From UHGV virus genome UHGV-1374863: a stretch of 37,142 bases of DNA; one strand, 5' to 3'. This document shows positions 1 to 37,142 of the stretch, in pieces (within the stretch, counting starts at the first letter, position 1; each line of letters begins with the position of its first letter). Position numbers and translations under genes: made by a program. Under the pieces are notes generated by a model, which saw only the letters and a program-made list of their open reading frames with translations, did not search any database and had not been told where the DNA came from. This stretch comes from a virus.

Positions 1-60
1 CATTGCTCTTTATTTTCAAATACAGATTAATGTTGTATAAAGTAACCCTGATTTTCACTC

Positions 61-90
61 TAGACAAAACGAACATACATTCGGTATAAT
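61..90 (+). promoter_or_regulatory. Sigma-A-like promoter (-35 TAGACA 61-66, 18-nt spacer, -10 TATAAT 85-90) for the 114-362 gene
   Basis: Hexamers read directly; RBS GGAGGG lies 7 nt before the ATG at 114. Confidence 0.5.
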
Positions 91-113
91 TGTACTATTA
101 GGAGGGCGATTTT

Positions 114-362
114 ATGAAAACTAATTATGTAGGAGTAGTTGAAAAGATTAGAATGTTAAGTATGTATCCAAAAATGCTAGTTCGATTCTCATTAGTAACA
201 CAGGACGAAACTATAAACTGTATCGTCTCCAAATGCGAGCTAGCAAATATGTTACTAATGCTACCTGAACAATCTGAATTAGCTGTCTATGGTCATTTGA
301 ATAAACGAAATCAACTTGTAATTGAGAAAATGCTTGTTAGAAAATCTTTGATTAGTGCATAA
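114..362 (+). CDS. Hypothetical 82-aa protein; own promoter and terminator. Unclear whether host or phage cargo
   Basis: ORF with RBS GGAGGG; followed by a terminator at 370-401. Confidence 0.5.
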   Translation: MKTNYVGVVEKIRMLSMYPKMLVRFSLVTQDETINCIVSKCELANMLLMLPEQSELAVYGHLNKRNQLVIEKMLVRKSLISA

Positions 363-369
363 AATAAAA

Positions 370-401
370 CCCCAACTCTTATCTGGAGTTGGAGTTTTTT
401 T
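370..401. terminator. Bidirectional rho-independent terminator: stem CCAACTC/GAGTTGG, T7 on the plus strand and a T-rich run on the minus strand
   Basis: Hairpin 372-392 followed by TTTTTTT at 395-401; the reverse complement is followed by TTATTTT. Ends both the + strand gene and the minus-strand operon 518-2400. Confidence 0.7.
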
Positions 402-517
402 ATAAGCCTACATATCTTAATATCAATTATGACATGTTTTATTTCAATTATATCTATTGATATTAGTAAAAAATACATTAAAGTGCAATAAACCTTATAG
501 CATGATTATCTACCTAA

Positions 518-1186
518 CTATAAATAGTATAACTTTTCTATCCATGATTTTGATACAAATCTTTTGAGATTCAATTTTTGCTGAGTGGATAAATCTATGT
601 TGTAAAAACATATAACTTCTAATAATGTTGTTTTGCAATTACTTAAATCTTGCTTGATTTCATTCATTTCTGTTTTATTTATTTGACGACATAACTTATT
701 TTCCAACATTTTCGTCAATTCAACTTCATTTGCTTTTTTCAAATGTAAAGAATTGGATCTGTTACTATAAATTGAAAAAAGATTATCAATTTTGTTCTTA
801 TGTTTTTGGTATATCAAAAGTCTTTCTCTGTTATCTTTCATAGTTCTATATCCAGTAGATTTATGATCAACATCTTCATCTTCCAATGTAAAAATCATTT
901 TCAAAATTGCTTCAGTACAATTTCTAATTGAAACATTATATGAAACTAGTTCATTCAAGGGTAAAAAATAAAGTAAATTATTCAAATTATATTCAATTAA
1001 ATTTGTAAAATAAGAATAATTACTATCTTCGTCAAGAAAATGAGCTATTTTAGAAAGAGACATCGTAACTTCAAATACATCCTTTACTAAGATTTCTGAT
1101 TTATTATGCGCAAGCGATGTTTCTGGAAAGTAACTCTCCAGATATTCACAATACCTCTTATATTCTGTCTGAATATCCTTTTTCAT
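518..1186 (-). CDS. Hypothetical 222-aa protein, third gene of the ParA-like operon. Lys/Asn-rich, with an R-x4-H (RSNSLH) motif weakly reminiscent of HEPN
   Basis: ATG at 1186, 4 nt after the upstream stop, with RBS AGGATAG; no recognisable family by eye. Confidence 0.6.
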   Translation of the reverse strand: MKKDIQTEYKRYCEYLESYFPETSLAHNKSEILVKDVFEVTMSLSKIAHFLDEDSNYSYFTNLIEYNLNNLLYFLPLNELVSYNVSIRNCTEAILKMIFTLEDEDVDHKSTGYRTMKDNRERLLIYQKHKNKIDNLFSIYSNRSNSLHLKKANEVELTKMLENKLCRQINKTEMNEIKQDLSNCKTTLLEVICFYNIDLSTQQKLNLKRFVSKSWIEKLYYL

Positions 1187-1190
1187 TTAT

Positions 1191-1568
1191 CTATCCTAGT
1201 TGATTAAAAATATCATCAAAGATATTTTTCTTTTTCTTTTTGTATGATACTTTTGTTTTTTGATTAAGAATATCGTCAACTTCAATAAAATTAATTAACT
1301 TTTCTATTAAAATACTTACTTCTTTTTCATCCATCTTTTCAATTGCTCTTATAATTCGTGACAAAAGGATAGTTCTACTCTTAAAAACATATTCTTTAAA
1401 ACTAAAATTTAATTCCGACATTATACCTTTTAAATCTGAATTTTTAGGTGCTATTTTTTTAGAAAGGATTAATGAAGAAAAAATTCCGTACAATTCACTT
1501 TTGACTTGTTCTTCTGAATTATCAATAATTGATACTCTAATTTTTTTAAGTTCATTTCTCAAATCCAT
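1191..1568 (-). CDS. Hypothetical 125-aa protein, second gene of the ParA-like operon. No ParB/RHH signature recognisable
   Basis: Strong RBS AAGGAGG 5 nt before the ATG at 1568. That ATG lies 14 nt inside the parA-like 3' end, suggesting translational coupling. Confidence 0.6.
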   Translation of the reverse strand: MDLRNELKKIRVSIIDNSEEQVKSELYGIFSSLILSKKIAPKNSDLKGIMSELNFSFKEYVFKSRTILLSRIIRAIEKMDEKEVSILIEKLINFIEVDDILNQKTKVSYKKKKKNIFDDIFNQLG

Positions 1569-2400
1569 TAATCCTCCTTTCCATTTCATCAAAAATTGCA
1601 TTTAGATTTTCTAATAATCTTTGATCACTATTATCACTGATAAAGTACAACGGTCGATCAACTAATTTTTTTGAAAATAAAAATCTTTCTTTAAAAAAGT
1701 ACATATTTTTTAACGACTTTGCTGTTTCAATCATATCAACCAAATAATCAGAATCACTATTATATCTAGTAAAGATGACCCCCAAATGTCGTAATGGTTT
1801 ATCTTTAAAATACAATTTATTTGGCTCTTTTATTGCATTAACAACTTTTTCTAACATGGTTATTCCTAAAACTGAATATATACCTGGATCAACAGGAACA
1901 AAATAAAAATCACTCGGAAGTAAAGCGGAAACAGTATACACAGAATATGTGGGTGGACAATCAATCAATATATAATCATATTTCTTCTTTAACTCTTTTT
2001 CTTCAATAAAATTATAAACCGCTCTTTCCATATTCGATGAATTTGATGATCTTTCTAGAAAAATAGTTGATAATGTGCCTGGAATAAGGTCAACTGTAAA
2101 GTTTTGTTCCAGATTCAAAATAACTTCTGAATCTTTTAATTTACCAATCGAAGATGAATCAAAAAGTTTCTGAATAGACTGACTTACTAATCTTAAATTT
2201 TGTTTAGGTTCATTCAAATCTTCTTGATGTCTTAACTTTTTATTTAGAAAAAATGACTGAGTTAAATTAGATTGTGGGTCTAAATCAATAAACAAAACTT
2301 TCTTGTTTTTATTTTTGGCCATAAAATAACCTAGTTCTTTTGTCAGCGTTGTCTTACCCACTCCACCTTTCATATTAATCACCGAAATAACTTTACCCAT
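1552..2400 (-). CDS. ParA/Soj/MinD-family P-loop ATPase (282 aa)
   Basis: Deviant Walker A KGGVGKTT, then FIDLDPQ and Walker B ILIDCPP. Start chosen at MGKVISV (2400); the ORF track extends to 2475 without an RBS. Confidence 0.85.
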   Translation of the reverse strand: MGKVISVINMKGGVGKTTLTKELGYFMAKNKNKKVLFIDLDPQSNLTQSFFLNKKLRHQEDLNEPKQNLRLVSQSIQKLFDSSSIGKLKDSEVILNLEQNFTVDLIPGTLSTIFLERSSNSSNMERAVYNFIEEKELKKKYDYILIDCPPTYSVYTVSALLPSDFYFVPVDPGIYSVLGITMLEKVVNAIKEPNKLYFKDKPLRHLGVIFTRYNSDSDYLVDMIETAKSLKNMYFFKERFLFSKKLVDRPLYFISDNSDQRLLENLNAIFDEMERRINGFEK

Positions 2401-2529
2401 GTACTTCTCCCCCCACATCTTTATATACCTATTTGCATACAGTATATTATAAACAAGGCTTAATAGGCAAATCATATTTTAAAATTATCCCTTATATCAT
2501 ATATAAAGTTCTTATTAAACTTTTATTGA

Positions 2530-2567
2530 TTTTCTATGTAAATAGGTCCACCTTGAATAAGGTGGAC
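2530..2567 (-). terminator. Terminator after the endolysin gene: stem GGTCCACCTT/AAGGTGGAC, followed on the minus strand by CTATTTAC
   Basis: Inverted repeat 2545-2567 immediately downstream of the lysin stop (2583). Confidence 0.55.
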
Positions 2568-2582
2568 TAAAAGACATTATTA

Positions 2583-3689
2583 CTAATATCCAGTTCCCCA
2601 AGTATTGCTAGGATTTCCATCATTTGGTCCAACAGGAATATAAATGCGTGTTCCGTTTACATCAGAACCGCCTAAGAAAACATAGCCATCTGCTACACGA
2701 ACTGAATCATACTTAAAAGTAGAACCTTTCGGCCATACTCCGTATACAGGCGCTGACAAGCTTGGCGCACCGTTGCGAAGAACGATGCCTTCATTTACAC
2801 CAATGGTAAATGTTTTTGCTGGTGTCGGCTTGCTACTTTCCCACAATTCCGCAATGTCACCGTCATTGGCATAACCTAGTAATTTCCCGCTATTTTCAAT
2901 TCGATAAAGATTTTTACGCCCGTTTAGTTTTTGGGTGATAGTTCCTACTTGGGTCCAAAGAGTGTTAGCGTTAATGTGTTGGTCAATTGGCGCATCTGGA
3001 TTTTTGTAGATTGTTGTGAAGCGAACATGCTGCCCAACTTTGTATTTAGGTTGGTTTGGTTTACCTGGGTTCACAATTGTTTCTGAACCGTCCTCAGGAA
3101 GCCCCGTCTGCAAGTCTTGTGCTAACTGCGCCTTATTGATACCCCATTGAGCTAAATAACCATAAGGATCTGTATGGTCGCCCCACCAATTTTTAGTAAT
3201 CCAATCATGCGTTACGATTCCGTACCCTGTGCCGTCGTCTAAATCAAACGTTGCACCAATTTGCGTTGCTAAATCACGAATTAAATTGACATATGCTGCA
3301 TAATCTTTCTTGAACGTTTCTTTATTATTCGTTCGAGCGAGTTCGATTTGTGCATATGCTTTCGCATTCGCTGTCGCTCCTGCACCCCACTGAATCTGTC
3401 CAGCCGGTGCCATCTGCTTCACTCGACCACCAGAACCAACAAAATAAGACACATAAGCACTCGTCCAGTTGCGTTTCATATATGCCGCTTCGTTGTCTAA
3501 ACTATTTGGACCAACATTGTTCCCATTACCCGACTCATGTAAGACAATTAATTCATTTGTCGCATATCCTGGAAAATATCCGCCAAAATTAATCGGGTCT
3601 TGCTCCACTTGGTATGCATTTGCGCCAATCGGCAACATAAAACTTAACGACATTCCGACAGCAACTAATAATTTAACAGTTTTTTTCAT
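2583..3689 (-). CDS. Endolysin: N-acetylmuramoyl-L-alanine amidase (Amidase_2/PGRP-like) with an N-terminal signal peptide and two C-terminal SH3b-like cell-wall-binding repeats
   Basis: N-terminus MKKTVKLLVAVGMSLSFMLPIGANA; amidase motifs IVLHESGN and QIQWGAG; directly downstream of the holin. Confidence 0.85.
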   Translation of the reverse strand: MKKTVKLLVAVGMSLSFMLPIGANAYQVEQDPINFGGYFPGYATNELIVLHESGNGNNVGPNSLDNEAAYMKRNWTSAYVSYFVGSGGRVKQMAPAGQIQWGAGATANAKAYAQIELARTNNKETFKKDYAAYVNLIRDLATQIGATFDLDDGTGYGIVTHDWITKNWWGDHTDPYGYLAQWGINKAQLAQDLQTGLPEDGSETIVNPGKPNQPKYKVGQHVRFTTIYKNPDAPIDQHINANTLWTQVGTITQKLNGRKNLYRIENSGKLLGYANDGDIAELWESSKPTPAKTFTIGVNEGIVLRNGAPSLSAPVYGVWPKGSTFKYDSVRVADGYVFLGGSDVNGTRIYIPVGPNDGNPSNTWGTGY

Positions 3690-3742
3690 TTAAAAACCTC
3701 TCTCCTATTTTTTAAACAAAAAAAGAAACGACACAAGCCGCT

Positions 3743-4141
3743 TCAATTTTTGTCTTTATTTCGTAATTGAATAAAATAATCCTTTAACTTTTCTGGTAAA
3801 GGAATGAATTCCAATACATTCTCGCAAAATGAAATGCCTTCATTTGCAATGTAAAAAATAATCACCATTTCCCTAATAGGAATATTATTCCCTACAATAC
3901 TTTCAACTTTCACAGAAACTGCCACTACAAATAAAATCATTACTTTTTTGGCGATTCCCAACATACCTATTTTGCTTGATAGTGATTTAGTAGCGATTGC
4001 TTTAAGCCAACCTGTTACAAAATCAACAATCATCAAAAATAACAAAACATCTAGCAACTGATCCATTCCCCCAAGAAAGCTAACGCAAATACCACCTACA
4101 ATACTTGCTGCAATTGACAGGTGGTTAAAATATTTTTCCAC
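3743..4141 (-). CDS. Holin (phage_holin_4_1-like, 132 aa, 3 predicted TM segments)
   Basis: Small multi-TM protein immediately upstream of the lysin. Confidence 0.75.
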   Translation of the reverse strand: MEKYFNHLSIAASIVGGICVSFLGGMDQLLDVLLFLMIVDFVTGWLKAIATKSLSSKIGMLGIAKKVMILFVVAVSVKVESIVGNNIPIREMVIIFYIANEGISFCENVLEFIPLPEKLKDYFIQLRNKDKN

Positions 4142-4190
4142 TGACTCACCTCCAAATTTTGATAAATAGATATTCCTGCTTTTTTAATAA

Positions 4191-4994
4191 TTACAAAGTA
4201 AGTGAACCATCGCTATTAGGCGTTAACTTGATTACAGTACCAAGACCGACATTACCAGTTTTTGGATAAGGATCATCCGTAGTCCATGTACAAACGCCAT
4301 ATTGATTACCAAATTGCCCCGACATAAAAGTCACACGATTTGGATAATTATTGTTTCCTGGTTCTAGGTGCATTTTTACTACTTTTTGAGTACTAGGTGT
4401 AGCAGTTGAGTTAACAGCGAACGGAATGTTCCATATTGCGCCCAAATCTTCAGCGCCAGTTGCGTAAGTAGCTCTAAATCCTTCTGGAATCATTAACAAT
4501 ACATTGTTTTTTGGTTCAGTATCAGTTTTTGCCACGTTTACACGGATATGACACGTGACGACATTTCCAATTCTGATACATGTGACCTCTAATTGATTTA
4601 CTGCGTTAGTGTCAGGGGATCCCGATTGTTTATAAACAAATTTGTCAAATTGGCCATTATCAACAATCAGTTTTTTCCATGCTGTCCATGTAGCAGGACT
4701 TCCTTGTCGACTGCGGATATAGGTTTCACCCTTGTACATATAATTTTGACAAATAAACGTATTATCTGCGTAAACAACTAATACACCGTAAACAGCGCCA
4801 GCGTAAGGTCTGTTTGCGCCAGAAGCACCGAAAACAGTGTAAATACCTTCATCTAAAACTGTGTCCCAGTCCTGCGCCTTAATAACGGTTTTTTTAGCAA
4901 CTAGCGCACCATTTTCTAACGAGCTTGTAATTTCGTTAAAATTTTCATTCAGCATGACTTGGTAGTCTGCATCACCTTTTTTAAATGTATACAT
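4191..4994 (-). CDS. Tail fibre / receptor-binding protein candidate (267 aa)
   Basis: Last structural gene before the lysis cassette; Gly/Thr-rich beta-type composition. Confidence 0.4.
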   Translation of the reverse strand: MYTFKKGDADYQVMLNENFNEITSSLENGALVAKKTVIKAQDWDTVLDEGIYTVFGASGANRPYAGAVYGVLVVYADNTFICQNYMYKGETYIRSRQGSPATWTAWKKLIVDNGQFDKFVYKQSGSPDTNAVNQLEVTCIRIGNVVTCHIRVNVAKTDTEPKNNVLLMIPEGFRATYATGAEDLGAIWNIPFAVNSTATPSTQKVVKMHLEPGNNNYPNRVTFMSGQFGNQYGVCTWTTDDPYPKTGNVGLGTVIKLTPNSDGSLTL

Positions 4995-5005
4995 TCTTTT
5001 CCTCC

Positions 5006-6061
5006 TTAATACCTAATTTCTATAACTTTGTATGCTTCTATAAAACGAATAGTTCTATTATCTATTTTGGTTACTGTTGGATTTACCAATTTAAAGTTCA
5101 TTGGTACTTTAACTTTAAAGCTGAATAAATCAAGATATTCTACACTGTGAGGAATCTTTTTCACATTGCTACCGCCTAAGCCTGTTGGTTCATTGGCCAG
5201 CCCTGCTAGTCCAATGCCATACTCACAGTACAAAACCTGTACTTTAGGATAACCACGTAAATTGTGCCCTATAGTGGGCAGGTCTTCCGTGGCCTTCATT
5301 TCATTGATTTGGTTCTGTAAATTTGATGCTTGATTTGTATCTAATTCATTTTTTAAAGCTGCAAACCATTCGTGGACTAAGACATCAAAGGCACTTACTT
5401 TTCCATTGCCTGTTCGGATAATTTCTTCAATATTAGAATCCATATCGGTTTGTGCTTTTGCAACGTAGTTTTTAAAATCATTTAAGATTTTTTCATAACT
5501 CGTTTTGTTGGTTTCTACAATTTTTTTAAGCATTGCTTCATATTGAGCTTCCAAACCTGACACAGAAACATTGGCAAAAGGTGTTGAATAACCGCAAACT
5601 TTTGCATCTGATCGCTTGTCTGTGATTAAATCCGCAGTGATTACCGAACTATTTCTTGGTACTTTGATCGTAGCTAGTTGGATTTCATAAACTTCTGTTG
5701 AGCGCTCTACAGAGACATTGCCTTTTTTGACTGCTACATAAGCTTGTCTAGCGTTCAGATCATGACGAACAACAATTGAATCTGTTCGATCTTGTGTTGA
5801 AGAAGCAACGTCAATAGGTACTGCAAAAGCAGACGTATTAATATATTGATAACCTTTTAAACTTGCTGAACCTGCTTTTACAACAACTCTCATCCCAACA
5901 GAATCAGCTGCATTCACTCTTAATGCTTCGCCGACTGACATCATGACGCCATTGCGAAAGATATTTTCAAAGTATTTTGCCCAGTCTGCCGATGTATAAG
6001 CACGATCGTATGTGCCATCATCTTGCAAAACGGCATCATAAAATAAACTTAATTCCGCCAA
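5006..6061 (-). CDS. Baseplate / upper tail-tip protein (351 aa)
   Basis: Position between Tal and the RBP candidate. Confidence 0.4.
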   Translation of the reverse strand: MAELSLFYDAVLQDDGTYDRAYTSADWAKYFENIFRNGVMMSVGEALRVNAADSVGMRVVVKAGSASLKGYQYINTSAFAVPIDVASSTQDRTDSIVVRHDLNARQAYVAVKKGNVSVERSTEVYEIQLATIKVPRNSSVITADLITDKRSDAKVCGYSTPFANVSVSGLEAQYEAMLKKIVETNKTSYEKILNDFKNYVAKAQTDMDSNIEEIIRTGNGKVSAFDVLVHEWFAALKNELDTNQASNLQNQINEMKATEDLPTIGHNLRGYPKVQVLYCEYGIGLAGLANEPTGLGGSNVKKIPHSVEYLDLFSFKVKVPMNFKLVNPTVTKIDNRTIRFIEAYKVIEIRY

Positions 6062-6071
6062 AAATAAACAC

Positions 6072-7196
6072 CTACTTTCCTTTTCTCTTGATTACATCAA
6101 TAATTGTTTTACTTTGGTTACCGAATTCGCCATCAATATGGTAGCCTTTCTCATCCCAAGTCTGAGTTACAGAATTTAGAACCACTGTATCTGAATAGCC
6201 AAAAGAAGAAATACGTTTTACACGATCCCCCAATTTATAATCTCGACCATAAACAAAAAGACTATCATTCAAATTGATAGTCCCATTCAATGCCAAAACT
6301 CTTGGTTGTTCAGTTAATTTTTCTTTTCCTCTTGATTGCAATGTGGCAATATATTGTGCATCTGGCATTTTTACATCATCAACAGTCTGTTGTAAGTCAC
6401 GAGCATCGACATATATTTCTTTTCGTTCGAGGCCACTCAAATTGTTATTTACTTGAGTATGTTTACGAGCTTTACCTTCACCTTCTCCATAAATAAGGGC
6501 TGTAGTCGCTTCATCATAGTTGTTCTTTTCTAATGATTCATTAGTGACATTTTCAAACTCTGCACTAAATTGAACTACACTAGAAACATCTTCACTTTTT
6601 CTAAAACGAATATTTGTTCCAACTTGGCCGTTTGATGTTGAACCAATACGCCCATTCGAGATAGGAATTTCGTCAAAACCAAAATTGTAACTTTCACACA
6701 GGCCCTCTATTTCTTCTTCAACATTCCCGTAACTATTTTGATAACCAATGTTTGAACTAGTGATTGCTGGCGGTTGTTCGACAGATAAATAACTAATTTT
6801 TCTTTTTACATCTGACGGAGAGACCACTTCGTTCCGTAAATGATCGTAGCAAATCAGCTCTGGTCTTTTGGTTTGATTGTAAATTCGATAAACAATTCTC
6901 TTACCAGCTTTTGCAAAAAGAGATTTCCCAGAAATTGTAATTAATCCACTGCTCAAATCATCGCAGATAATAGAATCAATGTAGTAAAAGCAATTATTAA
7001 TTAATAGCACTGTATCTTCATCCATTAATTCTTTTGGCATGTACTTTAAAAGAACAACCGTTTCAAAAGTATTGGCTGACTTGAAATTTTCTTTGACACT
7101 CATTGATTTCCATATGTCCAGAACTGCCGTTGACTCATAATCAAAGTCAGACTTTCTTCGGAACACCTCTACAAAAGGCAATGGCATAAAATCCAT
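6072..7196 (-). CDS. Tail-associated protein (Tal-like, 374 aa)
   Basis: Second gene after the TMP in a canonical TMP-Dit-Tal order. Confidence 0.5.
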   Translation of the reverse strand: MDFMPLPFVEVFRRKSDFDYESTAVLDIWKSMSVKENFKSANTFETVVLLKYMPKELMDEDTVLLINNCFYYIDSIICDDLSSGLITISGKSLFAKAGKRIVYRIYNQTKRPELICYDHLRNEVVSPSDVKRKISYLSVEQPPAITSSNIGYQNSYGNVEEEIEGLCESYNFGFDEIPISNGRIGSTSNGQVGTNIRFRKSEDVSSVVQFSAEFENVTNESLEKNNYDEATTALIYGEGEGKARKHTQVNNNLSGLERKEIYVDARDLQQTVDDVKMPDAQYIATLQSRGKEKLTEQPRVLALNGTINLNDSLFVYGRDYKLGDRVKRISSFGYSDTVVLNSVTQTWDEKGYHIDGEFGNQSKTIIDVIKRKGK

Positions 7197-7198
7197 AG

Positions 7199-8098
7199 CT
7201 ACACCCCGCTAACCAATGGTGTAAATTGCATTTCACATGTAATTCCATTTTGAGAATTGTTGGCCGCTTTTAGTTGTAAATAATTATCTCCTTTAGATAA
7301 TCGAAAGAAACTACTACCCTCCATACGTTCTGGAACAGCATTAGTTTCTACTCCATTAACAATTTTTTTCGCATATAACTTTCCACGTACCGTTGAAAGT
7401 TCGAATCTTGTTCCAGGTTCAAAGGTTCCTTTAAATCCAAAGAAGGTTTGTTTTGTCACATCGTAAATCTGCGGATCAGTCACGGTTGTTACACATTTCA
7501 TATGAAAAACTGCTCCAACCTGTACATCGCCATTGTTTACAATCTTTTCGATATTTCCTGATTCAAAGCGACCAAACGTATGCTTCTCGCCTTGAACAAA
7601 AACCATTGGAAAAATAAGCGTCGGCTTCAATGTTGCCAAAGGAACCAGTGAGTTATAAAACGATACATCACGGAAATAAGAATCAAATGATTCAAACTGT
7701 AAAGAAAATAAGTTCCATTCGTCAACCTTATAAGGATTATCTTCATACAGCTTGAAGCTAGGCGCTTGAATTGGTAGAACGTCGGTTTCATATTCCTTAT
7801 CATAGACTTTAAGTGTTAGCTTACCTGTTTGTTTTAGATCGATTTTTTGAATCATATCTCGTCTCAACTGATAAATTTCTTCTTCTGTTTTTCCAATTAA
7901 AGTACCTTCTAGTAACGGTTTCCGAGTGCTTAAGCGGATTCCAACAACTTTTGCGCCATCTTCTCCAAACACTTCTTCTGCTAGAACGACATTTTCTGGC
8001 GCTTCTAGACCTTCCACATTTTGCAAAAAATAAGGAGCTTCCTCATTAAAAACGAGTTGCTCCCCATTTTGGTTCGTATAAACTAATTCTAGTTTCAC
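7199..8098 (-). CDS. Distal tail protein (Dit, siphovirus tail component, 299 aa)
   Basis: Immediately downstream of the TMP, overlapping its stop. Confidence 0.6.
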   Translation of the reverse strand: MKLELVYTNQNGEQLVFNEEAPYFLQNVEGLEAPENVVLAEEVFGEDGAKVVGIRLSTRKPLLEGTLIGKTEEEIYQLRRDMIQKIDLKQTGKLTLKVYDKEYETDVLPIQAPSFKLYEDNPYKVDEWNLFSLQFESFDSYFRDVSFYNSLVPLATLKPTLIFPMVFVQGEKHTFGRFESGNIEKIVNNGDVQVGAVFHMKCVTTVTDPQIYDVTKQTFFGFKGTFEPGTRFELSTVRGKLYAKKIVNGVETNAVPERMEGSSFFRLSKGDNYLQLKAANNSQNGITCEMQFTPLVSGV

Positions 8099-11000
8099 TA
8101 TTTAAACCCCCTCGCTAAATCACGCAATTGGCGTTTTGTTTCCATCGCCGTTTCTCTCGGTGTTTTCGTGTCTGCACCTGTGATATATTGTGTTACTTCC
8201 ATATTTTTAATATTGCCGTCTTTTAAGTAAGAAACCATTTCACGCATAAGAGAAGCAAGTTCGCTAAAATCATTCGATTCATGTGAATCTTGAACAGCAA
8301 TTAGATTTTTAACAACCGAAGAGTTTCTCGGAACACCCACGCCGTTTTCATAATGAGGAATTAATTTCTTTGTTTCTGAAGCTTTGATTACTTTCGATCC
8401 TTTTGGTAAATCTGGTAAGAATACATTTCTACCTTCTGGTATGAAAGGCACACCACCTTTAGGAATTACCAATTCTTTATAAGTGCGTCCTTTTTGGTCA
8501 TTGACGATTGCCGGACCACCAATATGATTATTGGTTCCTGTTTCGAGTCCTAAAATTTTTGCTACGCCAGCGCCTAAATTAGCTACTACGTTTAAAGTTT
8601 TAGTAATTACCGAAGGGCCAGAATTAAAATCACTTACTGCATTTTTCGCTTGAGATGCTGGTCCACTCGCTTGATCATTAGCCCTTAATAGTTTTTCAAC
8701 TGGATTGTTTGCTGCGAAAATATTTAAGCTACTATTACCACTTGAAGCCGCACCGACAACTCCACCTGCATTTCCTCGCAGGTTTTTCGTTCCTGGATTA
8801 TTGGCATTGTAGGTGTTCAATGCACTGCCACCTTGTCGAGCTGCAGCTTGTGCATTTGAAGAATCTCCACGTAGTATTTTCTGTGCTGGATTGTTTGCGT
8901 TAAATGCATTTAAGTTTTGAATACCTACCTGTGATTGATTTGATACATTGGAAGCATCTCCGAGTAATTTTTTTAATTGTGGCTTTACTTGGTCATAAGT
9001 TTGCACGCTTAATGTTCCATCAGCTATTTTTGCTTTTAAATCTTCATTATTACCAAGCATTTTTTTTACTGGATTAGGTAATAAATTCCACGCATTCATA
9101 CTTTCTTCTGATTTCATTACCTTTGTTAGTAAATCATCATTATTGGCAAGCATTTTTTTCTGGTCTGTTGGAAGGTTATTCCAATTTGTTAGATATGTTT
9201 CTGAAGAAAGAATCTTTTGTAGCACATCCGTGTTATTTGCTAAAAGCAGTTTGCTTTCATCTGGTAAATTTTTCCAAGCATTAAAGGCTCGTTCTGATCC
9301 ATAAATTTTTGTCAGTAAATCTTGATTATCTGCGTAAAATTCTTTAACATCATCTGGTATATTAGACCAATTGACAATTTTTTCTTGTGAATCACTAAGT
9401 ACTTCTAAAAACTCTTTGTTATCAGCTTTAATTTCTTTGTCATGTAACTTGTAATCTTCCCAAAGTCCAAGATTAAGCATATTTTCAGCCATTTTTTCAG
9501 GGGTATTAGAATACAGAATGGCCTTCTTCTCTTCAAAATTAAGTTTGTCCCATTTTCCGTTGGCTTGTAATGCCTGAGTTACAGTCTTCTTGGCATTTGT
9601 ATCTAAAAGCGCTTGTTGTTCCTTAAACGTCATGCTGTCCCATTTTCCGTTAGCAATTGCTGCTTCGGCAATCATTAATTTAGCATTACTTTTTAGGTCG
9701 GCATGTTTGGAAGCATATAGGAGTTGGTTCCATCCTTTTTCAGAATTTGCAGCTTCGTTAACTGCTTCTTGTGCATTGGTTTTGACTTCGCCTGTTTTTG
9801 GATCAAGAACAAGATTATTCCACATTTTCCCATATTCACTTGCTTCATTACCAACATATTTAAGTTGTTCAGCGTTCTTCTTAGCATTTTCAGCAACTTT
9901 ATTTGTTGTTTTGGTAACATTCTCCAATAATTTCTCGTTATCTTCAATAAGGTATTGTGAAGCATTTCCGCTCTCTTTTATTACTTGTCCAGAAGCCAAA
10001 TGAATTTTATCTTTTAGTTCAGGGAATTTCTCAACAATGGCGGCCATTTGGTTATCAAAACCTTCAGTCGTAGTTTCGTTTATTTTATCCCATTCTTCAA
10101 GATACTTCTGAGCAAATTCACCATCAAGGTTATATCCCCAATCTTTCAACCATTTTTTTTGCTCTTCTTTCATTTTAGCGGCATGAGTCTGTGATGCATT
10201 CCTTTGCTCTCCTAATGATTTTAACCATATTTCTGCTTCTTCTTTCGTAGCATTCGCTACATCACCAGTCATTGATTTCAAAATAGTTCTTTTTTGTTCC
10301 GCCGAAACATCCAGAGTATTAACATAAGCTTCCGCAGTATTCTTTGATAAATCACTAATCATTTGAGCTTCAGAAACACTCAATTGACGATTTTCGTTTG
10401 CAGCCCTTTGTCTAATCTCTTGAATTTGCTTATTATTCGATTGGATTTCTTCCACAGCAGACTGATTTAGTTTTTTCTCATTCTCAATGATTTCTTTCAT
10501 TGAGTCTGTAGCGGTTCCTGGTAACTGCTTTAATAATTGATTCAATCCATCTACTTTTTTATTTAAAGACTTTTCAAGAGACTGACCCGCTGCTTCAAAA
10601 TTTTCTGCCATTTTAGAAGCATCTGATTGATTAAATCCATCTTTTAATAAGCCAAACTGACCATTTGCGGCTTTGGTTTTGTCTTGCACCCCGTTTAAGG
10701 TTTTGTCAACTTCTCGTCCGACATCAGTTCCCCATTGCTTAACACGTTGGGAACTATTCCAAGCTTCTTCTCCCCAGAGTTTCCACACTGCTACACCTGC
10801 TCCAATCGCTGCAGTTGCACCTAACACCCAAGGATTCAATAAACTAAACCCTTTAGTCAATGAACCAATTTGTGTTGTGGTTCCTCCGATTTTAGCAGTC
10901 AATCCTCCTAATGCCGAACCAGAAGAAGCAATGCCTTTTCCGAATCCAACAGAAACAGAACTACCCTCTGCAAAAGCTTTTGTAACATCTTCAATCGCTC

Positions 11001-12849
11001 TTTTTTTAGACATAGCGGCCATTGTCTCAACAAAGCCCTTGCCTAAAAATCCTACACCCTTCGTTAAAGTACCTGTTAACTTAATAGCAGGCCCCATTGC
11101 AGCAGTTAATGCAATCATTTTAACAATTGTTTGCTGTGTTTTAGGATCAGCATTTGAGAAAGATTCCGCTAAATTCGTTACGGTTTTGATCATTGGTTTA
11201 GTCGCTTGCAACGCATCTCTCAATGCTTTTACTAAAGGACCACCAAACGTGATTCCTACGTCCACTGCTTCATTTTTAAGCATCTTTAATTGAGATTCGG
11301 TAGTTTCGTATCGCTTGTTAGCTTCTTCTGTTAAAGCGGTGTTTTCTCCCCATGCTTTAGTTCCACGATCTACAGCACTTTTAAATACATCACTGGCACC
11401 AGCTGCACGTAGCAAACTGTCACGAAGACGAACTTCGGTAATCCCCATATCATCTAAAACAGCAATTGCAGATTGTCCGTGTTCCTTCGTTTTTCCTAGC
11501 CCTTCAATAAATTTGATAATAGCACCTGAAGCATCCTCTTTGAAAGCTTTAGAAAATTGTTCTGCAGACATTCCAGCTACTTCTGCAAAATCATTTAATT
11601 TTCCTGATGCATCGGTGGCTTCTTTATGCATTGTTTTTAATTCTTTGCTAGTTAACCCCATTGCACCAGCAGTGTTTTTTAACTCTTTACCGCCATTTCT
11701 AACAGCGCTAGAAACCTGTTCCATAGATACACCAGTTTGTTGGCTTAAACTTTCTAACCCTGCAAATGCATTGGCTCCATTTTCTACAGCCAATTGCATT
11801 TCAACCATCACTTTAGAAAATGCAGAACCGCCTGCTTCTGCTTCAATACCAACCGAACTCAATGCAGCCGCAAATCCCATGATTTGAGCTTCACTCATTC
11901 CCACTTGGTGACCAGCACCAGCAAGACGTAATCCCATTGCGGTTATTTCTGACTCGGTTGTCGCAAAGTTATTCCCTAAATCAACAATCACAGAACCTAA
12001 CTTGTCAAATTCCGTTTGTGGCATTCCTGTAATGTTGGCCAATCGAGCTAAAGCAGTTGCTGCTTCTTCTGCGCTCATGTTCGTTGACTCGCCTAAGTCA
12101 ATCATTGTCTTGGTGAAGCCAACTACATTTTTAGTTTTAATCCCTAACTGCCCTGCTGCTTCTGCAACGTTTGCAATTTCCGTGTGACTTGAAGGTAATT
12201 CTTTGGCTAGTCCACGAAGACCATTTTCTAAATCTTTGTATGAGTAAACAACCTTACCTGTCGAATCCACAACTTCATCATTGGTCTTTTTCACACCTGC
12301 AAAATCAGATTCCCATTTCACAGCGGCCGTTGTTACTGCTGCAGCCCCAGCAAGAATTGGCAAAGTTATACCTTTTGTTAAAGCTCCGCCCACTTTTTCC
12401 ATTTTTTGCCCACTAGAAATCATTTTTTCGCTGGCATTATAAATGGCGCCAGTGGCACCAGTGGTTTTGACTTGCATTTCTGCCATCTGACCAGCTGTTT
12501 GAATTAATTGAGATCGATAATTTGCTAGTTTACCATTAGCATCTTGCAATTGAGTTGCTAGCCTTTTGGTGGATTCTGTCGCTTTTCCATCTACAAAAGA
12601 TTCGTCATAAGCCTTTTTCAGCGCAGCAACTTGTTTCTCCTGCGCTCCAATGATTTTAGTCAAACCATCAAAACGAGTGCCAAGTTTGCCCATTTGATTG
12701 CCCGCCATATCAGCGATTTTTGCATTGGCTTGCATTTCTTTGGCTAAATAACGAACTTCTTTTTTAGCATTTGCTGCGCCACGGCCAAAATCAGAACTAT
12801 CCAAACCCAATTTAATGACCATGTTTCCTAATGGAGTTCCACCACTCAC
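8098..12849 (-). CDS. Tail tape measure protein (1583 aa, GTG start)
   Basis: Very long, Ala/Gly/Lys-rich with coiled coils; TM-like central segment; internal tandem ~35-aa repeats (NW.NLPD...K.LANN.DLL.KI) and C-terminal NANNP.(K/E)(I/N/L)LRG repeats (three visible copies: AQKILRG, GTKNLRG, VEKLLRA); RBS AGGAGG before the GTG. Confidence 0.9.
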   Translation of the reverse strand: MSGGTPLGNMVIKLGLDSSDFGRGAANAKKEVRYLAKEMQANAKIADMAGNQMGKLGTRFDGLTKIIGAQEKQVAALKKAYDESFVDGKATESTKRLATQLQDANGKLANYRSQLIQTAGQMAEMQVKTTGATGAIYNASEKMISSGQKMEKVGGALTKGITLPILAGAAAVTTAAVKWESDFAGVKKTNDEVVDSTGKVVYSYKDLENGLRGLAKELPSSHTEIANVAEAAGQLGIKTKNVVGFTKTMIDLGESTNMSAEEAATALARLANITGMPQTEFDKLGSVIVDLGNNFATTESEITAMGLRLAGAGHQVGMSEAQIMGFAAALSSVGIEAEAGGSAFSKVMVEMQLAVENGANAFAGLESLSQQTGVSMEQVSSAVRNGGKELKNTAGAMGLTSKELKTMHKEATDASGKLNDFAEVAGMSAEQFSKAFKEDASGAIIKFIEGLGKTKEHGQSAIAVLDDMGITEVRLRDSLLRAAGASDVFKSAVDRGTKAWGENTALTEEANKRYETTESQLKMLKNEAVDVGITFGGPLVKALRDALQATKPMIKTVTNLAESFSNADPKTQQTIVKMIALTAAMGPAIKLTGTLTKGVGFLGKGFVETMAAMSKKRAIEDVTKAFAEGSSVSVGFGKGIASSGSALGGLTAKIGGTTTQIGSLTKGFSLLNPWVLGATAAIGAGVAVWKLWGEEAWNSSQRVKQWGTDVGREVDKTLNGVQDKTKAANGQFGLLKDGFNQSDASKMAENFEAAGQSLEKSLNKKVDGLNQLLKQLPGTATDSMKEIIENEKKLNQSAVEEIQSNNKQIQEIRQRAANENRQLSVSEAQMISDLSKNTAEAYVNTLDVSAEQKRTILKSMTGDVANATKEEAEIWLKSLGEQRNASQTHAAKMKEEQKKWLKDWGYNLDGEFAQKYLEEWDKINETTTEGFDNQMAAIVEKFPELKDKIHLASGQVIKESGNASQYLIEDNEKLLENVTKTTNKVAENAKKNAEQLKYVGNEASEYGKMWNNLVLDPKTGEVKTNAQEAVNEAANSEKGWNQLLYASKHADLKSNAKLMIAEAAIANGKWDSMTFKEQQALLDTNAKKTVTQALQANGKWDKLNFEEKKAILYSNTPEKMAENMLNLGLWEDYKLHDKEIKADNKEFLEVLSDSQEKIVNWSNIPDDVKEFYADNQDLLTKIYGSERAFNAWKNLPDESKLLLANNTDVLQKILSSETYLTNWNNLPTDQKKMLANNDDLLTKVMKSEESMNAWNLLPNPVKKMLGNNEDLKAKIADGTLSVQTYDQVKPQLKKLLGDASNVSNQSQVGIQNLNAFNANNPAQKILRGDSSNAQAAARQGGSALNTYNANNPGTKNLRGNAGGVVGAASSGNSSLNIFAANNPVEKLLRANDQASGPASQAKNAVSDFNSGPSVITKTLNVVANLGAGVAKILGLETGTNNHIGGPAIVNDQKGRTYKELVIPKGGVPFIPEGRNVFLPDLPKGSKVIKASETKKLIPHYENGVGVPRNSSVVKNLIAVQDSHESNDFSELASLMREMVSYLKDGNIKNMEVTQYITGADTKTPRETAMETKRQLRDLARGFK

Positions 12850-12867
12850 TTAGTTACCTCCTTTCCT

Positions 12868-13418
12868 TTACGCACCACCACGCTTAACTAATTCACTTAG
12901 TGGTCGCACCTCTTGTTTTTTCTTTTTAGTTTTCTTTTTCTTTGGTGCTTTCAATAAGATTTCATCAATATCCAAGCAATCAGTATTCATGAAATCCCGA
13001 ATCGTCCACCCAAGTTCTGTAACTGAATCACGGACAAAACCAATCTGCAGGTCATAAAATTCAGACCAGCTTAGATTTCCTCCGCTTTTTCCTTTTTTGA
13101 CTCTTCCACATCTTTCTTAGATAGGCCTAGAACTCGATAGCTGATAATTTCCCATATTTTGTCAATGTCTAAAGCATCCATACCGTTAAGGATTGCTTCT
13201 TTAGTAAGTTCCTTTTCATCGAATAAATCGGCGACGAATTGAATTTGCATTTCTAAATACTCGTCAGCTGTTGGTTCTAATCCTTCGCTTGTTTTTTCTT
13301 CTCTAAGTGAATTTTCTTTTTTGATATAGTCTGTACGCTTAGAAAACGGCACAAAGTCCTGTGTAAAAGTTTTTTCTTCGCCATTAATGCGTAAAGTAAG
13401 TTCAATCTTGCGTTCCAT
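12868..13418 (-). CDS. Tail assembly chaperone GT, predicted product of a programmed -1 frameshift at A_AAA_AAG (13092-13098)
   Basis: The slippery heptamer is in the zero frame (tcA AAA AAG) 7 codons before the G stop. The -1 frame stays open for about 74 codons to a TAA at 12868-12870, just before the TMP RBS. Confidence 0.65.
13071..13418 (-). CDS. Tail assembly chaperone G (115 aa)
   Basis: Small acidic protein between the major tail protein and the TMP. Confidence 0.7.
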   Translation of the reverse strand: MERKIELTLRINGEEKTFTQDFVPFSKRTDYIKKENSLREEKTSEGLEPTADEYLEMQIQFVADLFDEKELTKEAILNGMDALDIDKIWEIISYRVLGLSKKDVEESKKEKAEEI

Positions 13419-13472
13419 TTTTTAACCTCCAAAAAAAGGACGACTAACTAAAGCCGTCCTTAATCAATAATT

Positions 13473-13946
13473 TTATTCTGCTGCTGATACAGTCAAAGTA
13501 CATTCTGCGGTAAAATTACCGTCTTCAGTTGTACCGACAATTTTTGTAACACCTTCCGCAACGGCTGTTACTTTTCCCTGTACAGGCGTTACTGTTCCGA
13601 TCGCTGTATCTTCAGAACTGAAACTATATACTTTGTTTGTTGCGTTTTCTGGCATGATTGTAGGTATTAAAATTGCTGTTTCACCAACTTTTAAAGCTAA
13701 TTCAGTCTTATCCAAGGTAATTCCTGTTACTGCAATAGGTAATGTTTTAAACGCTGGTACATCGACATGATCAGATTCTTTTTCTTCACCGTTAACAGTA
13801 GCAACACCTGTGACAGTAAAGTCACCTACTAAAACATCCGTATTTGCGGCAATTCCTGTAATAGCTAAAGGTGAAACACCTTCTGCAACAGGATTAGTTT
13901 CACCTTTTTTATAAAGTCTAAATTTTTCTGGTGGAATAAACGACAT
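13473..13946 (-). CDS. Ig-like (Big_2-type) domain tail protein, 157 aa
   Basis: Own RBS AGGAGGA; repetitive V/T/G beta-strand pattern typical of bacterial Ig-like domains that decorate major tail or capsid proteins. Confidence 0.55.
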   Translation of the reverse strand: MSFIPPEKFRLYKKGETNPVAEGVSPLAITGIAANTDVLVGDFTVTGVATVNGEEKESDHVDVPAFKTLPIAVTGITLDKTELALKVGETAILIPTIMPENATNKVYSFSSEDTAIGTVTPVQGKVTAVAEGVTKIVGTTEDGNFTAECTLTVSAAE

Positions 13947-14019
13947 TTCTTGTCCTCCTAACTTAATTCAATATTGGCCCCATCTGTAGTGGGAGTAACA
14001 GCTCCCACTGTGGGGCTTG

Positions 14020-14613
14020 CTACTTTTCCGGCGCTGGTGTTTCTTCACCAAATAATTCTGTTGTCAATTCCGCTAGAGCTTCTGAATTATCTGCAAAACC
14101 AACAGTAACTTTTTTACCGTTAATTTGACGAGAAACAGCAGAATAAACATATTCGCCAGGCTCTGGCGTAAAGTCGTCATCATTTAATGTTTCGCCTTTG
14201 ACACCATCTAATGAGAATGTGCCTGCATACATGCCGAAGCCAAGTTTTTCACCATATAAATCTTCTGATTCGATTAATACTGCGTAGTAAGGTGGCTCTG
14301 TATCCTCGCCAATATGATAAACTTTGCTTTCCTCGCTAGCTTTTTTATGCCCTAACATTTCATGCTCAATGGCTGATGGTACATCTAAGATACCTAAGTT
14401 TGCCGCAATATCTCCGTGCCCTTTGCGTGCCACGTAGTATGCAATATTTGATCCGAAAACTTTTGACGGTTCTTTGGTTAGTCCTGTAATTTCAAAGCTT
14501 GCTGCGGCCCCTTCTTTTGGCTTGCCATCAATGACATGTTTCTTACCAGCGACTGGCTTTAATTCATTGTCCAATTGTTGAATAGTGATTCTGCTAAATC
14601 CATAAGTTTGCAT
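14020..14613 (-). CDS. Major tail protein (197 aa)
   Basis: Position upstream of the chaperones; size and composition typical of phi13/TP901-like major tail proteins. Confidence 0.65.
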   Translation of the reverse strand: MQTYGFSRITIQQLDNELKPVAGKKHVIDGKPKEGAAASFEITGLTKEPSKVFGSNIAYYVARKGHGDIAANLGILDVPSAIEHEMLGHKKASEESKVYHIGEDTEPPYYAVLIESEDLYGEKLGFGMYAGTFSLDGVKGETLNDDDFTPEPGEYVYSAVSRQINGKKVTVGFADNSEALAELTTELFGEETPAPEK

Positions 14614-14645
14614 ATATTTTTTCCTCCTAAAAAATAGACACCAAC

Positions 14646-15041
14646 TTAATAGTCGGTGTCGTGAATTTGTGTATTTTTTCTGTAACGTCTTGCATCTACA
14701 AAACGTTTTGTTTCGTTAAAGTACTGATCTAAGCCACCATCTAGGCGACCAAATCCAATTTGTTTCATCGTTTCTTCAACTGCTTTAGAAATTTTCTTGG
14801 TTACCATTCTGTCCATGCTTTCCACGTTGATTTGATAATTGAAGCGAATTGACAACGCTTTGTTGTTGCCAAAATAGGCGTTGTTTTGTGGACCAAGAAA
14901 GTTATCAATGATAATGAAAGGCTTGGTAGTATCCAAAGTTTCTGGTACTTCATAAAATTTAATTCTTTGAGGTGTCACAAGCTCATTAATTGTTTCATTT
15001 TCAATCAAGGCATTGTAAACTTCCATCATCATATCTTTCAT
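14646..15041 (-). CDS. Tail terminator / tail completion protein (131 aa)
   Basis: Position in the HK97-like neck module. Confidence 0.45.
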   Translation of the reverse strand: MKDMMMEVYNALIENETINELVTPQRIKFYEVPETLDTTKPFIIIDNFLGPQNNAYFGNNKALSIRFNYQINVESMDRMVTKKISKAVEETMKQIGFGRLDGGLDQYFNETKRFVDARRYRKNTQIHDTDY

Positions 15042-15430
15042 TTAGCTAATTCCTCCATATCCGACTTCATCTCTCCAAATGCTTTCGCTTGAATTTCATC
15101 AGCTGCACCCTGTAGTTTTCCCATTCCACGAGGTCGTACATAAGTACCATAGCGCGTATAGCCGAACTCATTTAAATGGACGATAGGCGCACGTTCCTTT
15201 GAAGCCCAGCCAGTCTCAACTCGTTTTGGATTACTTTTCACACCACTACTTATAACTAAGTCATGCGTTTTTCCTGAATCTATATAACTAGCCATGTATT
15301 TTTTAACAGTCTGCTTGTTTCTTTCGCCTTGTTTTTTTAAAGCTTTGTTTGAAATTCTATTTACTCGTGCTTGACCTAGTTTATCTTCCATATTTTTGAG
15401 AATTTCTTCTAACCCTGTCACTTCGCTCAT
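15038..15430 (-). CDS. HK97 gp10-like head-tail joining protein (130 aa)
   Basis: Position and size. Confidence 0.45.
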   Translation of the reverse strand: MSEVTGLEEILKNMEDKLGQARVNRISNKALKKQGERNKQTVKKYMASYIDSGKTHDLVISSGVKSNPKRVETGWASKERAPIVHLNEFGYTRYGTYVRPRGMGKLQGAADEIQAKAFGEMKSDMEELAK

Positions 15431-15819
15431 GACGTTATCCCTAGAACAATCTTGATAAAACGGTTATCTTCAAAATCTGGTGAAACATCTACGATTTCCC
15501 ATTCTTTGCCCACTGGTAAAGCTCTATAGTCGTCAATAACAACTTTATGTTTGTTGCTAGGGATATAGTCTTGGTGTGGATCACGGATTTTAATTGTCAG
15601 CCCCTCTTTAGTTCCTTTTGCGTTCAATATTTCCATGTCTTTCATTGATGGATTGTAAGCTAAAGAAAAGCATTCATATAGCTTTTCGTTTTTTTCTTCT
15701 CCTGGCTCTGGTCCATCATTTGGAACAAATCCCCAAAATTCTACACGTGTTTTCAAACTACCACTATTAATTTTAGGCTTTTTATAATTAGGGTGTATCA
15801 TCGTTGAACACCTCCGCAT
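15427..15819 (-). CDS. Head closure / head-tail adaptor protein (130 aa)
   Basis: Position and size. Confidence 0.45.
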   Translation of the reverse strand: MRRCSTMIHPNYKKPKINSGSLKTRVEFWGFVPNDGPEPGEEKNEKLYECFSLAYNPSMKDMEILNAKGTKEGLTIKIRDPHQDYIPSNKHKVVIDDYRALPVGKEWEIVDVSPDFEDNRFIKIVLGITS

Positions 15820-16093
15820 ATTTTAAAGACTGCGCTAATATATCTAGCTGAAAATTTGTTTCGAAAAACTCTAATGAATCGTTATAGGCATATCGGCTGC
15901 GCTCAAATACAAGTTCTATGAAGGTTAAATCACTTTCTGGTTTAACTGGATTGATCAAAGAATCAAGGCGCAAAAAAGAAGCGGCTAAAATTTCCGTTAA
16001 CGATTCATCTTCCGACGTTCCAAAAATTTTCATCCGCTTCTTAAATTTTTCTAGGTTCAGATTGGCTAACTCTAATGCTTGTTCATTAGTCAT
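15788..16093 (-). CDS. Head-tail connector (gp6-like, 101 aa)
   Basis: First gene after the major capsid protein. Confidence 0.45.
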   Translation of the reverse strand: MTNEQALELANLNLEKFKKRMKIFGTSEDESLTEILAASFLRLDSLINPVKPESDLTFIELVFERSRYAYNDSLEFFETNFQLDILAQSLKYAEVFNDDTP

Positions 16094-16170
16094 TGAATCC
16101 CTCCCCTGTTATTTCAGATTTACAACAGCCCCGTCTGTTGTTGGCGTGACTTCTTCAATCACGGGGATTG

Positions 16171-17316
16171 CTACTTCCCCGTCTCTGGGTCTCCATTAAT
16201 TGATAATGTCCATACAGCTGCAACTTTGTTGTCTTGTGCTTTACCAAACGCAAATTGTTTTGCAGTGAATAAACGACAATCTTCTAAAGCTAATGTTTGA
16301 TCGTATTCTTTGATCACTAATGCTCCTGCAGCAAAAGCATCGTAACGACCACTAACAAAAGTGGTAACTTTTCCAGATTTTTGGAAATCAGATTCCACAA
16401 TCCGCAATCCAAACGGTAATTTCGTAACCCAGTCCCCCATTGCATTACGAGAAGTAAACTCTGTTTCAATATCCAAAGCTTCATCTGGGCTCGCAACAAT
16501 AACTACTTTCCCAGCGACAGAAATACGTTTGCCATTTTCTTTAACAGAATGGTATTTACGCATTTCTTTTAATTCTTTAATCGCTGTTTTTTCATCGGCA
16601 AAAGTTAAAGTTCCTGCTGCTTCTTTCTCTGGATAAGTAGTCACACCGTTTGAAGTAGCTCCCTTTGCTAAGTCACGAGTTAAACCAATAGGCTTATCGT
16701 TTCCATCGCCATTTAGGAAAGCATCTTCGAAGCCAACAGCAAATGCCTCTTTAATTTGAGTAGTTACATAACGTTTAATCCAAACAGGACCATATTCTAA
16801 TAGATCGTTTGGTAATACAACAAATGCTGTTGCTTTGCTTTGTTTTGCATCGTCTTCGCTGAAGGTTGCATCTAACTGACCTTTAATTTCGCCGAAAATT
16901 TTACCCCAAACAATGGCACCTTTTGGATCAGATTTTAAGATTTTCAATCGTAATCCTGTATATTTTAATCCTAATTCTTTTAATAATGGACGTTCTCTTG
17001 TTAAATCATTAAAAATTTCATCCACTGTTGTTTCAGGAAGTAGTTCTTCATCTTTCCAGCCTGTTTCAGTGACCGCGTTAAAGAATTTAACTTCTTTGGG
17101 CGTAATGTCTTTATCCATTTTTGAAGCATTGATAAATTCTTCTGCTTCCATACGAGCTTCTTTTTTTGCTTCTGCTACCATGTCTTCTGCTAAAGCATTC
17201 ATAGATGCTTCGTATAATTCATTTTGTTTTTCCTGTGGATCGCCATTTTTTACAGATTCAATAAAAGCTTTACGCTTTTCTTGATAATTGACCATTCCTT
17301 TTAAATTGATTGTCAT
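16171..17316 (-). CDS. Major capsid protein, HK97-fold, with an N-terminal coiled-coil delta domain (381 aa)
   Basis: Position after the prohead protease; Lys/Glu-rich N-terminus then a beta-rich body. Confidence 0.8.
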   Translation of the reverse strand: MTINLKGMVNYQEKRKAFIESVKNGDPQEKQNELYEASMNALAEDMVAEAKKEARMEAEEFINASKMDKDITPKEVKFFNAVTETGWKDEELLPETTVDEIFNDLTRERPLLKELGLKYTGLRLKILKSDPKGAIVWGKIFGEIKGQLDATFSEDDAKQSKATAFVVLPNDLLEYGPVWIKRYVTTQIKEAFAVGFEDAFLNGDGNDKPIGLTRDLAKGATSNGVTTYPEKEAAGTLTFADEKTAIKELKEMRKYHSVKENGKRISVAGKVVIVASPDEALDIETEFTSRNAMGDWVTKLPFGLRIVESDFQKSGKVTTFVSGRYDAFAAGALVIKEYDQTLALEDCRLFTAKQFAFGKAQDNKVAAVWTLSINGDPETGK

Positions 17317-17342
17317 ATTTAAATTCCTCCTAAAAATGTGTA

Positions 17343-18122
17343 TTAAAATAAGAACCTAGCAAACGGCGATTCGTTCGTGGGTTCTTTGGGTTCGATAGTT
17401 TGTTCAATTGTAATTTCGTTTTGCTTCACTTCTACGATTGCTTCAGCAATCATTTTTTTTAATTCTTTTTTATTGACCATTACTACTGGTTCGTTCTGCT
17501 GATTTTTTAGTTTTTTCACTTCATTGATAATGTCTTTTGAAATAAGACCACTTCCACCATCAGCAACTAATAATGGGCGTTCGGTATTTTCGAACATGAT
17601 TTCATCCACAAAACCATTTTCAACAGCTTCTTCTGCAGTTAGCCAAGTTTCTTTATCCATTAACGCTAAAATTTCTTCTTTGGCTTTACCTGTTTTCGAA
17701 ACATATGCATTAGCCAAAGAATTATTGGCTTTCTGTAAAATTTCACTCGCTTTGTCCATTGTGTGATAATCACCGCCAGCCCCCATCGCGACATTGTGAA
17801 TCATAATTTGACCAACTGGACTAATAGCAACTGTATTGCCTGCCATTGCAATGATACTTGCAGCACTTCCTGCCATAACAACATTTACTTTTACATGTCC
17901 TTCATAGGAACGTAAAGCAGTGTATATTTCATTTCCCATATCCACAAGCCCGCCATAAGAATTGATAGTCACTTCTACATCTTCATTGTGATTTGCAGGC
18001 AACAAATCTAAAACATCTTTAGGGGACGTTGCTTCCATTTCAAACCAATCATAGAACCATTTATCATCACTAGAAATGATTGGCCCATTAACTTTGATTT
18101 TCACTGTCATCTTCATCTTCAC
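17343..18122 (-). CDS. Prohead serine protease (ClpP/S14 family) with a C-terminal scaffold-like extension
   Basis: ClpP-like core (GGLVDMGNEIY...MAGSAASII...IHNV), followed by a Lys/Glu-rich tail. Confidence 0.8.
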   Translation of the reverse strand: MKMKMTVKIKVNGPIISSDDKWFYDWFEMEATSPKDVLDLLPANHNEDVEVTINSYGGLVDMGNEIYTALRSYEGHVKVNVVMAGSAASIIAMAGNTVAISPVGQIMIHNVAMGAGGDYHTMDKASEILQKANNSLANAYVSKTGKAKEEILALMDKETWLTAEEAVENGFVDEIMFENTERPLLVADGGSGLISKDIINEVKKLKNQQNEPVVMVNKKELKKMIAEAIVEVKQNEITIEQTIEPKEPTNESPFARFLF

Positions 18123-19263
18123 CCCCTTTCAATTTTTCATAGTTTTTAGTAATATGATGCTCGTTCATAAATGCTTCCTCTGATTCTTCATACTCAAAAT
18201 CAATTAACACTTGGTTAGGCGTGAATACTCCAGAAGCAATTAATTTATCAATTTGTACAGCTTGTTCATACGGATCACGTTTAAGAACATTCATGATTAC
18301 CACTCGTACACCTTGTTGGTACTCATATTTTTCCAAAACTTTATTATTAAGTTCTGATTGTAGTTTGTCCTTCAATTGAGTAATACAAAGTTTTTGATAG
18401 GCTTTTAGATTAAATTCTAGATCGGCCATTTCTCCATGTACTAATGCAGAAGGAACACCAATGGCACGACAAACATCATTGATTAATGACTTTTTCATTT
18501 GGTCCAATTCTTCCAAAGATTGATTAGACGAGCCCGTTTTATTTGTGTACTCTTCGTATTTAAAACCTTTCAGTTGTGGAACTATTGCTACTGAGTTATT
18601 TCTAAAAGATTTGTATATCTTATTAACGAATGCTTGTATTTTTTCTTGATCGGTTCTTCCATTTACGTCCTTTTTATCTCCATAACTACCTGTTTGATCA
18701 ATAGATACACCTGCTCGAATTTGGTTATTTCGCATAGAAACTTCTAAGATACGGCCAAAAAGCTCACCATAATCATTGAATAGACCATCGGTGAACTTAT
18801 CTAATTTTTCATTGTTATATTGAAGGTAAATAACCTCAGACATTTTAAAGTTTCTCTGATAGGTGTAGTTTTTTATAGTTACTTCCGAAAACGTATCTTC
18901 GTAGAGTGCATATTCATTTCTATAAAAATCATCTGCAATCAATAACTGATTATCATCGGAAACAATTACTAACACTTCGTTGTTTTTTAAAAGTGTATAA
19001 AAGAATTTTTGCCAAAAATCATTCGCTGACATGTCTTTATTTGGGCGTACGTTTAGTAGATAGTCCCATTCTTCTTTCGTGGCACCTCTTATTTGTACTT
19101 GCGTTGTTGACATGGTCCTAGCAACAAAATTTAAAACAGAATCTAAAGCCCAGCGCTTTAAGTATGCTCTAGTAGATACGTCGTTTATAAACTCAAAATC
19201 CAACATTTCTTGAATAGCTTTGTTTTTAGCTGACGTACCTTTTAATAAGTCAAATAAACTCAC
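18088..19263 (-). CDS. Portal protein (391 aa)
   Basis: Position between terL and the protease; size; acidic C-terminus. Confidence 0.75.
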   Translation of the reverse strand: MSLFDLLKGTSAKNKAIQEMLDFEFINDVSTRAYLKRWALDSVLNFVARTMSTTQVQIRGATKEEWDYLLNVRPNKDMSANDFWQKFFYTLLKNNEVLVIVSDDNQLLIADDFYRNEYALYEDTFSEVTIKNYTYQRNFKMSEVIYLQYNNEKLDKFTDGLFNDYGELFGRILEVSMRNNQIRAGVSIDQTGSYGDKKDVNGRTDQEKIQAFVNKIYKSFRNNSVAIVPQLKGFKYEEYTNKTGSSNQSLEELDQMKKSLINDVCRAIGVPSALVHGEMADLEFNLKAYQKLCITQLKDKLQSELNNKVLEKYEYQQGVRVVIMNVLKRDPYEQAVQIDKLIASGVFTPNQVLIDFEYEESEEAFMNEHHITKNYEKLKGGEDEDDSENQS

Positions 19264-19295
19264 TCATTCACCCCCTTTCCAAAAATTGGTAAAAC

Positions 19296-19478
19296 TTAAA
19301 TATTTGAAAAACTATACTTAAAATATTTATCAAAATTACGTTCGATTTTTTCTTCTGCTGATTGAATGACTTTCGTGTCCTCTTTTCTTAAAACATAAAT
19401 TTTGAAATATACACTTGCCTCTAATAAGTAATAACGTAGCCTTTTCTTGACGTTTATTTCAATTACTTGATTTTCCAT
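19296..19478 (-). CDS. Hypothetical 60-aa protein
   Basis: ORF between terL and portal. Confidence 0.4.
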   Translation of the reverse strand: MENQVIEINVKKRLRYYLLEASVYFKIYVLRKEDTKVIQSAEEKIERNFDKYFKYSFSNI

Positions 19479-19492
19479 TCAATTCTCCACCT

Positions 19493-19660
19493 CTATTTTA
19501 TTTTCCCTAAAAAATGACGACCCGATTTATTTTCTTTTTTTGCTGGCACATCCCATTTATAGCCGTTATGAGTAACGAATGTCTTTTTGAAATATGCAAT
19601 ATTGTTTCCATAAGCTGATTTCGTTGCCCTAACAATATTTAGGTATTGTGGTTTATACAT
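19493..19660 (-). CDS. Small 55-aa protein, not in the ORF track
   Basis: ATG at 19660 with RBS AAGGAGTGA; fills the terL-portal gap. Confidence 0.45.
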   Translation of the reverse strand: MYKPQYLNIVRATKSAYGNNIAYFKKTFVTHNGYKWDVPAKKENKSGRHFLGKIK

Positions 19661-19672
19661 AACTATCACTCC

Positions 19673-21313
19673 TTAAAAGTCTAATTCATTTAAAATATCA
19701 AATGCTTCTGAATAATCTACATATTCACTAATCGCTTCTCTTTTATAAAGTGCCGCCAAAAAAGCATGAAAGCCATCTGTTTTTCTTCTAATTGGTTCTT
19801 TTTTCAAAAATGTTCGATTTCCTTGGTTATCTTCTTTAACATACGTATTATTAGTAAACCATCGCATTGGTGGATCATCACCGAATATGAATCGCTCATT
19901 TGCAAATCCATCTTCGATTATTGGCGCTACTTTTGCTTGCACACCTCTAGGATTCCTTAAAAATTCATTCTCGTACCCTTCTTTATCTAGCAAAGGCTTT
20001 AATAAATCCATACGAAAACCATCTGCACAGACTAACTCAATGTTATACGTTGAACGTTTATTATTAAGCCAGTTTATTAAATGTTGCGGATCAATTGATG
20101 GACCATCAACAATCGTTATAAATCCTTGTTCCTCCCACTCTTCAACTGGGGCTTTGACCTTAACCTTTTCTAAGAAACCTTTTCGTACAAAACTATGGCT
20201 TAACCATATATATTTATCTTCTTTTTTAAATAACAAACCTATACTAGCAAAGTCACTAATACTTGCGTAGTCAAAACCAGCAACACAAGACATTCCTTTT
20301 AATTCAGGTATTTCCTGATTTGTTGCTAGTAATTTTTCGGGAGTCGTTACATCTCGCTCATCGTTGCCTTCTGTAAAGTTCATACGTTTTATAACAAATT
20401 CTTGACGACCACTAGGCTCCTCCTCTAAATCAAGATAATCTTCTTTAACCTCTTCAAAAATTTGTTCTGCATATTCTGTTTTCTCATTGAACATTGGATT
20501 AGCTTTTGCCCACATATTCATGTCGTTCAATTCATCAATGCTATCGAGTTTACAAATAAACGGAAAATACCCAATTCGATCAGTTTTTCCAGTGAGTATC
20601 TTCATTGAACGTTCAATTTGTTTATCGTAGAAACCTTCACGGACATAACCATTAGTACCAAAATACCAAGTCCTTGCGTGCTTAACTTTTCCTAATCCAG
20701 AACGCTGAACTTTAACAGGACTATTATTTATAAACCCGTGTATTTCATCAAAAAATAGACAGCCATCTCTTGCACTGTCCATTGTTTTTGGATTATTAGT
20801 TCTGAATTTAAATTCCGCCGCCATAGCTTTACCTGTAATTACTGACTTCTTAGCATTAAAATGTTTTTTTAAATTTCTGGAAAGAATTACATTATAGACT
20901 TCATCAAAAGACATTTTTGCCTGATCTTCTGAGTTTGCTGTAATTGTTGAATTGTATCCTCTGATTCCGTGCAACTCTGAAATAAAAAAAGCACCTAGCG
21001 TTGAAAGAAAACCATTCTTCCCACCACCACGGCCAAGCGTTACTAAAAATTCACGAAAAACCACTCGATCTTTATTTTTCCAGTACATGAAAACAAAAGT
21101 AGCTATGAATTTTTGATAAATTGATAATGGAAAGAAGTATTTTTCGGAAAATTTAATATAATTTTCGAGCATTTTTTCGTCTATATAAAGATCATCTCTG
21201 CTCAATATTTTTGTTTCCAAATATTTAATTAATAAAAATTGCTCTTTACACGCAATGTGTTTTCCTGAATAAATAAGCCATTTGTATTCTTCAAAGTATT
21301 TTGCTTGTATCAT
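19673..21313 (-). CDS. Terminase large subunit (546 aa)
   Basis: P-loop LGRGGGKNG; nuclease-type C-terminal half; overlaps terS. Confidence 0.9.
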   Translation of the reverse strand: MIQAKYFEEYKWLIYSGKHIACKEQFLLIKYLETKILSRDDLYIDEKMLENYIKFSEKYFFPLSIYQKFIATFVFMYWKNKDRVVFREFLVTLGRGGGKNGFLSTLGAFFISELHGIRGYNSTITANSEDQAKMSFDEVYNVILSRNLKKHFNAKKSVITGKAMAAEFKFRTNNPKTMDSARDGCLFFDEIHGFINNSPVKVQRSGLGKVKHARTWYFGTNGYVREGFYDKQIERSMKILTGKTDRIGYFPFICKLDSIDELNDMNMWAKANPMFNEKTEYAEQIFEEVKEDYLDLEEEPSGRQEFVIKRMNFTEGNDERDVTTPEKLLATNQEIPELKGMSCVAGFDYASISDFASIGLLFKKEDKYIWLSHSFVRKGFLEKVKVKAPVEEWEEQGFITIVDGPSIDPQHLINWLNNKRSTYNIELVCADGFRMDLLKPLLDKEGYENEFLRNPRGVQAKVAPIIEDGFANERFIFGDDPPMRWFTNNTYVKEDNQGNRTFLKKEPIRRKTDGFHAFLAALYKREAISEYVDYSEAFDILNELDF

Positions 21314-21663
21314 AATAAATCGCTACTATCATTTTCGCTGTCATCATTCTCTCTTTCGACAGGGATTAAGTCAGTTAGTTGTTTGATAATTCGTTGGTAA
21401 CTCATATCACGTGAGTTAAAAAGCTTGGCTATAGGGCGTTCACGCTCATAAGGTTCTTGCTTATCAGATTGACTAAACATTTCTACATCGCCATTTTCAG
21501 AAATATCTATCCACATTTCATCCAACAAAATTCTTAATCTTGCTGCTTGCATTAAAAGTCCATCAACAGCCTTTAGTTTCTCTTTCGGTATGGTTTTAAA
21601 TAATTTTTTCAAACGATTTTTTTCTTTCTTAACAAGCTTCTCACGCTCTTCTAACCTACTCAT
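21310..21663 (-). CDS. Terminase small subunit (about 117 aa from MSRLEEREKL; RBS AGAGGTGA)
   Basis: Immediately upstream of terL and coupled to it. The long N-terminal extension in the ORF track runs through the G-rich putative cos region and has no RBS. Confidence 0.6.
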   Translation of the reverse strand: MSRLEEREKLVKKEKNRLKKLFKTIPKEKLKAVDGLLMQAARLRILLDEMWIDISENGDVEMFSQSDKQEPYERERPIAKLFNSRDMSYQRIIKQLTDLIPVERENDDSENDSSDLL

Positions 21664-21833
21664 TAACTCACCTCTTTCTTTTCTTATATAGGGGGAGGGG
21701 GTCACGTGTGAAAAAATTGTATTTTTCTTTCTAGTCGACCCCATCCACCGGTTCCCTAGATTGGGATTTGACCCCAAAATAATTCGACTGGGGGTATGTT
21801 AGTCCCCACTTTCATTTGTTATTCAGTCCTGTT
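21664..21833. other. Putative cos / terminase-binding region: GGGGGAGGGGG plus repeated GACCCCA, GTCCCCA and TGGGGGT motifs
   Basis: G/C-tract repeats in otherwise AT-rich DNA, immediately upstream of terS and downstream of the HNH gene. Confidence 0.4.
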
Positions 21834-22085
21834 TTAGGATTTGGTTTCCACGAAGTCGATCGACAATGAGATGTAATCGTACGTTACCTGTTCTCTGTCT
21901 GGTGCTGGATGAGTTTCATTGTAGTCCCCACCCATTATGATCACATGACCATCATCAACTCGTTGCTTAAATGAATTCAACTTATCAATTGTATCTTGAA
22001 TCCAAGCGCTGGCATCGTGGCTGGATTCATTTAGATTTCGAATTACTGATCCTTCTTTTATAAATGTTCTTTCATCATTACTCAT
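21834..22085 (-). CDS. Hypothetical 83-aa protein
   Basis: ORF whose ATG overlaps the upstream stop (ATGA). Confidence 0.5.
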   Translation of the reverse strand: MSNDERTFIKEGSVIRNLNESSHDASAWIQDTIDKLNSFKQRVDDGHVIIMGGDYNETHPAPDREQVTYDYISLSIDFVETKS

Positions 22086-22807
22086 TGATTAAACACCCTT
22101 CCGTTATTAAGATCGATCGACAAGACTTTGTTCCTAGGATCATCTTTTGTCATATAAACAAATGTGATTACATTTGTTCCTGGCATATCACTGTCAGTAA
22201 CATAATGTGCAGTCATAGATGCAACCCCAACCTCTTGGCCTTTGATGTAAAGTTTAGGAACTTTCCCGTTTAAATAGAAGCTTACATCTTCTTTGGTTAA
22301 TGGTTTATTCGAATCCAAGATATCCTGTCGCTTTTGTTTCCAAACATTACCTTCGAAAAACTGCTTGCCATAATCCATGTAGTCTTCATCACCTTGTTCT
22401 TTGTAAGGATGAGCATGAATACCTACTACATATCCAATAAAAGAACTCCTTAAACTTTCACTAGTAGTTTGTTTAATTTGATTAAATGCCTTCTCCCATC
22501 CCTCATGTAACTTCGAAGAAAAGTTAACAGTTACATTACCGCCTTCAACAAATTGCTTTGTGAAGTTTTCGTATACAACATCTTGGGTTCTGTACTTTGG
22601 TAATGCTGCTTTGAGACCTAGCCCATCAGCCGCCCATTTATCAACCAGGAGTTTCTTACCTCCGATCCCATCAGCATCAGAAGTCGTTACTACTGCCGTA
22701 GGATATAGTTCCTTAATTTTAATCATTAATGACTTCATACTAGGAGCAACAACAATCGTGTATCTTCCATCTTCCACATAATCTTTCAAACATTTCTTTA
22801 CCACCAT
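22082..22807 (-). CDS. Hypothetical 241-aa protein
   Basis: ORF between the HNH and terS; no family recognised by eye. Confidence 0.5.
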   Translation of the reverse strand: MVVKKCLKDYVEDGRYTIVVAPSMKSLMIKIKELYPTAVVTTSDADGIGGKKLLVDKWAADGLGLKAALPKYRTQDVVYENFTKQFVEGGNVTVNFSSKLHEGWEKAFNQIKQTTSESLRSSFIGYVVGIHAHPYKEQGDEDYMDYGKQFFEGNVWKQKRQDILDSNKPLTKEDVSFYLNGKVPKLYIKGQEVGVASMTAHYVTDSDMPGTNVITFVYMTKDDPRNKVLSIDLNNGRVFNQ

Positions 22808-23109
22808 TCATCATCCCATTTCTTTTTTCTTTTCGATTCTCTATAGTTAAATCTGCCGTGCCGTTTGTTGTGACAGTCCTTGCACAGTGTGCGTAGGTTA
22901 TCAATATCTAAGGCATGCTGTGGATAATACTCCAACTCTTTAATATGATCCACTTCAAGAATAGAATCATATTGAGTTGTTAACTTACCTTCTTGTTTGC
23001 ACCACTGGCATTCGTAATGATCACGCTCTAAGCACTGCTGTCTTAATCTTCTCCACTCTGATGAGCCATAGAACTTTGCTCGTGCTTGTTTGGATGATAC
23101 ATCAATCAT
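22798..23109 (-). CDS. HNH endonuclease (packaging-associated)
   Basis: Motif ERDHYECQWC...VDHI...LCKDCHNKRH; start taken at MIDVSS, overlapping the upstream stop (ATGATTGA). Confidence 0.85.
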   Translation of the reverse strand: MIDVSSKQARAKFYGSSEWRRLRQQCLERDHYECQWCKQEGKLTTQYDSILEVDHIKELEYYPQHALDIDNLRTLCKDCHNKRHGRFNYRESKRKKKWDDEWW

Positions 23110-23416
23110 TGTTGGCAATATTAGAAAGGTAAGTGTTAACCAACGCACGTTGCACTTGCAGCACACCTTCAATACCTAGCGACTTAACATCAAGTTTCAA
23201 TCGTTCGTTTAAGAACTGTGCATTGTGATCTGCTTCAAGTGTTTCCTTCTGAACGTAATAAAGTAATGCTGATGTCTCATCCATCTTCAGCCCATATACT
23301 GAAATGATTTCAATAAACAATTCTGCAAGCGCATCTATATCTTTCTCTTCACGAACTTTTTTCATGATCTCTAAGAACTGTGCTTGCTGCTTTTTAATCT
23401 GTTCTTTTTTACTCAT
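23102..23416 (-). CDS. Hypothetical 104-aa protein
   Basis: ORF. Confidence 0.5.
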   Translation of the reverse strand: MSKKEQIKKQQAQFLEIMKKVREEKDIDALAELFIEIISVYGLKMDETSALLYYVQKETLEADHNAQFLNERLKLDVKSLGIEGVLQVQRALVNTYLSNIANND

Positions 23417-23597
23417 AGCTACACCCCTCTTTAAAAAAAGCAGATACTAAATCTTTTTCCACTTTAAATTCGATTGATTTATTTTTCTCAATCCTTCTGA
23501 AAGTGTGATACTTCTTCGATTGTTTTATCAATTCACACTGCATTCCAGGCAGACAATATACAACGCCATCTAACACTAGACGTTTTTTTGCAATCAT
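23409..23597 (-). CDS. Hypothetical 62-aa protein, first gene after the tRNA
   Basis: RBS AAGAGGTGA 6 nt before the ATG at 23597. Confidence 0.45.
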   Translation of the reverse strand: MIAKKRLVLDGVVYCLPGMQCELIKQSKKYHTFRRIEKNKSIEFKVEKDLVSAFFKEGCSYE

Positions 23598-23624
23598 TGC
23601 TGTCACCTCTTTATAAATTTATGT

Positions 23625-23661
23625 ACTAAATAAAAGAAGACTGCACGGTGAAAGTGCAGTC
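23625..23661 (-). terminator. Rho-independent terminator: stem GACTGCAC/GTGCAGTC followed on the minus strand by CTTCTTTTATTT
   Basis: Hairpin 23639-23661 with T-tract; lies between the tRNA and the first late gene. Confidence 0.6.
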
Positions 23662-23757
23662 TATAATAGGAGGGAAATCCTTAACCGTCATTTGATCGTA
23701 AAGGTAGTTACATTGTTTATTGACGATTATTTTTTATTTAAGTAGCTATGCTACTTA

Positions 23758-23831
23758 CTGGAATAATGAGACTCGAACTCATGACCGTACGCTTAGAAAG
23801 CGGATGCTCTATCCTGCTGAGCTATATTCCA
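23758..23831 (-). tRNA. tRNA-Arg (anticodon UCU)
   Basis: Hand-folded cloverleaf: 7-bp acceptor stem, D-arm GCTC-AGCAGGATA-GAGC, anticodon loop TTTCTAA, T-arm ATGAG-TTCGAGT-CTCAT. One C-T mismatch in the anticodon stem; CCA not encoded. Confidence 0.7.
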
Positions 23832-24090
23832 TTAAAACGACACTCGCAAACCTGTAGAAAATAAGGGAGGAAATTCACCTCACTTTTATTTTTAGTTGTG
23901 AATGAATGGTTAGCTAGTGTCCTATTTTTTGCTGTCTATGACTAAACGAGATAGGAAGGAGAGGAATTTCACATCCTTTTTTAAATTTTATATAGGCAGC
24001 ATACAAACAACATAAACACACAGAGCTAAGTAAGGAAGCATGCATTCCTTTGTGTATCTTTATTATTTGACAATATCATAATAACTTTTT

Positions 24091-24621
24091 TTATACGGAG
24101 TTCGCTCCGGAACTTTTCCGACTCTTTGCGGATAAAAGTGGAGTTGATTCCGACTTTTTAACAACTAGTTTTATTTCATTGCTAAACTGCATCATAGCTT
24201 CTTTCGATTCATCTGTCACAATATCTTTGCTAACATGAATCATTTCTAGAATCTCGCTTACGGTAAATCCTTGTAGATACCGTAAGATAAATATTTGTCT
24301 ACGTCTTTCTGTAACTTCTGATCTAAATGGATGTGAGATAGCAATAAATCCTTTGACGAATAATTCATGCAGCTCTTGAAACTCTGTAATATCATTCTCA
24401 CGTTGAATAAGCATTCTTTCAGCTTCTCCAACACCCCCATTAGCAGTTGAAGGAGGAATGAGACTAAATGATTGAGTTACTTTTGGCACCCTTGGTTGGC
24501 CAGCTTTTTCGCGTGAGTTCTTGTAAGCACGTATAAATATTTCGAAATTCTTTCTAGTTAAAACTAAGTCAACATCTTCATCATTGGGTACTTCGTATTT
24601 ACTAACATCAAATAGCGACAT
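24091..24621 (-). CDS. arpU: ArpU-family phage late transcriptional regulator
   Basis: C-terminal sigma-70 region-4-like helix (RRRQIFILRYLQGFTVSEI); start at MSLFDVSKY with RBS GGGGGAG. The ORF-track N-terminal extension is unlikely. Confidence 0.75.
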   Translation of the reverse strand: MSLFDVSKYEVPNDEDVDLVLTRKNFEIFIRAYKNSREKAGQPRVPKVTQSFSLIPPSTANGGVGEAERMLIQRENDITEFQELHELFVKGFIAISHPFRSEVTERRRQIFILRYLQGFTVSEILEMIHVSKDIVTDESKEAMMQFSNEIKLVVKKSESTPLLSAKSRKSSGANSV

Positions 24622-24648
24622 GACTGCCACTCCCCCTTGTGGTATAAT
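24620..24648 (+). promoter_or_regulatory. Plus-strand promoter ATGACT-17-TGgTATAAT facing away from arpU
   Basis: -35 at 24620-24625; extended -10 at 24640-24648. Confidence 0.4.
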
Positions 24649-24786
24649 ATTCGTGTCGGGAATATTAGTCACAGTCGGAGGAATCCGGCTTTTTTTATTG
24701 GTTTTAAAAATCAACGCTACCTCGTTTATCTATTGCTCTAAATTTTGGAATCATCTTCTTCACTCGCTTTCTGTATCCTATTTTTA

Positions 24787-25107
24787 TTAGTAGACAGGCC
24801 GCTTTTCACATGGTTCATTAAAATTCTCTGCGTTTATTTTCCAAAAATCGTTGACAGCTTTTTCATATTGTTCTGTGTTATAAGAATAGTCTTCGCTATC
24901 TTTTTGCAGATGAATTAAATTGTTATTGTGATAAATAGCAGCAGAAAGTTTGTTGTATAATGCTTCATGGTCAAGCCACGACCGACCTATTTCAGTTAAT
25001 GTGACAGTTGGACCTGTACTTAAACCACTCAAAACTCTGATTTTTTGAGACATCATTTGTAATTCCCATGCACGAATTTTATCTGACTTTCTTATCATCT
25101 TCTTCAC
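24787..25107 (-). CDS. Hypothetical 106-aa early protein
   Basis: ORF. Confidence 0.5.
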   Translation of the reverse strand: MKKMIRKSDKIRAWELQMMSQKIRVLSGLSTGPTVTLTEIGRSWLDHEALYNKLSAAIYHNNNLIHLQKDSEDYSYNTEQYEKAVNDFWKINAENFNEPCEKRPVY

Positions 25108-25118
25108 CCGCTTTCCGT

Positions 25119-25448
25119 TTAAAAATATAAATTTATATGTTCAAAGACATCTCTTTTTTTACTAGTGGTGTAGTTGTCAAAACGAACGAACAGCTCTTTC
25201 TTTACATTATTTGTTAAAAACCTAACGGAATATCCATACTTAATTCTGCTTATTTCGATGGCATCTCTGCATATTTTTTTCAGTTCATTTTTCGTTAGTT
25301 TAACTCTAAAACCTAGCACTATATCAGCATCACCATTCACGGTCTCTGTCTTAGCAGACCAATCGTCATTACAATAATGTCCATAAAATTGCCAAAGTTT
25401 ATCATTATCTAACTCAAGAAAATTTATTTGCTCATTCATCTTATTCAC
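25119..25448 (-). CDS. Hypothetical 109-aa early protein
   Basis: ORF. Confidence 0.5.
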   Translation of the reverse strand: MNKMNEQINFLELDNDKLWQFYGHYCNDDWSAKTETVNGDADIVLGFRVKLTKNELKKICRDAIEISRIKYGYSVRFLTNNVKKELFVRFDNYTTSKKRDVFEHINLYF

Positions 25449-25456
25449 TCGCTTTC

Positions 25457-25663
25457 TTACAAATTCACTGGCTCTTTTTTATAACCAGCATCAATCAAAA
25501 TTCCCTCAATCACATAAAGGTCCGTTTTCTGCTTTAAACTAGCCTTAAATTTCTTGGCAATATTTCTAGCTGTTTCTAAAGAAACGACTTCATATTTTCT
25601 AGCCAGTGCATCCGCAATAATAGCGGATGTTGGCGTGTAATATATCTCCAGCAAAATGAACAC
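25457..25663 (-). CDS. Hypothetical 68-aa early protein
   Basis: ORF. Confidence 0.4.
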   Translation of the reverse strand: MFILLEIYYTPTSAIIADALARKYEVVSLETARNIAKKFKASLKQKTDLYVIEGILIDAGYKKEPVNL

Positions 25664-25672
25664 TCACTTTCG

Positions 25673-26065
25673 TTATGCTTCAACAACTTTATAGTGAACA
25701 TCTTTAATGACAAAAGAGGCAACACTATAGTAATAGCCACCATTGCCAGCATCAGCATAAAAATCAGCAATAGCAATTGGATTTTGGTTGTGGAAAATTG
25801 TTACTTTTGCTTGGTTAACAACCGTATCGTCATCAGGAATATTGGTAATTTCTGGCAAAGAAACATTCGTTATCACAGCGTCCAATTTTACATTTTTAAA
25901 TTTGCCATAAGCTCCCGCACAGCAATCTTGTTCAGAACATTCAATGGTAATTTTTGTTCCATCTTCCAAAATTAAACTATCTTCATTCCATTCCACAATA
26001 CGTTTATTTATCAACAATTCTTTAAAGTGATCGTATTCACCATAGTTTATATCGTAAAAACACAT
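25673..26065 (-). CDS. Hypothetical 130-aa early protein
   Basis: ORF. Confidence 0.5.
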   Translation of the reverse strand: MCFYDINYGEYDHFKELLINKRIVEWNEDSLILEDGTKITIECSEQDCCAGAYGKFKNVKLDAVITNVSLPEITNIPDDDTVVNQAKVTIFHNQNPIAIADFYADAGNGGYYYSVASFVIKDVHYKVVEA

Positions 26066-26262
26066 ATCCTTTAACCCCTTTCGCTTAATTCAAATATTTT
26101 GAATAATAATCCAACCAATAAATAACATAATCAGAGTTTTAGCCAACGCTCCTAATATTGCTTCGATTGTCGAACGTCCATCTTTGCCGCTATCTGATAT
26201 TTTCTTTTGTTTTTTTATTCTTGTGTTGGGTACTTTGTCATTACTTCTTTCCATCCCAAACC

Positions 26263-26562
26263 TTACAAATCGGATTCTTTGACGAATACTCCGTTTACCA
26301 TTTCCCCTTGCCGATTTTTAATTTCGCTATATGCTTGATTTAAACATTCATATAAATCCATATCGTTTTGCATGGCAAGAATAATTAAAGTAACCACTAC
26401 ATCGCCAATGCCATCTCGCAGATCATCTTTATTATCTCTTGCTAAAGCTGCGGCTACTTCTCCTACTTCTTCCGACACTTTCAAATATTGCTTGCTAGAT
26501 TCTGCAATATCCAAGTTTTTTTCTCTTGCCCACGCTTCTACATTTTTTACTAATTCATCCAT
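26263..26562 (-). CDS. MazG-like nucleotide pyrophosphohydrolase (99 aa)
   Basis: EEVGEVAAALAR...DGIGDVVVTL motifs of the all-alpha NTP-PPase fold. Confidence 0.75.
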   Translation of the reverse strand: MDELVKNVEAWAREKNLDIAESSKQYLKVSEEVGEVAAALARDNKDDLRDGIGDVVVTLIILAMQNDMDLYECLNQAYSEIKNRQGEMVNGVFVKESDL

Positions 26563-26582
26563 CTGTTTTTTTCTCCTCTAAT

Positions 26583-27008
26583 TTATTTAATATACAAATC
26601 TTTTTTTCTAACTACGAATCTTCTTCCTTGTTGACGAACAAAAACTTTATCAGCCTTCGTAAATGCTTCAGTGACATACATCGTCGCAGAGTTAGTGTAT
26701 TCTTGAATCAAAATACCTTCTACAGACATCTCACATCCTGAAACATTAAATTTATAAAATAACTCTTTACTTAACGCCGCCTTTTTGGGTTTTAGTTCAT
26801 TTAACCCTCCATGATAGATAAACTCTTTCTTTTTCTCACCGCCGAATTTCTGGCAGCCACATGTTTTGATTACACCGAATTTGCTACGTGGAATGGATCT
26901 AACAACCCCACAATCACATCTAACAATCCAATGCATTCTTTTCTCTTTATCTTCTCCTAGACAAGTTAAATGGTGAATTTTTTGACCTCTGTATTCGCCA
27001 ATATCCAT
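26583..27008 (-). CDS. Cys-rich (CxC...CGC zinc-ribbon-like) hypothetical protein. Start taken at MDIGEY to avoid overlapping the upstream gene
   Basis: ORF; motifs CDCG and CGCQ. Confidence 0.45.
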   Translation of the reverse strand: MDIGEYRGQKIHHLTCLGEDKEKRMHWIVRCDCGVVRSIPRSKFGVIKTCGCQKFGGEKKKEFIYHGGLNELKPKKAALSKELFYKFNVSGCEMSVEGILIQEYTNSATMYVTEAFTKADKVFVRQQGRRFVVRKKDLYIK

Positions 27009-27033
27009 TGCTCTTTTTTTCTGATTGCAACCG

Positions 27034-27288
27034 TCATTGCTCTTCCTCGCTTTCTTCATTTCCAACAAACCTATATTCGTCTATTGATCTCCATTCCCCC
27101 TTTAACGTATTACACCAGAGAACACAGTCTTCTCCCATTTTCATTTCAAAACGTCCCTTTGATCCGATCCCAGAGATTAGCATTACTCGTTTTCCGCCTT
27201 CATTAATCGGGATGGCATACTCAAAAATAATTTCATACTTTTTGAAAAAACCATCTAACATAATTTTTATCGACTCTTCAGTAAGCAT
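27034..27288 (-). CDS. Hypothetical 84-aa protein
   Basis: RBS GGTGAGG; ATG lies 2 nt after the RecU stop. Confidence 0.5.
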   Translation of the reverse strand: MLTEESIKIMLDGFFKKYEIIFEYAIPINEGGKRVMLISGIGSKGRFEMKMGEDCVLWCNTLKGEWRSIDEYRFVGNEESEEEQ

Positions 27289-27290
27289 TT

Positions 27291-27803
27291 TTAAACCTCA
27301 CCGACATAGTCAAGAAATCCAATGAAACCAAAAGTAGTAATTTCATATTCTTTTAACTCTTCTTCAGTCATATATTTACGACCGTATAGAATTTTCATAT
27401 CATCCCAAATCGAGAAAGGAACAAATGCATAAGTTTTTCTAACTTGCACGCATACACCTGCACAAGCTCCGAGTTCCGCATGCAGACGTAAATAATCGGA
27501 CTGCGCAGCGCTAACTACCGATTGCTTGATTCTATCTTCCTGTGTCGTTTTAGCTTCAAAGATAATCGATCGACCGCCTGCAAGGGTTCCTTGAAAATCA
27601 GGTTGGGCCTTTTTATTTTTATGGAATTGTCCTACAAAGGCGCCGTTTGCCATTTTCTTCTTAACAGAGAATGGTTCTGGCGTTTTCTCAACAACAGCTA
27701 GTCCTTTCTTTTTGTAGTGATCGCACCCTAGCAAAATCATTTTTTCAAACAATTGTCCTTGATCGTTATTCATCTTGCTTTTAAAACTTCTATCATAATT
27801 CAT
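27291..27803 (-). CDS. recU: RecU-type Holliday-junction resolvase (PD-(D/E)xK)
   Basis: Motif PDFQGTLAGGRSIIFEAKTT. Confidence 0.65.
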   Translation of the reverse strand: MNYDRSFKSKMNNDQGQLFEKMILLGCDHYKKKGLAVVEKTPEPFSVKKKMANGAFVGQFHKNKKAQPDFQGTLAGGRSIIFEAKTTQEDRIKQSVVSAAQSDYLRLHAELGACAGVCVQVRKTYAFVPFSIWDDMKILYGRKYMTEEELKEYEITTFGFIGFLDYVGEV

Positions 27804-28113
27804 CTAGCGTTTTTCCTCCTCTGCTCTTTTTAGCTGCTTTGATTGCTTCTTCGTAATGATTTTTTGTTTCATAGTTTGCAAACTCTTTAAATTTTTCTGT
27901 ACAACGAACATGAATATATCGTTCATAATTTTGTTGGGATCGAAGTTGGTCTGCTGTTTTAAATTCATACATGTATGAACTGACTGAAATGTACTGTCCT
28001 TGTACTTTTATTTCTGATATATCATATTTCTTTGATAATTTTTTAACTGTTAAATATATTTCATGCGTAAGGTCTAGCAACCCCAAACAAACAACTAAAT
28101 ATCTTGCTTTCAT
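27793..28113 (-). CDS. Hypothetical protein; start taken at MKARYLVV, with ATGA overlap on the Rep stop
   Basis: ORF. Confidence 0.45.
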   Translation of the reverse strand: MKARYLVVCLGLLDLTHEIYLTVKKLSKKYDISEIKVQGQYISVSSYMYEFKTADQLRSQQNYERYIHVRCTEKFKEFANYETKNHYEEAIKAAKKSRGGKTLDEL

Positions 28114-28925
28114 CCTGCACGCTCCTTTTTCCACATTTTGAGATACATATGCATCCCTTTTCGTTCGTTGTTGACAAATTCAATTGATGTGATGTAAAAA
28201 TTAGGGTATTTCTTCTGAAGCACTTCATATCCTTTGTCATTGGATAAAAATAATTTTTCGATTGATCGACTTGAATATTTCGAGTCGTTGGGATGTAACT
28301 TCTGTGGTCGAGATAGATTGCGGCTACAATTCCATACTTTTTTGCCTTTCTTCCAGCGCTTCCCTTTTGAAAAATATCCAGATAACCTTTCAATCCCAAA
28401 ATCTCCATTTGGTTTTATTTTTCTTATATTCACGTAACCAAGCAATTTTTTATTTTTTCCTCTACCGTGCGACCAACATTCTTCTATAGCATCTCTGTTG
28501 ACCCCTTGATTCATAACTAAGTGAAAATGAACCCTTTTAAGATAATTACCTTCTTGGTCCAATTCGTATTCCATTACCCATATATATTTCAATTCTTTAT
28601 CTACTTTTTTGTATAAATTTCTTACTTTCCTCAAAAAATTACTTAAGTCTTTTTTTGCTTCTTCGGCTTTTTCTGGCGGTGGAATGTCTCCTTCGTCATA
28701 AGTTAGCGTTAAATAATAATCACCTTTAAAGAAATTTCCATTCATGGCTAACCTCATCCATTTATAACTTCTCTTGTCATTTGTGAGTTGTTGTTGAGGT
28801 CTTGTCATGTTCTCTTTTCTTTTTCTGGATGTATTACTTAATTTCTCCTTTACTTCGTCTGGCAATGGCACGACATCCACTTCTTGATAATCACCTGCAG
28901 CATACTTATTTTCTCTTACAAACAT
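28110..28925 (-). CDS. rep: Rolling-circle replication initiator (HUH endonuclease, pC194/pUB110 Rep_1-like)
   Basis: Motif 1 YLTLTY, motif 2 VHFHLVM (HUH), motif 3 SGYFSKG (catalytic Tyr ... Lys). Start at the ATG with RBS AGGAAGTGG; a GTG at 28934 is also possible. Confidence 0.7.
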   Translation of the reverse strand: MFVRENKYAAGDYQEVDVVPLPDEVKEKLSNTSRKRKENMTRPQQQLTNDKRSYKWMRLAMNGNFFKGDYYLTLTYDEGDIPPPEKAEEAKKDLSNFLRKVRNLYKKVDKELKYIWVMEYELDQEGNYLKRVHFHLVMNQGVNRDAIEECWSHGRGKNKKLLGYVNIRKIKPNGDFGIERLSGYFSKGKRWKKGKKVWNCSRNLSRPQKLHPNDSKYSSRSIEKLFLSNDKGYEVLQKKYPNFYITSIEFVNNERKGMHMYLKMWKKERAG

Positions 28926-29015
28926 GTTGGCCACTTCCTGAAATAATTTATCTTATGTCCTTAAGTTAATAACTATTACAAGCCCGATAAAACGCCGTAT
29001 TTACAACGTTTTGAA

Positions 29016-29103
29016 TTGATATAGAATTCCAAGAATGGTATAATAAATTATCAGAATATTATTCATTCTTTGAGTTCAGCATTTATGTTGGGCTCTTTTT
29101 TTT
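29016..29103 (+). ncRNA. Candidate ~50-nt countertranscript (ctRNA). Promoter TTGATA-17-TGgTATAAT (29016-29044); terminator hairpin GAGUUCAGCA/UGUUGGGCUC (29072-29095) followed by U8
   Basis: Near-consensus promoter and intrinsic terminator on the plus strand, with no plus-strand ORF. Antisense to the leader region upstream of rep. A second plus-strand hairpin with T-tract lies at 29113-29148. Confidence 0.45.
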
Positions 29104-29152
29104 CGTGTAAAAGCAGCAAGTCGTTTTCACTTGCTGCTTATTAATTTTTCGC

Positions 29153-29905
29153 TTAGGCAATGACTGTTAATTTGTTTTCTTCAATTAATCCTTTTAGAGC
29201 ATCCTCTAAAAACGATTTGATCGATTCCATTGCATGATACTTCCACAAACCACCGTCCGCTTCAAATAATGCACAATTTCCTCGCTCATTAATGCGGAAA
29301 ATAAATTGACTTTCTGGTTGAGGTACTTCTAAAAATGTTCTGTAAGGTTGTAGATCGGCAGGACTAGGAACTTTACCTTCTCCTACTGTGGAAGCACCAG
29401 TTTTCACGGTTGCTGTTTGAGATACTCCGTTATCGTTGATGGTTGCTCCATTATCAATTCTGACCGCACTTGCAAATTTTAAAATCGCTTCTGAATCTTC
29501 TGTTCTATCGAATAATGATTGTAAATTGATAATAAATTCTTCAGTATTCATAAAATACCCATAGTTAAACTTGTCTAAAATCGCTGTTGCTTTAATTAGA
29601 CTTTCTCGTTTTCTATCTAACTCATTTAATCGTCCATATACTTTCACTGACGTAGGACTTTCTACATGAATAAGTAGTTCGTCTGGATCATCGGTAGTTT
29701 CTTGATCAAATTTAGATAAAAGATACTGCACTAAACCAGTCAATGAATTTACTGTTAATGTTTCCGCGTATTTTGCTGGAAACAGTTCTCTTAACGATGC
29801 TTTGTTAGAATCATAAAAAATTCTATCCTCTTCTTTGTAAATAACCGCTTGTCCTTCTGATAGCTCCACTCCGTATTTAATTGCTTCTTTGATATTTTCT
29901 GTCAT
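29153..29905 (-). CDS. Hypothetical 250-aa replication-module protein
   Basis: ORF. Confidence 0.5.
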   Translation of the reverse strand: MTENIKEAIKYGVELSEGQAVIYKEEDRIFYDSNKASLRELFPAKYAETLTVNSLTGLVQYLLSKFDQETTDDPDELLIHVESPTSVKVYGRLNELDRKRESLIKATAILDKFNYGYFMNTEEFIINLQSLFDRTEDSEAILKFASAVRIDNGATINDNGVSQTATVKTGASTVGEGKVPSPADLQPYRTFLEVPQPESQFIFRINERGNCALFEADGGLWKYHAMESIKSFLEDALKGLIEENKLTVIA

Positions 29906-29924
29906 GATTTATCCTCCTAAAAAT

Positions 29925-30383
29925 TTAATTTGTCACTTTCTTTCTAAAGTCAATTACTTCTTGTTTTGTTGCTGACTCTTTTTGTTCCTTTTCAATATCT
30001 TCCACGGATTCGCCAGTATCTGTTTTCACCTTTAAATCTTCGGGGTCCATGTACATTTGACCACGAGTACCAGACTTCAACTCGTTCGCTTCAATGTAGC
30101 CAGTTTCGGCATTACGCCCAAAAAGAACTTTGGTTTCATTTTCATCACGTGGCACAAGTTTAGATTTGCTCTTACATGCTAGTATCACAAGTTCCCGATC
30201 CTTATCTGAGGACACTTCAATTGTTAATGTGATGGTTCTTTTTTTAATTGGATCAGTATTTAAGTCCAAAATATTTTCGAACACTTGTTGCATTTCATGC
30301 TCAAATTTTTCTTGCACAGCTCCTTCGCTTATTTCTGACAAATTCAAATTAATATTTTTCATTTGTTCTCTAGCTCCTTTCAA
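29925..30383 (-). CDS. Hypothetical 152-aa protein with an acidic C-terminus
   Basis: ORF. Confidence 0.5.
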   Translation of the reverse strand: MKGAREQMKNINLNLSEISEGAVQEKFEHEMQQVFENILDLNTDPIKKRTITLTIEVSSDKDRELVILACKSKSKLVPRDENETKVLFGRNAETGYIEANELKSGTRGQMYMDPEDLKVKTDTGESVEDIEKEQKESATKQEVIDFRKKVTN

Positions 30384-30439
30384 TTTTTGAAAAAATCGTT
30401 TATACTGGTATAAATCATTATTTGTAAAATAAATCTTTC

Positions 30440-30706
30440 TTAGACAAGTTCGTTTGCAGACGAATTTGTCTTTTTTTGTCTTCCTCCTAGCCGCTTACTG
30501 TAATTTTTTGTTTTAAGGCCTATTGATGAAGCTTTTGTCATAACTGAAGCAGGCGTTCTTTCTAACGCTAAACTCATTTCTTCTGGCCCAATAATTGCAT
30601 ACCAATTTTTCAAGTATTCGACTTCTTCATAGGTCCAAACCTTGCCTTGATTTTTGTGCAATTCTGGAGAATAGCTCATTCGGCCATATCGATCATAATT
30701 AGCCAT
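30440..30706 (-). CDS. Hypothetical protein, possibly DNA-binding
   Basis: ORF; start taken at MANYDRYG. Confidence 0.4.
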   Translation of the reverse strand: MANYDRYGRMSYSPELHKNQGKVWTYEEVEYLKNWYAIIGPEEMSLALERTPASVMTKASSIGLKTKNYSKRLGGRQKKTNSSANELV

Positions 30707-30708
30707 TT

Positions 30709-30936
30709 TTACCACTCCCAATAAAACAAAATCTCATTGGCATTATTTTTCTCTGCCGCTTTGACTCCTTCTTCTTCTAAAGAATCTAGGAATGGTTGAG
30801 TTAGTCCTTTGCTATTGACTGTTACGCTAGTTTTTCCATTGCTTGCAGCGGCCATAATGTTTTTAACAGCATTGTTTTGCGCATTAGCTAACATTGCATC
30901 ATAAATTGAGTCACCTAAACCTCGTACTTCTATCAA
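30709..30936 (-). CDS. Hypothetical 75-aa protein
   Basis: ORF. Confidence 0.4.
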   Translation of the reverse strand: MIEVRGLGDSIYDAMLANAQNNAVKNIMAAASNGKTSVTVNSKGLTQPFLDSLEEEGVKAAEKNNANEILFYWEW

Positions 30937-31289
30937 TCCAATTCACCTCTCAAAAAAGTTTGTAATAAATCATCTATGTTAGAATCAGATTCACTTGTTT
31001 TTTGTTTAAATCCAAATGCTTCTCTTAAATCTTCGCAATTCGAACAATTACAGGTACCATTTTTAACAGAGTTTAAAAACAGCTCTGTCAATGTTGATAA
31101 AATAATAGATTGATCTATCAATGCTCCTCCCACTAGTGTTGCCTGAGCATCATTATTTTTATCAATAATCCCACACACCATAGGAAGCTCAGCTTTATTG
31201 CATTCGTCTTGTAAACCTTGCAACAAGGCTTCAATTTTCTTATTCATTTTATTAATCTCCTTTTTTAATATATGAATTTTTTGTTCCAA
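30933..31289 (-). CDS. Hypothetical 118-aa coiled-coil protein with a CNCSNC motif
   Basis: ORF. Confidence 0.45.
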   Translation of the reverse strand: MEQKIHILKKEINKMNKKIEALLQGLQDECNKAELPMVCGIIDKNNDAQATLVGGALIDQSIILSTLTELFLNSVKNGTCNCSNCEDLREAFGFKQKTSESDSNIDDLLQTFLRGELD

Positions 31290-31396
31290 AAATAGTTGTT
31301 AAAAACATAGCAACAGCCATTGCAATTCCTGCCTTTAAATCTAAATTTGTTAGATAGATAACCGTTGCGAGCATTATTAAATCTGGCAACGATTGT

Positions 31397-31567
31397 TTAA
31401 TTTTTCTTTTCATCTATTTCAATTCCTCTCCTAAAAAATATCGTAGTGACGAACCAGGTAATATAAATTGCTAAAGCAAGTTGCCAACATTTAAATAAAC
31501 ACACTAGAATAGTTACATTCATGAGAATGCTGTAGATTATGAATAAGTATTTTTGTTTAGCCATCAT
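31397..31567 (-). CDS. Small membrane protein (2 TM segments)
   Basis: Hydrophobic ORF; its ATGATGG start overlaps the stop of the upstream gene. Confidence 0.4.
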   Translation of the reverse strand: MMAKQKYLFIIYSILMNVTILVCLFKCWQLALAIYITWFVTTIFFRRGIEIDEKKN

Positions 31568-31691
31568 GCTTCTTCTCTGCATCTAAAAGCTTCACCCCAT
31601 ACAAACGGCCAATCAGCTCTGCTTCTATATCAGTAATCCCACGCTCTTTTAGTGACTCATGGTATTTTTTCTGTACATTTTCTTTTGACAT
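31557..31691 (-). CDS. Small early protein (first gene of the leftward early operon)
   Basis: ORF; start taken at MSKENVQ. Confidence 0.35.
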   Translation of the reverse strand: MSKENVQKKYHESLKERGITDIEAELIGRLYGVKLLDAEKKHDG

Positions 31692-31788
31692 TAATGTATT
31701 CCCCTTCCTATTTTTTAATTTATCCAACAATTGTGTAAACATTTTGTTACCTACCTGTTTACTTCAATTTTTTTAATTTATAGTTTAT

Positions 31789-31797
31789 TGGTATAAT
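31789..31797 (+). promoter_or_regulatory. Extended -10 TGGTATAAT promoter for the 31845-32378 gene
   Basis: Motif read directly; RBS GGAGGTGA before the ATG at 31845. Confidence 0.5.
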
Positions 31798-31844
31798 TTA
31801 CTTATCAACATAATTCTGTTGAATAAGGAATGGAGGTGATTGCT

Positions 31845-32378
31845 ATGAATAATGAACTTTTCTCGGGTGTTTTAATAGCTTTAATAGGTTTTTTAGGTGC
31901 AATCTTTGGCGGAAAATATTCTGCTAAAACTGAAAAACAAGTTACTTCAAGAATTATTTTCGAAAAAGCATACTCAGAGATATTCCTATTAATTGAAAAT
32001 GATTTTTACAACAAAAAACTTACAGACGAGCAGATAACTGATCTTGGTCTAGAAATTAATGAAATCTTAGAAAAAGCTGATGGATATTACTATCCTTCGC
32101 TCAAACAATATGCACAATGGATGTTCGATCCTGAATATACTCAAAATCTGCAAGAGCTTTGGCATTCTTTCTGTTGGACATTTGATAGACAGTACGAAAA
32201 AGTTTGCTCTGACATCGGTTTACCTACTAGAAGCAGATACTATCGAATAAACAAAAGACAATATTCCGGTGTTATGCATTTTTTCAAAATTTATTTCTTC
32301 AGTCGGTACACATGGGCAGATATTTTATTAATTGCTCTTCTTGTGTTATTAATAACATTATTCAAAATAACCAATTAA
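31845..32378 (+). CDS. Membrane protein (N- and C-terminal TM helices flanking a ~120-aa soluble domain): moron, candidate superinfection-exclusion or abortive-infection protein
   Basis: Opposite strand to the early operon, own promoter, followed by a strong hairpin at 32399-32438. Confidence 0.6.
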   Translation: MNNELFSGVLIALIGFLGAIFGGKYSAKTEKQVTSRIIFEKAYSEIFLLIENDFYNKKLTDEQITDLGLEINEILEKADGYYYPSLKQYAQWMFDPEYTQNLQELWHSFCWTFDRQYEKVCSDIGLPTRSRYYRINKRQYSGVMHFFKIYFFSRYTWADILLIALLVLLITLFKITN

Positions 32379-32502
32379 TGAGAATTACTATTGATAATGA
32401 GAGCAGGAAGAATCTTAGATTTATTTTTCCTGCTTCTCTACTGGCTAAAAAGTTTGTTATAAACAACAAGCTAGCAATAATAATCAATATACACACACCT
32501 TT

Positions 32503-32673
32503 CTAATTCCTTAATTTATCTAACAACCCTTGTTGTTCTAAAATTGCATCCCCCATTGCTTCTGCAATCATCTGTCTTCGTTCTGGTGACCATTCTTTTT
32601 TTGATATGTCCTCGCAAATAGTACCGTCTGCATTTCTAATGATTACTTTTAACGGCTCTTGTTTTTTTGTCAT
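32503..32673 (-). CDS. Small 56-aa protein, not in the ORF track
   Basis: RBS GGAGGAG 5 nt before the ATG at 32673. Confidence 0.45.
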   Translation of the reverse strand: MTKKQEPLKVIIRNADGTICEDISKKEWSPERRQMIAEAMGDAILEQQGLLDKLRN

Positions 32674-32702
32674 TGCGGTCTCCTCCTTTACTAGTAATTA
32701 CA

Positions 32703-32711
32703 TGGTATAAT
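32703..32711 (+). promoter_or_regulatory. Extended -10 TGGTATAAT promoter for the 32747-33337 gene
   Basis: Motif read directly. Confidence 0.45.
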
Positions 32712-32746
32712 TGATAAAAATCACAAAAATTAGGGGTTGATATTTT

Positions 32747-33337
32747 TTGAAAGAATTATTACTAAAAGACTTTATTACTATTGGTATATCTTCTATAGCT
32801 CTTTTGATTTCACTGATAAACTTATATAGAGATAGAAAAAATATTAGCGTTAGGATAACGAATCAAACTCTTATAAAAAGAATAGAAACTTATGATAAAG
32901 AGCCGGCTTTTCCAAATCAATCAGCTGGTGTATCAATCGGCTTCAGATTTTTAAATACTTCTAAACACTCGATTGGTTATTATGATCTTGTTTTTAAAGA
33001 CGGACATACGAATCAATTACTTCCTTGTACGTATAAATTTGCTTTACGGCCCGAGATTGCTAATCAGGAACTATTAGGCATAACTCCCTTGGATGAAATT
33101 ACACATTTAAATTTTATGGATTCAAATTATGGAGTAATCCCAGCTAACTCTTATGTTTTGAAAGAAGTAATTGTTTATCCTATATCGGACAAAATCCGAG
33201 TTAATATTAAATTTGCTAAATCAACCATCATTCCTAATTTTAGAAGCGAAACTACTAAATTTAAGAAATGGAAGTCTACCCTAATTAAACTCACTGATGA
33301 AGAAATCAGCACTATTATTCAAGAAAATCAAAAATAG
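32747..33337 (+). CDS. N-terminally membrane-anchored protein with a beta-rich extracytoplasmic domain (TTG start): moron, candidate surface exclusion protein
   Basis: ORF with N-terminal TM helix; opposite strand to the early genes. Confidence 0.5.
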   Translation: MKELLLKDFITIGISSIALLISLINLYRDRKNISVRITNQTLIKRIETYDKEPAFPNQSAGVSIGFRFLNTSKHSIGYYDLVFKDGHTNQLLPCTYKFALRPEIANQELLGITPLDEITHLNFMDSNYGVIPANSYVLKEVIVYPISDKIRVNIKFAKSTIIPNFRSETTKFKKWKSTLIKLTDEEISTIIQENQK

Positions 33338-33458
33338 ATACAATAATAGCTACACCAGCAATAATAAGAGGTTCTTTAAAAACAATAGTTAGAACCAATG
33401 GAATTAATAAAAATACGAAAATATATATTACCAATTCTAATTTTTCAATATAGTCCAT
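33315..33458 (-). CDS. 47-aa hydrophobic protein, not in the ORF track
   Basis: RBS GGAAGGA; convergently overlaps the 3' end of the 32747-33337 gene by 23 nt. Confidence 0.4.
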   Translation of the reverse strand: MDYIEKLELVIYIFVFLLIPLVLTIVFKEPLIIAGVAIIVSIFDFLE

Positions 33459-33492
33459 TACATTTATCCTTCCATTAAACTTCTTTTCTTAG

Positions 33493-33651
33493 CTACTCTT
33501 TTTCATTTACCGAAATTTCAAAATGCATTGAAGCCAATTCGCCTGCCAGCGTTTTGGCTTCTTTCAACACTTCGACATATCTTTCAGCTTTTTTCGTAGC
33601 TTCATCTATGCCGTCAATACTTACGTCAACTTTTATTTCTGGTTTGTTCAT
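33493..33651 (-). CDS. 52-aa small protein downstream of cro, not in the ORF track
   Basis: RBS AAAGGAGAA before the ATG at 33651. Confidence 0.45.
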   Translation of the reverse strand: MNKPEIKVDVSIDGIDEATKKAERYVEVLKEAKTLAGELASMHFEISVNEKE

Positions 33652-33670
33652 CCTATTCTCCTTTGGCTAC

Positions 33671-33898
33671 TTAAGCCGATTTCGGTTTTTCCGAAACGGA
33701 GGTTAAAAAAATATCATCAACAGTAACGCCTAAAGCCGTAGCAATTTTTTCTACAGTAGAATATTTAGCATTCCGCAAAGCATCAATACTGTTTTCATAA
33801 TTAATAATAGTCCGTTCGGTTATACCTGTCTTTTTCGCTAGTTCTTTTTGTGTCATTCTTTTTTCTCTTCTTAAATCATAAATTTTAACTTTTTTCAT
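33671..33898 (-). CDS. cro: Cro-like XRE-family HTH regulator (75 aa)
   Basis: HTH MTQKELAKKTGITERTIINYEN; RBS AAAGGAGGGG; divergent from the repressor gene. Confidence 0.8.
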   Translation of the reverse strand: MKKVKIYDLRREKRMTQKELAKKTGITERTIINYENSIDALRNAKYSTVEKIATALGVTVDDIFLTSVSEKPKSA

Positions 33899-34009
33899 AC
33901 TAGCCCCTCCTTTCAACTTGAATTATACATTTCGGTTTTTCCGAAGTCAAGAAAAATATTTCGGTTTTTCCGAATATTTTTTCATGAAATCTATTTCATT
34001 TTTTCCGAA
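33681..34009. repeat. Operator array of the palindrome TTCGGTTTTTCCGAA: site A 33931-33945, site B 33960-33974, variant site C 33995-34009 (TTCATTTTTTCCGAA), and distal site D 33681-33695 inside the last cro codons
   Basis: Three exact 15-bp copies plus one 13/15 copy; A-C lie between divergent HTH genes and overlap their promoters. Confidence 0.75.
33922..33950 (-). promoter_or_regulatory. Promoter for cro: TTGACT (33945-33950), 17-nt spacer, TATAAT (33922-33927); operator site A sits in the spacer
   Basis: Consensus hexamers read from the reverse complement. Confidence 0.7.
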
Positions 34010-34045
34010 TCGATGGTACACTATTACCAAAAGCGAGGTGTAATT

Positions 34046-34504
34046 ATGTTTTCAAAGAATCTAAAATATCTTAGGGAAAAGCATCACTTAGAGCAAATTG
34101 AATTGGCAGAAAAACTAAATAGAAAAAGTGCTTCTTCTATAAGCGAATGGGAGAAAGGAAAATATACGCCTAAAATCGGTATATTAAACGATATAGCTGA
34201 ACTTTTTGACGTAAGTATCACAGACTTAATGAATAAAGACCTGTCTTCAAATGATCATTCTAGTTCCAAATTGGATATTAACCCTGTTTATTCAAAGTTA
34301 AATGAAGAAAACAAAAGAGAAGTATATAATTTAGCACAAAAAAGACTGACTGAACAGAACTCTAACATATCCACTTTTCCGCAGCCTAAAGAAAATTCAC
34401 AGCAAATTGATCTTGCTGCTCATTCAGAAATTGATAATCGAGAATATACAGACGAACAAATAAAAGGAATAAGAAAGTATTTAGATCAATATATTGATGA
34501 ATAA
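34046..34504 (+). CDS. CI-like XRE-family repressor (152 aa)
   Basis: HTH IELAEKLNRKSASSISEWEKG; RBS GCGAGGTG. The ORF-track start at 34013 lacks an RBS. Confidence 0.8.
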   Translation: MFSKNLKYLREKHHLEQIELAEKLNRKSASSISEWEKGKYTPKIGILNDIAELFDVSITDLMNKDLSSNDHSSSKLDINPVYSKLNEENKREVYNLAQKRLTEQNSNISTFPQPKENSQQIDLAAHSEIDNREYTDEQIKGIRKYLDQYIDE

Positions 34505-34521
34505 AAAATAGTAGGTGTATT

Positions 34522-34986
34522 ATGAATGATTATGAGATTTTGTTAGATACGATTAATAAAGAAATCCCAGTTAAAGAGGTTCCGTTGTTGGAAGAAACAC
34601 AAGACACAGCTTATTATTACAGAGGAACTATTTTTATTGATAAGGATTTATCAACTGTTGCAAAAAAAGAGAGGCTTTATGAAGAATATGGTCATTACAA
34701 AACTACAGTTGGTAATATCCTTTCTCAAAATATTATCGAAAATCGCAAACAAGAAAAGGCTGCTCGTGTCTACGGTGCAAATGAAGCAGTCTCATTAGAC
34801 GACTTAATAAACGCTTGGGAAATTGGATGCAAATATTATTGGGAATGCGCAGAATTTTTAGGCTTTTCACCTAAATATGTAGTTGATGCTGTTCAATACA
34901 TAAAGGAAAAGCATGGCCCTATTTTTAATTATAAAGGTTATCAATTTCGTTTTATCACAGAAACATGCATGGACATAACAAAATAA
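34522..34986 (+). CDS. ImmA/IrrE-like protein (degenerate metallopeptidase motif EEYGHYK), the usual partner of XRE repressors
   Basis: Position and size; partial HExxH-like motif. Confidence 0.5.
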   Translation: MNDYEILLDTINKEIPVKEVPLLEETQDTAYYYRGTIFIDKDLSTVAKKERLYEEYGHYKTTVGNILSQNIIENRKQEKAARVYGANEAVSLDDLINAWEIGCKYYWECAEFLGFSPKYVVDAVQYIKEKHGPIFNYKGYQFRFITETCMDITK

Positions 34987-35020
34987 GCTCGTGAGCCAAC
35001 ACGAGCTTTCAACCTCTTTT
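34985..35020 (+). terminator. Terminator: stem AAGCTCGTG/CACGAGCTT followed by TCAACCTCTTTT
   Basis: Inverted repeat read directly after the ImmA-like gene. Confidence 0.55.
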
Positions 35021-35067
35021 GAGATTCATAGTAAATACATTATATCAAGAAATGAGGAATTTTAAAA

Positions 35068-35649
35068 ATGAAAATAGTTAAATTGTTTGGGGTATCTCTA
35101 TTCTCTTTTGCCATCTTGGCTGGGTGTTCATCTACTGATAACAGTACGTCAGAAGTAAATAAATTAAAGACAACTGTATCAAGTTTAAAAGAGGAAAATA
35201 AAAAATTAAGCACAAAAGCTAGTCAGCTTGATGAAATACTTGATGCTTTCGGAACTACCGATTCTAGTAAGCAGGAAGGCCAGTCTACTGACTCATCCAA
35301 TACTTTAAAATTTAATGAATCTGGAACGTTTGGTAGTGGCGAAAAAATTACAGTCATTTCTGCTGAAGATGCGCCCAATCATCAATTGCATGAACCAAAA
35401 GATGGTGAACATCCTGTGGAAGTAAAAGCAATTGTAGAGAATACTACTAGTTCACCTATCAGCTTTAATGTTCAAAATTTTGCCATGTATGATAGTAACT
35501 CTGAATTAGCTGATTTCGATGCGAGCACGTATCAAAACAATATACCTAATGATATAGCTGCTGGAATGAAAGCTAATATAACTTTTTACTTCTCTTCAAA
35601 AGGTTCTGGTCCATATGTTGTTACATTTGGAGATGGTATGTGGAAGTAA
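35068..35649 (+). CDS. Lipoprotein (lipobox LAGC), prophage-encoded candidate superinfection-exclusion protein
   Basis: Signal peptide MKIVKLFGVSLFSFAILAGC; lies between the immunity genes and the integrase. Confidence 0.7.
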   Translation: MKIVKLFGVSLFSFAILAGCSSTDNSTSEVNKLKTTVSSLKEENKKLSTKASQLDEILDAFGTTDSSKQEGQSTDSSNTLKFNESGTFGSGEKITVISAEDAPNHQLHEPKDGEHPVEVKAIVENTTSSPISFNVQNFAMYDSNSELADFDASTYQNNIPNDIAAGMKANITFYFSSKGSGPYVVTFGDGMWK

Positions 35650-35727
35650 TAAATATCTCTTCTCTGGTGAGTTCAAGCGTGTTCGATTCACGCTAAGGGC
35701 TTCAATATTATGAAAGGAGAAAGTGAA

Positions 35728-37122
35728 TTGGATAAAAAAGCAGCTATCTATATCCGTGTATCCACTCAAGAACAAGCAACTGAAGGATATTCGATTCAAG
35801 CCCAAACCGATAGACTGACAAAATACGTTGAAGCCAAAGACTTTATTTTATACAAAAAGTATATCGATGCTGGCTATAGTGCTTCAAAATTAGAACGACC
35901 AGCGATGCAAGAACTGATTCAAGACGTGAAGTCTAAGAAAGTTGATGTAGTAATTGTCTATAAGCTTGATCGTCTCTCTCGTTCTCAAAAAGATACTATG
36001 TACTTAATTGAAGATATTTTCAGACCTAATGATGTTGAACTTATTTCAATGCAAGAAAGTTTTGATACATCTACCGCTTTTGGATCGGCGACTGTTGGAA
36101 TGCTATCCGTTTTCGCACAACTCGAACGTAAATCAATATCAGAGCGCATGATTACTGGTCGAGTCGAACGTGCAAAAAAGGGTTTTTATCACACAGGAGG
36201 ACAAGACAGACCCCCTGCTGGTTATCAGTTTAATAGTGATAACCAACTTATAATTAACGAGTATGAAGCAGCAGCGATTAAAGACTTGTTCAGGCTTTAT
36301 AATGATGGACTAGGAAAAAGCTCTATATCGGAATATCTTAAAAAAAATTATCCTGGCAAAAACAAATGGCTACCTAGCAGTATTGATCGCATGCTAAAAA
36401 ATTCATTATATATTGGCAAGGTAAAATTTTCAGGGGTCGAATATGATGGCATTCATGAACCTATAATTGACGAAGTCACCTTCTATAAAACTCAAAAAGA
36501 GATAGCCCGGAGAAAACAAAGCAATACTAAGCGATATAACTATGTTGCATTGTTGGGCGGATTATGTGAATGTGGCATTTGTGGCGCTAAAATGGCTAAC
36601 CGAAGAGCTGTCGGCCGTAAAGGAAAAGTCTATAGATATTATCGGTGCTACTCAAAAAAAGGTAGTCCTAAGCACATGATGAAAACAGATGGTTGTTCTT
36701 CTAAAGCGCAACAACAATTCATCATTGACGAAGCTGTTATAAACAATTTGAAAAACATTGACGTTGAGGCAGAATTAAAAAGGCGATCTGCTCCACAAAC
36801 GAATACATCCTTAATAAGTTCGCAAATCGAGAGTATCGACAAGCAAATAAACAAGTTAATTGATTTATTTCAAGTAGATTCAATGCCACTCGATGTAATT
36901 AGTGAAAAAATCGATAAATTGAATAAAGAAAAGCAAAGTATGGAAAAATTACTTGAACGAAAAAATAGACTAGATAAAACAGAACTACAACATCGATTTG
37001 ATATTTTAAAATCTTTTGATTGGGATAATTCAAGTATTGAAAGTAAAAGAGCAGTTATCGAAATGTTGGTTCAAAAAGTCATTATTCATGACAATTCAAT
37101 AGAAATTATACTTGTTGAGTAG
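35728..37122 (+). CDS. int: Large serine recombinase (integrase) with resolvase catalytic domain, recombinase domain and C-terminal zinc-ribbon/coiled-coil
   Basis: AAIYIRVSTQEQ catalytic Ser motif; VYKLDRLSRS; Cys cluster CECGICG...CYSKKG. TTG start at 35728 preceded by AAGGAG; the in-frame ATG at 35710 has no RBS. Confidence 0.9.
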   Translation: MDKKAAIYIRVSTQEQATEGYSIQAQTDRLTKYVEAKDFILYKKYIDAGYSASKLERPAMQELIQDVKSKKVDVVIVYKLDRLSRSQKDTMYLIEDIFRPNDVELISMQESFDTSTAFGSATVGMLSVFAQLERKSISERMITGRVERAKKGFYHTGGQDRPPAGYQFNSDNQLIINEYEAAAIKDLFRLYNDGLGKSSISEYLKKNYPGKNKWLPSSIDRMLKNSLYIGKVKFSGVEYDGIHEPIIDEVTFYKTQKEIARRKQSNTKRYNYVALLGGLCECGICGAKMANRRAVGRKGKVYRYYRCYSKKGSPKHMMKTDGCSSKAQQQFIIDEAVINNLKNIDVEAELKRRSAPQTNTSLISSQIESIDKQINKLIDLFQVDSMPLDVISEKIDKLNKEKQSMEKLLERKNRLDKTELQHRFDILKSFDWDNSSIESKRAVIEMLVQKVIIHDNSIEIILVE

Positions 37123-37142
37123 TGTTGTATCTTGATGTACAA

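Follow-up and report, generated by a model that had tools for sequence, protein, structure and literature searches.

ATPases of the ParA/MinD family have so far been associated with the positioning of DNA and of protein cargo. In ParABS, MinDE and McdAB, a deviant Walker A ATPase is joined by a small partner with a flexible N-terminal arm that bears a basic peptide. AbiD/AbiF, AbiV and HepS are helical HEPN-type effectors, borne by prophages and plasmids and encoded in prophage accessory slots. In HEPN-MNT systems (HepT/MntA, type VII), the toxin is AMPylated by its partner, a nucleotidyltransferase. Tripartite toxin-antitoxin-chaperone (TAC) systems have a middle protein that is extended at its C-terminus, and a third, regulatory protein uses this extension as its handle. 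HepS, encoded by a prophage, is a HEPN nuclease of tRNA (PMC13043305), and HEPN abortive-infection proteins occur as single proteins or with an RNA antitoxin (PMC13064643). The association closest to the one analyzed here comes from Anantharaman et al. (2013), who predicted in silico that a ParA/Soj-like ATPase and a HEPN protein of the MAE_18760 family form a toxin-antitoxin pair, with the ATPase regulating an RNase toxin (PMC3710099).

Here we analyze a locus in an Enterococcus faecalis prophage, the virus genome UHGV-1374863 (the window, the whole stretch of 37,142 nt), that encodes a ParA-like ATPase, a small protein (ORF2) and a larger, probably HEPN-like protein (ORF3). The 2013 pair resembles this cassette in being mobile, in having been predicted to be a conflict system and in placing the ATPase gene directly upstream of a HEPN-type gene (PMC3710099). 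The cassette differs by an always-present candidate adaptor gene between the two. A preliminary description made from the letters of this DNA had called it a candidate undescribed system, which was overstated, as a ParA/Soj-HEPN pair had already been predicted, involving another HEPN family and described without a middle gene (PMC3710099). We found no description of the ParA-ORF2-ORF3 trio itself in the literature searched.

The cassette proteins have no sequence match to the AbiD/AbiF, AbiV and HepS families, from which the cassette also differs in that two protein partners are obligatory, including a ParA-type ATPase. Where HEPN-MNT systems use a nucleotidyltransferase, the partner here is a P-loop ATPase plus an adaptor. 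The likeness to TAC systems is a three-gene analogy only, between unrelated proteins: TAC systems use a SecB-like chaperone and the cassette a ParA ATPase. In contrast to ParABS, MinDE and McdAB, the ORF2 peptide is C-terminal, and the cassette has a nuclease-like third gene and is without a DNA-binding domain, centromere or plasmid context.

Layout and distribution of the cassette

The three genes are tightly coupled on the minus strand, with the lysin gene on one side and a bidirectional terminator on the other. The longest open reading frame for the ATPase spans 2475-1552, within which translation probably starts at the ATG at 2400, preceded by the purine-rich GGGGGGAGAAG (2404-2414), giving a gene at 2400-1552 for a protein of 282 aa. 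The ATG of ORF2 (1568-1191, 125 aa; ATG 1568-1566, stop TAG 1193-1191) lies 14 nt ahead of the parA TGA (1554-1552), so that the two genes overlap by 17 nt, and the ORF2 stop is separated by 4 nt from the ATG (1186-1184) of ORF3 (1186-518, 222 aa). GC content is 24-28% over the cassette (500-2500), and most of the phage body lies at 35-42%. The preliminary description had reported three co-directional, coupled genes in DNA more AT-rich than the phage body, and both points, including the 14-nt and 4-nt junctions re-read from the sequence, are confirmed. The same is true of the bidirectional terminator it placed beyond ORF3, which we locate at 366-398, where an intrinsic terminator on both strands (z -4.4 and -4.2) closes the cassette and the convergent orf82, and of the serine integrase, a large serine recombinase at 35710-37122 with Resolvase, Recombinase and Zn_ribbon_recom domains.

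That description also proposed two regulatory features. Its lysin terminator corresponds to a GC-rich hairpin 3' of the lysin gene (2546-2567, minus strand; -15.7 kcal/mol, z -3.7), which is without a U-tract and was not called by terminator prediction. Its promoter region at 2401-2540 falls in the intergenic region 5' of parA (2401-2545, minus strand), which contains the Shine-Dalgarno sequence at 2404-2414 and promoter-like hexamers at 2470-2441 and 2500-2471; the number of hexamers (24, versus 20 expected in shuffled sequence) is not in excess. An Rfam search of positions 1-3000 returned no meaningful match and hence no sign of an RNA antitoxin.

All of the more than 25 loci that we inspected across Bacilli have the three genes in unchanged order and of similar size, even where identity falls to 23-29% for ORF3 and 42-46% for ParA. 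This persistence at such divergence indicates that the genes are real, and the trio is a conserved mobile unit. It lies 3' of the lysin gene in five different prophages including the window, between cI/ImmA and the integrase at four loci, before the terminase at two, in a Lactococcus integrative island with a VapE primase at three, next to a KAP NTPase at one and on plain chromosome at three. Copies with no surrounding phage are found in the chromosomes of Vagococcus, S. pseudintermedius and B. velezensis, and one plain-chromosome copy adjoins rpsI. The exact E. faecalis cassette proteins occur on approximately 160 contigs, and related cassettes are found in prophages of Lactococcus, Listeria, Staphylococcus, Bacillus and E. 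faecium. A search for related loci with an alignment of close sequences recovered only one GTDB species genome and two IMG/VR contigs, tblastn of ORF3 against 50,697 phage genomes gave no match, and a megablast of positions 1-4200 against phages matched orf82 only.

The contents of the same slot in related E. faecalis phages, in which the gene order is integrase, orf82, cargo, lysin, provide additional evidence on the nature of the cassette. Phage EFC-1 has in its place a TIR protein (PADLOC PDC-S66, 6.5e-83), and IME197 has AbiD (7.8e-53), a SLATT/DUF4231 protein and a ThsB-like TIR protein. These replacements support two views put forward in the preliminary description, that the lysin side is an anti-phage hotspot and that the cassette is accessory cargo. 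PADLOC-DB v2.0.0 contains no match for ORF2 or ORF3, and none for four distant homologues of ORF3. A PDC-M28B identity for the ATPase was rejected, as the 40-residue match (4.2e-5) covers the P-loop only.

The ParA-type ATPase and the question of partition

ParA/MinD proteins are recognized by a deviant Walker A motif (KGGxxGK[ST]), a Walker A' motif (DxD) and a Walker B hydrophobic run ending in D. The cassette ATPase has the deviant Walker A motif KGGVGKTT at residues 11-18, including the signature Lys11 (2347-2370, minus strand), as well as DLDPQ and ILIDCPP, and scores far above the Pfam cut-offs for AAA_31 (2.2e-37; 129 bits, cut-off 27) and CbiA (5.3e-20; 72 bits, cut-off 25.4). It also matches PHROG 164, ParA-like (2.1e-45), has Soj (6iub, 4e-15) as its closest solved structure and is 100% identical to a protein annotated as 'ParA family protein [Enterococcus faecalis]'. 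The ATPase is a member of the ParA/MinD (deviant Walker A, SIMIBI) superfamily, as the preliminary description had concluded in calling it a ParA/Soj-type P-loop ATPase. KGGVGKTT is invariant in most of 14 aligned cassette ParAs, with three having S or C at the second Gly.

A protein of this family could belong to a partition or positioning system, or to the relic of one, in which ORF2 would be a ParB-, McdB- or MinE-like partner and the cargo would be phage or plasmid DNA or ORF3 itself. ORF2 is built like the partners of ParA, being small and having a flexible arm that bears a basic peptide, and both PHROG and NCBI label such ATPase genes as partition proteins. We nevertheless consider this reading highly improbable, as the cassette departs from partition loci in its distribution, its DNA and its proteins. 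A tblastn search of ORF3 against 72,556 PLSDB plasmids gave no match, and the closest plasmid ParA is at most 36.5% identical, compared with 42-77% among cassette ParAs. The cassette resides in integrated prophages, which encode serine or tyrosine integrases, in islands and on the chromosome, where one copy sits next to rpsI. A search for repeats found no iterons, parS-like sequences or tandem arrays, only two-copy repeats within coding sequence. Pfam, NCBIfam and PHROGs identified no HTH, RHH or ParB domain in ORF2 or ORF3, in agreement with the earlier statement that ORF2 and ORF3 are free of ParB, ribbon-helix-helix or centromere-binding hallmarks. The ATPase falls below the cut-off of every NCBIfam partition equivalog (72.9 bits against 180 for ParA_partition, 59 against 348 for RepA and 57 against 400 for PrgP). 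Given the lack of plasmid matches to ORF3, of centromere repeats, a ParB or RHH domain and an equivalog-level ATPase score, plasmid-type partition was rejected, and the version of the reading in which DNA is partitioned is already largely refuted. The evidence supports the cassette being accessory cargo and not a partition system.

ORF3 and ORF2

The HEPN core consists of four up-down helices, the second and third of which are separated by an insert. An acidic residue of helix 2, close to the Rx4-6H motif, is conserved in HEPN domains (PMC3710099). ORF3 is all-helical, and HEPN folds are the best matches to its predicted model. Foldseek of the ORF3 model against the PDB yielded no hit, the best E being 0.16; a profile of the ORF3 family likewise had no match among PDB sequences. 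The preliminary description had noted an R-x4-H motif in the 222-aa protein without interpreting it. This motif is present as RSNSLH (R143-x4-H148, residues 143-148; 743-760, minus strand) and, judged by its sequence, is a HEPN hallmark. It lies where a predicted helix (130-145) ends and the next loop begins, the position described for HEPN Rx4-6H motifs (PMC3710099).

RSNSLH is invariant in the 13 closest ORF3 homologues. Across 65 family members S144 and H148 remain invariant and R143 is replaced in most, being limited to the closest members (the window, P0005, P0011 and P0042). R88-N-C-T-E92 (911-925, minus strand), in the predicted helix 80-102, probably forms the other half of the active site; here R88 is invariant in the family and E92 is present in at least 90% of sequences. 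E92 would be, on sequence grounds, the conserved acidic residue of HEPN helix 2. The invariance of R88, S144 and H148, and near-invariance of E92, over 65 diverged sequences points to catalysis, and we regard ORF3 as a probable HEPN-like RNase effector.

No established family model recovers ORF3. Searches of Pfam, NCBIfam and PADLOC gave no match, and across about 70 family members the only HEPN Pfam model to match was HEPN_STY4199, with a single hit at 0.01. Membership in the MAE_18760 family was rejected for lack of a match to the MAE_28990/MAE_18760-like HEPN model. Cthe_2314 HEPN (Pfam HEPN_Cthe2314) was also rejected, with no match at E<=10 for P0011 and six others and none at E<=0.1 for 65 members. 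UniProt names P0011 'Cthe-2314-like HEPN domain-containing protein' despite the absent HMM match. A newer Pfam entry, PF27768 (UCP033725), weakly matches another relative, P0013. Relative to the 2013 pair, then, the cassette differs in that ORF3 matches neither MAE_28990/MAE_18760 nor any other HEPN model, and in that the arginine of Rx4-6H is not widely conserved in the ORF3 family.

The missing HEPN HMM match and the loss of the Rx4H arginine across the family could also be explained if ORF3 were a non-catalytic helical scaffold and the cassette served the phage life cycle or counter-defence, through host takeover, control of lysis and lysogeny or inhibition of host immunity; the copies directly upstream of terminase would suit such a role. 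We consider this improbable, because phage-free copies exist in Vagococcus, S. pseudintermedius and the B. velezensis chromosome, because the cassette has its own terminators and atypical GC content, and because the pattern of conserved ORF3 residues suggests catalysis.

ORF2, which has no Pfam, NCBIfam or PADLOC match, is predicted to begin with a helical bundle (approximately residues 1-97), which a disordered, Lys-rich linker joins to a C-terminal peptide. We propose that it is an adaptor or inhibitor. The conserved C-terminal peptide, KKKKKNIFDDIFNQLG (1194-1241, minus strand), is a candidate ParA-contacting, ATPase-stimulating motif. Its NIFDDIF-Q-G is invariant in 19 homologues that are elsewhere 46-61% identical, and distant cassettes have a degenerate form, phi-D-x-[IL]-[LF]-x-Q-[FL]-G. 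Within the group of cassettes with the invariant tail, ParA is 67-76% identical but ORF3 has drifted to 42-63%, which indicates that the tail tracks the ATPase. It is equally conceivable that the tail is an amphipathic helix that binds membranes or an element that binds ORF3. Basic residues in the tail precede phi-x-x-phi-F-N-Q-phi, a pattern that resembles the N-termini of ParB proteins (GLGRGLEALL of 1vz0) and residues 1-20 of B. subtilis Spo0J. This likeness spans only about eight residues and could be due to chance.

A candidate conflict system

On balance, we lean toward the cassette being a self-contained three-gene 'moron', a conflict system expressed from the prophage and acting in abortive infection, anti-phage defence or as a toxin-antitoxin system. 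The AbiD, SLATT and TIR genes in the equivalent slot of relatives give the context for this reading, and the predicted ParA/Soj-HEPN pair is a precedent (PMC3710099). We infer an anti-phage function from location and domains, and likewise infer the RNase activity of ORF3, the binding partners among the three proteins, the trigger and the anti-phage phenotype.

In the mechanism we propose, ORF3 would be the HEPN-like, probably RNA-cleaving effector, with an active site formed by R88 and E92 of helix 2 and by S144 and H148 at the end of helix 3, to which R143 would be added in the closest relatives of the window. The helical domain of ORF2 would hold this effector. The ATPase would be the docking site for the flexible, Lys-rich peptide at the C-terminus of ORF2, in the way that ParA/MinD partners are for the peptides of ParB, MinE and ParG. 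The ParA-type ATPase would act as an ATP-dependent dimerization switch: upon an infection cue it would engage ORF2, the RNase would be freed or activated, and translation and phage growth would stop. More tentatively, the cassette may represent a new class of immunity in which a ParA/MinD ATPase is the sensor or switch of abortive infection, controlling a divergent HEPN-like RNase through an adaptor with a ParB-like C-terminal ATPase-stimulating peptide. Its trigger could then be nucleoid disruption or the appearance of phage DNA, since ParA dimers sense the state of DNA or of ATP.

Natural variation bears on the role of the ATPase. Two parA-null alleles, one with a TGA (E. aquimarinus DSM 17690) and one with a T8-to-T7 frameshift (Vagococcus), leave ORF2 and ORF3 intact, which fits an activator or sensor ATPase better than an essential antitoxin and separates the cassette from the 2013 pair as a system with the ATPase as antitoxin. 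Both alleles could stem from sequencing or assembly errors. The same alleles weigh on whether the cassette is purely an addiction module that stabilizes the prophage or island and has no anti-phage role, with ORF3 as toxin and ORF2, the ATPase or both as antitoxin. The gene order is typical of toxin-antitoxin pairs, in that the small gene lies upstream and overlaps or abuts the larger, HEPN-like one; the cassette travels with mobile elements or islands; and ParA/Soj-HEPN pairs were predicted to be toxin-antitoxin systems in the 2013 survey (PMC3710099). We consider pure addiction unlikely, given the null alleles, which speak against the ATPase as antitoxin, and the bona fide defence genes in the equivalent slot of sister phages. 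Many toxin-antitoxin systems also act in defence, so addiction overlaps with the conflict-system reading that we favor.

The cassette is of relevance to phage therapy and dairy strains. The label 'ParA family protein' in prophages should not be taken to mean plasmid-like maintenance. If the cassette does defend against phages, it would add a new type of regulator to HEPN abortive infection, consisting of a ParA/MinD ATPase and a peptide-bearing adaptor, and would offer a testable case for the ParA-HEPN association predicted in 2013.

The prophage and its three-gene cassette

The window, a temperate phage of Enterococcus faecalis, belongs to the phiFC1/EFC-1 kind. At its right end lie genes for a Cro-like protein, a cI-like repressor, an ImmA-like protein and a lipoprotein, along with a large serine integrase (35710-37122). 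About 160 contigs encode the exact ORF2 and ORF3 proteins of its cassette, some of them E. faecalis chromosomes of roughly 3 Mb, so the prophage is a common one. The cassette is flanked by an amidase/SH3_5 lysin gene (2583-3689) on one side and a bidirectional terminator (366-398) on the other. The preliminary description had read three coupled, co-directional genes of low GC, and its sequence statements, including overlaps and spacing, were all borne out. The ATG at 2400, preceded by GGGGGGAGAAG, is the most likely start of the ParA-like gene (282 aa, minus strand); the coordinate 2475 given earlier is its longest-ORF start. ORF2 (1568-1191, minus strand, 125 aa) overlaps the parA end by 17 nt, and 4 nt separate its stop from the start of ORF3 (1186-518, minus strand, 222 aa). 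GC content is 24-28% in the cassette versus 35-42% in the phage body. The hairpin downstream of the lysin gene is genuine, though it lacks a U-tract, and promoter-like hexamers upstream of the cassette do not exceed their frequency in shuffled sequence.

Several other features of the window stand out. In a megablast search of 50,697 deposited phage genomes the lysin/holin region (2583-4200) found no match, unlike orf82; at about 85% identity or above, sequenced E. faecalis phages lack a counterpart of this prophage's lysis module. A plus-strand lipoprotein-like gene (35068-35649), with a signal peptide ending in Cys and a weak DUF4352 match, lies between the ImmA-like gene and the integrase, and two unannotated plus-strand ORFs (31830-32378 and 32747-33337) lie in AT-rich DNA (about 30% GC) of the early region beyond the Cro-like gene; all three are possible further morons, for instance for superinfection exclusion.

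Conservation and genomic sites

The three genes form one conserved mobile unit. At every locus read, a ParA-like protein (282-325 aa), a small protein (113-155 aa) and a protein of about 220-250 aa are encoded in this order by co-directional, overlapping or abutting genes, including at loci found through distant relatives of ORF3 (23-29% identity) or of the ParA-like protein (42-46%). Among 5.8 billion proteins, ORF3 had 13 close homologues and ORF2 had 28; a profile search of 1.84 billion cluster representatives gave only 73 ORF3 relatives, nearly all 215-247 aa long and aligned end to end. The hosts are Bacilli, among them Enterococcus, Vagococcus, Lactococcus, Marinilactibacillus, Listeria, Staphylococcus, Mammaliicoccus and Bacillus. 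An IMG/VR contig (L035, 6056-7968) and Lactococcus phage PLg-TB25 (L036, 3492-5489) carry strongly diverged cassettes, outliers that keep the architecture and key motifs. Their third proteins fall below the family HMM, which misses both, and retain the R-x3-E and S-x3-H motifs; their small proteins end in C-termini unlike that of the other cassettes (…FDGWI and …EGWRNIINPRS), and all three genes are annotated as 'hypothetical' in PLg-TB25.

The cassette occupies varied sites. In the window, L003, L008, L013 and the Listeria comK prophage (L019) it follows the lysin at the prophage end; in L014 and L021-23 it separates cI/ImmA from a tyrosine integrase; and in L010 and L035 it immediately precedes the terminase. 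A Lactococcus integrative island that has a VapE primase also contains it (L006, L007, L009), and in L017 its neighbour is a KAP NTPase. Three copies lie on plain chromosome: the one in Vagococcus (L001) is flanked by rpsI and a glyoxalase gene, the one in S. pseudintermedius (L015) adjoins an IS6-type element, and the one in B. velezensis (L018) adjoins a 1030-aa helicase. Directly after the cassette in the L. monocytogenes comK prophage, and before the comK fragment, come an LXG-EndoU polymorphic toxin and a small gene downstream of it (L019 8198-9544), which make up a further conflict module at that prophage end.

We consider the sharpest test of location to be the comparison of the slot in sister phages, which runs integrase, orf82, cargo, lysin. 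The plus-strand gene orf82 (114-362; 82 aa, PHROG 15227, function unknown) is 93-94% identical in DNA to the integrase-adjoining gene of phiFC1, EFC-1 and IME197, and directly follows the integrase in EFC-1 and IME197 although the adjoining DNA differs; it may be a recombination directionality factor for the serine integrase. The EFC-1 slot (L024 2041-2883) holds a TIR protein (PADLOC candidate PDC-S66, 6.5e-83), and the IME197 slot (L025 5398-7720) holds AbiD (7.8e-53), a SLATT/DUF4231 membrane protein and a ThsB-like TIR. Because defence genes sit there in these relatives, the slot is a defence hotspot, occupied in the window by the ParA cassette.

A partition system was considered and rejected, in keeping with the doubt expressed earlier. 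With ORF3 as query, tblastn matched nothing in 72,556 plasmids and 50,697 deposited phage genomes. The closest plasmid ParA reaches 36.5% identity versus 42-77% among cassette ParAs, and the cassette ATPase scores far below every NCBIfam partition equivalog threshold. No ParB, HTH or RHH domain was found in ORF2 or ORF3 and no repeat arrays at the cassette, and several cassettes lie at chromosomal sites without a replicon.

The third protein and the small protein

The helices of ORF3 (a hairpin of 58-77 and 80-102, an insert, a helix at 130-145 and a kinked last helix) appear to fit the published HEPN description, and one homologue is labelled 'Cthe-2314-like HEPN domain-containing protein' in UniProt. 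Across the 65-sequence family R88, S144 and H148 are invariant and E92 nearly so, with R143 of the 'Rx4H' motif confined to the closest members. This confinement, together with the lack of a match between HEPN Pfam models and any family member scanned and of any PDB hit for ORF3 by Foldseek or sequence profile, weakens the HEPN assignment. Given the invariant residues and the restricted R143, we call ORF3 HEPN-like with an apparently shifted arginine; the fold assignment is only moderately secure, and the protein is probably a nuclease.

Partners of ParA/MinD ATPases act through short basic peptides, as in Soj-Spo0J, ParF-ParG and MinD-MinE, and the conserved C-terminal tail of ORF2 could by analogy be such a peptide acting on the ParA-type ATPase. 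It resembles the N-terminal ParA-stimulating peptide of ParB/Spo0J, whose T. thermophilus Spo0J version, GLGRGLEALL, can be seen in 1vz0; the B. subtilis Spo0J counterpart we take to be MAKGLGKGINALFNQV, in a protein sequence confirmed only from residue 21 on. In the group with an invariant ORF2 peptide, ParA is 67-76% identical and ORF3 only 42-63%, so the peptide evolves at the slow pace of the ATPase. In the window, ORF2 contains a 20-nt direct repeat (1200-1219 and 1260-1279, 90% identical) whose copies encode FDDIFNQ and VDDILNQ; this allele therefore carries the tail motif once more, inside its linker, a feature not seen in other ORF2 homologues.

Role of the ATPase and relation to known systems

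The nearest published concept is a ParA/Soj and MAE_18760-HEPN gene pair, predicted in 2013 to be a toxin-antitoxin system with the ATPase as antitoxin (PMC3710099). Two natural alleles bear on this proposal. In E. aquimarinus DSM 17690 (L011 6737-7606) the parA-like gene has an in-frame TGA at about codon 55, which is Gly in relatives, and a metagenomic contig (L002 540-570) that matches the Vagococcus locus exactly in the compared stretches carries T7 where that locus (L001 6890-6910) carries T8, which shifts the frame at the same point of the gene. In both cases the downstream ORF2 and ORF3 are intact. The alleles could be sequencing errors, decay or phase variation; if genuine, they imply that cells can live with the HEPN-like protein when the ATPase is missing, which disfavours the ATPase as antitoxin. 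They would favour, with little weight, ORF2 as the inhibitor and the ATPase as an activator or sensor.

Besides these alleles, the cassette differs from the 2013 pair in its obligatory middle gene, in a HEPN-like family that matches neither Pfam model (MAE_18760 or Cthe_2314, the latter an entry without gene context in PMC3710099) and in the placement of the arginine in ORF3. HepT/MntA, AbiD/F, AbiV and HepS differ from the cassette in consisting of a single protein or in having a nucleotidyltransferase or an RNA as partner. The view that the system is undescribed holds insofar as our literature search found no paper describing it and PADLOC v2 has no entry for it, and is qualified by the ParA/Soj-HEPN precedent (PMC3710099).

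Comparative evidence supports the cassette as a candidate phage-carried exclusion or abortive-infection system, and we would rate it with the HEPN-type conflict systems that have an NTPase regulator. Although we infer its function, the cassette is clearly defined, occurs widely and lends itself to experiment, and its regulator is unusual.

Follow-up and report, generated by a model that had tools for sequence, protein, structure and literature searches.

A predicted countertranscript RNA and a putative leader switch upstream of the HUH rep gene in a phage genome and its relatives

Genes and features of the rep locus

We analyzed a DNA window of 37,142 nt (UHGV virus genome UHGV-1374863), with emphasis on the region upstream of rep, a gene for an HUH-type rolling-circle (RC) initiator (Table 1). 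The Rep protein matched the profiles PF23343 (REP_ORF2-G2P, 1.9e-15), a family that includes the gene II proteins of filamentous phages, and phrog_3584 (8.7e-77), and H133, H135 and Y184 were invariant across Rep alignments A1 and A2, as expected of an HUH initiator. The ATG at 28925-28923, preceded by the Shine-Dalgarno (SD) sequence at 28934-28939, agreed with the starts of relatives, and the earlier note on this DNA, which had assigned an HUH Rep initiator with this start codon, was correct in both respects. The only plasmid records that matched Rep were ~14-40 kb entries from Clostridium perfringens and Paraclostridium, the larger ones being approximately of phiSM101 size, and no characterised RC plasmid was among them. 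From 518 to 31742, every neighbouring gene lies on the minus strand, so that the unit described below, located 125-178 nt upstream of the rep start on the plus strand, opposes all of its surroundings, as had been claimed. No near-DNA matches were found among annotated phages, and relatives at the genome level were distant ones only; contigs with exact protein matches came from metagenomes. The terminase, which is ~60% similar to those of Streptococcus phages, suggests a Lactobacillales host.

Table 1. Coordinates of genes, origin elements and predicted RNA features around the rep start
Feature	Position	Strand	Remarks
rep, HUH rolling-circle initiator	28110..28925	-	PF23343, phrog_3584; HFH at residues 133-135, invariant Tyr184
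Anti-SD target UAUUUCAGGAAGUGGC	28930..28945	-	Includes rep SD AGGAAG; 13-bp helix predicted with sRNA target blocked or removed
Nick-like motif CTTGTAATAGTTATTAAC	28965..28982	-	On rep strand; family consensus CTTGTATGGGGTATTAAC; presumed nick region of the double-strand origin
Inverted repeat AAAACG...CGTTTT	28989..29012	.	Between nick-like motif and promoter
sRNA promoter	29016..29044	+	-35 TTGATA 29016-29021, 17-nt spacer, TG 29036-29037, -10 TATAAT 29039-29044
Anti-SD segment ACCAUUCUUGGAAUU in rep-sense RNA	29025..29039	-	Overlaps 3' arm of H
Hairpin H (pre-emptor)	29031..29070	-	Arm 29057-70 inside sRNA target; arm 29031-45 is the promoter spacer/-10 complement
Predicted non-coding countertranscript, ~50-54 nt	29050..29103	+	Start placed from the -10 position
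Intrinsic terminator T1	29072..29103	+	Stem 29072-29095 (10 pairs, three G·U), T8 29096-29103
Second hairpin, perfect, then T-rich run	29111..29149	+	Stem 29111-29139, 11 pairs
Upstream co-directional gene, phrog_1029	29153..29905	-	Function unknown; rep mRNA presumed to be read-through from here

The near-consensus promoter reported previously was recovered by our promoter scan, with 11/12 consensus matches plus the TG of an extended -10 (TTGATA-17-TGgTATAAT), and was the best promoter-like site within 27000-31000. However, this interval contained 12 promoter-like sites versus 13.6 in shuffles, and the consensus match by itself therefore proves nothing. A terminator scan likewise returned the intrinsic terminator with G-U pairs and T8 of the earlier description. 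The RNA of 54 nt predicted between them, in agreement with the ~50-nt transcript proposed before, contained no ORF of at least 20 aa supported in relatives and folded into a single-stranded 5' tail (~29050-29071) with the terminator hairpin downstream of it (-12.9 kcal/mol, z = -3.6). The second hairpin, previously placed at 29113-29148, was found two nucleotides further upstream and one further downstream, with the stem followed by ATTAATTTTT. It had equal folding energy on both strands and was also present in some relatives; the T-tracts, on the other hand, were 3' of both hairpins on the plus strand only. The second hairpin is likely a back-up plus-strand terminator and may also terminate the upstream gene, as a weak bidirectional element.

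Across the whole window, searches with Rfam 15, including its plasmid countertranscript families, matched a tRNA and nothing else; the best hit within 28850-29250, sroB (26.3 bits, E = 0.25), fell short of its gathering score of 44. A type I toxin-antitoxin system was also considered and rejected: a 21-aa hydrophobic ORF (29066-29001, minus strand) starts within the sRNA target but has no plausible SD, and the relative L008 (77% identity) has no ATG in the matching stretch, as read by eye.

Several elements next to the promoter resemble parts of an RC origin. The nick-like motif occurred as a single copy in the window and was present in nearly all loci; it resembles the CTTGATA-type origins of phiX174 and pC194 and the f1 origin. 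The adjacent inverted repeat differed in sequence between lineages with pairing kept, and its position makes it the presumed Rep-recognition element of the origin.

Occurrence of the promoter-terminator unit in related phages

We examined 118 distinct rep-upstream regions representing ~45 lineages, with Rep identities from 100% down to ~30%. In 114 of them, a promoter-tail-terminator unit adjoined the nick-like motif, the family layout being rep, nick-like motif, inverted repeat(s), outward promoter, 35-60 nt tail and terminator. Relatives carried TTGnnn-17-TGnTAnAAT at the equivalent place, and nearly all promoters were of the extended -10 type. A coarser version of the unit detector was positive for 38 of 45 real plus strands, one of 45 reverse strands and none of 180 dinucleotide shuffles. 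Such conservation next to a nick-like motif indicates that the feature did not arise by chance alone. The unit was found in more than 100 loci of Lactobacillales and Clostridia phages and prophages, many from the human gut and including the episomal phiSM101 type. Isolated phages with the unit were Latilactobacillus phage TMW 1.1365 P1, C. perfringens phages phiSM101 and PhiS63, Clostridium phage Saumur and Terrisporobacter phage TPDSL_ph2. Two phages with more distant Rep homologs, Faecalibacterium phage Toutatis and Butyrivibrio phage Arawn, had a nick-like motif and no clear promoter or terminator.

The sequence of the RNA itself varied between relatives. Mismatches in the terminator stems showed a strand-specific wobble, with 31 G·T versus 7 A·C on the plus strand family-wide, and this retention of pairing via plus-strand G·U suggests that the stem functions as a transcribed RNA hairpin. 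On the strand opposite rep, the unit thus has the promoter and terminator of its own that characterise a countertranscript gene, and its transcription is predicted.

In the intergenic region downstream of the sRNA gene, no promoter of rep's own was predicted in the window, and none was conserved across lineages. The upstream ORF was co-directional with rep in 31 of 44 cases. Thus, rep mRNA should cross the sRNA gene, and the sRNA most likely targets mRNA that reads through from the early genes upstream.

Alternative pairings in the rep-sense leader

In the rep-sense RNA, the complement of the promoter spacer/-10 (designated A') may pair either with a segment of the sRNA target (B'), forming hairpin H, or with the rep SD region (C). 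Both pairings were examined by comparing cognate and non-cognate partners, since an MAFFT alignment of the short-leader clade to which the window belongs (A4) was too poor around the SD for formal covariation analysis and we relied on alignment-free tests. For H, arm complementarity exceeded that of shuffles in 26 of 45 lineages, and cognate arms were strongly favoured over non-cognate ones (permutation z = -14.8, 0/2000). On alignment A3, 69% of cells paired versus 33-47% with the partner slid, and nine pairs changed on both sides, these figures being inflated because the structures were taken from the same sequences. No strand bias was detected for H, either by folding energy (25 versus 19 lineages) or by neutral mismatches (30 versus 24).

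The anti-SD:SD complementarity was similarly lineage-specific, with -16.2 kcal/mol for cognate segments versus -11.7 for permuted partners (z = -11.3, 0/2000), compared with z = -0.6 for a control segment neighbouring the anti-SD. The best leader partner of A' was located within -40..+15 of the rep start in 35 of 45 lineages (17 expected, p ~6e-8), and the -10 variants TATAAT, TACAAT and TACACT co-varied with GGTATAAG, GGTACAAG and GGTACACG, respectively, upstream of rep. Neutral mismatches of A':SD favoured pairing in the rep-sense strand (41 versus 21). Together, A', B' and the SD would form a three-part leader switch, newly seen here, that is co-varying and lineage-specific.

A fold switch was predicted in the window, in which blocking or deleting 29050-29103 changed both the MFE and the centroid structure from H to the 13-bp A':SD helix. 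With the sRNA target blocked, expected A':SD pairs increased in 13 lineages and decreased in one (Wilcoxon p = 0.001), and mean SD accessibility at equilibrium showed a small, non-significant drop (0.44 to 0.41, p = 0.18). Several close lineages were predicted to form the A':SD helix even without the sRNA. In most long-leader lineages it was absent from global folds, and the target of the anti-SD segment abuts and does not cover the SD. These equilibrium results imply that the switch model needs co-transcriptional kinetics.

Proposed mode of action and alternative explanations

We propose, with a probability of roughly 60%, that a ~50-nt countertranscript represses Rep translation through a pre-emptor/anti-SD switch, both its transcription and the repression being predictions from comparative sequence data. 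The sRNA, with its single-stranded 5' tail and terminator hairpin, would be made from a constitutive promoter, antisense to the leader of a rep mRNA that has no promoter of its own and reads through from the upstream early genes. From 5' to 3', this leader would contain the sRNA target including B', then A', the origin (inverted repeat and nick motif) and finally C. In the absence of the sRNA, H would form first during transcription, leaving the SD open for Rep synthesis. Binding of the sRNA to its fully complementary target would occupy B' and free A', which would then pair with the SD and block translation of Rep. As sRNA dosage should follow genome copy number, and a resident prophage would probably add to the supply, the circuit would limit Rep-driven RC initiation; it would also silence leaky rep expression in lysogens and might block a superinfecting relative. 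We infer that both RNAs are transcribed and have this physiological role, and we assume the sign of regulation from analogous systems.

Control of copy number by antisense RNA is a textbook plasmid mechanism. We found no published description of it, in the full-text literature, for tailed temperate phages with an HUH Rep. Temperate phages do make short, terminator-ended antisense RNAs, such as lambda OOP, P22 sar, and the P1/P7 c4 and P4 CI RNAs. OOP, encoded beside the lambda replication genes and at one time suggested to prime replication, targets cII and not the initiator, unlike the rep-facing RNA described here. None of these RNAs is known to be coupled to an HUH Rep or RC origin, or to use an anti-SD switch.

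The earlier note had likened the locus to RC plasmids of the pC194, pLS1 and pT181 families. The countertranscript unit behind this comparison proved to be conserved, and each element of the proposal at the sequence level was borne out by the comparative data, but neither the overlap with the rep initiation region typical of pLS1 and pC194 nor a conserved leader terminator of the pT181 kind was found. For the inferred logic, pMV158 RNAII, pT181 and pSK41 RNAI provide precedents established by experiment. RNAII of pMV158 (48 nt) has one terminator hairpin and starts pairing through its single-stranded 5' tail (PMC5703833), and the RNA predicted here would likewise be an RC-replicon countertranscript with a tail and one terminator hairpin. 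However, the RNAs of pMV158/pLS1, pC194 and pUB110 are complementary to the rep initiation region and act directly, whereas the predicted RNA is encoded 125-178 nt upstream; in the window, a gap of ~125 nt separates it from the rep start, and the translation-initiation region is not overlapped. Complementarity of the RNA to the ribosome-binding site (RBS) was at most weak (tail versus rep -60..+12, z = -2.0), direct tail:RBS pairing was not enriched (4 of 45 lineages), and direct pairing of the pMV158/pC194 type was rejected. A partner resembling the CopG repressor was not identified here either.

In pT181, a downstream leader segment is normally paired with one inside the antisense target; antisense binding frees the downstream segment, which then forms an inhibitory structure upstream of rep with the RBS (PMC5703833). 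Such pre-emptor logic, also used by pIP501 RNAIII, is shared by the proposed switch, as is the placement of the freed segment in the antisense-promoter region. pT181 is also an RC plasmid, but its initiator is of the Rep_trans family rather than PF23343, and the inhibitory structure of pT181 and pIP501 is a rho-independent terminator. Between the sRNA promoter and the ATG, terminator-like hairpins in the rep sense were detected in 11 of 45 lineages only and were absent in the window, so that attenuation of this type was rejected as well. With neither overlap of the RBS nor a conserved leader terminator, action of the sRNA must be indirect and is closest to that of pSK41 RNAI, which binds ~100 nt upstream of the rep start and is proposed to cause RBS sequestration without transcription termination (PMC5703833). 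As in pSK41, the target is distant, a leader segment can pair alternatively with the target region or the RBS, and translational control at a distance is inferred, a similarity of mechanism only that implies no homology of sequence or Rep. RNAI of pSK41 is ~83 nt with two essential stem-loops, whereas the RNA here, ~50-70 nt long, has one hairpin and a 5' tail that looks functional. Moreover, pSK41 is a theta-replicating staphylococcal RepA_N plasmid with an unrelated Rep, whereas the present locus belongs to a tailed temperate phage, and within its leader the replication origin separates the anti-SD from the SD.

Other explanations of the unit were weighed against this proposal. As its sole or second function, the element may be a lagging-strand (single-strand) origin, in which H on the displaced strand rebuilds the extended -10 and host RNA polymerase makes a plus-sense primer. 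ssoA/ssoU, F Frpo and the f1 minus origin are precedents: they are located just upstream of the nick, are orientation-specific, have promoter elements in a hairpin and yield a short transcript of the host RNA polymerase, features that this element may share. Such RNA polymerase-dependent origins are established (PMC4595007), and the PF23343 membership of Rep points in the same direction. If the rep strand is nicked, position and orientation fit, as the element is directly 5' of the nick-like motif and its RNA would be templated by the displaced strand. H spans the spacer and -10, folds as ssDNA (z = -3.8) and lacks an RNA-like wobble bias; the predominance of extended -10 promoters implies little -35 dependence; and no primase or helicase was recognised by profiles in ten replication-region ORFs. 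We nevertheless consider this explanation unlikely. The near-consensus promoter is complete in duplex DNA, and H rebuilds only its spacer/-10 part, so that the promoter is not created by folding, whereas sso promoters exist only in folded ssDNA and produce annealed primers with no U-tract terminator. The conserved canonical terminator with its plus-strand G·U pairs also points to a transcript released from a duplex template, which is at odds with a primer, as that has to remain annealed. In addition, the complementarity between the promoter complement and the SD, which tracks the start codon and not the origin, is left unexplained, and CS-6 (TAGCGT/A) is absent, with no TAGCG or CGCTA in 28950-29150.

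Equally improbable, in our estimate, is that the three related segments (the spacer/-10 and inverted copies at +8..+25 and at the rep SD) are sites for Rep or a repressor that co-regulates the sRNA promoter and rep, with the sRNA acting via duplex formation, RNase III or convergent-transcription interference. Rep-binding repeats are common at RC origins; copies of one sequence would automatically be complementary and co-vary with the cognate protein, and the lack of strand bias in H is also accommodated. However, the spacing of the copies varies widely (loops of 7-25 nt, and 70-260 nt to the SD copy), they differ by indels and bulges, the distal copy keeps to the rep start codon and not to the origin, the proximal copy is always inside the short transcribed tail, and mismatches between the promoter and SD copies lean to G·U in the rep-sense strand. 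Distinct direct repeats TATACTTSCGTAAG, together with the origin-proximal inverted repeats, are better Rep-binding candidates. Still less likely is a role of transcription itself in origin activation or insulation, in which the negative supercoils that RNA polymerase leaves in its wake aid melting or extrusion of the nick region, the RNA is functionless and the terminators merely keep polymerase out of upstream genes. The fairly constant distance between promoter and nick-like motif (median 54 nt, range 30-105), the invariably outward direction of the promoter and the unconserved RNA sequence agree with such a role, but H, the anti-SD:SD complementarity and the constant 35-60 nt tail before the terminator would have no explanation. 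Finally, a fortuitous promoter-like stretch next to ordinary terminators belonging to the upstream gene, with no functional RNA, would be consistent with promoter-like matches being no commoner than in shuffles of this AT-rich region. This explanation is hardly credible, as it is already contradicted by the comparative data (the unit occurs with correct spacing and orientation in 114 of 118 loci and is practically missing from reverse strands and shuffles) and by the T-tracts on the plus strand only.

If the proposed pre-emptor/anti-SD control by a countertranscript is true, the sRNA would represent a new RNA family and would explain how a potentially damaging origin-nicking enzyme is silenced in lysogens and dosed in lytic growth. 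It would also predict a determinant of incompatibility or immunity that acts between related phages at the level of replication, and offer a compact case in which the regulatory arm of an mRNA is encoded by the complement of the opposing promoter. A further, speculative and rather doubtful reading is that one segment has three jobs, as the sRNA promoter in duplex DNA, the anti-SD arm in rep mRNA and an ssDNA extended -10 for lagging-strand priming, with the prophage-expressed RNA also conferring superinfection immunity at the replication level; if true, a single-strand origin in the style of plasmids and filamentous phages would be present in a 37-kb tailed dsDNA phage. The combination of nick motif, outward promoter and terminator provides an annotation signature for the origin in these phages.

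A conserved, probable small RNA gene facing rep

The window represents a siphovirus-type prophage whose minus strand holds nearly all genes from 518 to 31742 (see the table below). The earlier note had described rep as the gene for an HUH rolling-circle initiator, and this assignment was supported by the profile matches and by alignments that revealed an HFH motif and an invariant tyrosine. Rep relatives from cultured phages had less than 40% identity, and no DNA similarity to the sRNA/rep region was found among annotated phages. A function scan of ten ORFs (26263-30383, minus strand) recognised no helicase, primase or SSB in the replication region. Opposite to rep, the near-consensus promoter, the terminator and the second hairpin that had been proposed were all recovered; the promoter (TTGATA-17-TGgTATAAT) matched 11 of 12 positions, plus an extended -10, and was the top-scoring site within 4 kb. 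The expected RNA of about 50 nt lacking coding capacity corresponds to a predicted 54-nt RNA (hereafter sRNA) with no credible ORF, which folded into a terminator preceded by a 5' tail (z = -3.6). As a class, promoter-like sites were not more common in this region than in shuffles, and therefore the case for the sRNA must rest on conservation.

Features of the prophage and of the rep-upstream region in the window
Feature	Position	Strand	Details
Serine integrase	35710-37122		
phrog_997 protein	29925-30383	-	annotated "replication terminator"
phrog_1029 gene	29153-29905		function not known
Intergenic gap holding the sRNA unit			227 bp, between phrog_1029 gene and rep
Second hairpin	29111-29139	+	perfect, then T-rich run
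sRNA terminator	29072-29095	+	10 pairs, three G·U, then T8
GAGCCC (complement of terminator 3' arm)	29090-29095	-	predicted partner of GGGCUU
Predicted hairpin H	29070-29057 with 29045-29031	-	rep-sense strand
21-codon ORF	29066-29001	-	MNNILIIYYTILGILYQFKTL
sRNA promoter	29016-29044	+	
Predicted anti-SD helix	29039-29025 with 28945-28930	-	ACCAUUCUUGGAAUU with UAUUUCAGGAAGUGGC
Second promoter-like site	29000-29027	+	TTTACA-16-TAGAAT, 10/12
GGGCUU of nick-like motif	28979-28984	-	
rep	28110-28925	-	PF23343 REP_ORF2-G2P, 1.9e-15; phrog_3584, 8.7e-77
RecU-like Holliday-junction resolvase	27291-27803	-	
MazG-like pyrophosphatase	26263-26562	-	
tRNA gene	23758-23831	-	62.6 bits

Approximately 180 loci with Rep relatives (designated by L numbers) were collected from viral, metagenome and genome collections, yielding 118 distinct rep-upstream sequences that clustered into 45 lineages at 80% identity, with Rep identity down to 34%. 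One common layout was present in 114 of the 118 sequences. Read outward from the rep start, it comprised an almost invariant motif, GTTAATAnnnnATACAAG (rep strand: CTTGTATGGGGTATTAAC), which is the presumed origin nick region and lies 17-204 nt upstream of the assigned rep start; one or two inverted repeats in which pairing was kept while the sequence changed; a TTGnnn-17-TGnTAnAAT promoter directed away from rep, at a median of 54 nt from the nick-like motif; a tail of 35-60 nt whose sequence was not conserved; and a GC-rich hairpin with a T-run. Isolated phages with this layout were Latilactobacillus TMW 1.1365 P1, C. perfringens phiSM101 and PhiS63, Clostridium phage Saumur and Terrisporobacter TPDSL_ph2 (Rep identity 29-38%); it was not evident in Faecalibacterium phage Toutatis and Butyrivibrio phage Arawn. 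A somewhat coarser layout detector recognised 38 of 45 real plus strands, 1 of 45 reverse strands and none of 180 dinucleotide shuffles. Mismatches in the terminator stems, aligned regardless of strand, were 31 G·T versus 7 A·C on the plus strand, an asymmetry that marks an RNA hairpin in the plus-sense transcript. Comparative sequence evidence thus suggests that the small RNA gene is very probably real (probability about 0.9).

In gut-clade terminator hairpins (e.g., L043, L127 and L146), the apical part was kept as GUGUUUCCGGCAC (variants UUCCAG and UACCAAC) while the lower stem varied, and this part could be a loop for first target contact. Upstream of four Rep homologues (L018, L019, L115 and L178, 35-37% identity), the nick-like motif and the sRNA unit were both missing; in L018 and L019 an open reading frame extends almost to rep. 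The origin may be located elsewhere in these elements.

Rep mRNA and a predicted three-part switch

No rep-sense promoter between the sRNA gene and rep was conserved, and in 31 of 44 lineages the ORF beyond the sRNA terminator ran in the same direction as rep, which points to read-through from an upstream early operon as the most likely mode of rep transcription. The predicted read-through mRNA would carry the sRNA complement 125-178 nt before the rep ATG. The earlier proposal of countertranscript control of the rolling-circle plasmid type was supported with corrections: the sRNA unit is conserved and its target would lie within the predicted leader, but pT181-type attenuation and direct pairing of the tail with the RBS both failed. 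A leader terminator was found in only 11 of 45 lineages and is absent from the window, and complementarity of the tail to the rep initiation region was not meaningful.

We found that the spacer/-10 segment of the sRNA promoter (A) was complementary to a stretch of the tail (B, about +8 to +40) in nearly every lineage, with lineage-specific sequences (AAGAATG/CATTCTT in the window, GTGGAGTA/TACTCCAC in L069, CCCTTAAC/GTTAAGGG in L024 and a 21-nt arm in L125). Because A lies upstream of the transcription start, this hairpin (H) is impossible in the sRNA but possible in the rep-sense strand, between the complements A' and B'. Arm complementarity exceeded shuffles in 26 of 45 lineages, and cognate partners were better than permuted ones (z = -14.8); neutral mismatch counts gave no strand bias for H (30:24).

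A' was also complementary, again lineage-specifically, to the rep Shine-Dalgarno (SD)/start region (C), as in L032 (CCACUUUUGA with UCAGGAGUGG), L069 (AUUAUACCAUACUCCACA with UGUGGAGAUGGAUAAU) and L034 and L042 (14-21 pairs). Mean energy was -16.2 kcal/mol for cognate versus -11.7 for permuted pairs (z = -11.3, 0/2000), compared to z = -0.6 for a 23-nt control segment flanking the -35 on its far side. Across the whole leader, the best A' partner ended within -40 to +15 of the rep start in 35 of 45 lineages versus 17 expected (p about 6e-8), and the start codon was a better guide to its position than the origin motif. In the long-leader gut clade, the -10 variants TATAAT, TACAAT and TACACT co-varied with GGTATAAG, GGTACAAG and GGTACACG, respectively, just upstream of the SD. 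On A3, the alignment with long-leader loci, 69% of cells were paired in H (33-47% when slid) and 78% in A':C (34-53% when slid), values that are inflated as the structures were derived from the same sequences; nine pairs of H changed on both sides. For A versus C, strand-neutral mismatch counts leaned toward G·U when read on the rep-sense strand (41 versus 21).

The rep-sense leader of the window (29152-28905) folded with H and the origin inverted repeat. When sRNA binding was mimicked, either by forcing 29051-29103 single-stranded or by truncating the RNA at 29049, the MFE structure acquired a 13-pair anti-SD helix covering the SD AGGAAG, as did the centroid in the truncated RNA. With the target blocked, expected A':SD pairs went up in 13 lineages and down in 1 (p = 0.001); mean SD accessibility at equilibrium changed little (0.44 to 0.41, p = 0.18). 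Several close lineages were predicted to form the A':SD helix even without the sRNA, and global folding missed it in most long-leader lineages, where the target adjoins the SD without covering it. Kinetic (co-transcriptional) folding must therefore be invoked.

In the proposed mechanism, the sRNA would act as a countertranscript and H as a pre-emptor that holds the anti-SD arm occupied during leader synthesis. Pairing of the sRNA with its fully complementary target would remove the 5' arm of H, and the freed anti-SD arm would close on the SD and stop Rep translation; this sign, repression, is assigned by analogy. Countertranscript logic is established for three plasmid systems, pT181, pSK41 and pMV158 (PMC5703833). 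H resembles the pT181 pre-emptor, which competes with stem-loop IV; the sRNA resembles in logic pSK41 RNAI, whose binding ~100 nt upstream leads to sequestration of the RBS with no attenuation, and in shape pMV158 RNAII (48 nt, one hairpin, active 5' tail) (PMC5703833). Peculiar to the phage element, as predicted, are an anti-SD arm specified by the promoter of the antisense RNA itself and a replication origin inside the loop between anti-SD and SD. No Rfam family matched the element, and full-text searches turned up no account of antisense control of an HUH Rep in tailed phages, although such absence is not proof. The element would extend plasmid-type countertranscript control to a new class of replicon, and its promoter/anti-SD overlap is unusual.

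Alternative explanations

A single-strand origin is unlikely, and would mostly be a second function. Its geometry is attractive: along the rep strand the element directly precedes the nick motif on the 5' side, the displaced strand would template the RNA if the nick is on the rep strand, H recreates an extended -10, and the filamentous-phage gene II protein is a relative of Rep. Against it, duplex DNA already contains the whole promoter, a conserved, bona fide terminator follows, the CS-6 motif is missing and the complementarity to the rep SD would be left without reason. It is similarly doubtful that the A, B and C copies are protein-binding repeats: these would likewise generate lineage-specific self-complementarity, but spacing is variable, indels occur between copies, wobbles are biased toward the rep-sense strand, the distal copy goes with the start codon, and the long-leader clade has distinct iteron-like repeats (TATACTTSCGTAAG). 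Activation of the origin by divergent transcription would account for promoter position and orientation but leaves the switch unexplained, and we consider it quite improbable. Chance resemblance to a promoter and terminator is hardly credible, being excluded by the reverse-strand and shuffle controls.

Additional observations on the origin and the prophage

The nick-like motif occurs once in the window. In L192 (phiSM101; about 1017-1046, read on the minus strand), the hairpin that closes the predicted sRNA, GGCGTTAATATCTAGTAACTATTAACGCC, holds a second near-copy of the motif (GTTAATATCTAGTAC at the origin), a possible additional site of nicking or termination. Two to four direct, iteron-like TATACTT(C/G)CGTAAG repeats lie between the nick motif and rep in L048, L120, L127, L148 and other long-leader loci (A3, columns about 300-375). 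In L148/L068 such direct repeats also separate the sRNA promoter from the origin inverted repeats; the direct repeats are candidates for Rep binding. In L127, L146 and L154, part of the promoter sequence recurs (ATGGATAATA) at 77-96 nt upstream of rep. In predicted rep-sense RNA/ssDNA folds of the window, GAGCCC pairs with GGGCUU within the nick-like motif, so that H and the inverted repeat are both enclosed. In other lineages, too, terminators finish with GGGCU or GGCUU, a complementarity to the motif's invariant AAGCC(C) that may be due to chance.

The second promoter-like site, 16 nt upstream of the main promoter, was seen in the window's own lineage only; L105, a near-identical locus, has TATAAT as the -10 of this site (11/12). 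Initiation near 29034 would yield a longer, two-hairpin isoform including most of the H 5' arm. The hydrophobic 21-codon ORF begins within the sRNA target; the matching stretch of a 77% relative (L008), read by eye, has no ATG, suggesting that the ORF is probably a by-product of AT-rich sequence.

Within the prophage, the tRNA gene separates the packaging region from the replication/early region. In PLSDB, Rep relatives (plasmid records H63-H73) were found only in Clostridium perfringens and Paraclostridium, at about 14-40 kb. The 34-40 kb records are similar in size to phiSM101 (38 kb), and these sizes suggest that members of the Rep family may support an episomal prophage state.
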